A stretch of DNA of 64,000 nt from NCBI GenBank assembly GCA_002495885.1, contig DAHG01000025.1, positions 84,353-148,352 on the forward strand, given 5' to 3'. The position numbers and the translations under genes are program-made. The stretch's first letter is position 1. Each line of letters begins with the position of its first letter. Below the pieces are notes generated by a model, which saw only the letters and a program-made list of their open reading frames with translations, searched no databases and was not told the DNA's origin. This document shows, piece by piece, positions 1-64,000 of this stretch. Source of the stretch: Methanocellaceae archaeon UBA148 (GTDB taxonomy: Archaea; Halobacteriota; UBA148).

Positions 1-830
1 GCGTCAGATGTCCACCCTACCTCGAGTGTGAGAAGGCAATATGGGCTGGTCATAGGTTGAAGGACACATATGCAGACTTTGAGGATGAGGCACGCATGAT
101 ATACCACATAATAATGGAAGTGCTTAGCGAGGGAGACGCAGACGGCGCTCCTTTTACCTTCCCACTAGTGACCACAGCTATCACCTCAGACCTGGGACAG
201 AAAAGGATCCATTGTGGATAGTCACGATGAAGGCCACAGCCAGCACAGGTGCGCCCTATTTTTTAAACCTAATAACAGACTATCTTAAAGAAAATTTTGT
301 TCAGGCCATGTGTTGCGGGCTTCTCGTTACTCACTCCAGATGCGTATGGTCGGCAGGAGGGATGGGCACAGGCTCAAACAAAGTAATCACATTGAATCTT
401 CCGAGAATTGCCCTCGAAAGCAAGGATGAGTCTGGTTTTTTGAGTTACTAGAAGATAAAATGGAGATCGCTAGGGTAGGATTAATTCAGAGCAATAAAAT
501 CATAAAGAGATCATTGGACGAATGGCAGATCCTGCCGTGGCTGAAGATGGAGACCAAGGAGGTCCAACCGTACTATGATTTTGAGCAAAGAAGACTGACA
601 TTTGGAATAGTCGGGCTGAAAATGAATGTCTGCTGAATCTGATCCATGAGCCCATTATATCAAAGGATGGTTACAAGTTTGGGCTGAGAATGATCAAACA
701 CATGTATGAGCAGATCAAAAATTATTCTGAAAAAGATGGCGTGACCTATACATTCGAGCAAACGCCTGCTGAATCGGCTGCACATCGACTTGCCATGATC
801 AGCTTTGCTCCTAAAGTCCGTTTTTCAGCC
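1..830 (+). pseudogene. nrdD: Anaerobic (class III) ribonucleoside-triphosphate reductase NrdD-like gene. It is cut by the left window edge, broken into at least 4 reading frames, and its 3' end is replaced by the repeat element at 801-950.
   Basis: Translated pieces follow NrdD order in shifting frames: ...GDADGAPFTFP (frame 3, 3-218), VITLNLPRIALESK (212-451), KMEIARVGLIQ... (460-630), and GLNECLLNLIHEP...YTFEQTPAESAAHRLAMI (about 600-800). NLPRIAL and the TPAE/TPSE block are conserved NrdD motifs in that order. No glycine-radical C-terminus is present. Confidence 0.5.
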
Positions 831-950
831 GACATTAGGAGCAAGTTCAATTCGCTATGAGCTTTGCTCCTAAAGTCCGTTTTTCAGCCGACATTAGGAG
901 CAAGTTCAATACTTTAGGAGCAAACACGACTTTAGGAGCAAGGCTGAGTG
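801..950. repeat. Palindromic repeat element in about 2.5 tandem copies. The core is GCTCCTAAAGTCCGTTTTTCAGCCGACATTAGGAGCA, which contains nested inverted repeats (gctcctaa...ttaggagc and tcctaaagtc...gactttagga).
   Basis: Near-identical copies at 801-850 and 851-900, plus partial inverted copies at 908-945. A related copy lies at 14771-14830. Confidence 0.6.
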
Positions 951-1029
951 AGGCGATAATGTTAAATACGAAGGTAAATAATGTAATTTCAAACAACTGA
1001 TTTTGTTAATTTTAGTCAGGTGAATATAT

Positions 1030-1659
1030 ATGAGCGTTGAACAATACAAAGGTACTACAACGGTTGGACTGGTTTGTGATGACGGCGTTGTTTTAGCTAC
1101 TGAAAGACGAGCAACTATGGGTAATTTCATCGCAAGCAGGGATGCCAAAAAAATATATCAAATCGATGACCAAGTGGGCATGACCACTGCAGGCATGGTT
1201 GGAGACGCACAAACCCTAGCAAGAACTATTGCAGTGGAGTCCAAGCTCTATAAAATACGAAGACAAGAGCCAATGACTGTAGGTGCTACAGTAACGCTAC
1301 TGTCCAATATCCTAAGTGGTAATAGGTATTTTCCATACTACGTACAACTAATCATAGGTGGAGTGGATAAAAAAGGCCCCAGTCTGTATTCATTAGATGC
1401 ATTTGGTGGTCAGCTCATGGAAAAAAAGGCTGTTGCAACAGGGTCTGGTTCACCAACCGCATACGGTGTCTTAGAGGACAGGTATGTGGATGACATGCCA
1501 ATAAATAAGGGTGTTACCCTTGCTATACGTGCCTTACATACTGCTATGAAGCGAGACTCAGCTTCTGGTGACAGTATAGATGTGGTGAAGATCACATCGA
1601 AGGGATATGAAACCGTGGATGAGGCAAATGTCTCTAAAATAATCAAAGAACTAAAATAG
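1030..1659 (+). CDS. psmB: Proteasome beta subunit
   Basis: 209 aa. Propeptide followed by [23 protein letters not shown], the Ntn-hydrolase Thr active-site context typical of archaeal PsmB. Confidence 0.9.
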
Positions 1660-1683
1660 CCTGTTCTTTTGAAGGAAAATTAA

Positions 1684-3588
1684 ATGTCAGTAGAAGAAGT
1701 TCTCAATGAACTTAAAGTGAGAGTCCAAGAGGTGCTTCCTGAGGGTATAACCATATCCAACATAGAATTCGAGGGACCAGAACTTGTCCTATACACAAAA
1801 GAGCCTCGAAAATTTGCAGATAACGGTGATATTCTTCGGGTGCTCGCAAAAGACCTGCGTAAGCGAGTTGTCGTAAGACCAGATCCCAGCGTTTTAGCCT
1901 CAGAAGAAGATGCCATCAAAAAGATCAGGGAGATCGTTCCCTCGGAAGCTGGAATTACCAATCAATATTTTGATACAAGTATAGGTGAGGTAATCATCGA
2001 GGCAGAAAAACTGGGCTTGGTGATCGGCAGACATGGGGCCATGCTTCGAGAAATCACCAAACACATTGGTTGGACTCCTAAGGTAGTAAGGGCACCACCA
2101 ATTGAGTCTTCCATAATCAAAAACGTTCGCCAGTATCTACGTTCTGAAAGGGATGCTAGAAAGGTCTTCCTAAGGCAAATTGGTAAGAAAATCCATCGGG
2201 ACGTAACATCTAAAGATTCGTGGACACGTGTTACAACCCTGGGTGGATGTAGGGAGGTCGGCAGAAGTTCGTTCATATTATCTACACCAGAGACGAGAGT
2301 GTTGATAGATTGTGGCATCAATGTTGGGTCTGAGAATGATGGCACCCCCTACCTATACGTGCCAGAGGCATGCCCAATTGATCAGATAGATGCCGTTGTG
2401 ATAACGCATGCCCACTTGGATCATGCTGGCTTGGTTCCATTGCTTTTCAAATATGGCTATGACGGCCCTGTCTATTTGACGGCCCCCACCAGAGACCTAA
2501 TGTCATTGCTACACTTGGATTATATCGAAGTTTCTGCTAGGGAAGGAAAGAAAACGCCTTACGAGTCATCGATGATCAGGGAAGGATTGAAACATACCAT
2601 AGCGCTGAACTATGGGGATGTCACTGACATAGCACCAGATGTAAGGTTGACACTTCACAACGCTGGTCACATACTTGGGTCATCGATAGTACACTTCCAC
2701 ATCGGTGAAGGTCTATATAATATTGCTTTTACAGGCGACTTCAAGTACGAGCCAACCAGACTATTCGATCCTGCTGTGAACGACTTCCCCCGATTGGAAA
2801 CGTTGATAATGGAGGCTACTTATGGGGGGGCTCAGGATAATCAACCCTCTCGTAGAGATGCAGAACGAGAGTTACATTCCATAATAAAAAGAACCATTGC
2901 CAGAAAAGGCAAAGTGATAATACCAGCATTCGCTGTGGGCAGAAGCCAGGAGGTCATGATAGTGCTTGAGGAAGCCATCCGAACTGGCCTCATCGATGAA
3001 GTTCCAGTTTACTTAGATGGCATGATCTGGGAGGCCACAGCTATTCACACGACATATCCAGAGTATCTGAATAATGACCTGCAGGAGTTAATATTCCATA
3101 GGGGATTGAACCCATTCTTATCGGATTGTTTTATCCAAGTGGAACCTGCGAAGCGCCAAGAGATCATTGCAGGGGGGCCCTCAGTGATACTTGCTACATC
3201 AGGCATGCTAAATGGGGGGCCTGTTATGGAATACCTTAGGGCATTAGGTCCTGATGAGCTAAACACGCTCGTATTTGTAGGTTATCAGGCAGAGGGTACG
3301 TTAGGAAGAAGAGTCCAGAAGGGATGGGGTGAAGTTCCATTTTCAATAGAAGGAAGGACTGAAACCATTCAGATCAAGTTGGAAGTGGCGACCGTGGACG
3401 GATTTTCCGGCCATTCAGATAGAAGACAGCTAATAGAGTATATCAGAAGAATGGTTCCACGTCCAGAAAGAATATTGACTAGTCATGGTGATGCGAACAA
3501 TTGCATAGAGCTAGCAAGCGCCATACATAAAAGATACGGGATAGAGACAAGGGCACCAATGAACTTGGAAACGATGCGGTTCATCTGA
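1684..3588 (+). CDS. fttA: Archaeal CPSF1-type beta-CASP ribonuclease with N-terminal KH domains and a metallo-beta-lactamase domain (aCPSF1/FttA)
   Basis: 634 aa. It has the HAHLDHAG metallo-beta-lactamase motif, a KH-like N-terminus, and sits immediately downstream of psmB. Confidence 0.88.
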
Positions 3589-3706
3589 GTTTGTGACATC
3601 TAAAATATTTTTTGTAAAGTAAGTAGGTAGTATCCTGCAAAAACTATCTAACGATAAAAATAGGGCACGTCCTTTGGAGCTTAAGTAGGGTTCATTATAG
3701 GGTTCA

Positions 3707-4354
3707 TTATTTTGAGGGCAAACTCTTGAACTCACACAAGTCGCCCAACGGACATTCGCCACATCTAGGGCGCCTCGATCGACAATATTCCCTGCCAAAT
3801 GCGATTAGTGCACTATGCGCTGAGCCTAATTTCCTTGGGGGAATCTGGCTTTCTAAGGTAGCCTTAACCGCTTCATGATCTGCATTTTTTGGGGCCAGAC
3901 CGAGCCTATGAGCTACTCGAAACACATGAGTGTCCACCGGCAGGACATTATGTGCACCTGAGAAGAGAAGCACGCAATCAGCGGTCTTTGAACCTATACC
4001 ATTGATGCTCAACAGGTCTGCACGAGCGACATCGACATTTTTTTGCACTACCTTGTTTAGGTCACCATATTTCTCGGCGATCAACTTTGATATGTCTATA
4101 ATTCGTCTAGCCTTGATATTATGCAAACCACCTGGTCTTAATAAAGTTGCGAGTTTGCCTACGTCAGCTTTAGAAATCTCTTCTGGAGTCTGAAATCTTG
4201 AGAAGAGATTCCTTGAGGCAATTTCCATATTGCGATCATTTGTGTTCTGTGATAGAATTGTCCTGACCAAAACGTGGAAGGCATTATCCTCCTTCCAGGT
4301 GAGTTGTCCGTAGATCTCGATCAGCCGATCCACAACTTTTTTCGCTTTGGTCAT
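3707..4354 (-). CDS. nth: Endonuclease III (HhH-GPD DNA glycosylase with a 4Fe-4S cluster)
   Basis: 215 aa. HhH-GPD region (LLSINGIGSKTADCVLLF) and a C-terminal CRSRRPRCGECPLGDLC cluster. Confidence 0.85.
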   Translation of the reverse strand: MTKAKKVVDRLIEIYGQLTWKEDNAFHVLVRTILSQNTNDRNMEIASRNLFSRFQTPEEISKADVGKLATLLRPGGLHNIKARRIIDISKLIAEKYGDLNKVVQKNVDVARADLLSINGIGSKTADCVLLFSGAHNVLPVDTHVFRVAHRLGLAPKNADHEAVKATLESQIPPRKLGSAHSALIAFGREYCRSRRPRCGECPLGDLCEFKSLPSK

Positions 4355-4372
4355 GTAGTGTACGTAATGTAA

Positions 4373-6019
4373 TCACATCCTCATTGGTGGCATTCCACCT
4401 GGTGGCATCCCCCCCTCTGCCCCCAGTGGGGTCTCTAGATCCATCTTGTCAGCTGCGATCACATCATCTATCCTTAGAATCATGACCGCTGCCTCTGTTG
4501 CAGAGGAAATGGCTTGGGTTTTCACCCTCAGGGGTTCGACCACACCGGCTTCCATCATGTCGATGACTTTTCCCTTGTAAACATCCAGTCCGGCGTTCTT
4601 TTTGCCCTTCTCATGCTGGGATCGCAACGCAACGAGCATGTCTATCGGATTCAGCCCGGCATTCTCTGCGAGAGCTCTTGGAATGGATTCCATTGCATTT
4701 GCAAACTTGGTAACAGCCAGCTGTTCTTTTCCACTTAGAGATGCACTATACTTTCTTAGCCTAATTGCCAACTCTACTTCAGAAGATCCTCCCCCAGAAA
4801 CGATCTTTCCCTCTTCTATTGATACTCTTACAACTCTTAGTGCATCTTGCAAAGCCCTCTTAAGTTCATCAACAACTTGATCGGTTCCGCCCCTTAGGAA
4901 CAAGGAAACTGCCTTTGGATTGTCACACTTCTCTACAAAAACCATCTTCTGACCAGCGAACTCCCTCTCCTCGACCAATCCTGCTTTGCCCAGATCGCTC
5001 GCCGTGATGTCATAGACTTTGTTAACTATGTTAGCACCGGTTGCCCTTGCCAATTTCTGCATATAGGTTTTCCTAACCCGTTTGACCGCCACTATTCCAG
5101 CCTTGGATAAATAATGTTGCGTCATTTCATCGATGCCCTTTTGACAGAATAACACGTTTGCTCCACTACTGGATATCTTATCAGCCATACCTTTCAGCAT
5201 TTTCTCTTCTCCTGCAAGGAAATCGCGGAGTTGATCCGGCGATTTGACTGATATCCCAATATCGGTCTTAGTAGGCTTTATCTCAAGTGAAGCGTTGACC
5301 AGGGCAATCTTTGCATTTTCCACCTTCTTTGGCAGATTTGAGTGCAGCATTCCTTTATCAATTATAATTCCTTTTATCAGCTCTGAATTGGCAGTATTGC
5401 TCCCTGTTTTCTTCTCGACAGAGATATCCTTTTCATTCACAACATATTTGCCCTCAACTTTTTGAGCAACCGATAACACAGCCTTCACCGCCAGCTCAGC
5501 TAAACTATCTCTTGCTGAACCCTTTCCAGTCATCGATGTTACCGCTATCTTTTTGAGAGCACTTTCATCACCAGGAGTCAAAGTTGTCGCAATAGAGTCC
5601 AGGATTTCTTTTGCCTTTTCTGCAGCCATTCTGTAGCCAGATGTTATGATCGTCGGATGCACTCTCTGTTCTATCAAATCCTCAGCCTGCTTCAGCAATT
5701 CTCCTGCGATAACTACTGCGGTGGTGGTGCCATCCCCGACTTCATTATCTTGGGTCTTAGCTACCTCTACGATAATCTTCGCAGCAGGATGCTGAAGTTC
5801 TATCCTCCTCAAGATCGCCGCACCATCATTGGTGATCAAGGCATCATCATTCGGAAACATAAGCATCTTGTCCATCCCCCTGGGACCCAGGGTCGTGCGG
5901 ACTAAAGAAGCAATCGATTTAGCAGCAGTGAAGTTCCTGTTCTGCGCATCTCTTCCTTTCGTTACTTCGGTTGAATCTGCTAATATTATTACGGGCGTTC
6001 CACCCAGTTGTCCTGCCAT
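4373..6019 (-). CDS. ths: Thermosome subunit (group II chaperonin)
   Basis: 548 aa. Contains the GPRGMDKM signature and a C-terminal [11 protein letters not shown] tail. Confidence 0.92.
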
Positions 6020-6096
6020 TTATCATACCTCTTTTGATTTATAACACCAAATTGATTGTTTGTAGTTCTATATAAAATTTATAGTTGGGTGAGGAG

Positions 6097-6186
6097 TTTG
6101 CACCTAAAGTCCATTTTGGCCCTAAAGTCTGGAGTCTGACCCTAAAGTCATGTTTTTTCCCTACTTTTCCCTATTTTAGGTGCAAA
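6097..6186. repeat. MITE-like element with terminal inverted repeats (ttgcacctaaa ... tttaggtgcaa) and three internal direct CCTAAAGTC repeats. It is related to the 801-950 family.
   Basis: Read directly from the sequence. It lies in the thermosome-ilvD intergenic region. Confidence 0.5.
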
Positions 6187-6330
6187 ACTAGTTAGTAGTA
6201 TTGGTAATTCTTTGAGGGATATTTATGAGTGTTAACTATCGTGGGATGTATATCTTTGCTCCAAGGCTTGGCATCTACTTCTTAAATTATCCTAGCAAGA
6301 TTTATAATCTTTTAAATTTATGCTAATTTT

Positions 6331-6519
6331 GTGGTTGAAGACGAAAGCAATGAAGATGTAATTGAAGAAGAAAGCGACGAAGATCTAGAAGAGTTTATAG
6401 AGAAATTTAAAAAAGAAGTAATTAGACTAGAAAAGGAACTATCACCTTTGATGAATGAGAAAGTCACCAAAGAAAAGATTGGCATTTTTTTTATAACGCA
6501 TTCTATTCTAATAAATTAG
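6331..6519 (+). CDS. Hypothetical small acidic protein (coiled-coil-like)
   Basis: 62 aa ORF rich in Glu/Asp. No recognisable family. Confidence 0.2.
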   Translation: MVEDESNEDVIEEESDEDLEEFIEKFKKEVIRLEKELSPLMNEKVTKEKIGIFFITHSILIN

Positions 6520-7029
6520 CAACAGTTACAAAGTGGATCGCCTATGCTACGGTGATTTTAGCTGGTGCAACTATATTGCAAACCATAAATGCTATTTATG
6601 GTCCAGAACTTGCTAATAAGTACGTAGAAATCATAAGATTCATTATTATTATAGCAATAGTTTCCATTTTCTTGAAATCTCTTTGGGACCTAGTAAAGTC
6701 GTTTTTAGTCGGTTTAAAAGAGTTTGGGTTAAAATAAAAACCAGAAAATGATGCAATATCTCGGCAAACTCTCTCATCACTTCTTTCAGAAACTTCGCAA
6801 AATCATGTATTTCTCAGACTTTATGGCTGGCATTTTGGATTAATGTTACCCACTTGTTATCTCCAAAAACCACTATTCCCCAAGATTCAGCTGGTGTTCT
6901 ACCATTTAGGGCTTGATGCAGTCTTATGAAATCGTAATGCACAAGCCAGCCTTTAAGAAATATCTCAGTAAGTCATCTTCACCGGTACCACGCTATAGAA
7001 ACCTTTTTCAAAGCCTAACCGTCTATTAG

Positions 7030-8694
7030 GTGGGGGAATTTAGTTTGAGAAGCGATTCCATAAAAAAGGGTCTTGAGAGGGCTCCACACCGGGCCCTGCT
7101 TCATGCTTGTGGCTTGACAAGCGAGGATTTTGAAAAGCCCTTTGTTGCGGTCATAAACAGTTATAACGAAATTGTTCCTGGCCATATTCATCTTCGCAGG
7201 CTAGCTGAAGAGGTAAAAAAAGGAATAAGCAACAGCGGAGGGGTGCCATTTGAGATGAACACGATGGCTATCTGCGATGGATTGGCCATGGGCCATGATG
7301 GCATGCATTATTCGCTCCCCAGCCGAGAAATAATTGCAGACTCCATAGAACTATGGGTTCAAGCACATGCATTAGACGGCATGGTTCTAATTCCGAGCTG
7401 TGATAAGGTTGTACCGGGCCACCTGATGGCAGCAGCAAGAGTGAACATTCCGTCGATCGCCATTACTGGTGGTCCGATGAAACCAGGCAAATTTCATGGA
7501 GAGAATGCAGACGTTATAACGGTTTTTGAGGCAATGAGTAAGACCGCAGCAGGCATGATGACCCTGGAGGAACTGGGATCGCTCGAACAGGTTGCATGTC
7601 CCGGTGCAGGTAGCTGTGCTGGCATGTTCACTGCCAACACCATGGCTTGCGTGACAGAAGCGTTGGGCATGTCGCTTCCCGGCTGTGCAACAGCGCACGC
7701 AGTTGATAATAAAAAAATGGACTTGGCTTTTGAGACTGGGAAACAAGCGATGCAACTGATCGAAAGAGGCACCTTGCCCCTTGATATCATGACAGAGGAT
7801 GCTTTTAGCAATGCGATTATAGTAGATTTGGCTCTTGGAGGGTCCACCAATACGGCACTTCATTTACCTGCAATCGCACATGAAGCAGGCATTGATCTCG
7901 GGCTGAAAGTCTTCGATGAACTGAGTAAAGTCACCCCCCATTTATGCAATATGAGGCCAGGTGGACCATTTACTATGGAGGACCTTGATAAAGCCGGCGG
8001 CATCCCTGCCGTCATGAAGTGGCTAGAGCCGAAATTGTTCAGAAAAGCGCTAACCGTATCGGATAAAACGTTGGGAGAGAATCTGAAGAATGTTAATATT
8101 GCCAATAACGAGGTCATCAGACCGCTTAACAGACCCGTTCATTCAGAAGGCGGGATAGCAATCCTCAAAGGAAATATCGCACCTGGTGGTGCCATTGTCA
8201 AACGTACAGCTGTTAACGAAAACATGTTAGTTCATGAAGGTCCAGCTCGCGTATTTGATGGTGAGGAGGATGCGGTTGCCGCAATTCTTAACGGATGCAT
8301 AAAAAAAGGAGATATTGTCGTTATTAGATATGAAGGGCCAAAAGGCGGACCTGGAATGCCAGAGATGCTGGTGCCCACATCAGCTATAGCAGGCATGGGC
8401 TTATCAGATTCCGTTGCACTGATAACAGATGGAAGATTCTCTGGAGGTACACGAGGATCTTGCATTGGCCATATATCCCCAGAGGCATTTGAAGGCGGAC
8501 CCATAGCCCTTATTAAAGATGAAGATATCATCTCGATAAACATCCCTGCTAGACTGATTGAAGCTGAGCTTAGTGAAGGTGAGTTAGAGCAGCGTAGAAA
8601 AAAATGGTCTCAGCCAAAACAAAAACTGAGTGGTTATCTTGCCAGATATATAAAGCATGTTTCATCTGCGGATAAAGGTGGAATTTTAAGATAA
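7030..8694 (+). CDS. ilvD: Dihydroxy-acid dehydratase
   Basis: 554 aa. IlvD/EDD family motifs (CDGLAMGH-like region, [15 protein letters not shown]). Confidence 0.9.
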
Positions 8695-9152
8695 TATCCG
8701 GTTTGTGGTTTCAGAAACAGCCTTTATTATCGGTAGAATCTTATTGATCCAAGAAAATATTCAATTTCGTTATTCGTTATATGCCTTTGTGCATCCCAGA
8801 AAACCACACATACTCCTTTAAAAACATTAAACTAGGATATTAACCAGGATATTATTAAGGGATAAAAATCAACAGAAATTGAAAAAGGTGTATCGAAAAA
8901 GGAAGTTCTTCTTAAGTATTAGAATCCAAGCAATTAGCGTCTAAACAAAGTGAAATAACCCGGTAGCTCCTTCAGTTCATATCAAAGATTCGATGCTCTT
9001 GACCCTTATAGCTAAAACTTTGCTGGGATTTCCAATAGGATCTACATGATGAGAGGAGATAATCTCAAAAACAAGTGATTTAGTCATATAAACGAAAGAT
9101 ATAAAAAAAATGAATCATAAATGTAAAAAAGGGTATATCAAAGCAGAAAGAG

Positions 9153-9767
9153 ATGAATAATACGAAACGGAACGTGGGTTATCTCATGGTAGCAATTCTG
9201 ATAATCGGATTAGTCCTTATGTTGCCAGTAAACGTTCAAGAAACCTACGATGCTACTGAGAGGTGCATCGAAAAAGAGCCCTATACTGCTATTGAGACAT
9301 ATTACGTAAAAGAACCTTATACAGCATACGTACCGTTAAGTTATACTGTACTAGATCATATACACTTTGACCTTATTCATCGTGACTTTTACACTCGTGA
9401 CAATATCCCCCATGACTGGATCTCTGGATGCGATGTTTCGGTGATAGTTAAAAATATGGACAATGTAGGAGGGAATTTGTGGGTAACATTATATGTAACA
9501 ACATCAACAGGGTCATATGAGTGCACAACTGATTCAGTGTTTTTAAAAGGAGGAGATAGGCACGAATTCCTTTGCACATTTCAAGGCGATTACAACTCTT
9601 CTACTTATGAGGTACACCGAACAACAAAAGAAGTGATTGAATATCGTGATGTGCCTAAAGAAAGAACAGTAACTAAATATCGTGATATGATTAAAGAAAG
9701 AATGGTATTAAAAACGAAAATAGTGCAGAAACCCATCTACGAACTCATTTATTCTTTTCTGTCGTGA
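9153..9767 (+). CDS. Hypothetical secreted or membrane-anchored protein with short internal repeats
   Basis: 204 aa. N-terminal hydrophobic segment, then repeated EPYTA..ETYYVKEPYTAYVP and KYRDMIKER / EYRDVPKER segments. Confidence 0.35.
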   Translation: MNNTKRNVGYLMVAILIIGLVLMLPVNVQETYDATERCIEKEPYTAIETYYVKEPYTAYVPLSYTVLDHIHFDLIHRDFYTRDNIPHDWISGCDVSVIVKNMDNVGGNLWVTLYVTTSTGSYECTTDSVFLKGGDRHEFLCTFQGDYNSSTYEVHRTTKEVIEYRDVPKERTVTKYRDMIKERMVLKTKIVQKPIYELIYSFLS

Positions 9768-9956
9768 TTAATTTTATCAAATAATCTTTTATTAGTAAAC
9801 GTTCTCGACCATTTGTCTGACATGTAATAGGCTATTCTAAATCATTTGACACTAACTTAGGGATTAATGGCTGCTAACAAGAATCTACGCATTTAGTGTA
9901 TCTTTATGATGCATGGTACCTAAATTAAAGGATACTGAAAAAAGGAGAGAACTGAT

Positions 9957-11783
9957 TTGGAGCAGGCAACACCACTTCTTCTGACTTTAATTCTTGTTTT
10001 AGCAGCAGGAGTTGTAGCTCAAGTCCTTTCAGAAAAATCGAGAATCCCGAGTATCGTGTTTCTCCTAACTGTTGGTATGATACTGGGTCCTGAAGTTGCT
10101 GGCATCCTAGATCCTAACCAGTTTGGAGTTGGGCTGGAAGTGATAGTTACCCTTTCGGTCATAATAGTAGTGTTTGAAGGTGGCATCAACCTTGATTTAC
10201 ACTACCTAAAGGTTGTTTCTAAGAGCATCATGAAGTTAATTACTCTGGGCGTGTTCATCACCTTTATATTCAGCGCGATTGCTGCCTACTCCATAGTCGC
10301 CATCCCATGGCAAATGGCACTACTGTTCGGGGCGATCATAGCGGCAACCGGACCGACCGTTATATCCCCCATTATGAAACAAGTTAAAGTACGAAGACGA
10401 GTTAGCACACTCTTGGAGGCAGAAGGGGTTTTAAACGATCCGATAAGTATCATACTTGCGGCCGTAGTTTTCATGGCAATCATATCACCAAATGCACCCC
10501 TTGAGCAGGTTCTTTTCTGGTTCGGCTCGAGAGCTGGAGTTGGAATATTAACGGGGATAACATGCGGCGCAATCACAGCGTTTACACTTAAAAGGCTTGT
10601 TACTAAGAGGCATGCTCACATTTTCACGATTACCATGGCTCTCGTGACTTTTGCGGTAGCAGAGCTAATGATATCTGAGTCCGGAATCCTGGCGGTAGCA
10701 ATAGCTGCGATCACCGTTGGAAACTCAGAGATACCGCACAAAGAATCGATCAAAGAGTTCAAAGGAGATCTGGCCTTCATCGTGCTATCGGTCGTATTCA
10801 TACTACTTGCTGCAATGCTGAGGTTTGATGACATATTTACCATTGGTTTAGGTGGAGTCTTGACCGCTCTCTCTTTGATGCTCATAATTCGACCTGCTGC
10901 AGTTTTTATCTCCACACAAGGCTCTACTTTAACTCAAAATGAAAAAATCTTTGTATCTGGGATTGGCCCTAAGGGAGTTGTTCCAGCTTCTATGGCGATG
11001 TACTTTGCCATAAAACTTGGAAAATTAGGGGTGAGCGGTAGCGAAGCAATTATGGGATTGATTTTTATCACCATCGTTCTAACAATTCTCATACAAGGTA
11101 CATATGCCAGATACTTGGCTAAAAAATTGGAGGTGATACCCATGGGAATATTAATTGTTGGCTCAGGCGGAGTAGGACTACTACTGGCTGAACGCCTTGA
11201 AAAAAGAGGGGAAGATGTTACCTTAATCGATACCAAAGAGTCGAACTGCAAAAGGGCAATGCAATTCGGAATCAAGGCCATTGTCGGTGATGGGGGGGAT
11301 ACTAACATGCTAAAAAAGGCTGGAATAGAGCGAGCGAAGTTCCTAGTTGCTGCTACTGACAAAGATGACACCAATCTGCTCGTATGCCAAATTTCAAAAA
11401 GCAGATTTGGGCTTGAAAATCTGGTTGCACTGGTAAACAACCCAGAAAATCTCCAAGCTTTTGAGGATTTAGGCATTAAAGCTATGAGCCCAGTTCTCTC
11501 GACAGCGGTGACCCTTGAAGACATGATTAAACGCCCAGAACTATTCTCTTTAATGGAGATGGGTCGAGGGGGAGATATTATAGAAGTCGTCGTGTCAAAT
11601 CCAAAGATAATTGGAAAGAAGATTTCTGAACTAAAGCTGCCAAAGGATTCCTTGATAGTATTGATCAAAGGAAAAGAAGGGTATTTTGTGCCTCATGGAG
11701 ATGCGATAGTTCAAATGGGAGATTCAGTCACAATACTTGGGGGAGAGAGAGCTGTGAGAGAGGCTGTAAAGCTTTTCGATTGA
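9957..11783 (+). CDS. Cation:proton antiporter (CPA family) fused to TrkA-N and TrkA-C (RCK) regulatory domains
   Basis: 608 aa. Multiple transmembrane helices, then a Rossmann GSGGVGLLLAERL segment and a C-terminal TrkA-C-like domain. Confidence 0.8.
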   Translation: MEQATPLLLTLILVLAAGVVAQVLSEKSRIPSIVFLLTVGMILGPEVAGILDPNQFGVGLEVIVTLSVIIVVFEGGINLDLHYLKVVSKSIMKLITLGVFITFIFSAIAAYSIVAIPWQMALLFGAIIAATGPTVISPIMKQVKVRRRVSTLLEAEGVLNDPISIILAAVVFMAIISPNAPLEQVLFWFGSRAGVGILTGITCGAITAFTLKRLVTKRHAHIFTITMALVTFAVAELMISESGILAVAIAAITVGNSEIPHKESIKEFKGDLAFIVLSVVFILLAAMLRFDDIFTIGLGGVLTALSLMLIIRPAAVFISTQGSTLTQNEKIFVSGIGPKGVVPASMAMYFAIKLGKLGVSGSEAIMGLIFITIVLTILIQGTYARYLAKKLEVIPMGILIVGSGGVGLLLAERLEKRGEDVTLIDTKESNCKRAMQFGIKAIVGDGGDTNMLKKAGIERAKFLVAATDKDDTNLLVCQISKSRFGLENLVALVNNPENLQAFEDLGIKAMSPVLSTAVTLEDMIKRPELFSLMEMGRGGDIIEVVVSNPKIIGKKISELKLPKDSLIVLIKGKEGYFVPHGDAIVQMGDSVTILGGERAVREAVKLFD

Positions 11784-11867
11784 ACAAAAAGCCATTTTGC
11801 TTTAAAAAGGCTTTATTATCTATTTATAAATAAGAAGGTGTAAAGTGCATAAATATAATTTAGGTTG

Positions 11868-11985
11868 GGTGATAGACAGCAAAAGTGAATTTTCAAAGGT
11901 AAAAAGTCTTGACCTATGATGGCGATGGTGATAGACAGCAAAAGTGAATTTTCAAAGGTAAAAAGTCTTGACCTATGATGGCGAT
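11868..11985. repeat. Perfect tandem duplication of a 59-bp unit (GGTGATAGACAGCAAAAGTGAATTTTCAAAGGTAAAAAGTCTTGACCTATGATGGCGAT, two copies)
   Basis: Copy 1 at 11868-11926 and copy 2 at 11927-11985 are identical. The region lies between two convergent genes. Confidence 0.85.
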
Positions 11986-12003
11986 TTAGAGGCATTGGTG
12001 GCA

Positions 12004-12010
12004 TTTTTTT
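12004..12010 (+). terminator. Oligo-T stretch (T7), a candidate archaeal terminator in the convergent intergenic region
   Basis: TTTTTTT directly follows the tandem repeat. Archaeal RNA polymerase terminates at oligo-T tracts. Confidence 0.25.
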
Positions 12011-12058
12011 ATTGAATGATTATTGATTTATTTAGTTTAGTCATTTATTTATCCTACC

Positions 12059-12562
12059 CTATTTTATGATATCTAACAATGCTACCCTCTCTAAAACAAG
12101 CTCTGGGATTTTATCATCGCCCACGGCACTAATCTCGGCTTCAGTGATGTCGAAGGTCTTGACAAGCTTTCTCTTCTTATGTTCTGTGTAGGCAAGCACC
12201 GGTGCCTCATGGATGATAGTTTTCAACTCAGAGCTTGCACCTGTCGTATCATCGCCTATTATAACGATCGCAACGTAGTTTTTACCTGAGTGAACGCCCA
12301 TTGACATCGCCTGTTCAATCTGGCGCTTTCCAGAAGCATACAATAAAATCTCAAGGCCCAAATCCTTTGCGATATTCCTTCCCTCGTGCATAGCTCTATT
12401 GGCCTTCTCGACCGCGAATAGAAGATGCTCCGTACTGGCAATCTGGTTTGCATCAATCGCTTGGACGGTTACACGATGTTTTTTTGCTACTTCATTCAAC
12501 ATTTTGATGAAAGCTCCAACATCTTCAATGTCGACAATGCCGCCGATGATTTCGGTATTCAT
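12059..12562 (-). CDS. cgi121: KEOPS complex subunit Cgi121
   Basis: 167 aa. ILLYASGKRQIEQAM resembles the Cgi121 signature region (compare ILVRASGQRQI in methanococcal Cgi121). Size fits. Confidence 0.5.
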   Translation of the reverse strand: MNTEIIGGIVDIEDVGAFIKMLNEVAKKHRVTVQAIDANQIASTEHLLFAVEKANRAMHEGRNIAKDLGLEILLYASGKRQIEQAMSMGVHSGKNYVAIVIIGDDTTGASSELKTIIHEAPVLAYTEHKKRKLVKTFDITEAEISAVGDDKIPELVLERVALLDIIK

Positions 12563-12596
12563 ACTTTACCTTTTCTTTTCTTTTATCTATTCTGCC

Positions 12597-14717
12597 CTAT
12601 TTCAGCTTTTCATCCACGCTGACACCCAGTTGCTCCAGAATGTTTATTGCGATTTTATTTCCAACCAGCTCACCAATCTTTTTGGGGTCGGCATTTTTGA
12701 GTTTATTGTGGTCAGTGAAGCCTGCATCGTACAATCTGCGGGCTCTGACCCGACCCACCCCCCTTAGAGTGACCAGTTTAAGAAGATCTTGATTGATGCC
12801 ATATTTGATCCGCATCACCAAGCGCCTCGCATCTTTTGTAAAAGGACGCTTTAGAAAAGCAGACAATTCTGCCGTGCTATGCACGAGCCATTCCGCCGTC
12901 TCAGTTAACGTACGAATGTCTCCAGGACCTATGCCGAATCTTGTGATAATGTCGTTTTCCTCTACCTCGTCGATCCAATCCAAGAACATCATTGCAGTCT
13001 TAACCTCAGCAAGAAACCACTCGTCACCATCTACGTAAAAGAGCTCCCTATCATGCTCTTCTGCAAAATTCTGTACCCATATGCAATCCTTACTTCGCAG
13101 GTAGAGTTTTCTCATATCTGGCGTTCTGCAAACCAGATGTAGCAGTGTAAGCAAAGTTGGGTCTTGCATCGATTTCAGTGCATTGATGATGATCGAAGCG
13201 GACAAAGGATCTATGTACAGTTTCGAGACCAATTTTCCCAGTTGAGTGGCATGTAGTTCCCCGTCTGATTCTGTAGACATGCCCTCACTTTCCAAAAATT
13301 CCAGCACAGCATCAATCACATGCTCTATGCTCCATCTTTCCTGTTGTGAGCCATAGAACGTTGCTTCTATAAAATCGAATAGTTCACTTCGCGATAGGGC
13401 AAATCCAGTTGCAATGGTCGACAAGATGTGTGTGCGAAGTGCGTTCTCGGTGCCAAGCTTCGACCAAATCCTCTCTGGGTAGGCAAGCACATAATTTTCC
13501 ATCAGCTCGTTCAACTCATCAAGATTTCTTGCGATGAGGACTGATTCACCATAAGGATCTAAGCCCGGACGACCTGCTCTGCCACACATTTGTTTTATCT
13601 CCAGGACGGGTATTGGCGTCGATCCAAAGTTGAGATCATACCTTTTGTAATTCCTGATTATCACCCGTCTTGCCGGTAAGTTGAGACCTGAAGCCAACGT
13701 AGGGGTGCAAGCTATTGCCTTTACCAAGTTGGATCGGAAGCCACCCTCTATAATGCGTCGATGCTCGCTATGTAACCCAGCATGATGAAAGGCCGTTCCT
13801 TTTTCGATATAGGAGGCGAGTTTTTCGCCTAGATCGGTCTCACCGACCTCTCGAATCTCTCCTGCTAAATTCATCAACCCAGCCAGCCCCTCAGAATCGA
13901 TCATGCCTTTAATGGCTCTGCCTACGCTTTTGGCCATGCTTTCAGAGTTTCGGCGGGTGTTGGTGAAGATGAGGCATTGCCCCCCCTCCCATATGGTATC
14001 CATCGAAAGTGCAATGGCCTCATCTTTATTCTTCGAACTGATCTCTTTTTTTGCATTTACAAAGTTGATGGCTCGCCCAAAAAGGACGCCCTCTCGCAAT
14101 TCTACAGGACGCCAGTCACTTTTGACAAGCTCTGCATTTAGCCATCCTGCCAACTCGTCTGCATTCCCTATGGTGGCACTCAGAGCAAGGATCTGGGCCA
14201 CTGGATTTAACTTCATTAGTTTTGTCAACGTGATTTCCAGCGTGGGCCCCCTATCAGCGGAGTTGATGAGATGGATCTCATCGGCAACGATGACCGTAAG
14301 ATGGGGCATCCAACTTACCTCATTCCTGAGTAGCGAGTCCGCTTTCTCAGACGTGGCTACGATGATATCATATGTGCCAAGCCACTCATCTTTCTGATCA
14401 AAATCACCTGTCGATATGCCCACCTTGATTCCCAGCTTTTTGAATTCAGAGAATCTGTCGAATTTTTCTGAGGCAAGTGCCCTAAGCGGTACGATGTAGA
14501 GTGCCTTGCCCCCGCTTAGCACTGACTTCAACATGGCAAATTCTGCCAAGAGCGTCTTGCCTGATGCGGTAGGAATGGCTGCAACCATGTTCTTCCCATC
14601 CAGTATGCCATGTAGAATGGCATCCGCTTGGGGGGGATAAAGCTCATCGAATCCCGAATCTACGTAAAATCGGATTAAGCTCTGGGGTAACTGATCGAAC
14701 AGCTCGCTAATTTTCAT
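12597..14717 (-). CDS. hel308: Hel308/Hjm-type Ski2-like DNA helicase
   Basis: 706 aa. Walker A (AAIPTASGKT), DEIH box (VADEIHLI), and a C-terminal HhH-like domain typical of archaeal Hel308. Confidence 0.85.
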   Translation of the reverse strand: MKISELFDQLPQSLIRFYVDSGFDELYPPQADAILHGILDGKNMVAAIPTASGKTLLAEFAMLKSVLSGGKALYIVPLRALASEKFDRFSEFKKLGIKVGISTGDFDQKDEWLGTYDIIVATSEKADSLLRNEVSWMPHLTVIVADEIHLINSADRGPTLEITLTKLMKLNPVAQILALSATIGNADELAGWLNAELVKSDWRPVELREGVLFGRAINFVNAKKEISSKNKDEAIALSMDTIWEGGQCLIFTNTRRNSESMAKSVGRAIKGMIDSEGLAGLMNLAGEIREVGETDLGEKLASYIEKGTAFHHAGLHSEHRRIIEGGFRSNLVKAIACTPTLASGLNLPARRVIIRNYKRYDLNFGSTPIPVLEIKQMCGRAGRPGLDPYGESVLIARNLDELNELMENYVLAYPERIWSKLGTENALRTHILSTIATGFALSRSELFDFIEATFYGSQQERWSIEHVIDAVLEFLESEGMSTESDGELHATQLGKLVSKLYIDPLSASIIINALKSMQDPTLLTLLHLVCRTPDMRKLYLRSKDCIWVQNFAEEHDRELFYVDGDEWFLAEVKTAMMFLDWIDEVEENDIITRFGIGPGDIRTLTETAEWLVHSTAELSAFLKRPFTKDARRLVMRIKYGINQDLLKLVTLRGVGRVRARRLYDAGFTDHNKLKNADPKKIGELVGNKIAINILEQLGVSVDEKLK

Positions 14718-14770
14718 TGAAATAAATTAATGGTCGAATCCGAGAAAAGCATTTCTCTCTGAAGCCTTGT

Positions 14771-14830
14771 TCCTAAAGTCCATTTTTCAGCCGACATTAG
14801 GAGCAGAATGACGACTTTAGGAGCAAAGCT
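14771..14830. repeat. Copy of the palindromic repeat family (TCCTAAAGTCCATTTTTCAGCCGACATTAGGAGCA...GACTTTAGGAGCAAAGCT)
   Basis: Matches the 801-950 element in 35 of 37 core positions. It sits just upstream of hel308. Confidence 0.6.
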
Positions 14831-14926
14831 TCTCTCTGAAAAAGAGTTATATATCGTAATGTTTATGAATAGATATAATAAAACTAAGTATGAGAAGGGC
14901 GTATATTCTAAGTATGACACGGGCGT

Positions 14927-15109
14927 ATGTTAATGGATTTCGAAAAACCTATGACAAAATTAGCAATCCTAACACTAGCCTTATTGATCCTATTTGTTCT
15001 TGCAAAATTCATCGAAATACTCCTATTCATCCTCATCAGATTTTTAGCAATCATCTTGATTGTAGCGATTGCCATATGGTTTATATTATCGATCATTAAA
15101 CATTTATAA
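14927..15109 (+). CDS. Hypothetical small hydrophobic protein
   Basis: 60 aa and almost entirely hydrophobic. It could be spurious in an AT-rich spacer. Confidence 0.15.
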   Translation: MLMDFEKPMTKLAILTLALLILFVLAKFIEILLFILIRFLAIILIVAIAIWFILSIIKHL

Positions 15110-15130
15110 AGAAATAAGATTGAGCAGAAT

Positions 15131-15650
15131 ATGAATGTAACCATAAGAAAAGAGGAGAAAAAGGATTATAAAAAGGTTTATGAAGTAAACTGCTTGGCTT
15201 TTCAACAAGAAAATGAAAATAAACTGATCGAGAAAATAAGAAAAGGTAAGAACTTTGTTCCTGAACTATCACTTGTAGCTGAGATTGATGATGAAATTGT
15301 TGGACATATCCTATTTTCAAGAATAAAGGTATTTGGCGATTTTGTCTTTGACTCTCTTGCCCTAGCTCCCATGGCGGTTAGCCCCGAGTTTCAGAAAAAA
15401 GGAATCGGACGTAAATTAATTAAAAAAGGGCATAGAAAAAGCGAAAGAAATGGGATTTGACTCCATAATCGTTCTGGGTCATAAAGAGTATTATCCAAAA
15501 TTTGGATTTCAAAGGGCTTCAAAGTGGAACATAAAATGTCCTTTTGAGGTTCCTGACGAAGCGTTTATGGCAATTGAACTAACTGAAAGAGCATTTGAAG
15601 GCAAGGCAGGAACAGTTAAATATCATGATGAATTTATGGAAGTTGAATAA
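15131..15650 (+). pseudogene. GNAT-family N-acetyltransferase (YhbS-like) split by a frameshift near 15440-15460
   Basis: The two adjacent ORFs, 15131-15460 and 15450-15650, together read as one GNAT protein (..IVGHILFSRI.. then ..GFDSIIVLGHKEYYPKFGF..). The break falls in an A-rich homopolymer run. Confidence 0.55.
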
Positions 15651-15697
15651 AAAAATGCAGATGGGGTCTGGAAATAAAGTTTAAAAGAGAGTGCAGT

Positions 15698-16150
15698 TTG
15701 AATATGAAAAGAATTACCCCGTTGGTCGGATTAATTTCAATATTATTGGTAAGTGGTTGTATTACGCAACTTTCAGATCAAGAATTGACTTTTGAAACTA
15801 TCTCAAAAGGAGTTATCAGCGGCCACGATGAAAGAAAGGACTACGTGATAATGGATCCATCTGAATGGGGAAATTTATGGGGTAAAGTGCACTCCAGAGT
15901 TTTACCCACACCGAACCTCCCTGATGTCAACTTCGAGGATGAAATAGTCATTGCCGTCTTTCAGGGCAGTCATTCTACCGGGGGATACGCCATTGAAATC
16001 ACACAAATCGTTGAAAAAGAGAATTCCGTAGAGGTATTTGTTAAGGAAACGTCACCTTCACCAGAATCCATAGTAACTCAGGCATTCACCCAACCTTACC
16101 ATATTGTCAAAGTCAAAAGAGTTGACAAAGAAGTTGTATTTAGAAGATAG
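15698..16150 (+). CDS. Hypothetical lipoprotein
   Basis: 150 aa. Signal peptide ending in a lipobox-like LLVSGC. Confidence 0.45.
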   Translation: MNMKRITPLVGLISILLVSGCITQLSDQELTFETISKGVISGHDERKDYVIMDPSEWGNLWGKVHSRVLPTPNLPDVNFEDEIVIAVFQGSHSTGGYAIEITQIVEKENSVEVFVKETSPSPESIVTQAFTQPYHIVKVKRVDKEVVFRR

Positions 16151-16324
16151 ACTCACTGTACTGGTTGACTTCTGCGAATGGCTTCTCGCTTTTTATGCAT
16201 CGATAGAAGTAGTGAATGTGTATATTTGGAAAATTACTCCTAAGAAGATAGTTTCGAAATTAATTATCTGAAAATGCTCTAATAAGACTTATAATCCCTA
16301 TTTACATGATGGTGTTGCGATCAT

Positions 16325-16885
16325 ATGTCTCATCATATCCACATCAATCCAGACTATAATTATAGAGTAGAGTTTCGCAGGATTAATAATCCCTCTCTCG
16401 AATTCAACTCGGGTCAAATGACAATCGTTTTGCCAAAGGGAGCAAAGCCAGATGATGTCATACAGAAATACAAATCCTGGATAGAACAAGTCCATTCAAG
16501 CATTCAATGCGCTTTAGAGGTGGCCAAAAAAATGAATTTAGAAAATAGGGCCCAGCCACAATTCAGACAGCTTGTTTGGCAACTCGCAGAGAAATATTCC
16601 GTGGAACTCGGTGTCAATTTCTATAAGATATATTTCAAGAAGATGGATAAAAAGTGGGCGAGTTGTGGCACAGATGGAAATCTCACGTTCAACACCCTAA
16701 TGAAGCGGTTACCTGAAAATTTAATAGAATATGTGGTCTTCCACGAAATTACACACCGCAAAGAAATGAATCATGGTAAATATTTCTGGAGAATTGTATC
16801 CAACAAGTACCCTGCGCATAAGAGGATGGAAATGAATCTGTTTGTATACTGGTTACTAGTGAAAGGGGGTGCTTCTCAGGATTGA
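16325..16885 (+). CDS. YgjP-like (DUF45) zinc metallohydrolase
   Basis: 186 aa. The HEITHRKEMNHGKYFW motif is the HExxHxxExNHxxxFW signature of the YgjP/DUF45 family. Confidence 0.6.
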   Translation: MSHHIHINPDYNYRVEFRRINNPSLEFNSGQMTIVLPKGAKPDDVIQKYKSWIEQVHSSIQCALEVAKKMNLENRAQPQFRQLVWQLAEKYSVELGVNFYKIYFKKMDKKWASCGTDGNLTFNTLMKRLPENLIEYVVFHEITHRKEMNHGKYFWRIVSNKYPAHKRMEMNLFVYWLLVKGGASQD

Positions 16886-17154
16886 AGATTAAGTTTTAAT
16901 TTTTTTAGTATTCCTCAAATTTACTGATTGTTTTTGTTTAAGCAGAAAGGATATTTTGGCGATGTATGTCCCAAAAAAGGTTTAAATGCGAAATGTTAAA
17001 GTATAGGGATTTTTTTATATAATATAGGATGGTTGCAGATAAAACTGAGAAAGAAAAAGAAAAACCAATTCAAGAAGCATCAAAGCGTGCAAAAGTTGAA
17101 ATTAAAAGATGTCTAGGCATAATCAAAAAATGTATTAATACCAAGTCCTTTGTC

Positions 17155-17165
17155 TTTTTTTTTTT
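17155..17165 (+). terminator. Oligo-T tract (T11), a possible terminator for the + strand YgjP-like gene
   Basis: Eleven consecutive T on the + strand. Confidence 0.25.
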
Positions 17166-17174
17166 CCAAATCCA

Positions 17175-17261
17175 CGCCGGGAGAGGGATTTGAACCCTCG
17201 TGTCCCGAAGGGACACTGGTTTAGCAAACCAGCGCCTTAGACCAGACTTGGCTATCCCGAC
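17175..17261 (-). tRNA. tRNA-Ser (GCU anticodon) with a long variable arm
   Basis: Reverse complement GTCGGGATAGCCAAGTCTGGTCTAAGGCGCTGGTTTGCTAAACCAGTGTCCCTTCGGGACACGAGGGTTCAAATCCCTCTCCCGGCG folds as a cloverleaf. 7-bp acceptor stem with one G-U pair, anticodon loop TTGCTAA, T-loop TTCAAAT, long extra arm. Confidence 0.85.
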
Positions 17262-17320
17262 TTCCTATATCATCCATGTGTTTAAACGAGATAAATAATT
17301 TTGCTTGATTATGTTAAGTA

Positions 17321-17634
17321 GTGGGCATGCTTTTCGGTCGCAGCTCTCCCTCCAACCAGTGATCCAAAAACCCGTCTCAACCCCGCAACCCTGCGAACGC
17401 CAGTATTCCACGGTGGGTCTGCTTCCTTCCGGACCTGGACCGGTGCCCATGGTTAAGTTGTAAGGACAGGCCCTACAGCCAGCCCCCACACCAAATGCCA
17501 ACCCCGTAGGACGAGGCTTCACAGTAAAGTTCTTAGATTTAATTGAAGTTAAAACTTCTCCCGCCAAGCTTCGCCTCTCGCCTATCGACGTTTTCGAGTT
17601 ACAAGTGACGCCGAGCCACCCAGGCTAGCCCACC
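17321..17634 (-). ncRNA. ffs: Signal recognition particle RNA (7S/SRP RNA)
   Basis: The minus strand contains the universally conserved domain IV motif CAGGUCCGGAAGGAAGCAGAC. The 5' end (GTGGGCTAGC) pairs with the 3' end (GCATGCCCAC). About 314 nt, GC-rich, adjacent to tRNA-Ser. Confidence 0.75.
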
Positions 17635-17740
17635 AATTTGATATCGAATCCGAAACTAAATAAACCTATCGCACCGAGATTTTGAAAAGCCTCGAAAGAG
17701 AGATGCGTCCTATTCCAAAGCAATAAACTTATCATGCTGT

Positions 17741-18004
17741 ATGCGAATAGGTGAAAGGATGATTGAAGAATTGGTCGGATATGTGACTGGAAACACGAAG
17801 AGAGTGCAAATCATACAGGTATTGGGAAAAGGGGAACTTGAAGTTGGCAAAGTTGCCAAGATAACACATACACCTGAAAGATTAGCTGCGAAGACCCTCA
17901 AGGACTTAGAAGAAAGAGGTCTGATCAAGGCTGATGGCAAAAACAAAAAATACACCCTAACAGACGTCGGTGTTGAAGTAGAAAATAGGATTAAAAGTTT
18001 GTGA
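17741..18004 (+). CDS. Small winged-helix DNA-binding protein
   Basis: 87 aa. Helix-turn-helix-like region (VGKVAKITHTPERLAAKTLKDLEERGLI). Confidence 0.45.
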   Translation: MRIGERMIEELVGYVTGNTKRVQIIQVLGKGELEVGKVAKITHTPERLAAKTLKDLEERGLIKADGKNKKYTLTDVGVEVENRIKSL

Positions 18005-18013
18005 TTAACTAGT

Positions 18014-18087
18014 GGGGCTGTAGGGTAGCCTGGTTATCCTATGAGACTGGGGGTCTCGTGACTGGAGTTCAAATCTCCGCAGCCCCA
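18014..18087 (+). tRNA. tRNA-Pro (GGG anticodon)
   Basis: GGGGCTGTAGGGTAGCCTGGTTATCCTATGAGACTGGGGGTCTCGTGACTGGAGTTCAAATCTCCGCAGCCCCA. The acceptor stem GGGGCTG pairs with CAGCCCC, the anticodon loop is CTGGGGG, and the T-loop is TTCAAAT. Confidence 0.8.
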
Positions 18088-18140
18088 TCCAGAAAAGCTT
18101 CTAACTCATTTCATTCCGGGATGATGAGACATCCTACAGA

Positions 18141-18866
18141 TTATTTAGGACGTTCTGGATCCAACAGAAAACCAAGCGTTGAGCTTAATACTGTGATTGT
18201 GATGGGTCTGGGTATAGTCTCTTTTTCTGGGTGTACGGAAAATATCTTATAGGTGTTGCATAATTCTAAAAGTGGCTCATGCCTTTTTGGAATGATATTT
18301 CTGTATTTCTCTTTATTATTTAGATATTCGCTCATCAACTGCCCTAATGTCATTTCATCGAGCTGCATTTCTTTGGGTTGAGTCGATTTCATAAGGGCTA
18401 AGAGCCTGTATTCTATTGCACAGACTGCCATCGCTACTGTCGAGTTATTACATCCTTCTAAATAGCAATGGATTGACTCATCTAATCTTTTAGTTTCAGT
18501 AGGGTTTAGAATGAAAAGCCTTTCTCTTATCTCGCTCTCTGCAACCTGAAAAATATTTTTTACACAGGTTATATTCTCTTCAAACTTACTTTTCTCAGAA
18601 AGATGAGCCGGGTCATTCAACTTTTGAATATGTCCTCTTAGAGTGTTTTTGCTTTCCTCTAAATGTTTAACTCCAAACATATCACATATTTCCGCTATTC
18701 CTCTCAACAAATCAAATCTTTTCCTATAGTGAGGATAATAACAGAAACCTGGATGGGTTTTATAATAATCTTTATTGTAATAATTTCTTACAGTATCCTC
18801 CTTCAACCTATCACATAGTTCTACGATGCTTTGTAACGATTCTATATAATTTATACAATACTCCAT
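18141..18866 (-). CDS. Hypothetical protein, likely cargo of an integrated-element remnant next to tRNA-Pro
   Basis: 241 aa. No recognisable family. It lies in an AT-rich block bounded by tRNA-Pro and a 17-bp repeat of the tRNA 3' end. Confidence 0.4.
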   Translation of the reverse strand: MEYCINYIESLQSIVELCDRLKEDTVRNYYNKDYYKTHPGFCYYPHYRKRFDLLRGIAEICDMFGVKHLEESKNTLRGHIQKLNDPAHLSEKSKFEENITCVKNIFQVAESEIRERLFILNPTETKRLDESIHCYLEGCNNSTVAMAVCAIEYRLLALMKSTQPKEMQLDEMTLGQLMSEYLNNKEKYRNIIPKRHEPLLELCNTYKIFSVHPEKETIPRPITITVLSSTLGFLLDPERPK

Positions 18867-19081
18867 GGACCTTTAGTCACCTCTTCTAAAATATTGTATT
18901 AAGCTTTCATTTTATTAATTAGTTTTCCTATACTTGCCTTAGACTTATCAGATTTATAGTACATAAATTCTTAGTTTACTCTCAAATAAAAGAGGACCCA
19001 TATCTTGGTTGCAAAAGGAGATTGATGGAAATCTTGTGAAGTTTGCAATTCTTGAATTTTGCATAGTTCATTTCATCCTTT

Positions 19082-19098
19082 ACTGGAGTTCAAATCTC
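19082..19098. repeat. 17-bp direct repeat of the tRNA-Pro 3' half (ACTGGAGTTCAAATCTC), a candidate attR of an integrated element
   Basis: Exact match to 18061-18077 inside tRNA-Pro. Confidence 0.5.
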
Positions 19099-19176
19099 AG
19101 AATTCTCCTAAAAATACGTCTAATGTCGATTCCGTATTCGTTAAATTTATAACCTTTTAGGTTTTTTCCTTATCAA

Positions 19177-19887
19177 ATGAGTGCTAAAGACATTCGTAGG
19201 AGATTAGCAGAGAAAATGGCAGGGGAAATCACACTATCCGAGGACCCTGGTGAAACCCTTAAAAAGTGGCGAAAAAACTTTGAAATTTCGCAGATCGATC
19301 TCTCAAAATATTTAGAGATATCCCCATCTGTCATCAGTGACTATGAGTCTGGAAGGAGAAAATCTCCTGGTACCTTGATTGTTGGCAGAATAGTAGATGC
19401 ATTACTAGAATTAGACTTGCGAAAGGGGGGTAAAAAACTTAGCTCCTATGGGAATATCTTGCGCAGTGGATTCGATGCCAATGCAATTTATGATATGTAT
19501 GAATATTCGACGCCGCTTCTACTTGAAAATTTCGCCAAACTTATCCAAGCCGATAAGATAGTTGGAAATTTCAACAAGGTGATTAACGGCTACACCATCA
19601 TAGACAGTATAAAAGCGATTCTGGAATTGTCCTCAAATGAATTCTATAGACTGTATGGATGGTCTACAGAGAGGGCATTGATTTTCACCAAGCTATCGAC
19701 TGGCAAATCTCCGATGGTGGCTATCAGGGTCGCCAACCTAAAACCCGGGGCTGTCGTACTCCAAGGACTTAGCAGATCAGAAATAGATCTGACTGCGAGA
19801 AAGATAGCAGAAATAGAGCAAATCCCATTAATGAGTACTGCTCTACCCATACAACAACTTATCGAAGCTTTGAGGAGTGGAAAATGA
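19177..19887 (+). CDS. Archaeal predicted transcriptional regulator with an XRE-type helix-turn-helix domain (COG1395-like)
   Basis: 236 aa. XRE-like helix-turn-helix ([23 protein letters not shown]). It is translationally coupled to HMG-CoA synthase. Confidence 0.5.
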
Positions 19888-20918
19888 GCATCGGAATCAC
19901 AAGCTATGGGGTATATATTCCCCGTTATAGGATCAAGGTAGAGGAAATTGCGAGAGTGTGGGGAGATGATCCCGAAAATATCAAAAGAGGGTTAGGGGTA
20001 TGTGAAAAATCAGTGCCTGACATGGATGAGGACACTGCGACAATCGCAGTCGAGGCAGCTAGAAACGCCATTCGTCGCAACAACACAAATCCTAAAGAAG
20101 TCGGGGCGATCTATGTGGGATCAGAGAGTCACCCCTATGTTGTTAAGCCAACCGCGACCATAGTCGCAGAGGCGATTGGAGCGACACCCTATTTAACTGC
20201 GGCAGATTTCGAGTTCGCTTGCAAAGCTGGCACTGCTGCAATCCAAGCCTGTATGGGTGAAGTTGCTGCTGGGTTTATCGAGTATGGTATGGCAATTGGG
20301 TCAGATGTCTCGCAGGCTGCGCCCGGGGATGCCCTTGAATATACGGCAGCAGCAGGAGGTGCCGCGTATATTATCGGAAAAAAGAACCTCATCGCCGAAA
20401 TAGAAGATACTTTTTCTTTTACGACTGACACACCAGACTTCTGGCGTCGTGAGGGGATGAGCTATCCACTACATGGCGGCAGATTTACTGGCGAGCCCGC
20501 GTATTTTAGGCACATCGTTTCCGCGACAAAAGGTCTGATGGAAAAGATTGATGTGAAACCGGGCGACTACGACTTTGTGGTATTTCACCAACCTAACGGC
20601 AAATTCCCTATTCGCGTAGCAAAAAAACTTGGGTTCACCAAAGAGCAGATTCAACCAGGTTTAATAGTGCCAACGTTAGGCAACACATACTCTGCTTCAT
20701 CCTTGATCAGTCTTGCAGCTGTTTTAGATGAGGCAGAGCAGGGCTCCAGAATACTCATGACATCATTTGGATCTGGAGCAGGTAGCGATTCATTTAGTAT
20801 GGTTATCACGGAGGGGATAGACGAAATGAGAGATAAAGCACCAACTGTCCAAGAATTATTGAAGGGTGCACGATACTTAGACTATGCACTATATGCAAAG
20901 CACAAAGGTGTGATGTAG
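19884..20918 (+). CDS. hmgB: Hydroxymethylglutaryl-CoA synthase (archaeal type)
   Basis: 344 aa. [18 protein letters not shown]-terminus and thiolase-fold catalytic region typical of archaeal HMGCS. Confidence 0.85.
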
Positions 20919-22088
20919 GTGAGAGAGGTTGCGATCATTGGAGTGGGATGCACAAATTTCGGTGAGATGTGGAACCGATCCTTTCGGGATATCTTCGTCG
21001 AAGCAGGACTGAGCGCACTGGAGGATGCATCCGTCGAGGGAGAGGAAATCGATGCCCTTTTTGTGGGAAACATGAGCGCAGGCAAATTCATAGACCAGGA
21101 GCACATAGGCTCCTTAATAGCGGACTACGCAGGACTGGCGTCGCTACATGTGCCCGCCGTTCGCTTAGGGGCAGCATGCGCCTCTGGCGGAGTTGCATTA
21201 TCGCAGGGAGTGCTTGCGGTCGCTTCCGGATATTATGATATCGTAGTAGCAGGAGGCGCAGAAAAGATGACTGATGTGGGAACAGGGGGGGCAATAGATG
21301 CGCTCGCTTCGGCTGCCGACAGAGAATGGGAAGTTCTTATGGGCGCGACTTTTCCGGGCCTATATGCAATGATAGCAAGACTGCACATGCACAAATACGG
21401 TACAACGAGAGAGCAACTTGCCATGGTGGCAGTGAAAAATCATCTTAATGCGACGATGAATCCAAAAGCGCAATATCGTGGAGAAATATCGATTGACGAG
21501 GTTATGAGTTCTTCTCTTGTCGCCGATCCTCTTCGAATTCTAGATTGCTCTCCCATAACAGACGGCGCAGCAGCCGTAGTGCTTGCACCGGCTGAGATTG
21601 CAAAAAAGTACACAGAATCGCCTGTGTACGTGAAGGCATCAGCACAGGCGACTGATACCATATCCCTCCATGACCGACGAGACATTACTACGTTAGATGC
21701 AACAGTATATGCGGCAAAAAAAGCATATAAAATAGCATCCATCAGGCCGATCGACATAGACTTGGCAGAAGTGCATGATTGTTTCACGATAGGTGAAATT
21801 TGTGCAATAGAAGATCTTGGCTTCGTTCCAAAAGGCAATGGTGGACCTGCCACCGAAGATGGCTTGACAGCGCTGGATGGAAAAATTCCGGTAAACCCTT
21901 CTGGAGGCTTGAAGGCATGCGGACATCCGGTTGGCGCAACAGGCATAAAACAAGCAGTTGAGACAGTCCTTCAGCTAAGAGGAGAGGCTGGTAAGCGGCA
22001 AGTTAGTGGAGCAGAGGTAGGTCTAACGCACAACGTTGGTGGAACCGGAGGAACAGCAGTAGTACATATACTGAGCATAAACAGGTGA
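20919..22088 (+). CDS. Acetyl-CoA C-acetyltransferase (archaeal thiolase)
   Basis: 389 aa with thiolase fold. Positioned between HMGCS and the DUF35 protein, as in archaeal mevalonate operons. Confidence 0.85.
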
Positions 22089-22092
22089 TCGT

Positions 22093-22485
22093 ATGGCAGT
22101 CCCAAGATTTTGGAGAAATATACCTGCAAGGTACAACTTGATAGGAACCAAGTGTTTGACGTGTGAGAAATGCTACTTTCCGCCACGTACAACGTGTCCA
22201 GCTTGCAGAAGGGCGGGTAAGATAGAGATGCACAAGTTCGAAGGCATCGGAGAAGTCGTCACTTATACTGTAATCCATTCTGCTTCAGAAGGTTTTGATA
22301 GACAGACTCCTTATGTGCTTGCAATAATCAGGTTGGATGAGGGGCCATGCATGACAGCTCAGATAGTCTGTGACCCTAATGAGATCGAAATCGGCATGAA
22401 GGTGCAATCTATTTTTAGAAAAATAGCTGAGGAAGGTCCAGACGGTGTTATTTGCTATGGCACAAAGTTCGCGCCAAAGAGGTAA
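22093..22485 (+). CDS. DUF35 OB-fold/zinc-ribbon scaffold protein of the thiolase-HMGCS complex
   Basis: 130 aa. CLTCEKCYFPPRTTCPACRR rubredoxin-like zinc ribbon followed by an OB fold. Confidence 0.8.
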   Translation: MAVPRFWRNIPARYNLIGTKCLTCEKCYFPPRTTCPACRRAGKIEMHKFEGIGEVVTYTVIHSASEGFDRQTPYVLAIIRLDEGPCMTAQIVCDPNEIEIGMKVQSIFRKIAEEGPDGVICYGTKFAPKR

Positions 22486-22490
22486 TTTGA

Positions 22491-23762
22491 ATGAAGAAAA
22501 CGTCAAGGATTTCAGGTTTATATAAACTCAGTCCCCAAGAAAGGTTAGAAAAGGTAAAGGAATTCACCAACTTGGATGATGAATCGGTTGAAAATATCAG
22601 GAAAAGCGGTGCACTGAGTATCGATCAAGCAGATAAAATGATCGAGAACGTAATTGGAGTCATAGAACTTCCCTTAGGGATTGCTACAAACTTCGTCATC
22701 AATGGAAAAGACTGCCTTATACCAATGGCGATAGAAGAGCCCTCTGTCATCGCGGCTGCTAGCAATGGTGCCAAAATGGCGAGAGATAAAGGGGGGTTTA
22801 CAGCCAATACCACGGAGCAGATAATGATCGGACAGATTCAACTGATTTGCGAGGATATAGAGGAGGCAAAAAATTCCATCTTGGGTGCAAGAAAACAAAT
22901 CCTGAAGATGGCAAACGAGCAAAACCCCACCCTGCTCAAACTTGGCGGTGGAGCCAAAGATATCGAGGTAAGGATTATTGAAACTCCCACGGGCAAAATG
23001 GTAATCACTCACTTGCTTGTGGATTGCAGAGATGCCATGGGAGCCAATACGGTCAATACGATGTGCGAGGCGGTGGCATCTCTAATTGAGCGACTGACCT
23101 CTGGTAGGGCTTATCTTCGAATAGTATCCAACTTGGCAGACAAGCGATTGGCAAGGTCAAAAGCGGTTTTTTCCAAAAAGGCATTAGGAGGAGACGATGT
23201 CGTTGATGCTATCCTCCAGGCCTATTATTTTGCTGCTGCGGACCCATATCGATGCGCAACCCACAATAAAGGCATAATGAATGGCGTTACTGCAGTAGCC
23301 TTAGCGACTGGCAATGACACAAGAGCCGTAGAAGCTGGTGCGCACGCATATGCATCTCTCTCAGGCAAATATAGTCCCTTGACAACATATGAAAAAAATG
23401 AAGACGGAGATCTGGTTGGAGCGATAGAATTGCCGCTTGCGGTTGGTCTAGTTGGCGGCGCAACCAAGGTACACCCAGTAGCTATCGCGAACGTGAAGAT
23501 TCTTGGGGTTAAAACCGTTTCGGAGCTAGCAGAGGTCATGGCATCGGTTGGCCTGGCACAAAATCTTGCTGCCCTTCGCGCTTTAGCGACAGAAGGGATA
23601 CAGAGAGGTCACATGTCTTTGCATGCAAAAAACATTGCAGTCATGGCAGGCTCAACCGGCGATATGGTGGATAGAGTTGCAAATGCTCTGGTCAGAGAAG
23701 GACGAATAAGATTGGATAGGGCCAAAGAGCTTCTAGAAGAGCTGTCAGAGGGTAAGGAATGA
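22491..23762 (+). CDS. hmgA: 3-hydroxy-3-methylglutaryl-CoA reductase (class I)
   Basis: 423 aa. ENVIGVIELPLGIATNF and DAMGAN motifs. Confidence 0.85.
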   Translation: MKKTSRISGLYKLSPQERLEKVKEFTNLDDESVENIRKSGALSIDQADKMIENVIGVIELPLGIATNFVINGKDCLIPMAIEEPSVIAAASNGAKMARDKGGFTANTTEQIMIGQIQLICEDIEEAKNSILGARKQILKMANEQNPTLLKLGGGAKDIEVRIIETPTGKMVITHLLVDCRDAMGANTVNTMCEAVASLIERLTSGRAYLRIVSNLADKRLARSKAVFSKKALGGDDVVDAILQAYYFAAADPYRCATHNKGIMNGVTAVALATGNDTRAVEAGAHAYASLSGKYSPLTTYEKNEDGDLVGAIELPLAVGLVGGATKVHPVAIANVKILGVKTVSELAEVMASVGLAQNLAALRALATEGIQRGHMSLHAKNIAVMAGSTGDMVDRVANALVREGRIRLDRAKELLEELSEGKE

Positions 23763-24556
23763 AAAGGGATAAAGTCCTGGTACCAGGACTGATGGAGATG
23801 AAAAGATCAGGAAAAAAAATTACCATGCTTACTGCCTACGACTATCCACTAGCACAGATATTGGATGAAGCCGGAATCGATATCTTGTTGGTAGGAGACT
23901 CCTTGGGAAACGTTGTCTTGGGTTATGAGAGTACCATTCCCGTAACGATGGAGGATATCATCCATCACACAAAAGCAGTTTCCAGGGGCGTAAAGAACGC
24001 TTTGGTCGTTAGTGATATGCCTTTTATGTCGTACTTTAGCGCAGAAGAGGCTCTGAGAAATTCTGGCAGATTGATTCAAGCTGGAGCTGAAGCAGTTAAA
24101 TTAGAGGGCGGTTTGGCGTTTGAGGATAAAATAAGAGCGCTGACTGAAGCAGGCATCCCTGTCATGGGGCACATTGGCTTGACGCCTCAATCCATACACC
24201 AGATGGGTGGATGTAAAGTTCAGGGCAAGACGCCTGAAGCCGCAAAAAAGATACTGAATGACGCAAAAGCTGTTGAAAGGGCAGGAGCCTTTTCAATCAT
24301 ACTGGAAGGGGTGCCCTCAAACCTGGCAAAAAATATCACTGAGGAGCTAAAGGTGCCCACCATTGGCTGTGGTGCCGGGGTTCACTGTGATGGACAGGTT
24401 TTGGTAACCCACGATATCCTGGGTTTCTATGATTTCGCCCCCAGATTCGTGAAGAGATATGCGAACTTGAGAAGTGTCATCTCAGAGGCATCCAGAAAAT
24501 ATAAAGAAGAAGTGGAGGGCGGAGCGTTTCCCACCGATGAGTATAGTTATTTATGA
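23759..24556 (+). CDS. panB: 3-methyl-2-oxobutanoate hydroxymethyltransferase (ketopantoate hydroxymethyltransferase)
   Basis: 265 aa. KITMLTAYDYPLAQILDEAGIDILLVGDSLGNVVLGY signature. Confidence 0.85.
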   Translation: MKRDKVLVPGLMEMKRSGKKITMLTAYDYPLAQILDEAGIDILLVGDSLGNVVLGYESTIPVTMEDIIHHTKAVSRGVKNALVVSDMPFMSYFSAEEALRNSGRLIQAGAEAVKLEGGLAFEDKIRALTEAGIPVMGHIGLTPQSIHQMGGCKVQGKTPEAAKKILNDAKAVERAGAFSIILEGVPSNLAKNITEELKVPTIGCGAGVHCDGQVLVTHDILGFYDFAPRFVKRYANLRSVISEASRKYKEEVEGGAFPTDEYSYL

Positions 24557-24623
24557 TTGAAATCTAACTGATCATCCCTAGAGTAATACCATGCATGGAT
24601 TTGATAGAGAGAGCGCCAGCCCA

Positions 24624-25088
24624 TTACAAAAGATGTTCTGCGATGTTCTCAGAGATAGTTCTCTCGCAATAGATACACCTTAATCGTATTTGACTTTGAG
24701 ACTTGTCAATAGTGAACTTGGATATTACCGGCTCGTGTGTATTCGAGATGCAATTCGGGTTAGCGCATCTCACAACACCAACGACAGCATCTGGCAAAAT
24801 TACCTTGTCTTTTTTGGTTACCTTATAGTCACGTATAATATTGATTGTGGCCAAGGGTGCAATCAGAGCAATCTTGTCCACTTCATGCGGTTTTAGCTCC
24901 CGATCCTCAACTTTTACGATGTCTTTTGTATGCGCCTTCTTAGACTGCACATTCATGACTGCGCTGACTACAGCATCTGAGGTACCAACGATGCCAAGTA
25001 TCTTGAGCACGTTTAATGCCTGGCCGGGTGCGATGTGATCTATTACAGTACCGTTTCGGATAGGATGAACACGCAGCTCTCTTTTCAT
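24624..25088 (-). CDS. pyrI: Aspartate carbamoyltransferase regulatory subunit
   Basis: 154 aa. C-terminal zinc domain CANPNCIS...CIYCER. Confidence 0.85.
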   Translation of the reverse strand: MKRELRVHPIRNGTVIDHIAPGQALNVLKILGIVGTSDAVVSAVMNVQSKKAHTKDIVKVEDRELKPHEVDKIALIAPLATINIIRDYKVTKKDKVILPDAVVGVVRCANPNCISNTHEPVISKFTIDKSQSQIRLRCIYCERTISENIAEHLL

Positions 25089-26023
25089 ACATCACACCCC
25101 AGCACCAAGGACAAAACTGCCATCCTGACCGGAACGCCATAAAAAGCTTGCTTGAAATATTTAGCATGCTTCGTAGAATCCATCTCTGTATCTATCTCGT
25201 CCACTCGTGGGAGAGGGTGCATGATTATCATGTCTTCTTTGCAGTTTTTCAGGGATTTTAACGAAATTCGATAGCTTCCTGCAACCTTTTGGTACTCGCT
25301 CAGGTCCGGGAACCTTTCCTTTTGTATACGCGTGACATAGACGACGTCTGCATCCTCCATAACATCTTCCAATTTGGTGGTTTCATAGACATCTATTCCG
25401 CTTTTGGTCAGATCCTCTTTGATGTCACTTGGTATGCACAGCTGTTCCGGTGAAACCAAAGATATTTTAGCACCATATAAAGACAGGGCATAAACGAGTG
25501 AGTGAACGGTCCGACCGTATTTAAGATCGCCAATTAGCGCTATGTTCAGGTTTCGAAGATTGCTCTCTCGTTTGATAGTGTAGAGATCGAGCAATGTCTG
25601 GGTTGGATGATGACCCGCACCATCGCCAGCATTTATGATGGGAACATCTGACATCTCTGCTGACATCCTTGTAGATCCTTCTTTTGGATGACGTAGAACT
25701 ATGACATCCGCATATTCCCCGACTACTCTGATAGTATCTGCCAGCATCTCACCTTTTGCCGCCGAACTGGCCTCAGTAGAGACCATGCTGATTGTCTCGC
25801 CGCCCAATCGCTTCATAGCGGTCTCAAAAGAAAGCCTGGTGCGGGTAGAGGGTTCATAGAACAACATCGCCAAAATTTTACCAGCTAATATGTCTGTACT
25901 CCTTTCTGAAGCAAATGTCTCAAGCGCTTCAGCCCTTTGAAGAATATGATCTATTTCTGCTCGGGAGAAATCCCTCATCGAAATGATGTGTTTTTTGGCA
26001 AACATCAAATTAATTATGTTCAA
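25085..26023 (-). CDS. pyrB: Aspartate carbamoyltransferase catalytic subunit
   Basis: 312 aa. STRTR and HPLP carbamoyltransferase motifs. Overlaps the pyrI start. Confidence 0.9.
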   Translation of the reverse strand: MNIINLMFAKKHIISMRDFSRAEIDHILQRAEALETFASERSTDILAGKILAMLFYEPSTRTRLSFETAMKRLGGETISMVSTEASSAAKGEMLADTIRVVGEYADVIVLRHPKEGSTRMSAEMSDVPIINAGDGAGHHPTQTLLDLYTIKRESNLRNLNIALIGDLKYGRTVHSLVYALSLYGAKISLVSPEQLCIPSDIKEDLTKSGIDVYETTKLEDVMEDADVVYVTRIQKERFPDLSEYQKVAGSYRISLKSLKNCKEDMIIMHPLPRVDEIDTEMDSTKHAKYFKQAFYGVPVRMAVLSLVLGCDV

Positions 26024-26218
26024 GGACGCCTTAAAATTATTTATCGGAAGTTGAGAAAGAAATAGAGAACAATTTAACAGGAATGATTAAAAAATGGGCA
26101 TCGTACTGGGGGTCTTTCTAATAGAGAACATACCTATGAAAGTATTTTAAACAGATTTGCCTATGTGGGTATAACCCTCATGATTTATATGCCGATACAT
26201 TATATTACTCCTCAATCA

Positions 26219-27460
26219 ATGGGTGCAAAGACATTGACCGAAAAAGGTAAATTGAAGATCGAATGGGCAAGAAGGCATATGCCCGTTTTGGATGACATAC
26301 GAAGTCGATTCGAGAGGGAAAAGCCCCTTAGAGGACACATAATCGGAATGGCACTCCATGTCGAGGCTAAAACAGCTGTCCTAGTCGAGACATTAGTTTT
26401 GGGAGGCGCAGAAGTCGCTATTACAGGTTGCAATCCACTGAGCACTCAGGATGATGTCGCTCTCGCACTAAATCAGCAAAAAAACGTCGAATGCTATGCA
26501 AAGCATAATTGCTCTACAAAGGAATATTATAAGGCAATAGATGCAGTGCTTGATCACAATCCAGATATCACAATCGATGACGGGGCAGATCTCATTTTCA
26601 AACTTCATACCGATCGTCGCGAGCTACTGCCAAACATCATCGGAGCATGCGAGGAGACGACCACAGGAGTCCATCGTCTAAGAGCAATGCAAGCTGATGG
26701 CAAACTGGAGTTTCCAGTAATTGCCATAAACGATGCTAGGACGAAGTTTTTATTTGACAATCGCTATGGCACCGGACAATCTACCCTGGATGGTATCATA
26801 CGTACCACGAACATGCTAATCGCTGGTAAGAATGTCGTCATAGCAGGCTATGGTTGGTGTGGCAAAGGCGTTGCCATGAGGGCTAAAGGTCATGGTGCAA
26901 ATGTCATAATAACAGAGGTTGACCCAGTTCGGGCATTAGAAGCCCAGATGGATGGGCACAGAGTAATGCCAATGGATAAAGCCGCAAATATCGGAGACTT
27001 GTTCATCACCACAACGGGTAACAAGGATGTCATCACCAAAGAACATTTTAGATCGATGAGGGATGGCGCCATTTTAGCCAATTCAGGTCATTTCAATGTG
27101 GAGATCAATATAGACCATATAAATGAGATCGCAAAAAGCATCAGAGAAGTTCGGGCAAACATAGATGAATATGACCTTGGGGACAAGAAAATCTATTTGC
27201 TCTCAAAAGGGAGATTAGTAAATCTTGCTAGTGGCGATGGACATCCTATAGAGGTCATGGACATGAGCTTTTCATTACAAGCACTTTGCGTTCGATATAT
27301 CGCAGATCATGCCCATGGGATGAAAAGCCAAGTTTATGATGTGCCCCAGGAAATCGATGAGTTAGTTGCCAGATTGAAACTAAAATCGATGCAAATCGAT
27401 ATCGATCAAATGAGTGCCGAACAAAGAGAATATGCCAGTGGATGGAAACAAGGCACTTAA
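26219..27460 (+). CDS. ahcY: Adenosylhomocysteinase. The listed ORF begins at 26165, but the start is more likely the Met at about 26219 (MGAKTLTEKG).
   Basis: SAHH family. NAD-binding region GYGWCGKGVA and GCNPLSTQDDVA. Confidence 0.85.
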   Translation: MGAKTLTEKGKLKIEWARRHMPVLDDIRSRFEREKPLRGHIIGMALHVEAKTAVLVETLVLGGAEVAITGCNPLSTQDDVALALNQQKNVECYAKHNCSTKEYYKAIDAVLDHNPDITIDDGADLIFKLHTDRRELLPNIIGACEETTTGVHRLRAMQADGKLEFPVIAINDARTKFLFDNRYGTGQSTLDGIIRTTNMLIAGKNVVIAGYGWCGKGVAMRAKGHGANVIITEVDPVRALEAQMDGHRVMPMDKAANIGDLFITTTGNKDVITKEHFRSMRDGAILANSGHFNVEINIDHINEIAKSIREVRANIDEYDLGDKKIYLLSKGRLVNLASGDGHPIEVMDMSFSLQALCVRYIADHAHGMKSQVYDVPQEIDELVARLKLKSMQIDIDQMSAEQREYASGWKQGT

Positions 27461-27734
27461 CCTAGATTACTCTTCTAAAATTTTCAACCGTTCTTTTGTC
27501 CACCCCAATGCAGGGAATAAGTAAAAATAAACCCCAGTGTGTCTGTCAATATTCTGGGCGTGATGAGCACCTGCTAGCACGACCACCCCATCAAACATTT
27601 GTCCGCAGGTTCCAACACCCCCAGATCGGTTTGCACTTTTTTTAAGAACCGAGCCTTTAACCAAAAATGCGCCTACAGTTCCAATGAATATGATGAAGCC
27701 CAAAGTGGAAAATAGTTCCGTAATCAGTGTCAGT

Positions 27735-28280
27735 TTACCCAACATTTTCAACATATCTTTTACTATAAAACTTGTAAATTAAAACAGCCATACCCAATAT
27801 GAAAACTCCAAACTCGACGCTGTTGCTAAACTGAACGTATTCTTTAAGGGGTAATAAATAATCTAGGGTAGCTGGTACGATTTCGTGAATCGCGGTAGCC
27901 GTTGTTTCCGTTACCTCTGCTCCAGTTATTGGATCTATCGTTGTCGTTTTCACGATCTCCAGTCCAAGTTCTGCATCAATCATAAAATTTCGGACGGAGA
28001 ATGGATAAAAAGGTATGACCCCCCCATCAAAGACGTCTAAGAACAGGTGGCTGCTAAGATATACGACTGCTATTGCTATTTTTTGTGATTTATTTTTGAG
28101 ATAAAACATAAGCAGGCACAGCGGAATGAAGATATTGTGTAATGTCCCCCTGTGCACTAAAAAGTAGTCCAAGTCTGGAAATAACGAGACAGGCAGCAGC
28201 ATTAAGATAGACCTGAGGTCATCATAAAAGATTAATAACATTAGCATTGGAATTATTATATGCATACTAGCATTCGCCAT
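27735..28280 (-). CDS. Membrane-bound metal-dependent hydrolase (YdjM/DUF457-like)
   Basis: 181 aa polytopic membrane protein with conserved His residues (HRGTLHN, SHLFLD). Confidence 0.4.
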   Translation of the reverse strand: MANASMHIIIPMLMLLIFYDDLRSILMLLPVSLFPDLDYFLVHRGTLHNIFIPLCLLMFYLKNKSQKIAIAVVYLSSHLFLDVFDGGVIPFYPFSVRNFMIDAELGLEIVKTTTIDPITGAEVTETTATAIHEIVPATLDYLLPLKEYVQFSNSVEFGVFILGMAVLIYKFYSKRYVENVG

Positions 28281-28314
28281 ATTCCAAATCCTCTCTTTTT
28301 GTGCCGAATTATTT

Positions 28315-28818
28315 TCAATAAACAGTAACGCTTTTAACAGAAGATAACTTCATCATTGCATTTATAAGGTCGCCAGAAGCTTTTTCATTGGTTATGATCG
28401 TTAGTTTGGGATCTTCCGTGAAATAGGGATCGTCTGTTACAGCTTGTCGAATACTGATCCCTTGCCCTGCTATCAGAGATGCAACATCGCCAAGTATGCC
28501 TGTTTGCTGGGCATCTTGCGGGGTTATAATTATTACACTAAGGCCGAGTAAGGGTGCAACTTCCTTCAGAAAAGTTATTGAATGGAGGTTCTGAAAGACC
28601 TTGCTGAGTTTGTCGTCCTCTAGGATGACCCTGGTAGTTGCATTGACGACCCTTCGATCTACACAGATCTCCTTTGCTATTTGCGTATGAGGTATTTCTA
28701 TGGTGCCAGAGACAACCTTCCCTTCTGAATTGATCTGGAAACCTCTCTCAAAAAGAAGACGAATTACTTTTTCCTGTGCTGGGAAATGGCTGAATTTTTT
28801 TATGATTTCTGCCCACAT
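28315..28818 (-). CDS. Predicted regulator with a C-terminal ACT-like domain (COG2150-like)
   Basis: 167 aa. N-terminal winged-helix-like region and a C-terminal ACT-like Gly-rich segment (GDVASLIAGQGISIRQA). Confidence 0.35.
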   Translation of the reverse strand: MWAEIIKKFSHFPAQEKVIRLLFERGFQINSEGKVVSGTIEIPHTQIAKEICVDRRVVNATTRVILEDDKLSKVFQNLHSITFLKEVAPLLGLSVIIITPQDAQQTGILGDVASLIAGQGISIRQAVTDDPYFTEDPKLTIITNEKASGDLINAMMKLSSVKSVTVY

Positions 28819-29161
28819 AATAAAAACCCCACTTCTACATACTCTTCACAATATACACCCTAATATATACTCTTTATAATAGACCCTTACAAAGAATTAA
28901 GTGTTCCCTCAATGTTACAAGTGCACATATCATTCGTGATGAATATATCACTAACTAATACTGGTGCATACATTATTGATGGAATGGAGGGAGCAAAGAA
29001 AGAGCTCTAGTGCTGTTGCTGACTACTACCCATTTTAAGCGTCCCCTAAAATTTTCATTTTTCGCAGGATGACTTCCATAGACTAGTTTAACTAAATAAA
29101 AAAGTTTTTTAAGAGAGGCCATCCTAAAACCGTCAGAAATTCACCATACTTAGTTTTCTGG

Positions 29162-29584
29162 TTATTCTTTCTCAGTTTCATTTTCAGAAGGCTTCTCTGG
29201 GGTGACTTTTTGCAATTGTTCGACTTCCTCCTCAAACTTTGAAGGCTGAATTTTGATGAGCCAGCCACTATTTTCAGGGTCACTATTAATTAATTGGGGC
29301 TTATTTAACAGATCACGATTGAAATCAATTATTGTTCCTGAGATCGGCATAAATAAACCACCTGCAAGAGCCCCCATATATCCAGCAAAAGAAGCCCCCT
29401 TGACAAGATAAGTCCCTATGGGTTTAATTTTTATGGTTTTCACTCCATGAACTTCTGCGCCCACGGGAGTAAAACCCATTCTCAGGTTTTTATCCTCCAT
29501 TTTTAACCAGTAATACTCCTCATCAGAATAGTAAAGCTCTTCTGAGACTTCTTCGGGTATGTCGTCTTTCTCTTCCTTCATCAT
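29162..29584 (-). CDS. Glycine-cleavage H-protein family protein, apparently lacking the lipoyl-lysine
   Basis: 140 aa. GcvH-like ...P.SGTIIDFN..L...P.LIN.DP...GWLIKI region, but the ESVKA lipoylation position reads GALAGG. It also has an acidic C-terminal tail. Confidence 0.5.
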   Translation of the reverse strand: MMKEEKDDIPEEVSEELYYSDEEYYWLKMEDKNLRMGFTPVGAEVHGVKTIKIKPIGTYLVKGASFAGYMGALAGGLFMPISGTIIDFNRDLLNKPQLINSDPENSGWLIKIQPSKFEEEVEQLQKVTPEKPSENETEKE

Positions 29585-29754
29585 AAAACACCTGATATTG
29601 ATATAGGGATTGATGTACTTAAAATTACTGTGGACTTTTTGGTTGTTAGTTCCTCATCCAAGCTAGAAAGCTAAAATCTGAGGAGGGAATTAGCGGTTAT
29701 GATGCGCATCAAATCTTATCTGGCTGCAAGTGAGATGACTTAGACCTAGATCAT

Positions 29755-31824
29755 TTAATACATTTTAGTACATTTATTATTAGAATCCAGCAGCCTGATA
29801 TCGTTAAAGAAGTTCATCAGTGAATATTTGACCCCGTCCTGCTCTACATCCACGATTTCAACCTGTTCCTCTGGTGGAAAGTCCCTGAATACAGAATATT
29901 TTCCCATGATTTTAGGAGAATCGCTGGTATATCTGGCATCTAAAAGCACCCTTGCGCCGTAATCATCCGGAGATCTCACTACCCGGCCCATGGCATGCCT
30001 TACCTTTCTAATGGTTGGGATTTCAATCGCATATTCCCATCCTTTTCCAGAACCGAACTCGTGGTCATATGCATATTGGATCGCTCGGACTTTGTCACCT
30101 AGGGCAGGATAACCTACGCCCACTACGACAACTGTTCTTGCCCGACGGTCCCTGTAATCTATTCCTTCGGTCAGTGTTCCCCAGAGGTATGTAAGCAAAA
30201 CTGCTTTACCGCCTGATTCTCCGATCTCAAAGAACTTTTCCTTGATATCCATCGGAGAAACGCCAACTTCATCAAGAAACATTGGGACGCTTACGTCCAA
30301 AAGGGTATAATATCGCGCAGCTTCACCATAATTGGGAAAGAAAAGCAGTACATTCCCATCTGATTGCTCTATGACATCCTCCAACACACCTTTGATCGCT
30401 CCCATAACATCTGGGTCCTCTCGATTCCTCATAACAAATGGCAAAGTGGCCACTGCAATTGTGTGTCTACGTTTCTTGGAAAAAGGAGTGGTATATGAAA
30501 TCTCAGTCGTTTTCCGTTGAATGCCCAATGTCCTCTTTATGGTTTCAAACGGCCTTAGCGTAGCAGATATCAAAACCGCTGAATACAGTGAATCGAACAA
30601 GGGCTGAGTCACATTTTTAGGGATACACGTGTAAAGCTCAATCCCGCTAGTTATCTCGCCGTCTTCCCGTCGAACATTTACCAGCGGGTAATATCCTGGT
30701 TCGCTTGCCAATTTCAAGTAATCCTTGAAGAACAATGAGACGGCCAGCACGTAGGACATTTTTAATGTATCGGATAAACCCGCTTTATACTGATTATGAT
30801 ATATCGATTCGAGTTCTTTACCTCGCACATATGCTTTTTCCACTAACTCATTTATATCAGGCAGACGCTGAAGAATGCGCTTGCTCAACAAATCCTCTGT
30901 GCCAGCAGGGTCTCTTATGCGAAGATCGTACCACTCTGTGCCAATCCGCTCTCTCTCGCCAAAGCCAAATCTAGATTCATATGTCTCTCGCAGCGTATCC
31001 TTCAGGGTATTAAGAAATGTGTAAATTTCATCCTCATCAACTTCAATGTCAATCACCTCATTTATCGCCTTATCGATAAATTGCTCGGTCAGCTTTAGCG
31101 AAGCATGTGATCTGGCTGCAGATTCGATATTATGTGCTTCATCAAATATGACTATGATGTCGCTTAGCTCACGTCCAAGCCATGCCAAAAGATTCGACAG
31201 AATATCAGGATTTAACAGATGGTGGTAATTGCAGATGACCAAATCTGTATCACGCATACCTCTTTTTAATAATTCATATCCACACATTCCATCCACAACT
31301 GCATGCTCATGGACTTCTTCCGGCGTTCTCACATCAGATGAAAGCCAGTGAAAGAAATCTGTGGCATCATCTCGGAGAATATTAGCGAGATATTCACAGG
31401 AACGCTTTTTAAGGTCCTTCAAACGCCCCGCATATGCTTGGGATTGCTCTAGCTCGATCATTTCGTAGGTGTTTTCTCTCAGCAGATTACACTCCTCATA
31501 ATCCTTTTTAAGGGGGCACATGTGTAATTTGCCTTTTAGCACGATAGCATTGATGTTTGCCACATTTTTGATCTCCTTTGCTTCATCTATGAACTGAAGC
31601 ATTTGCTGATGGACATTGGTGGCTATTAGAACTACTTTATCATGGTTTTTTGCAACATGCAAGGATGGGACAAGGGAGCTAAGCGTTTTCCCGGTTCCGC
31701 ATGCACCTTCAAACAAGACGATTTCTTTACCTAGGAGGGCTCGATAGATCTCATCCATCGCTTTTTTCTGGTTTGGATAAAAAGATTTTTTTGGAAAGTA
31801 TCTCAAATACCCTTCATTCATCAC
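29755..31824 (-). CDS. xpd: XPD/Rad3-family 5'-3' DNA helicase (Fe-S helicase)
   Basis: 689 aa. Walker A (GACGTGKT), DEAH box (FDEAHNIE), and a 4-Cys Fe-S domain (CPLKK..C..C). Confidence 0.85.
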   Translation of the reverse strand: MMNEGYLRYFPKKSFYPNQKKAMDEIYRALLGKEIVLFEGACGTGKTLSSLVPSLHVAKNHDKVVLIATNVHQQMLQFIDEAKEIKNVANINAIVLKGKLHMCPLKKDYEECNLLRENTYEMIELEQSQAYAGRLKDLKKRSCEYLANILRDDATDFFHWLSSDVRTPEEVHEHAVVDGMCGYELLKRGMRDTDLVICNYHHLLNPDILSNLLAWLGRELSDIIVIFDEAHNIESAARSHASLKLTEQFIDKAINEVIDIEVDEDEIYTFLNTLKDTLRETYESRFGFGERERIGTEWYDLRIRDPAGTEDLLSKRILQRLPDINELVEKAYVRGKELESIYHNQYKAGLSDTLKMSYVLAVSLFFKDYLKLASEPGYYPLVNVRREDGEITSGIELYTCIPKNVTQPLFDSLYSAVLISATLRPFETIKRTLGIQRKTTEISYTTPFSKKRRHTIAVATLPFVMRNREDPDVMGAIKGVLEDVIEQSDGNVLLFFPNYGEAARYYTLLDVSVPMFLDEVGVSPMDIKEKFFEIGESGGKAVLLTYLWGTLTEGIDYRDRRARTVVVVGVGYPALGDKVRAIQYAYDHEFGSGKGWEYAIEIPTIRKVRHAMGRVVRSPDDYGARVLLDARYTSDSPKIMGKYSVFRDFPPEEQVEIVDVEQDGVKYSLMNFFNDIRLLDSNNKCTKMY

Positions 31825-31872
31825 GTTCTAGAGTATTTTCATTGTACATAAATTAACGTTGACCCCAAATAC

Positions 31873-33654
31873 TTGCCACAAAGATTTAACATATTCTTGC
31901 CCATCTCTTGTGTGATGAGTGTAATATGTAAAACACCAACGAAGAAAATAGAGCTCCTAATTCCTGCTGGCAGTATGGCTAATCTGAAAGCAGCGGTTTC
32001 CAGAGGGGCTGACGCTGTTTATCTTGGAATGCAGAAGTTCACTGCAAGACACTTTGCGACTAATTTTAATGAGGAATACCTCAAGGAAGCCATCAGGATA
32101 TGTAAGTCAAATAATGTGAAGGTCGATTTGACTATGAACACCCTTGTTAAGAATGGCGAGATCAACGATTTTTTTAGACAATTATCTTTTGCTTATTCTT
32201 CTGGGATTGATGCGGTAATAATACAGGAGATTTCTTTTATTGAGTTTATTAAGAAAAATTTTCCGGATTTAAAAGTGCATATATCCACACAAGCAGGAGT
32301 AATGAACTCTTGCCATGTCAATCTGGTTTCCAATGCAGACAGAATAAACCTTGCCAGAGAATTGAGTAAAGAGGAAATAAAAGAAATAAGAAAGAATTAT
32401 CGTGGTGAATTAGAGATTTTTTGCCATGGCGCTTTGTGTGTTTCGGTTTCCGGAAGCTGTATTTTTTCAAGTTTTCTTGGCGGAAGAAGCGGTAATCGGG
32501 GAAAATGCGCACAACCTTGCAGAAAAAAATACAATGGAGACTATTACCTTTCTACAAAGGAGCTTTGCTTACTTAAAAAAATCCCAGAAATTATCGGTCT
32601 TGGTATGGATTCGATAAAAGTTGAGGGCAGGATGAGGACTCCTTACTATGTTGCGACCGTAACTGAAACTTACCGAAAAGCGATTGATGATTTTTATGAT
32701 GGCAATTTTAACATTACTGCTGAAATGATGAATAAGTTAGAGGGCGCTTTTTACAGGGGGTTTACAGAAGGCAAATTCAATTCTTTTGATATTTTTAACA
32801 GAGAAAAAGCAACCGGAGAGAGCAATATTTTGAATAAGGAAACTTACGAAGTTAAAATAAAAGATGTTAAAAGTGATAGGGAAAAGATCAAGATTTTATT
32901 TCCTGATTTTAAAACGGATATAATGGGAGGCGCTCCTAAAAAGTTGATGGTCAAGGTTTATAGTTACCGAGATGCGATTTCTGCTGCCAATAATGGGGCA
33001 GACATTGTTTATTATGATTTGTTTGCAGAAGATTTCTCCCAAGTGAAAAAAGAGATTAAATGTAAATTGTTTGGAGTAACTCCAAGAATAATGCTTGATA
33101 AAGATGTAGGCTTGATAAAGAAGAAAATCAATGAATTGAAACCGGATGGAATCTTAGCTGGAAATATAGGTAGTTTGGATTTGGGATTAAAGATCCCAAT
33201 TCACCTTGATTATAATGTCAATTGTTTTAATGATTCTGATTTGGAATATTTTTCTTCAAAAAATTCACTACCGATAATATCTCCTGAATTATCCTTAGGG
33301 GAAATGGCTGCTTTTAAGAACAGGAACTTTATAGCTTTTGTGCATGGGAAGATAAGATTGATGACTCTTAGACATGAACTTTCAGAGGGAATTATAAAAG
33401 ATGAAAAGGGAGGAAAATTTATCGTAAATCATATTTTTAATGGCAGTGAAATAATAAATGAGAAAGAGTTGGGATTATTAGGTAAGAGCCCACAATTAGT
33501 AAATTCCGGGATAAATAATTTCTTTATTGATACTGATGAGAAGGTAAGTGAGATAATAACGTTTTATAGGAGAGTTTTAGACGGAAAAAAAGTTGACGAC
33601 TATAAATTGAAAAGAAATTATGTTTTAGGTTGGAGTTTTAGGGGAGTTAGTTGA
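31873..33654 (+). CDS. Peptidase U32 family protein. The start may be the internal Met near 31915.
   Basis: 593 aa. The ELLIPAGSMANLKAAVSRGADAVYLG N-terminus and a Cys-rich central region are typical of U32/RlhA-like proteins. Confidence 0.75.
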   Translation: MPQRFNIFLPISCVMSVICKTPTKKIELLIPAGSMANLKAAVSRGADAVYLGMQKFTARHFATNFNEEYLKEAIRICKSNNVKVDLTMNTLVKNGEINDFFRQLSFAYSSGIDAVIIQEISFIEFIKKNFPDLKVHISTQAGVMNSCHVNLVSNADRINLARELSKEEIKEIRKNYRGELEIFCHGALCVSVSGSCIFSSFLGGRSGNRGKCAQPCRKKYNGDYYLSTKELCLLKKIPEIIGLGMDSIKVEGRMRTPYYVATVTETYRKAIDDFYDGNFNITAEMMNKLEGAFYRGFTEGKFNSFDIFNREKATGESNILNKETYEVKIKDVKSDREKIKILFPDFKTDIMGGAPKKLMVKVYSYRDAISAANNGADIVYYDLFAEDFSQVKKEIKCKLFGVTPRIMLDKDVGLIKKKINELKPDGILAGNIGSLDLGLKIPIHLDYNVNCFNDSDLEYFSSKNSLPIISPELSLGEMAAFKNRNFIAFVHGKIRLMTLRHELSEGIIKDEKGGKFIVNHIFNGSEIINEKELGLLGKSPQLVNSGINNFFIDTDEKVSEIITFYRRVLDGKKVDDYKLKRNYVLGWSFRGVS

Positions 33655-33832
33655 GCTATTTATCGGCGTTCACTACATTTCCTGCTTTCAACTTATGATG
33701 TTTGCATACAGTTAGTTTATCCTAACAGCGATAAATTTTATGATTTCTTTTCAATTCAATACGCACAAAATAGATTAATATTAAAAACAAATTTGACCGT
33801 AAGTATTTAACATCTCCTTCATCATCTCTTGT

Positions 33833-36208
33833 ATGATGGAAATTAGTGCTTGGCTGGTCGATGTTGATTACATAACCAAGGACGGTAAGGCAATAATCAG
33901 GCTTTGGTGCAAGGACGATGAAGGACGAAGTGTGATCGTCTTTGATCATGGATTTGAGCCCTATTTCTATGTGGTTGGTAATGCCAGCACCAGCATAGAT
34001 GAGATGATGAACATCAACGTAGAAAGGTATGATGAAGTCGTTCGACCGAAAAAGATTGAAAGCGTTGAGAGAAAAGATTTCGGCAAGAACGTGCGGGCCT
34101 TCAAAGTGATAGTAGAGCATCCTCAACACGTGCCAATTCTGCGCGATGGGTTCGGCGACCTAGATGTGCGAGAGGCAGACGTATTATTTGCAGTGAGATA
34201 CATCATCGACAAGGATTTGTATCCATTAGATGGAATCATAGCAAAAGGAGAGAGCGTTGGTGTCGGATACGCCGATGTGGGACTTGAGGCACAGGAAGTT
34301 AGAGCTCAAAAGAGGAAGGGGAATCCGGATCTCAAGATCATGGCATTCGACTGCGAGATGACTAACCCAAGTGGGATGCCAAATGCCGAGAGAGATCCAA
34401 TAATCATCATAAGCGTGGCTACAAATAGGGGCGATTTGAAAATACTGAGTTCAGAGGATGAATCTTCTGTTCTTAAAGAATTTATCGATTTCATACATAC
34501 ATACGATCCGGATATCATATGTGGTTACAACTCGGATAATTTTGACTGGCCATATGTCTATCAAAGAGCCAAGATCCACGATATACCGCTTAAATTGGGA
34601 AAAGACGGGGGCGCTCTACAAGTCCAAGGTGGTGTGATAAAAAGGGTCACTATGCCGGGGCGCCTGAACGTCGACCTATATCAGGCTGTTAGGCGAGACA
34701 TAGATGATGTTAAGGTTAAAACACTTGAGAACATCGCCGAATATTTAGGTGTGATGAAAAAATCTGAAAGAGTGGACCTGTCCCCTTCCGAGATTTATCG
34801 ATACTGGCAAGATCTCACGAAACGTGCCGAGCTTTATGAGTATGCAAGGGCAGATGTCGTCAGCACACTTGGGATAGCAGAGAAAATATTACCATTGCAA
34901 TATGTGTTCGCAAGGATGATCAGACAACCCCTGGATGAAGTATCAAAAATGGGGCGTGGTCGTCAAGTTGAGTCATTTTTGAGCGCAGAGGCGTTCAAAA
35001 CCGGAGACCTGGTACCGTCCAAAGGTGGGGTTGGTGAGACCTATGTGGGAGGCTTCGTGCTTGAGCCGAAGAAAGGTCTACACGAAAACGTGGTCTGTTT
35101 GGATTTTTCAGCAATGTATCCCTCGATAATGATCTCATTCAATATCTCTCCTGACACGGTTGTGCAAAGTGGGGATTATTATGAGGCTCCGGAAGTTAGG
35201 CACAGATTTAGAAAGGAGCCAGATGGTTTCTTCAAGCGAATTCTTAAGGACCTCGTGGGAAGGAGAAGTGAGCTGAAACGTGCACTGGGGGAACTAGAGA
35301 AGGGCTCACCAGAATATCAACTGATCGACATTCGTCAACAAGCGATCAAGATACTGACAAATGCATTTTATGGTTATACGGGTTGGTCTGCTGCGCGATG
35401 GTATCGAAAGGAGTGTGCAGAAGCCACCACTGCTTGGGGAAGATATTTCATCAAGGAATCTGTGAAAAAGGCAGAAGAAGTGGGCTTAGAAGTCATATAT
35501 GGTGATACGGACAGCCTGTTCGTCAAAGCAAAAGGAGAGAACGTACTAGAGACGGCAGAGAGGTTTGCCCGAGCCGTATCCAAAGATTTACCATTGGAAC
35601 TTGATATCCAAAACCTCTACAAGGTGATTTTCTTTACGGAAAAGAAGAAGCGTTATGCTGGGCTGACTTCTGAAGGCGATATCATAGTCAAGGGGCTTGA
35701 AATTAGGAGGGGGGATTGGTGTGATTTGGCAAAAGAAATACAAGAGAAAGTGGTCCAGATAATTCTCCAAGAGAGGGACCCCTATAAAGCAGTACGATTG
35801 GTCCAAGATACAGTTCAGTTGTTAAAGGACGGAAAAATACCACTGGAAAAACTCATAATATACAAAACACTAACGAAGAAAATGGACTCCTATGAATCCC
35901 AACAGGCCCATGTAAGAGCAGCAAGGAGAATCAAAAAGCCAGTAGAAGCTGGCATGAAGATAGCATATGTCATCATTCGCGGATCGGGAAGTATTGGAGA
36001 CAGAGCTTATCCAGTCGACATGTTCAGGGGTCATAAAAACGGATTTCTGATTGGAGACGATGGAGGGTATGATATAGATTCAGATTACTACGTGGAGAAT
36101 CAGATCATCCCGGCAACTTCCAGAATACTCTCTTATTTTGGATACTCTAATGCTGAACTGAAAGGTCAGCCAAAACAGGCAACGTTCGATATCTTTCAGA
36201 GGGAATAA
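33833..36208 (+). CDS. polB: DNA polymerase B (family B replicative polymerase). No intein.
   Basis: 791 aa. Exonuclease motif I (FDCEMT) and polymerase motif C (YGDTDS). Confidence 0.9.
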   Translation: MMEISAWLVDVDYITKDGKAIIRLWCKDDEGRSVIVFDHGFEPYFYVVGNASTSIDEMMNINVERYDEVVRPKKIESVERKDFGKNVRAFKVIVEHPQHVPILRDGFGDLDVREADVLFAVRYIIDKDLYPLDGIIAKGESVGVGYADVGLEAQEVRAQKRKGNPDLKIMAFDCEMTNPSGMPNAERDPIIIISVATNRGDLKILSSEDESSVLKEFIDFIHTYDPDIICGYNSDNFDWPYVYQRAKIHDIPLKLGKDGGALQVQGGVIKRVTMPGRLNVDLYQAVRRDIDDVKVKTLENIAEYLGVMKKSERVDLSPSEIYRYWQDLTKRAELYEYARADVVSTLGIAEKILPLQYVFARMIRQPLDEVSKMGRGRQVESFLSAEAFKTGDLVPSKGGVGETYVGGFVLEPKKGLHENVVCLDFSAMYPSIMISFNISPDTVVQSGDYYEAPEVRHRFRKEPDGFFKRILKDLVGRRSELKRALGELEKGSPEYQLIDIRQQAIKILTNAFYGYTGWSAARWYRKECAEATTAWGRYFIKESVKKAEEVGLEVIYGDTDSLFVKAKGENVLETAERFARAVSKDLPLELDIQNLYKVIFFTEKKKRYAGLTSEGDIIVKGLEIRRGDWCDLAKEIQEKVVQIILQERDPYKAVRLVQDTVQLLKDGKIPLEKLIIYKTLTKKMDSYESQQAHVRAARRIKKPVEAGMKIAYVIIRGSGSIGDRAYPVDMFRGHKNGFLIGDDGGYDIDSDYYVENQIIPATSRILSYFGYSNAELKGQPKQATFDIFQRE

Positions 36209-36418
36209 ATGTACTTGCTAATCCGCTGTAAATGTGGGAGATTTCTCTATGCTAACAAAAACCAAAAGACCCGTTCATGTCCTTGCGGGAAAATATTAAA
36301 GATAAATAAAATGCAGGTATATGCACGTGTTAGAACCGAGCAGGAAGCCGGAGAAGCAGTACGAATTTTACAAGAAAAAGAGTTTGGGGTGCCTGGATTC
36401 AGGCGATACGACATATGA
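36209..36418 (+). CDS. Small zinc-ribbon protein
   Basis: 69 aa. C-x-C...C-x-C (CKCGRF...SCPCGK). Its start abuts the polB stop. Confidence 0.4.
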   Translation: MYLLIRCKCGRFLYANKNQKTRSCPCGKILKINKMQVYARVRTEQEAGEAVRILQEKEFGVPGFRRYDI

Positions 36419-38142
36419 AGAAAATTATCAGAAAGCCAGATAAATTTAGGGTAAAGCCCAACATGGAGAACTATGAAGAGACGTACAAAAAGTTTGAGTG
36501 GAATAATTTTTACGATGAAATAGAGTGGTTTGAAGGAGAAAAGCTCAACGCCGCCTACAATGCGATAGACAGACAAACCAAGACAGGGAGGAAGGACAAA
36601 GTTGCATTGTGTTGTGAGGGAGGCAATGGAACGAGTGGAGAGTACAGCTTTTTAGACTTACAAAATCTTTCAAATAAATTCGCCAATGTTCTGAAGGAAT
36701 ATGGTACCCAAAGAGGAGATAGGGTTTTTATATTCTTGCCGAGAATTCTAGAGCTTTACGTAAGTTTTCTTGGCATAATAAAAACAGGCGCTATTGCCAG
36801 CAATCTGTTTTCAGCATTTGGTACAAATGCTTTAGAGGATAGGCTGAGGAATAGCAGTGCAAGGATGCTAGTCACAAATTCTGAACTTAAACAAAGGGTG
36901 GACGAAATTAAAGACAAGCTTCCAGAGCTGAAGCACGTGATGATCGTAGATGATGAAGGCACGGACGAAGAAATAGATTATAGGGGTGAGATGAAAATGG
37001 CTTCCAGAGATTTTGAAATAGAGCGAATGGACCCAGGAGATCCTTTGTTCATGCTCTACACGTCTGGTACCACCGGAAAGCCAAAGGGAATAGTTCATAC
37101 ACACTACGCAATACTCCAAGAGCATCTTACCATGAAATGGGTTCTAGACATACACGAGGAGGATATATACTGGTGCACGGCCGACCCGGGATGGGTAACG
37201 GGGATAGCATACGGCATTCTTGGATCATGGTCCAATGGAACTTCATCTGTCGTTTATGAAGGCAAATTCTCTCCGGAAAAATGGTACTCTTTAATAGAGA
37301 AACACCGGGTTACGGTATGGTATACAGCCCCCACAGCCATAAGGATGCTGATGCATGCTGGAGAAGGGGTCGCAAAGAATTACGATCTAAAGAGTCTTAG
37401 ACATTTATGTTCAGTAGGAGAGCCCTTGAATCCAGAGGCAATATATTGGGCTCTTAAGGTATTTGGACTGCCATTTCATGATAACTGGTGGCAGACCGAA
37501 ACCGGAGGCATACTTATAGCAAATTATCCAACTATGTCCATAAAACCAGGCTCGATGGGAAAGCCATTTCCTGGGATCAAAGCCGGTATCGTAGACGACG
37601 ATGGCAACGAAAGACCAGTAGGAAAGGAAGGTAACCTAGCCATAAAACCTCCTTGGCCATCGATGATGAAAGCTGTCTGGAGAAATGCAGAAAAGTATGG
37701 AAGCTATTTCAAGAAAGGGTGGTACATTACCGGTGACATGGCACGCATGGATGATGAGGGTTATTTCTGGTTTATAGGTAGGGCAGACGATATCATCAAA
37801 ACTGCTGGTGAGCGAGTCGGACCATTCGAGGTAGAAAGCGCATTAGTCGAACATCCTGCAATTGTGGAAGCAGGAGTGATAGGCAAGCCAGATCCTGTAA
37901 GAGGAGAGATCATAAAAGCCTTCGTTTCCCTAAAAAAAGGCTATCAACCGTCCACAGAACTCGAGGACGATATCAAAAAATTCGTCAAGAAACGACTGGC
38001 GGGCCATGCATATCCGCGAGAGATTGAGTTCAGAGAGGACTTACCAAAAACGCGGAGTGGCAAGATAATGCGTCGTCTTCTCAAAGCACAGGATCTAGGA
38101 CTTCCGATAGGCGATACATCGACATTAGAAGAGAGCCGATGA
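36415..38142 (+). CDS. AMP-forming acyl-CoA synthetase (acetyl-CoA synthetase-like)
   Basis: 575 aa. AMP-binding motif YTSGTTGKPKG and an adenylate-forming domain. Shorter than canonical Acs. Confidence 0.75.
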   Translation: MKKIIRKPDKFRVKPNMENYEETYKKFEWNNFYDEIEWFEGEKLNAAYNAIDRQTKTGRKDKVALCCEGGNGTSGEYSFLDLQNLSNKFANVLKEYGTQRGDRVFIFLPRILELYVSFLGIIKTGAIASNLFSAFGTNALEDRLRNSSARMLVTNSELKQRVDEIKDKLPELKHVMIVDDEGTDEEIDYRGEMKMASRDFEIERMDPGDPLFMLYTSGTTGKPKGIVHTHYAILQEHLTMKWVLDIHEEDIYWCTADPGWVTGIAYGILGSWSNGTSSVVYEGKFSPEKWYSLIEKHRVTVWYTAPTAIRMLMHAGEGVAKNYDLKSLRHLCSVGEPLNPEAIYWALKVFGLPFHDNWWQTETGGILIANYPTMSIKPGSMGKPFPGIKAGIVDDDGNERPVGKEGNLAIKPPWPSMMKAVWRNAEKYGSYFKKGWYITGDMARMDDEGYFWFIGRADDIIKTAGERVGPFEVESALVEHPAIVEAGVIGKPDPVRGEIIKAFVSLKKGYQPSTELEDDIKKFVKKRLAGHAYPREIEFREDLPKTRSGKIMRRLLKAQDLGLPIGDTSTLEESR

Positions 38143-38244
38143 TGCAAGTGTTATGGATGATCATGAGATGAGGTGTTTCTGAATTTTTCACAACATTGTA
38201 ATCTTTTAATAGGTATTTATTGATATAATATTAGAGGTGCTGCA

Positions 38245-38739
38245 ATGAAAGATATGGTCATCATTTTAATGGGCTCGAATAAAGACCTGAACTTCTCTAG
38301 CTCAATCGGAAGGACATTAGATAATCTTGGAGTCAAGTATGAGTTTAGAGCGGCCTCTGCCCACAAAACCCCAAGAAAGGTCTTAGATATATTGGAGGAG
38401 TACGACAAGCTAGAAAGGGTAGTGTATATCACTGTTGCCGGACGGTCTAATGCACTTAGCGGTCTCGTGGATGCAAATACAACCAAGCCAGTCATAGCAT
38501 GTCCCCTCTACTCTGAAAAATTTGGTGGAGCTGATATATATTCTTCTTTAAGAGTGCCAAGTGGCATAGGCTCACTGGTCAACATAGAGCCAGAGGGGGC
38601 AGCCATAGCAGCTGCAAAAATACTTGCCATAGGCAACAAAGGCTTAACTGAGAAGATACAAGAGTATCAAATGAAAAAGAGAGAGGAGATTAACGCTGCA
38701 GATGATACCCTCAAAGATGATTTAAATAGAGGGCAATAA
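38245..38739 (+). CDS. purE: N5-carboxyaminoimidazole ribonucleotide mutase / AIR carboxylase catalytic subunit
   Basis: 164 aa. GSNKDL...SAHKTP PurE signature. Confidence 0.8.
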   Translation: MKDMVIILMGSNKDLNFSSSIGRTLDNLGVKYEFRAASAHKTPRKVLDILEEYDKLERVVYITVAGRSNALSGLVDANTTKPVIACPLYSEKFGGADIYSSLRVPSGIGSLVNIEPEGAAIAAAKILAIGNKGLTEKIQEYQMKKREEINAADDTLKDDLNRGQ

Positions 38740-39771
38740 ATGGGCAGCGTAAAAGACCTGGAAATACTAAGGAAACCCACGAAGGACAAGAGGGGCATAG
38801 GAAGATTTCATTTTTCAGATAAATATTCGGTCTTTGATTGGGGAGAGATGCCGGACCTTATAGAAAATAAAGGGTCCGTCCTCTGTATGATGGGTGCTTA
38901 CTTTTTTGAGAGATTAGAAGAAAAAGGGATAAAGACACACTACCGAGGAGTTATACAGGATGGAAAACTTGTTCAGATGGATGAATTGAAAGTCCCCGCC
39001 AGCACCATGGAAATAAGCCTTGTGAGAGTATTTCACCCAAAGGCCCACAGATTGGCCGGAAAACTTGCATACGATTATGATGTGTTCTCACCAAATCTTG
39101 CTAATTTCTTGATTCCCTTGGAGATCATATACAGGAATGGATTGCCAAAAGGATCATCTGTTTTTGAGAGACTGAATGCGGGGCTTAAGCCCGAGGATTT
39201 GGGATTGAACCACCCTCCTCGACCGGGAGATAAGCTCAAAAAACCAGTATTCGATGTAAGCACAAAACTGGAGGAGAGGGACAGATACGTCACTTGGGTA
39301 GAAGCACAAGAACTTGCCGGACTGAGTGACGGAGAGGTTAGAGAGATAAAAAATATACTGTTACATATCGACGAACTCATCACCGAAACAGCCTCAAAAG
39401 CAGGATTAGAAAACGAGGATGGAAAAGTTGAGTTTGGATTTGATCCCCACAGAAAGCCGATGGTTGTAGATGTTGTTGGAACTTTAGATGAATGTAGATT
39501 CACCTATAAAGGCATACATGTGAGCAAAGAGATCGCGAGGCAATATTACAAAGAAACAAGCTGGTACAAGGATGTGGAGAGGGCGAAGAAAGAGGCAAGC
39601 ATTAAGGGGATAAAGGAATGGAAATCCCTATGTGAATCAAAGCCCCAAAAACTGGATCCCAATCTGAGAAAAGTGATAAGCGAAATGTATATGGCAGCAG
39701 CAAATGAACTTACCGGATTTCACTTATTTGAAGTTCAAAGGCTTGCTGAAATTCTCGATAGTCTTGCGTAG
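38740..39771 (+). CDS. purC: Phosphoribosylaminoimidazole-succinocarboxamide synthase (long type)
   Basis: 343 aa SAICAR synthetase family. The start is coupled to the purE stop. Confidence 0.75.
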   Translation: MGSVKDLEILRKPTKDKRGIGRFHFSDKYSVFDWGEMPDLIENKGSVLCMMGAYFFERLEEKGIKTHYRGVIQDGKLVQMDELKVPASTMEISLVRVFHPKAHRLAGKLAYDYDVFSPNLANFLIPLEIIYRNGLPKGSSVFERLNAGLKPEDLGLNHPPRPGDKLKKPVFDVSTKLEERDRYVTWVEAQELAGLSDGEVREIKNILLHIDELITETASKAGLENEDGKVEFGFDPHRKPMVVDVVGTLDECRFTYKGIHVSKEIARQYYKETSWYKDVERAKKEASIKGIKEWKSLCESKPQKLDPNLRKVISEMYMAAANELTGFHLFEVQRLAEILDSLA

Positions 39772-39825
39772 GTTCCTTTTATCCCCTGTCCCTATAAAAA
39801 AAGCTAGTTTAACAACTAAACAAAA

Positions 39826-42800
39826 TTATCCGCCGTAGTACTCTTGGAGGGATTTGATGGTTATGTCTTTTGTTCCCCCTATTTTTTCCATGGCCTCCAC
39901 TGATGCTTGTGCACCAGCGATGGTCGTTATATACGGAATGTTGAGTTCCACCGCATTCCTTCTTATCACATAACCGTCTCTCTTCGCCTCTTTTTTCCTG
40001 CTTGGCGTATTAATCACCAGTGATATCTTTCTGCTCTTCATATAGTCCACGACGTTTGGTCTGCCTTCACTGACCTTGAGAATTTCTTTGGCCCTGACAC
40101 CCTCCTGTCTCAACGCTTCCGCAGTTCCGTTTGTAGCAAATATGTCGAACCCCATTTGTTGAAGCTTTTTGGCAACAGGAATGATGAGGTCTTTGTCTTC
40201 TTCTTTTACAGATAAAAAAACGTCCCCTTTCGCAGGTAATCGCATGTTTGCACCCAACTGCGCTTTATAGAACGCCCTTCCAAAATCCACATCAATCCCC
40301 ATGGCCTCTCCCGTGGACTTCATCTCGGGCCCTAATACCGGGTCTACCCCAGGCAATTTTATGAAAGGAAACACCACCTCTTTCACTGCAACGTGCCCTA
40401 TGGGCGGGAGTCCTACATAGGTTTTTGGGAGCGATTGACCCAGCATAACTTTAGCAGCAAGTTTGGCCAAGGGTATGCCAACCGCCTTGGAAATGAATGG
40501 AATCGTCCTGCTTGCTCTTGGGTTCACCTCAAGAACATATACCTTATCTTTTACTGCATATTGGATATTCATCAGGCCTTTCACACAAATCTCTCTCGCC
40601 AGCCTGGTGGTATATTCTTTCACAATTTGGATCGTCTCATCGCTCAGAGACTGTGGGGGCACCACACATGCGCTATCACCGGAGTGAATCCCTGCATGCT
40701 CTATATGCTCCATTATTCCCCCTATCAACACATTCTCCCCGTCTGAAACAGCATCCACGTCCAGCTCAATCGCAGGTTGTAGAAACTTATCTATGAGTAC
40801 GGGGTGTTTCGGTGACACACGCACAGCTTCTGCCATATATATGTCAAGCTCTTTTTGATCGTAGACGACCTCCATAGCCCTCCCCCCCAGGACGTAGGAA
40901 GGGCGTACAAGGACGGGGTAATTTATACGAGAAGCTATTTTTCTGGCTTCCTCGAGAGACATGGCAGTTCCAGATTCTGCTTGAGGAATGCCCAGACGCT
41001 CCAAAAGTAGTCTAAATTTACCCCTATCCTCTGCCAAGTCTATGCTCTCATACGGTGTTCCAAGGATTTTCACTCCTGCCATCGAAAGTTGTTCGGCGAG
41101 ATTGATTGGTGTTTGGCCCCCAAACTGGACCATTACCCCATAGGGGTCTTCTCTCTCTATGACGTTCATCACATCCTCAAAGGTGAGGGGTTCAAAATAT
41201 AATTTATCCGATATGTCGAAATCTGTCGATACCGTCTCAGGATTGTTGTTTATCACGATGGTCTCTACACCTTCTTCTTTTAGCGCAAATACCGCGTGGA
41301 CCGTGCAATAATCAAACTCTATTCCTTGCCCTATTCTGATCGGCCCGCCCCCCAGTATGATGACCTTCTTTTTATCTGAGGAAACGATTTCGTCCTCCTC
41401 CTCATAGGATGAATAGTAATAAGGTGTACGGGCTTCAAACTCTGCTGCGCAAGTGTCAACCATCTTGTAGACCGCTTTGATACCTTTCTTCTTCCTGAGT
41501 TCTCTTATGGTAATCTCATCAGATCTGAAAATATGTGCAAGTTGCAAATCAGAAAAACCAAGCTTCTTCGCCTCTTTGATCGTCATAAATACGTCGGGGC
41601 TGTCCAACGAAAGATTTCTGAGCTCTCTCTCCATAGAGATGATGTTTCGAATTTTGTACAAAAACCATCGATCGATCTTGGTTAGATCATATATCTCATC
41701 TATGCCCATCCCCATGGCAATGGCGTCTCTGACATGAAAGATCCTCATGTCTGTGGGTTTTCTCAACTTCGTGCGGAGGTCCTCCGCATCTGTTATCGGC
41801 TCAGATTCTCCGTCTGCCCCCAGCCCATATCTCCCTGTATCAAGAGACCTGATCGCCTTTTGTAGGGCTTCCTCGAACATGCGCCCGATTGCCATCACTT
41901 CGCCGGTCGCCTTCATCTGCGTCCCAATGATCTTGTTTGCCTCTTTGAATTTATCAAAAGGCCATCTCGGAATCTTGCAAACGATATAATCTATCGTGGG
42001 CTCAAACGAAGCAGGCGTTTTTCCCGTCACTCTGTTCAGTATCTCATCGAGATTTAAACCAAGCGCAATCTTTGTGGCGACCCTTGCTATCGGATATCCT
42101 GTTGCTTTTGACGCGAGAGCAGAACTCCTGCTTAGCCTCGGATTCACCTCTATGACAAAATAATCGAACTTGTCCGGGCGTACTGCAAACTGAATGTTGC
42201 AGCCTCCCTCAACCTTTAAAGCTCTTACTATCCTTATAGCAGCGTTTCTCAATATGTGGTATTCACGATCAGTCAATGTCAGCACAGGAGCAACCACTAT
42301 GCTATCGCCCGTATGTATCCCCATGGGATCAACGTTTTCCATGCTGCAGATCGTAATGCAGTTGTCTGCTGAATCCCTGACCATTTCGAACTCGATCTCT
42401 TTCCACCCTATCACGCATTGATCAAGATTTACCTCGCTATTCATACTGAGGTCAAGACCCCTCATCGTAATCTGCTCGAGCTCCACCATATTGTAAGCGA
42501 TGCCGGTTCCGGTGCCTCCAAGGCAATAGCCCGGTCGAATGATTACAGGAAAACCAATCTCTTCCGCACCTTTCTTTGCCTCCTCCAGAGAAGAAGCTTT
42601 TATCGATTTCGGGACGGGCTCACCCACGTCCTTCATGAGATCGAAAAACAGCTCCCTTTCTTCCGCCCTCATGATCGACTCTACAGAGGTTCCTATCACC
42701 CGACAGCCGGTCTCTTTTAGGACTCCCGTTTTATGCAATTGAACTGCAAGATTTAGGCCTGTCTGCCCCCCTTGTGTTGGAAGCAGGCTATCTGGCCTTT

Positions 42801-43041
42801 CTTTCCTTATTATCTCGGCGACTATCTCCAGAGTGAGCGGCTCGATGTAAACTTTGTCAGCAACGCCCACATCGGTCTGAAAGGTTGCAGGATTCGAGTT
42901 TACCAGAACGATCTCTACGCCCTCTTCTCTCAGCGAACGACATGCTTGCGACCCAGAGTAGTCAAACTCCGCTGCTTGACCTATTATGATCGGTCCGGAG
43001 CCTATCACCAGGACTTTTTTTATATTCTCTCTCTTAGGCAT
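39826..43041 (-). CDS. carB: Carbamoyl-phosphate synthase large subunit
   Basis: 1071 aa. Two ATP-grasp halves plus an MGS-like C-terminal domain. Confidence 0.92.
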   Translation of the reverse strand: MPKRENIKKVLVIGSGPIIIGQAAEFDYSGSQACRSLREEGVEIVLVNSNPATFQTDVGVADKVYIEPLTLEIVAEIIRKERPDSLLPTQGGQTGLNLAVQLHKTGVLKETGCRVIGTSVESIMRAEERELFFDLMKDVGEPVPKSIKASSLEEAKKGAEEIGFPVIIRPGYCLGGTGTGIAYNMVELEQITMRGLDLSMNSEVNLDQCVIGWKEIEFEMVRDSADNCITICSMENVDPMGIHTGDSIVVAPVLTLTDREYHILRNAAIRIVRALKVEGGCNIQFAVRPDKFDYFVIEVNPRLSRSSALASKATGYPIARVATKIALGLNLDEILNRVTGKTPASFEPTIDYIVCKIPRWPFDKFKEANKIIGTQMKATGEVMAIGRMFEEALQKAIRSLDTGRYGLGADGESEPITDAEDLRTKLRKPTDMRIFHVRDAIAMGMGIDEIYDLTKIDRWFLYKIRNIISMERELRNLSLDSPDVFMTIKEAKKLGFSDLQLAHIFRSDEITIRELRKKKGIKAVYKMVDTCAAEFEARTPYYYSSYEEEDEIVSSDKKKVIILGGGPIRIGQGIEFDYCTVHAVFALKEEGVETIVINNNPETVSTDFDISDKLYFEPLTFEDVMNVIEREDPYGVMVQFGGQTPINLAEQLSMAGVKILGTPYESIDLAEDRGKFRLLLERLGIPQAESGTAMSLEEARKIASRINYPVLVRPSYVLGGRAMEVVYDQKELDIYMAEAVRVSPKHPVLIDKFLQPAIELDVDAVSDGENVLIGGIMEHIEHAGIHSGDSACVVPPQSLSDETIQIVKEYTTRLAREICVKGLMNIQYAVKDKVYVLEVNPRASRTIPFISKAVGIPLAKLAAKVMLGQSLPKTYVGLPPIGHVAVKEVVFPFIKLPGVDPVLGPEMKSTGEAMGIDVDFGRAFYKAQLGANMRLPAKGDVFLSVKEEDKDLIIPVAKKLQQMGFDIFATNGTAEALRQEGVRAKEILKVSEGRPNVVDYMKSRKISLVINTPSRKKEAKRDGYVIRRNAVELNIPYITTIAGAQASVEAMEKIGGTKDITIKSLQEYYGG

Positions 43042-44104
43042 GCGTCTCCATGAGCCTCACAAATTTATCGAAAAGATACTTGCTGTCAAAACCCGCTTCC
43101 GGATGATATTGTATTCCCATTATCGGCAATTCTGCATGTGAAATTCCTTCCACAGTACCATCATTGGCGTTTACCTGCGTCACCTCAAGCTTGCCCTCAA
43201 GCGAAGAGGCGTCAAGGACGTATCCGTGGTTCTGAGACGTGATGTATATCCTGCCGGACCCGAGGTCTCTGACAGGTTGATTTCCCCTATGCCCAAAACC
43301 CATCTTGACGATTTTTGCTCCGGACGCAAGGGCAACGATCTGGCATCCAATCCCTATGCCAAAAATGGGTATTTCATTCAGGACCTCCCGAGTGGTCCCG
43401 ATAACATGGCTAAGAATAGAGGGGTCACCCGGACCGCCTGAGATTATCAATGCATCCGGATCATCTTCCATAATTTCCTTCTTACCAGAAGAAGGAGGTT
43501 TCAACCTGACGTTTATTTTCCTTTGATTCAGCTCCTTCAACAGGCTTTTTCTGGTGCCACAATCCAAAATTGAAACGGTACGTTTACCCCCCGCACCAAA
43601 ATATTTTGATCTGTGAGCCGAAACCCGAGAGACCAGGTCTGTCTTGCCTGGATCGCGTGCTCTCTCGATGAGCTCACTTATGTTTGGCTCATCTTTGTAG
43701 ACAGAGAGAACCGCCGACATCGTGTTATCCTTTATTAGCTTCCTGGTTAGCTGCCTGGTGTCAACTCCCTCTATTCCCGGGGTTCCACTTTCCTCAAACC
43801 ATTTTGCAAGTGTCTTATCAGATTGCCAGTGACTCGGCTCCTTGCAAGCCTCTTTTAAGATCACACCTTCTGCTTGAATGGTTCCGGATTCAAAATCAGG
43901 CGGCACAGCATAATTCCCAACAGATGGGAAGGTGAAAACAACTATCAGCCCTTTGTTTGAGGGATCGGTCAGGATTTCGGTATATCCTGTCATGCTCGTG
44001 TTGAACACGACCTCTCCAACCACTTCTCCAACGCAGCCGAATCCTTTTCCCCTGATGACCGTTCCGTCCTCGATAACCAGTAATGCCCCTAACATGCCAG
44101 GCAT
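43034..44104 (-). CDS. carA: Carbamoyl-phosphate synthase small (glutamine amidotransferase) subunit
   Basis: 356 aa. Class I GATase catalytic triad context (GICLGHQ-like GIGIGCQ, HPE). Confidence 0.9.
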   Translation of the reverse strand: MPGMLGALLVIEDGTVIRGKGFGCVGEVVGEVVFNTSMTGYTEILTDPSNKGLIVVFTFPSVGNYAVPPDFESGTIQAEGVILKEACKEPSHWQSDKTLAKWFEESGTPGIEGVDTRQLTRKLIKDNTMSAVLSVYKDEPNISELIERARDPGKTDLVSRVSAHRSKYFGAGGKRTVSILDCGTRKSLLKELNQRKINVRLKPPSSGKKEIMEDDPDALIISGGPGDPSILSHVIGTTREVLNEIPIFGIGIGCQIVALASGAKIVKMGFGHRGNQPVRDLGSGRIYITSQNHGYVLDASSLEGKLEVTQVNANDGTVEGISHAELPIMGIQYHPEAGFDSKYLFDKFVRLMETHA

Positions 44105-44185
44105 TATAAAGAGTTCTGATTATTAATGTTTGTCGTAGGGTAACAATTTTCAAAAAAAAAAAATGACCTGAATTGTAGTCTTGTC

Positions 44186-46883
44186 ATTTCAATCCCACTA
44201 TGGTCTGATTTTAACCCAGTTCTATCTCCCTGAAAAGCTGCTCGAACTTCTCATTTCAATCCCACTATGGTCTGATTTTAACCCCTTATAGCCGTGTCCC
44301 TTACTCCGAGACCTTCCTGATTTCAATCCCACTATGGTCTGATTTTAACTTTTTTACAGTCATTTCTCTTTTCCCTCCTTATTTCATTTCAATCCCACTA
44401 TGGTCTGATTTTAACAATAATAGAATTGAACGGTAGATTCGGGAAAAAACTATTTCAATCCCACTATGGTCTGATTTTAACTTGCGAATGAACTGGAAAT
44501 CTTCAAGTGTTTCGCATAATTTCAATCCCACTATGGTCTGATTTTAACCTGCATAGGCAAGAACGACTATGCCGACCATAACCCATTTCAATCCCACTAT
44601 GGTCTGATTTTAACCCGACTCAGTCCATCCCCCTTCGTGGTGGGGTTGGCATTTCAATCCCACTATGGTCTGATTTTAACACAAAAAGAAAACTGCCACA
44701 TTTCCACTTGAAGGTCGTATTTCAATCCCACTATGGTCTGATTTTAACGTTTGCGTCAGTTTGACTCAGCACAACGACAAGCTTATTTCAATCCCACTAT
44801 GGTCTGATTTTAACCTCAGGAACGGCACGACTGAAGTGTTTACAATAGGGAATTTCAATCCCACTATGGTCTGATTTTAACACGGATGGTTCGGCGTCTA
44901 TTCGGAACACGGAAACCATTTCAATCCCACTATGGTCTGATTTTAACCATTTTTTCAATCACCTTCCAAAACCCTCATAAATAATTTCAATCCCACTATG
45001 GTCTGATTTTAACGGCAAGGCTATCTGGAATGTCTGCAAGAACAGATCCCATTTCAATCCCACTATGGTCTGATTTTAACTCGCCACCCCCTCCAACAAG
45101 TCTATCTTTGTCATCGCATTTCAATCCCACTATGGTCTGATTTTAACATGCTCAGAATTGACCCACGAAGCTAGCTGTTCGGATTTCAATCCCACTATGG
45201 TCTGATTTTAACCTTCAGCCCCTGCGTGATGAGTCTCATGTAGCTGTAATTTCAATCCCACTATGGTCTGATTTTAACGGTCGATAATACGTATACCGCC
45301 GTAGTGACTTATAATTTCAATCCCACTATGGTCTGATTTTAACGTGATCCAGGGGATCACAGCGACCAATTCCCGCGCTACGTCATTTCAATCCCACTAT
45401 GGTCTGATTTTAACCGCCGCTAGACGAGATTTTGCCACGCCCATTACACACATTTCAATCCCACTATGGTCTGATTTTAACTCTGTAATGTATTGATGCC
45501 AGTGCAACTTTTGAGTACATTTCAATCCCACTATGGTCTGATTTTAACACTCTCAGACAAGAATAGAGCTTACTACATCGCTCATTTCAATCCCACTATG
45601 GTCTGATTTTAACCGGGGTGGTCTCGGCCGGGCGGGATACGGCGCAGTAATTTCAATCCCACTATGGTCTGATTTTAACGATGCCTTTGAGGTTTTCAAG
45701 AGCAACAGCTCTACCATTTCAATCCCACTATGGTCTGATTTTAACATTCGTGAAGTCCGTATAATTGAAGTCGGTGTAATTCATTTCAATCCCACTATGG
45801 TCTGATTTTAACTGCGTTTGTGATGGTTATGTTCACCCACGTTGTGGAGTATTTCAATCCCACTATGGTCTGATTTTAACCACCTTGCGAAAAAGATAAA
45901 TCTTCAGAATATGTCATTTCAATCCCACTATGGTCTGATTTTAACACTTTTCAGGGATTATATTTCCTAGTTCACACGCGGACTTATTTCAATCCCACTA
46001 TGGTCTGATTTTAACTATTGTTTTATATATAGCATACCTTTTAGGGGGTTATTATTTCAATCCCACTATGGTCTGATTTTAACGATGAGAACATCATCGA
46101 GCAGATAATCGAGGCTATCATTTCAATCCCACTATGGTCTGATTTTAACGACAACATGAGGAACGTCATATATTCCTACGTTCTCATTTCAATCCCACTA
46201 TGGTCTGATTTTAACTGAGCTTATGGGGCGACATCGGGGACTATAAGTTTTATTTCAATCCCACTATGGTCTGATTTTAACAATGTTCAAAAAATCCGAT
46301 TTGGCTTGGGTGCTGTAATTTCAATCCCACTATGGTCTGATTTTAACTTCTCGATATGCAACCGGTATTTTATCCTGTTATGAATTTCAATCCCACTATG
46401 GTCTGATTTTAACAAGAAGGACTAACAAAGGCTTTTTTAGTTCTTGCGGATTTCAATCCCACTATGGTCTGATTTTAACACGCCTATATGCTGTCTTGTT
46501 CGGGGGTTGGGGAATACATTTCAATCCCACTATGGTCTGATTTTAACTTGATGATATTCGTAACTACGGTGCCTGACATAAACATTTCAATCCCACTATG
46601 GTCTGATTTTAACAATCTCAGACCCCCCCCTAATCTCAGACCCCCCTGAAACCCATTTCAATCCCACTATGGTCTGATTTTAACAGGACGTTAAAAAGTT
46701 CTTTTGCGCGGTTTGCATCAATTTCAATCCCACTATGGTCTGATTTTAACGCGATGGAAACTCAGAGGAACATAAGCGGTTTTTAAGATTTCAATCCCAC
46801 TATGGTCTGATTTTAACCACCGTCTCCCATACCTACAACATATCCTGATATTCATTTCAATCCCACTATGGTCTGATTTTAAC
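44186..46883 (-). CRISPR. CRISPR array of 41 repeats (ATTTCAATCCCACTATGGTCTGATTTTAAC, 30 bp) and 40 spacers of 35-40 bp. It is probably transcribed from the minus strand, with the leader at the 46.9 kb end.
   Basis: Repeats counted directly. All 41 appear identical by eye. The reverse complement ends in ATTGAAAT, the typical 8-nt crRNA handle of type I/III repeats. The cas genes lie on the minus strand immediately beyond 46.9 kb. Confidence 0.95.
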
Positions 46884-47020
46884 CCTGCCGTTATGCCCGA
46901 TTAAATGTGGCCAATAAGCTCAAGATAGATGTAAATTCGTTCAATTATTTAAGGTATTGCCAATATCTTTCGTGGTTCTTTATAAATGGGGTACAAAATG
47001 AGAGATCCCCGAAAACGCTT
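46884..47020 (-). promoter_or_regulatory. CRISPR leader with AT-rich TATA-like boxes (TTTATAAA at about 46977-46984, TTAAATAATT at about 46940-46950)
   Basis: AT-rich 137-bp spacer between the cas2 stop and the first repeat on the transcribed side. Confidence 0.35.
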
Positions 47021-47284
47021 TCATATGATTTCGGATATTTCTACCTTACTCGTTCCTAACTCAATGGTCCGCAGAAATTTATCGCCCCTCAAAATGTAAA
47101 TTCTCACCGAATCCTCGGCCACATCGATCAAATCTTTAACTCTGTCCTCTACTATCTTCAATTCCACCTTTGTCAGCTCTCCCTCAAAAACAGAATTCTG
47201 GACCCAGTTTAGGTATTGCTTCAAAAATATCCTGACCTTATTCACCCGATCCACGTTCACGTCATACACGACAATGACGTACAT
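47021..47284 (-). CDS. cas2: CRISPR-associated endoribonuclease Cas2
   Basis: 87 aa. MYVIVVYDV... Cas2 N-terminus. Confidence 0.85.
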   Translation of the reverse strand: MYVIVVYDVNVDRVNKVRIFLKQYLNWVQNSVFEGELTKVELKIVEDRVKDLIDVAEDSVRIYILRGDKFLRTIELGTSKVEISEII

Positions 47285-47285
47285 C

Positions 47286-48275
47286 TTACCACCACATCAC
47301 GAGAGGTTTGTACTTATGCGTCCCCAATACATGCTTTACCAACTTGTATAGCTCCAACCGGATGAGGCGTTGGTAGGACACCTCTCTGCCGAGACTTTTG
47401 TGTTTAATGGTCGTCGATAACCTGTCGTGATAATTTTGGAGAAAGAGTTTTCTGCCGGTATCAGACAGAAGCATATCGCCCAGCTCGCCCACGAAGTGCG
47501 AGTCGTCAAGCATCTTCTTGTTGACGAGTTTGAAGATGACCCTGTCAACGATGATCGGCTTGAAGATTTCTGCAACATCTAACGCCAGTGAGAACCTTCT
47601 CTCGAAAGGCTCATGAAGGTATGATATCGTGGGATTCAGTTGAGTGTTATAGATTTCCGTGAGCACCGTCGCATACATCAGGGAATTGCCAAAAGATATG
47701 AGGGTGTTCGTCTTATTGTTCGGCGGCCGTTTGACCCGCTCGCCCATCCTAAATTCCTCAGGGAATATCTTGTCGAGGGCACCATAATACGTGTCGCGTA
47801 TGTGTCCTTCGACGCCCATGAGTTCTGGAATGCTGTTGTATTCTTCGATTTTTGGGAGTTCGCGTTCAATTCTCCCGATATGGGTCTCAATCGATGAATT
47901 TGAGCTGCAATAATACCTGAGATTTTTCAGGATGTTCTGTGCAGCACCCTCAACGAATCTTTTGGCGAGATAGGTTCGTTTATCGGCATCAAGGTGGTGC
48001 TCTGCCTGATGAATGGTAACGTCACCTGCTACCAAGGTTTCCCTCGGGTACAAACTCCCTTCATAGAAGCCATAATTGTTGAAGAAGTGAATCGGCACGC
48101 CTTGTCGCGATAGGTAGGATACCACGCCGGATGTGAAGGATAGGTTGCCATAGGCGTATATCGCATAGATCTTGCTTATGGGCAGGGCACGCTTCTCCTC
48201 CTTGTTGATGAAATATACGGTGTTCTCTTTTCTTCTTAGAACGCCGTCCTTTGTGATGTAGTAATTGGTTTTCAT
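47286..48275 (-). CDS. cas1: CRISPR-associated integrase Cas1
   Basis: 329 aa Cas1 family. Overlaps cas4 by 4 nt. Confidence 0.9.
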
Positions 48276-48793
48276 TCTCCACCAAAACAGAACTCAACAT
48301 AGCTGCACCTGTTGCACAATTTACGCTTAGATGGCAGGGGCATCTCTCCCGAAACGATTTCGATGATACTGTTCATTATCTGCTCGATAGCTTTAAAGTC
48401 CTCTTCCGTAGGTTCAACGAGCTCCTTTTTATTCAACAATGGGTAGTTCAATACCCCTCTCGCTTTGACACCACTTTGATGCAGATAATACAAATAATAG
48501 GTAAGCTGCCACCTGTGTGCCCCCTCCATTTTCTTAGATTTTTTGATGTCGTGCACCTCTACAACATCGCCCTTTTTCACGAAATCGATGGACATAACGT
48601 TATCGATTATGATGTCCTTCTTCCTCCTCTGATATCTTGATTCGTGTATGAGCTTGCCCATGAGAACGTCTTCTGACTCGCGTTCCATCTGGATGTTATG
48701 GGAGAAAAGCCAGAGCTTCGTATGACAGATGAAATAGTATGCTACTTTCACGCCCGTGATGGTCATGGGCTTGATGTGAGATTGCAACTTCAT
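48272..48793 (-). CDS. cas4: CRISPR-associated exonuclease Cas4 (RecB-like nuclease with an Fe-S cluster)
   Basis: 173 aa. One N-terminal Cys plus C-terminal [10 protein letters not shown]. Confidence 0.8.
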
Positions 48794-49710
48794 CGCCCTT
48801 TCTTAGGAATATGTTTCTTTAGTGCCCTGCGAGTGGCATGCCACACGCCATTGATTTTCACGGCATCAAGCACCCCTCGTCTTGCCAACAGGCTCAAATA
48901 TTCTTGACCATATGGCGAACCCTTTGCGAGTTCCCTAAGTGGCAGTAGCTCATCATCACCGCCCAGTAATGAAAAGTACAGGTTCAGCGACTCTGCTACT
49001 GACTTTGCGACAAAGTTGATGAATGCTGTGGTATCGCCTAGATCCGCCTTTCGTAGCGTTTCATAATACTTTTTCCTGTCCTCCTTTCTCAACACAACGG
49101 GTAGATAACCATACTGCATCAGATGCAAATTTGTGATAAGTCTCGCAACTCGCCCATTGCCGTCGACAAATGGATGAACGGCCACGATGCCATGATGGAG
49201 CAATGCTGCTGTAGTAACTGGATCATGCGTTGACTTTTTTATGTCCTCCAAGAGTTCTCCCATCAGTTTAGGAACTTTCATATAGCTTGGAGGCGTTTTG
49301 GCTGCACCAGTAATGCGAACGTTGGTGGTGCGGTACTTTCCGGCATCCTCTAAAATACCTTTGGACACCATTCCATGAACTTCTTGAACGACTTCATTTG
49401 TGAGGGGCTTTCTGCTCTCTGTGAGCCTCTCGATGTAGTCATAGGCCTCTGCCGTATTCGTCATCTCTAAATGTTCCTTGAGACTTTTGCCCCCGATCGT
49501 AATGCCCTCCTCCAAAATGAGCTTGGTTTCACTGAGCGTTAGGGTGTTTCCTTCTATGGCATTGGAGTGATAGGTGTGAAGCAACCGTAGCTCTTCTCGT
49601 AGCTTTTTCACTGAATCCGTTGGCAGAGGTCGCATCTCGTCCAAATGCGTCTTTTTCTCTCGTATCCTGTCAAAAATGTCCCTTCTTATAGTATCACCCA
49701 TATACTTCAC
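48790..49710 (-). CDS. fic: Fic/Doc family protein (class II Fic, AMPylation-type active site) encoded inside the cas operon
   Basis: 306 aa. Canonical HPFVDGNGRVARL Fic motif, an N-terminal SNAIEG auto-inhibitory motif ((S/T)xxxE(G/N)), and a C-terminal winged-helix-like tail. Its stop overlaps the cas4 start (ATGA). Confidence 0.8.
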   Translation of the reverse strand: MKYMGDTIRRDIFDRIREKKTHLDEMRPLPTDSVKKLREELRLLHTYHSNAIEGNTLTLSETKLILEEGITIGGKSLKEHLEMTNTAEAYDYIERLTESRKPLTNEVVQEVHGMVSKGILEDAGKYRTTNVRITGAAKTPPSYMKVPKLMGELLEDIKKSTHDPVTTAALLHHGIVAVHPFVDGNGRVARLITNLHLMQYGYLPVVLRKEDRKKYYETLRKADLGDTTAFINFVAKSVAESLNLYFSLLGGDDELLPLRELAKGSPYGQEYLSLLARRGVLDAVKINGVWHATRRALKKHIPKKGR

Positions 49711-49848
49711 TCCTGCATCTAAATATCGGTATCAGATAAATTTTCAATTAGCCGATATGAACAATGTAGTGTAGATAGTATAAATCAATATCGGTATCAG
49801 GACTAAAAACGGAGAGCCGATATTTTGGGGGGTATGGTAAGAGAGGAG
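49711..49848. promoter_or_regulatory. Operator-like repeats upstream of fic: two AATATCGGTATCAG direct repeats (49722-49735 and 49787-49800) plus inverted CCGATAT(T) half-sites (49752-49758 and 49817-49824)
   Basis: Read directly from the sequence. They lie between the vapC start and the fic start, alongside TATA-like AT boxes. Confidence 0.4.
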
Positions 49849-50286
49849 TCAAATATCCAAGGGTAAAACAATATGCATCACTTGCCCGCACATTGAGATT
49901 TTATTAAGAGTTAACAGCGATTTGTCGAATGTCACCATCTTTCCGATGCCGTTTGATAGGAAGTTTGCCAGTATCAGGGAGTCCCTGCCACCTAGAGCGT
50001 ATTCCCTACCAATGGAAAGACCGACCTTCGTGATTTCTTTTGTCTGATTCAAGAACAGAGTCGTGTCAATGTAATCGATCAAAACGTCTATTGCCTGATT
50101 TCCGTCCCACTTTTGTGCGTACACAAGGGTATGATAGGCTTCATGGATAATGGTCGGGTTGGTCGCAGCGTTTGCGTCGGCCAATCGCTCCGTATCCTTG
50201 TGGTCAGGATGCCAGGCATCCAAGAAAGACACCAAAACGTTTGTGTCTATCCCCAGATGCCCTTTATCTCCTCTGGCGTCGTCCAT
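49849..50286 (-). CDS. vapC: PIN-domain toxin VapC. The start may lie downstream of the listed Met, since the ORF overlaps vapB by 40 nt.
   Basis: 145 aa. GIDTNVLV N-terminal PIN motif plus conserved acidic residues. Confidence 0.7.
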   Translation of the reverse strand: MDDARGDKGHLGIDTNVLVSFLDAWHPDHKDTERLADANAATNPTIIHEAYHTLVYAQKWDGNQAIDVLIDYIDTTLFLNQTKEITKVGLSIGREYALGGRDSLILANFLSNGIGKMVTFDKSLLTLNKISMCGQVMHIVLPLDI

Positions 50287-50489
50287 CTCGGCTCCCCGGT
50301 CCTTTTCGGATTGATCCCCTTCAGCTCTCCCAAGCCGGCTCTTCTCTTCCGCGAGGGCTTAAGAATCAAATCCCCGTCCTTACTCTCAAAGGATATCACC
50401 ATGCCTTCCTTGATTCCGCACTGCTTCCTGAGAGGCGCCGGGATCAGTATCCTGCCCTTGTCATCCACAACTGCTTCTGCCATGATCAT
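50247..50489 (-). CDS. vapB: AbrB/SpoVT (MazE-like) antitoxin VapB
   Basis: 80 aa. DDKGRILIPAPLRKQCGIKEGMVISFE swapped-hairpin motif. Confidence 0.65.
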   Translation of the reverse strand: MIMAEAVVDDKGRILIPAPLRKQCGIKEGMVISFESKDGDLILKPSRKRRAGLGELKGINPKRTGEPRWTTPEEIKGIWG

Positions 50490-50687
50490 CCCTATTCAAT
50501 GTAATGCGCCTATTTAAGTATTCCCACATGATGGTGGGAAGAAGTGTGGATATGGAAAATTTGGCGACTAAGAGAGTGCAAGTTGTTTTTATAATTCACG
50601 GAGATACTTCATAAACAGTCCAATTTTTCCCTTCTCGTGAATGGAGAATAGGAATGAGACAATTTTTTATGAAAACACCTTACTTTA

Positions 50688-52967
50688 TCATATGATTGCC
50701 TCATCTATCCCTCTCCCTTTTGGAAAGATTACACCAATCTTATCATCATATTCAACATTTGCTATTACTAAGTCGTCTCGGAAGTCAAAAACATTCACAG
50801 AGTTTTTAAACAAAGGAACCCTTACAGAATATCGAACACGTTTAATTTTCTTATCTAATTTTTTAATTTCTTCTTCAAACGGTTTGGGAATTGCGTCAAT
50901 AGTAAAATACTTTGAAGTCCGCGTAGTAAGTCTTTGCATGGCTTTTTCTTTGGCAGAGAGCGTATATACGTAAGATAGGTTATCTTGCACATAGTCTATC
51001 AACTCTCTAACATTTCCTAGCTCTTTTCCAAAATCGGTATCCGCATATACCTCATTTACAACCTGGAGCAGTTCTTTCTCAGTAGGCTCATCTCCTTTGT
51101 TTTGGAGTGAATTATAACTATTTTCTATTGTATCTTTTGGATATACGAAGTAAGAACTTTGGGTGGGCTTGTAAATATAAACTTTCGCCCTCTCTTTTTG
51201 CCCTCTTCGATTCACCCTCCCCAAACGCTGAACAAGTGCATCTATAGGGCACATTTCTGTACACAATAAATCAAAATCGATATCAAGACTTACCTCAACT
51301 ACTTGAGTTGTTACTGCAACAAACCCCCCCATAGGCAAGTTTTCTAGTTGATTCTCTCTCATCATTCGATGATAAAGAATAAATTGAGAGTGGAAAAGCA
51401 TAAGATCAAATAAGGGGATCCTTTCTTGGAGAGAATTATACACTTCTTTAGCAGTTCTTATCGTATTACAGATCACTAATACCTTTTTACCCTCTCTGTA
51501 GTTTTTTATGATATCATCTTTTGCATTATATATTTCTTCTTTATTTCTCCACTCAATTCCCACACGACATAAATCATCAAAAGAACTATCATGGGGGATC
51601 TCCCCTAAACTTAATTCATCTTTTAGAAACTTTTTAAGTCCCTCAGGAAATGTGGCACTCATGAATAAAGGTATTGCACCTAAAGATTGTAAAAACCTCG
51701 TCATCTCCACAATAAGAGCAACTGTATACGGTTCGTAACAATGGATCTCATCAAAAATCAAAACAGAATTGGTAGCATTTGAAAGCCTTGAATCCCATCT
51801 CCCCCAATTAAAAAGAGTGAAAAGCAATTGATCCACCGTAAGTATCGTAGATTTATGAACAAAAGCTCTACTAAAAAGAGAATTCCATATAAATTCCCAT
51901 GAGTCTTGATAATCTATCTCTGAGAATAAAAGGTAATCTGAGGTCCCATGAACTATGCCGATGTCGTCACCAAGAACGAGGGGGTGTTTAAGTCTTTCAT
52001 ACATCTTATTAGTGGTGGTCATCGTAGGCATCAAATAAAGCAGTTTTTTCCCCACCCCATTGCCCATTGCCCAAAGGAGAGACGCTTCTGTTTTGCCTTT
52101 ACCAGTTGGTGCTTGTAATATCGCTCCTCCCCTATAGTTTCTGCAATCTTTTTGGAATTTGTACCAATCAAATGTTTCTTTTCCAATTCTCTCAAGAATG
52201 GCCATTTTTAGATTCTCTTCTTTTATAGAAGGAGAATACTGAAATGAGAAGATACGTTCGGAGGCATACCAATCGCAGTAATGCAGAATATTTTTTAGAT
52301 TGGCAAAAAGGACTCGGATTTTTTTAGCCTCTTGTTTTCCTAATGCACGAATAAAATCATCTGCAAGTGCATAAGTATTAAATATCTCTGCATAAGTTTT
52401 TGGGTAAATAAAAGACTTCTTTAGAGGTTTTTCAAAGTATTCTTCGAATTTTGGCTGAATAATTTCCTTAGATATTTTCTCAATAACCTCTAAGATAGCC
52501 TGAGGCGATTCATTATTGTTCTCATAATTCTGAAACTTCCCTTTTCTAAATGGTGAATGGTGGTTAGCTACTATTAAGCCTTCTATTGGAATAGATTTTG
52601 TTATCCCACTCCGTACCCCTTCTACCCATATATAATCTGAACAAAATTGCTTAGTGAACCAGAAAGATAAAAAAGCATGACTTACCTTTTTGCTTTTCTT
52701 CAGAATGTAATTCTGAAAAGGTATTGAAGCTTTTCCAATATCATGCAGAGCAACACAAAAAAATGCACTTTTCCAAAATTGTTCTTCTGAGAGCAAATAT
52801 TTATTGCAGATGTTTTTTATACTATCTTTTTTAAATTCTCTTATAGTCTTAAATAGTCTAAGTGAATCCTCAATATGTTGGAATAAAGGAATGTTCGGAT
52901 CTTTCTTAGCTAGAACTTTTTCATAAGAATACCACATTTCTGCCATCTTCTGGGTCATAATAAGCAT
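50688..52967 (-). CDS. cas3: CRISPR-associated Cas3 (fused HD nuclease and DEAD/DEAH helicase)
   Basis: 759 aa. N-terminal HD (ALHDIGK), Walker A (APTGKGKTEA), DExH (LIFDEIHCYEP). The start overlaps cas5, so the exact start is uncertain. Confidence 0.85.
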   Translation of the reverse strand: MLIMTQKMAEMWYSYEKVLAKKDPNIPLFQHIEDSLRLFKTIREFKKDSIKNICNKYLLSEEQFWKSAFFCVALHDIGKASIPFQNYILKKSKKVSHAFLSFWFTKQFCSDYIWVEGVRSGITKSIPIEGLIVANHHSPFRKGKFQNYENNNESPQAILEVIEKISKEIIQPKFEEYFEKPLKKSFIYPKTYAEIFNTYALADDFIRALGKQEAKKIRVLFANLKNILHYCDWYASERIFSFQYSPSIKEENLKMAILERIGKETFDWYKFQKDCRNYRGGAILQAPTGKGKTEASLLWAMGNGVGKKLLYLMPTMTTTNKMYERLKHPLVLGDDIGIVHGTSDYLLFSEIDYQDSWEFIWNSLFSRAFVHKSTILTVDQLLFTLFNWGRWDSRLSNATNSVLIFDEIHCYEPYTVALIVEMTRFLQSLGAIPLFMSATFPEGLKKFLKDELSLGEIPHDSSFDDLCRVGIEWRNKEEIYNAKDDIIKNYREGKKVLVICNTIRTAKEVYNSLQERIPLFDLMLFHSQFILYHRMMRENQLENLPMGGFVAVTTQVVEVSLDIDFDLLCTEMCPIDALVQRLGRVNRRGQKERAKVYIYKPTQSSYFVYPKDTIENSYNSLQNKGDEPTEKELLQVVNEVYADTDFGKELGNVRELIDYVQDNLSYVYTLSAKEKAMQRLTTRTSKYFTIDAIPKPFEEEIKKLDKKIKRVRYSVRVPLFKNSVNVFDFRDDLVIANVEYDDKIGVIFPKGRGIDEAII

Positions 52968-53655
52968 CTTTTATTGGTTCTTCTATTATAATTTTATACC
53001 CTGTAAGAAAGGTAAATTCCTCCACATCTTTTGGCTCTCGCGTTTTATCGATGATTTCAAATCTATGAGGCAATTTTTGAGTTAAATGGGGTTTTAAAGT
53101 TCCTTCTAAAACCGTTTTACTATCGACTTTAGCAATGTTAAATGGGAGTAAAATACCATAGAGCATTATAGGCGATTTAGGATCCGTGAGTGATACTATG
53201 TTTACAGATTTTACCCTAACCAATTCATCATCCCTACCTAAAGAAAGAGGAAATATAGGTGTCTCGACCTTATTTTTTATGTAATTGAGTAGGCTATTAC
53301 TTTCTGCTCGAACGTATATAAAGTATCTAGCGCGAAATAATTGTTCTCGAACAATAGGCGTAGATACTATTCTTTTATGTGCTGGAACATTTTTTATTGT
53401 AGTCCAAGTCTCTTTGATTCGTCCTTCTATATCATCTATAAGAACTGCTACATTGATTCTGTTGAAAAGAGGTTCGGAGTTATCCACCCATTGCCAGCGA
53501 TGATATATCTCTTCCTCTTTCAGTCCCAAAGCAGACCCGATAAATCCAAATAAAGTCGTCTTTGGCGGGAGTTCATAAGTGCGATGATATCGTTGGTCTT
53601 TTTGCCATTTAAATGACGTGAAGGCACTAATCGTCTTAATTTTTATAGCATCCAT
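52921..53655 (-). CDS. cas5: CRISPR-associated Cas5 (type I-B like)
   Basis: 244 aa. Gly-rich LFGFIGSALG segment of a RAMP. Confidence 0.75.
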   Translation of the reverse strand: MDAIKIKTISAFTSFKWQKDQRYHRTYELPPKTTLFGFIGSALGLKEEEIYHRWQWVDNSEPLFNRINVAVLIDDIEGRIKETWTTIKNVPAHKRIVSTPIVREQLFRARYFIYVRAESNSLLNYIKNKVETPIFPLSLGRDDELVRVKSVNIVSLTDPKSPIMLYGILLPFNIAKVDSKTVLEGTLKPHLTQKLPHRFEIIDKTREPKDVEEFTFLTGYKIIIEEPIKDAYYDPEDGRNVVFL

Positions 53656-53671
53656 CTTGCCCAGTTCCTTT

Positions 53672-62483: not shown

Positions 62484-62840
62484 CTAAAACCACATTGTTG
62501 CACTAGCCTCCAGTGCCAAGTCGTTCAGTGTTCCTGCGCCAACTATTTTTATTCCTTCTATCAAGTCAACTTTTTCCCAACCAAACATCTGTTTGGATGC
62601 TTCGCAAGCATAGATTTCAATTCCCATCTCCAGGGCCTTATTTATCATATCCAATACACTTGGAAAACTTCCAAGCTTTATCCTTTCAGCTACGCCCAGG
62701 AGCACGATTCTCAGGCCTTGACCTAAATAATACACTTTTGCGTCGATGTCCATCATATTCGCAGTTTGGGCCAAAACCAAAGGAGCGTACTGCCTTTCTG
62801 AAACATCACTTGTTTGCACATACAAAATAGAGTCTCCCAT
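62484..62840 (-). CDS. DsrE/DsrF-like sulfur-relay family protein
   Basis: 118 aa DsrE/YchN-like fold with a conserved Cys (YACEAS). Confidence 0.45.
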   Translation of the reverse strand: MGDSILYVQTSDVSERQYAPLVLAQTANMMDIDAKVYYLGQGLRIVLLGVAERIKLGSFPSVLDMINKALEMGIEIYACEASKQMFGWEKVDLIEGIKIVGAGTLNDLALEASATMWF

Positions 62841-62906
62841 TTTAGATCACCTGCCGTTCCTTATATTCCATTGAATAAGATACATATCTTACTCGTCTAA
62901 TTTAAG

Positions 62907-63152
62907 TCATTTCATCCTTTTTATATAGAATGTCAATATTGTCCCCTCTTTTTCAAATTTCAGAATATCGTGTCCAGTCCTCTTGGCCCAACGCTTAATA
63001 TCCTCTTCAGCTGCAGGGTCATCAGCATCAACCCTCAGCACCTGTCCTAGGTCAATGCCTTCTATTGCTTCCTTTGTCATGGAGATGGGCATGGGGCAGT
63101 AGAAACCGACACAATCCAGCTCTTTATCTGGCACAAGATCAGAATACGTCAT
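62907..63152 (-). CDS. tusA: TusA-like sulfurtransferase
   Basis: 81 aa. CPMP active-site motif (DCVGFYCPMP). Confidence 0.7.
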   Translation of the reverse strand: MTYSDLVPDKELDCVGFYCPMPISMTKEAIEGIDLGQVLRVDADDPAAEEDIKRWAKRTGHDILKFEKEGTILTFYIKRMK

Positions 63153-63264
63153 CGAATCCCCCGCATCTATTTTTCCTTTCCATTATTAGGATTATCAACA
63201 CCTATATCTGAACCACATAGTTATAATTTTATTTTCGTGTTTTTGTGCATCTTCTATACATCGC

Positions 63265-64000
63265 CTATGCATCAAAAATGTTTTTTGAAATGTACTTAAA
63301 AGCTGAAAGACTTGCAATAGCTCCTTGCCCGGCAGCAACAATTATCTGTTTTTCGGGAACATCAGTAACATCCCCCGCGGCAAATAATCCGGGAATATCA
63401 GTTTCACACCGCTGGTTCACAATGATCTCGTCCTTTTCGTTGGTATTGACACCACACCCTGGACCTTTGACAGGCATTGAGCCAATCTCGATGAAAACAC
63501 CCTGCACATCTAGGATTCTTTCTGCAGATTTGTTAACCTGTATTTTGATGTTATTGACAAATTTATTGCCCGAAATCTCTTTTGTTTTGGCGTTGTTAAG
63601 GATTTCAACTTTATCTGATTTTTTTATCTTTTCTATCATTACCTCATCCCCTGCCAGGTCATCATCGATATTAATCAGATAAATTTTGTTTGCAATGGAC
63701 ATTAGCTGAATAGCCGCATCCATGGCAGAATTACCACCACCGATCACTGCAACATCTTTTCCCGCAAATAGAGGTGCATCACATGTTGCGCAATATGTAA
63801 CTCCTCGGTTCCTGAATTTTATTTCGCCTGGCACGCCAAGTATCCTTGGCTCTCTTCCCGTAGCAACTATCGCAGTCAAACACTCATATTCTCCTTTATC
63901 CGTCTCCACTCTGAGATGATTGTTTAATTTTCTGACGCACAGTACCTCGGTATTTTCTTTTATTTCGATATCAAAACTTTTCAGGTGTTCTTCGAACTTT
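63265..64000 (-). CDS. trxB: Thioredoxin-reductase-like FAD/NAD(P) disulfide oxidoreductase. It is partial: the N-terminus lies beyond the window edge.
   Basis: CATCDAPLF redox-active disulfide and GGGNSAMD NADPH-binding site. The first roughly 100 residues with the FAD GxGxxG motif are missing, and the frame stays open to position 64000. Confidence 0.7.
   Translation of the reverse strand, partial: KFEEHLKSFDIEIKENTEVLCVRKLNNHLRVETDKGEYECLTAIVATGREPRILGVPGEIKFRNRGVTYCATCDAPLFAGKDVAVIGGGNSAMDAAIQLMSIANKIYLINIDDDLAGDEVMIEKIKKSDKVEILNNAKTKEISGNKFVNNIKIQVNKSAERILDVQGVFIEIGSMPVKGPGCGVNTNEKDEIIVNQRCETDIPGLFAAGDVTDVPEKQIIVAAGQGAIASLSAFKYISKNIFDA

Follow-up and report, generated by a model that had tools for sequence, protein, structure and literature searches.

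A MITE family in a Methanocellaceae archaeon: some copies with 9-bp target duplications, two at the ends of an ~11-kb inversion

Introduction

Prokaryotic MITEs, for example the Correia elements of Neisseria, SM1-SM4 of Sulfolobus and the MITEs of haloarchaea and methanogens, have been reviewed (PMC10969869, PMC11602168). The repeats described here are like them in being tens of nucleotides long, non-coding and intergenic, with terminal inverted repeats and a target duplication of fixed length. They are also like them in their insertion polymorphism among relatives, in having ends in common with a transposase-encoding partner and in being able to drive rearrangements. They are unlike them in an asymmetric interior, with three direct 14-bp cores (18- and 20-bp spacing) and one inverted core, in having at least three subfamilies of co-varying cores (A, B and C), and in that the presumed parents are cargo-carrying transposons of 4-8 kb, not simple insertion sequences. 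Our literature searches brought up no account of this sequence family, of archaeal SWIM-IS5 transposases or of Methanocellales MITEs of this type.

IS903 has a transposase of about 307 aa and a simple inverted repeat of 18 bp. The element is 1057 bp long and causes adjacent deletions and cointegrates (PMC12670165); it makes 9-bp target duplications (PMC12670165, PMC2577343) and has a preferred target consensus of WTTYA-N9-TRAAW (PMC2577343). The presumed parents of our repeats share with the IS903 group (IS903, IS102, IS903B) a DDE_Tnp_1 transposase, the DDE triad, the Y-2-R-3-E-6-K motif and the 9-bp target duplication. Unlike that group, their transposase is 21-25% identical to annotated IS5-family transposases and falls just under the NCBI IS5 cut-off, is ~90-130 aa longer, and has an N-terminal SWIM-like zinc finger. 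The presumed parents themselves, at 4.4 and 7.7 kb, have several sub-terminal cores at their ends and carry cargo genes, unlike a compact ~1-kb one-ORF insertion sequence. Among 6-8 reconstructed targets, a small sample, there is no clear match to the IS903 consensus.

Tourist/PIF-Harbinger elements are eukaryotic MITEs related to IS5. Emigrant/Lemi1 is a eukaryotic MITE with sub-terminal repeated motifs (PMC1636448). Like both, the present elements have several presumed transposase-binding motifs inside the terminal inverted repeats, and like both they would be non-autonomous deletion derivatives, mobilised in trans and found near genes. The transposase lineages, target-duplication lengths and hosts differ, and the resemblance is architectural only.

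The Repeat Family in the Window

The window is the whole 64-kb stretch of DNA that was analysed. A preliminary description had reported a family of palindromic repeats at three intergenic sites, and it is present where reported: site 1 (801-950, between the nrdD remnant and psmB), site 2 (6097-6186, between the thermosome gene and ilvD) and site 3 (14771-14830, at hel308). The features of the three sites are these.

1-800, plus strand: nrdD pseudogene remnant, the 5' ~two-thirds of the gene, with frameshifts and stops; it forms the end part (~800 nt) of the ~11-kb inversion
801-850, plus strand: u1, a truncated MITE of subfamily A, made up of a terminal core, a 12-nt spacer and an inverted core, directly next to the broken nrdD end
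851-859, plus strand: T2, TTCGCTATG, one half of a 9-bp target duplication, the other half being beside the twin MITE at junction B, beyond the window
860-945, plus strand: u2, a complete 86-nt subfamily-A MITE that forms inversion junction A
946-954, plus strand: T1, GAGTGAGGC, one half of a 9-bp target duplication, the other half being at junction B
1030-1659, plus strand: psmB, proteasome beta subunit (Pfam Proteasome)
4373-6019, minus strand: thermosome gene (Pfam Cpn60_TCP1), with the subfamily-B MITE in its promoter region
6095-6189, plus strand: subfamily-B MITE of 95 nt, ~14 nt upstream of the thermosome TATA box
12597-14717, minus strand: hel308 helicase gene (ORF), downstream of the site-3 MITE
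14754-14762, plus strand: left 9-bp target-site duplication, TCTCTCTGA, a perfect match to the right copy
14763-14830, plus strand: short subfamily-A MITE of 68 nt, without one 20-nt core unit (nhmmer E=6e-20)
14831-14839, plus strand: right 9-bp target-site duplication, TCTCTCTGA, a perfect match to the left copy

By the statistics of the window, the repeat numbers far exceed chance. The 14-nt core TTGCTCCTAAAGTC occurs about 11-13 times at the three sites (11 at no more than two mismatches), and the rest of the 64 kb holds a single isolated match at 40447. The 9-mer CCTAAAGTC is found 8 times in the window, always within the three sites, against 0.45 expected, and none of 100 shuffles gives 8. 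Exact copies of a 41-nt core lie at 805-845 and 864-904. An nhmmer profile search finds no additional copies in the remaining 49 kb of the window, and the 81 kb of contig that was read holds 5 units at 4 loci. The units are 50, 68, 86 and 95 nt long and have no coding capacity; the only overlap with an ORF comes from the spurious end of an nrdD fragment.

The element is bounded by an 18-nt terminal inverted repeat, AGCYTTGCTCCTAAAGTC. One end has the 14-nt core three times in direct orientation, spaced by 18 and 20 bp, and the opposite end has a single inverted core. The arms of the terminal inverted repeats at sites 1 and 3 are 18-20 nt long and 90-95% complementary. The cores fall into three subfamilies: A (TTGCTCC..) at sites 1 and 3, B (TTGCACC/CTGACCC..) at site 2, and C (TTGCACA..), which is found in relatives only. 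Judged from its letters, each element appears to be built solely from sequence of the transposase-binding type.

At site 1, u1 is identical to the first 50 nt of the full copy (nhmmer E=5.8e-16). A reading of u1 as a mini-element with the inner core as its end was rejected, as the flanks mismatched. On the minus strand, u2 has three direct cores (18- and 20-bp spacing), a 12-nt spacer and an inverted terminal core, the core positions being 864, 890, 910 and 928; it lies 85 nt upstream of the psmB start codon and ~16 nt upstream of a TATA-like TTAAATA. The tandem copies that had been noticed here are real and form a 59-nt direct repeat (798-856 and 857-915) of 93% identity. The variant described between the thermosome gene and ilvD is likewise as reported, with three direct copies of CCTAAAGTC at 6103, 6121 and 6141 between perfectly complementary arms of 12 nt (6097-6108 and 6175-6186). 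Its three direct cores are variants (TTGCACC.., TTGGCCC.. and CTGACCC..TAAAGTC) spaced by 18 and 20 bp, and an inverted terminal core follows the same plan. The reported copy upstream of hel308 has the exact extent 14763-14830, 45 nt upstream of the start codon, between it and the promoter region. Its left arm had been read as GCTCC, and the actual letters are GTTCC.

Palindromes such as these might be structured RNA, that is, 5'-UTR hairpins, small RNAs or transcription terminators kept for a function at the RNA level. The hairpin folds are stable (-24 to -33 kcal/mol, with z-scores of -2.6 to -6.1), and one strand has a run of five T in the hairpin loop; however, the two strands fold nearly equally, as they would for any DNA inverted repeat. 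Rfam 15 gives zero matches at gathering scores, and the lone sub-threshold match, to a eukaryotic snoRNA model (27.7 against a 55-bit threshold), is due to chance. The promoter and terminator scan around site 1 shows no terminator-like site, and the elements lie either way round relative to the neighbouring genes. An RNA gene also leaves unexplained the target duplications and empty sites described below. We therefore judge the regulatory or terminator RNA that had been offered as an alternative to be very improbable. The same scan gave sigma-70 promoter matches around site 1, which are meaningless for an archaeon and were discarded.

Target Duplications and Empty Sites in Relatives

Our main reading, to which we give a probability of about 0.9, is that the repeats are a non-coding MITE family, that some copies have 9-bp target duplications, and that two of them bound an inversion of ~11 kb. 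The mobility proposed in the preliminary description is borne out by 9-bp target duplications, by empty sites in relatives, by an identical twin 11 kb off, and by ends like those of transposase-encoding elements. The check for target-site duplications that it had advised gives a perfect 9 bp at site 3, T1 and T2 each duplicated across the inversion junctions, and none recognisable at site 2, where 3 of 9 flank positions match, or at u1. Sites 1 and 3 are empty in relatives, so what we find is not the set of orthologous copies without polymorphism that had been named as the evidence against mobility.

The clearest of the empty sites is that upstream of hel308. In the relative L041, whose hel308 orthologue has DEAD, Helicase_C and Helicase_dom4_arc domains, the sequence runs on unbroken with TCAGAGAGA present once, and the alignment has a gap of 77 nt, which is exactly 68 + 9. 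The psmB site is empty in L041 and L042, and the Methyltrn site in L047. A relative MAG contig (L004) has an 86-nt copy between perfect 9-bp repeats, GCACTGACT. The subfamily of the site-2 element recurs at a different locus in L041 (17127-17214; nhmmer E=4e-30 and 1e-27), with 6 of 9 flank matches and no convincing target duplication. The MgtC site, at which L041 and L048 have an element, has none in the window organism, and the flanks past the site do not align. Each of the four type-A insertions has a T before the 9-mer, the same letter as the terminal T of the element; another possible reading is therefore a duplication of 10 bp and an element shorter by 1 nt.

TCCTAAAGTCN{10,14}GACNTTAGGAG, scanned against reference genomes that apparently lack the source species, matched at four loci, and L004 alone is real. 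A scan of metagenomes with the 18-mer tip of the inverted repeat gave 28 loci, the source contig not among them, of which ~6-8 are true family members (L007, L010, L014, L029, L030 and L034, possibly L013 and L021); the remainder were set aside as lone chance matches. So were two matches in viral contigs, which have neither further cores nor a transposase. A locus with a thermosome homologue (L049, P0128) is too distant and non-syntenic, and has zero copies.

Units of the REP/BIME type, spread by a RAYT (an IS200/IS605-like tyrosine transposase), or att-type sites of a recombinase, would be another way to account for repeats that are short, palindromic, intergenic and at times clustered, as REP units are. 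But REP units generate no target duplications, and those of 9 bp are present here; the sole coding partner found with the same ends is a DDE_Tnp_1 transposase; and the layout is one of terminal inverted repeats with sub-terminal direct repeats, not of REP doublets. We regard this as extremely improbable. The MITE family is well documented, and it is unsurprising: a fairly ordinary yet instructive case of mobile DNA.

An Inversion Bounded by Two MITEs

The beginning of the window had been described as an nrdD pseudogene, and four ORF fragments on the plus strand (57-221, 212-451, 460-636 and 690-860, the last of which enters the first repeat) confirm a remnant of that gene, three of the four having Pfam NRDD matches. 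By tblastn, the N-terminus of the 596-aa NrdD product of L041 aligns to it in three different frames.

The complete element u2 has a twin on the same contig, 11 kb off and outside the window (L043:13085-13170), identical at 86 of 86 positions. T1 and T2 flank both twin copies, swapped in inverted orientation, with one T1 copy at each junction, and the T2 9-mer is repeated directly after the twin (L043:13171-13179). In L041 and L042, T1 is single and uninterrupted between Mut7-C and psmB. T2 corresponds to the native sequence ahead of the Methyltrn_RNA_3 gene; in L047 and L048 that sequence is CATAAAGAA. The segment between the twins is inverted relative to L041, L047 and L048, both in gene order and by blastn, and the blastn synteny breakpoint is the outer edge of u2. 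The identity of the twins, the swapped 9-mers and the un-inverted order in three relatives together establish that two identical inverted MITE copies bound an inversion of ~11 kb. That the inversion or the twin copy is an assembly artefact is unlikely, because junction B is found also in an independent ENA assembly (L044), and the contigs of independent Logan assemblies (L045, L002) break within the MITE at each junction.

The truncated nrdD pseudogene abuts psmB because the MITE-bounded inversion placed it there. The proposal that an element replaces the 3' end of nrdD is thus right in that a truncated copy abuts the broken gene, and wrong in that there was no simple replacement, the adjacency to psmB being due to the inversion. 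Two separately inserted copies may have recombined, or one copy may have transposed replicatively within the same molecule. The structure does not separate recombination from one-step replicative inversion, since the flanks predicted by both are those observed. The truncation of nrdD and the inversion fit an IS903-like agent, because IS903 causes adjacent deletions and cointegrates. One agent accounts for the three intergenic repeats, the broken nrdD and the local loss of synteny in this genome, and the locus offers a clean natural MITE-bounded inversion, for which comparison with relatives allows all the junctions to be rebuilt to the nucleotide.

Full-Length Transposons as Presumed Parents

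Full-length elements of 4.4-7.7 kb from other archaeal metagenomes, whose hosts are known only as archaeal, share the layout of the element at their ends. The left ends in L034, L035 and L040 have three direct cores with spacing of 18 and 20 bp, and the right ends have two direct cores and an inverted terminal core. The left end in L034 is identical to that of the subfamily-A MITE at 47 of 54 positions. Perfect 9-bp duplications flank the elements at L034:121-4566 (GGTGGGGGG) and L035:843-8557 (CCTCAGGAC), and in L040 a right end and a left end are abutted. In L034 and L035 the transposase ORF is internal to the element; in L040 it is a short way upstream of the right end. The cargo consists of restriction-modification and toxin-antitoxin-type genes.

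The transposase is 390-415 aa long, has an N-terminal SWIM-like zinc finger, and matches Pfam DDE_Tnp_1 (PF01609, 1.6e-26). Its best NCBIfam match is the IS5 model NF033579, at 136.9 bits and so below the cut-off of 140, and the next is IS1182 at 54.8 bits. D210, D285, E347, the Y-2-R-3-E-6-K motif (Y340, R343, K354) and a CxC...CxH motif are invariant in 12 of 12 homologues. By tblastn, its nearest annotated plasmid relatives are IS903B, the commonest, ISPpa3 and ISSod12, all annotated as IS5-like. The search gave over 3,000 homologues, annotated only generically in their sources; the MAGs that have them are labelled Aenigmarchaeota, Helarchaeota and Altiarchaeota. A short repeat is in this way tied to a large archaeal transposase family with cargo-carrying full-length members.

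Because full-length transposons with that gene share the ends and the 9-bp target duplication, the elements are most likely mobilised in trans by an IS5-family (IS903-like) DDE transposase of ~400 aa with an N-terminal SWIM-like zinc finger. Neither the window nor the 81 kb of contig read has a homologue of it, and for this genome we therefore infer the mobilising enzyme from the full-length elements. A tblastn search with the transposase against the window, loci L001-L034 and the two viral loci matched L034 itself only.

The full-length elements also suggest how the short ones may have formed. Cores 2 and 3 are direct at both of their ends, and if recombination or slippage between these removed all of the interior, the product would be exactly the 86-nt element. 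From that element, the loss of one more unit would give the 68-nt copy.

Promoter-Edge Positions

In most copies the distance from the end of the element to a downstream TATA-like box is 8-16 bp, and the same positions are held by other subfamilies according to the genome. The promoter edge of the thermosome gene, where L041 and L004 retain the conserved block AAATTTTATATAGAACTAC.AACAATCA, has subfamily B in the window and A in L004. Upstream of Methyltrn_RNA_3, the window organism has A, and L048 and L050 have C; upstream of MgtC, L041 has B and L048 has C. Such positions would be expected if the MITE-derived elements are now cis-regulatory, their 14-bp cores bound by a host factor or by a domesticated SWIM-domain protein upstream of the promoters concerned (those of the thermosome gene, psmB, a methyltransferase gene and MgtC). 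Promoter-proximal sites would then be reoccupied in different genomes because of selection for a regulatory role. However, close relatives with otherwise conserved promoters have empty sites, which indicates that the element is dispensable; the downstream genes have no evident common function; and the orientation to the gene is inconsistent. Compact genomes have few tolerated insertion points, and purifying selection alone could produce the clustering at promoter edges. We consider a present cis-regulatory role unlikely. Such a role is compatible with a MITE origin.

More speculatively, the MITEs and their parents may be an undescribed archaeal branch of the IS5 superfamily, marked by a DDE transposase with a SWIM zinc finger, by asymmetric ends with multiple sites, by duplications of 9 bp and by a cargo of defence genes, and targeting the upstream edges of promoters or the ends of resident elements non-randomly. 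We put this forward tentatively, at rather less than even odds. Non-random targeting would bring different subfamilies to the very same 9-bp target in different genomes. If the same-site recurrence is true targeting, the family would serve well as a model of how archaeal DDE transposases choose their targets, and it might be a natural source of promoter-proximal insertion tools. At the target CATA(GC/AA)GAA there is a subfamily-A element in the window organism and a subfamily-C element in both L048 and L050. The junction AAAAAAGG upstream of MgtC has B in L041 and, in the opposite orientation, C in L048. In both L034 and L040, a right end is followed by exactly 9 bp and then by a left end.

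Repeat Elements and Their Layout

In this window the repeats represent subfamilies A and B of a MITE family that is real and well supported and that derives from IS5/IS903-like transposons with a SWIM-DDE transposase. The family has demonstrably altered genome structure, through insertion ahead of hel308 and through an inversion of about 11 kb that joined an nrdD pseudogene to psmB. Inspection of the sequence bears out the preliminary description in placing small palindromic repeats at three intergenic sites, at the nrdD pseudogene (site 1), between the thermosome gene and ilvD (site 2) and upstream of hel308 (site 3):

801–850, partial copy u1, with inner core, spacer and terminal core only
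851–859, 9-mer T2
860–945, read on the minus strand, full 86-nt copy
946–954, 9-mer T1
6095–6189, subfamily B element with the layout and 18/20 spacing of the 86-nt copy and variant cores TTGCACC.., TTGGCCC.. and CTGACCC..
14763–14830, 68-nt copy without one 20-nt core unit

All eight occurrences of the 9-mer CCTAAAGTC in the 64 kb fall at these three sites (chance expectation 0.45). Matches to the 14-mer TTGCTCCTAAAGTC with at most two mismatches number six at 805–941, two at 6098–6129 and three at 14767–14826, and two further ones appear in site 2 at three mismatches. A 41-nt core is exact at 805–845 and 864–904. Profile searches found no additional copies elsewhere in the window. The 86-nt copy reads AGCCTTGCTCCTAAAGTC-gtgt-TTGCTCCTAAAGTA-ttgaac-TTGCTCCTAATGTC-12 nt-GACTTTAGGAGCAAAGCT, which is three direct cores, spaced 18 and 20 bp from start to start, and then one inverted terminal core; its terminal inverted repeat is the outer 18 nt. 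The window also holds tRNA-Ser(GCT) at 17175–17261, an archaeal SRP RNA at 17319–17635 (207 bits) and tRNA-Pro(GGG) at 18013–18091, ordinary genes that serve as archaeal markers of the contig.

Target Duplications and Empty Sites

The mobility that had been proposed for these repeats is borne out by 9-bp duplications and empty sites. The site 3 element has a perfect 9-bp pair, TCTCTCTGA, on its flanks. A relative whose thermosome is 85% identical (L041, GCA_028692575.1) shares the region upstream of hel308, there with a single TCTCTCTGA and no element, leaving an alignment gap of 77 nt, or 68 + 9; the repeats are thus polymorphic between relatives rather than fixed at orthologous positions. 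In a more distant relative (L004, thermosome 76% identical), an 86-nt subfamily A copy is flanked by a perfect GCACTGACT repeat. The full copy at site 1 is preceded by T2, TTCGCTATG, and followed by a different 9-mer, T1, GAGTGAGGC. T1 is single and uninterrupted between Mut7-C and psmB in L041 and a further relative, L042. In all four subfamily A insertions (window 14753/14830; L004:~6364/6459; L043:13075/13170, on this contig outside the window), the 9-bp duplication is immediately preceded on its 5' side by a T like the terminal T of the element; the duplication could therefore be taken as 10 bp long, or T may be preferred at this target position. The duplication is exactly 9 bp in the full-length elements L034 and L035 described below.

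These duplications and empty sites also count against the repeats being RNA genes, terminators or conserved regulatory hairpins. The repeats fold about equally well on both strands, as inverted-repeat DNA would; the copies have no fixed orientation with respect to neighboring genes, an Rfam search of the repeats returned no family, and no terminator-like site was found around site 1. A secondary regulatory role for the MITE copies is possible, since most of them end 8–16 bp upstream of TATA-like boxes.

The nrdD Pseudogene and the Inversion

The decayed gene upstream at site 1 is indeed nrdD. It persists as four plus-strand ORF fragments, three with Pfam NRDD matches, and the NrdD of a relative aligns to the remnant in three different frames. 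The 3' third is wholly missing, and because the truncated u1 sits at the break, an earlier element-associated deletion is suggested. In L041:20624–21653, the first 343 codons of nrdD, as far as the locus extends, look intact. Two other relatives have no nrdD at the corresponding position between Methyltrn_RNA_3 and RtcB (L047:7084–7544 and L048:7179–7443), so the anaerobic ribonucleotide reductase gene is undergoing repeated loss in the clade, regardless of the element.

Upstream of psmB, L041 has the order Mut7-C, archease, MgtC, CorA, RtcB, nrdD. L048 has this order minus CorA and nrdD, with RtcB adjoining Methyltrn_RNA_3 and the ribosomal operon, and L047 has the RtcB-to-methyltransferase portion of the L048 order. 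The window organism has the reverse of the L041 order, with the 5' part of nrdD facing psmB. From this reversal, the other breakpoint was expected to hold a second MITE. The DNA beyond the window was reached by an exact-protein look-up, and the predicted MITE is there, at L043:13085–13170 between Mut7-C and Methyltrn_RNA_3, identical to 860–945 at 86/86 positions and with GAGTGAGGC and TTCGCTATG on its two flanks. T1 and T2 thus occur once each per junction, in inverted orientation. T2 is native upstream of Methyltrn_RNA_3, where L047 and L048 read CATAAAGAA. By blastn against L041 and L048, the flanks and the 2.1–13.1-kb interior match in opposite orientations, with the breakpoints at the MITEs. 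A segment of about 11 kb (L043:2120–13170, reversed on the same contig, its right-hand end being window 1–945) is inverted relative to three relatives, with two identical 86-nt MITEs at its ends and exchanged 9-bp flanks. It contains Mut7-C, archease, a methyltransferase, MgtC, CorA, RtcB and the 5' part of nrdD.

Two inverted MITEs, each having made its own 9-bp duplication, could have undergone homologous recombination to give this structure; a single intramolecular replicative transposition would fit it equally well. An assembly artefact is unlikely because the junction at L043:13085–13170 is seen again in an independent ENA assembly (L044), and independent Logan contigs end inside the MITE at that junction (L045) and at the 860–945 junction (L002).

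Presumed Parent Transposons

Scanning metagenomes for the inverted-repeat tip recovered a full-length element, L034:121–4566, which has the MITE cores at its ends and is bracketed by a perfect duplication of 9 bp, GGTGGGGGG. Its left end has three direct cores with 18/20 spacing and is identical to the left end of the subfamily A MITE at 47/54 positions, gtgt spacer included; its right end has two direct cores and then the inverted terminal core. It encodes a 393-aa protein with a Pfam DDE_Tnp_1 match (1.6e-26), and its top NCBIfam model is IS5, at 136.9 bits, below the 140 cut-off. Its homologues in archaeal MAGs, about 400 aa long, number more than 3,000, and some have a precomputed SWIM match. 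Two, 63% and 72% identical, were inspected in contig context: the L035 element, of 7.7 kb, shares the end layout and is flanked by the perfect duplication CCTCAGGAC, and in L040 a right end is succeeded by 9 bp and then a left end. Invariant in an alignment of 12 homologues are C49, C51, C61, H63, D210, D285, E347 and Y340-R343-E347-K354. The closest annotated plasmid kin are IS903B, ISPpa3 and ISSod12, at 21–25% identity; IS903 is known for 9-bp duplications, adjacent deletions and cointegrates (PMC12670165).

In the full-length elements, cores 2 and 3 are direct at both ends, and a deletion between these cores of the two ends would therefore give exactly the 86-nt MITE. No transposase was found across 81 kb of the window's contig. 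The full-length transposons carry defense-type cargo: a DUF4258 protein and a fusion of an N6_N4 DNA methylase with an Mrr-type nuclease domain (L034:676–4413), and a SocA_Panacea protein and an Eco57I-like restriction-modification enzyme of 1103 aa (L035:897–8457).

Subfamilies and Shared Positions

Clear kin of the window's subfamily B lie at a different locus, L041:17127–17214, and subfamily C (TTGCACATAAAGT) is present in the relatives L048 and L050. Since every core within an element is the same variant, drift seems a less likely origin of the subfamilies than co-evolution with a cognate binding protein. At the same intergenic position, the resident subfamily differs from genome to genome; in one case the orientation is opposite too, and in two the position agrees to the nucleotide:

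Window 6095–6189 and L004:6374–6459
L041:17127–17214, L048:9746–9831 and L047:~9780–9850
L043:13076–13179, L048:7236–7305 and L050:3136–3230

All of these positions are just upstream of TATA-like boxes. At two of three full-length loci (L034:4499–4633 and L040:2194–2326), a right end is followed by exactly 9 bp and then the left end of another, non-identical element, and in L034 the intervening 9-mer is the target duplication of the first. This arrangement suggests that elements can insert immediately beside a resident end, and together with the recurrent positions it may reflect a target preference. The recurrence may come from insertion adjoining resident ends or from conversion between copies; with few sites available, purifying selection or such conversion could possibly take the place of target preference.

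Upstream of the thermosome promoter in L041 (9880–9945), at the window's subfamily B position, ATGACCCGA(C/A)G occurs twice, 30 nt apart, and could be the relic of a decayed element or an unrelated repeat. In L050, the DNA to the left of the subfamily C MITE (3136–3221) is unrelated to the Methyltrn region and encodes a transposase of the IS240/IS6 type (982–2151; 389 aa, weak SWIM match), which points to a probable further rearrangement at a MITE edge.
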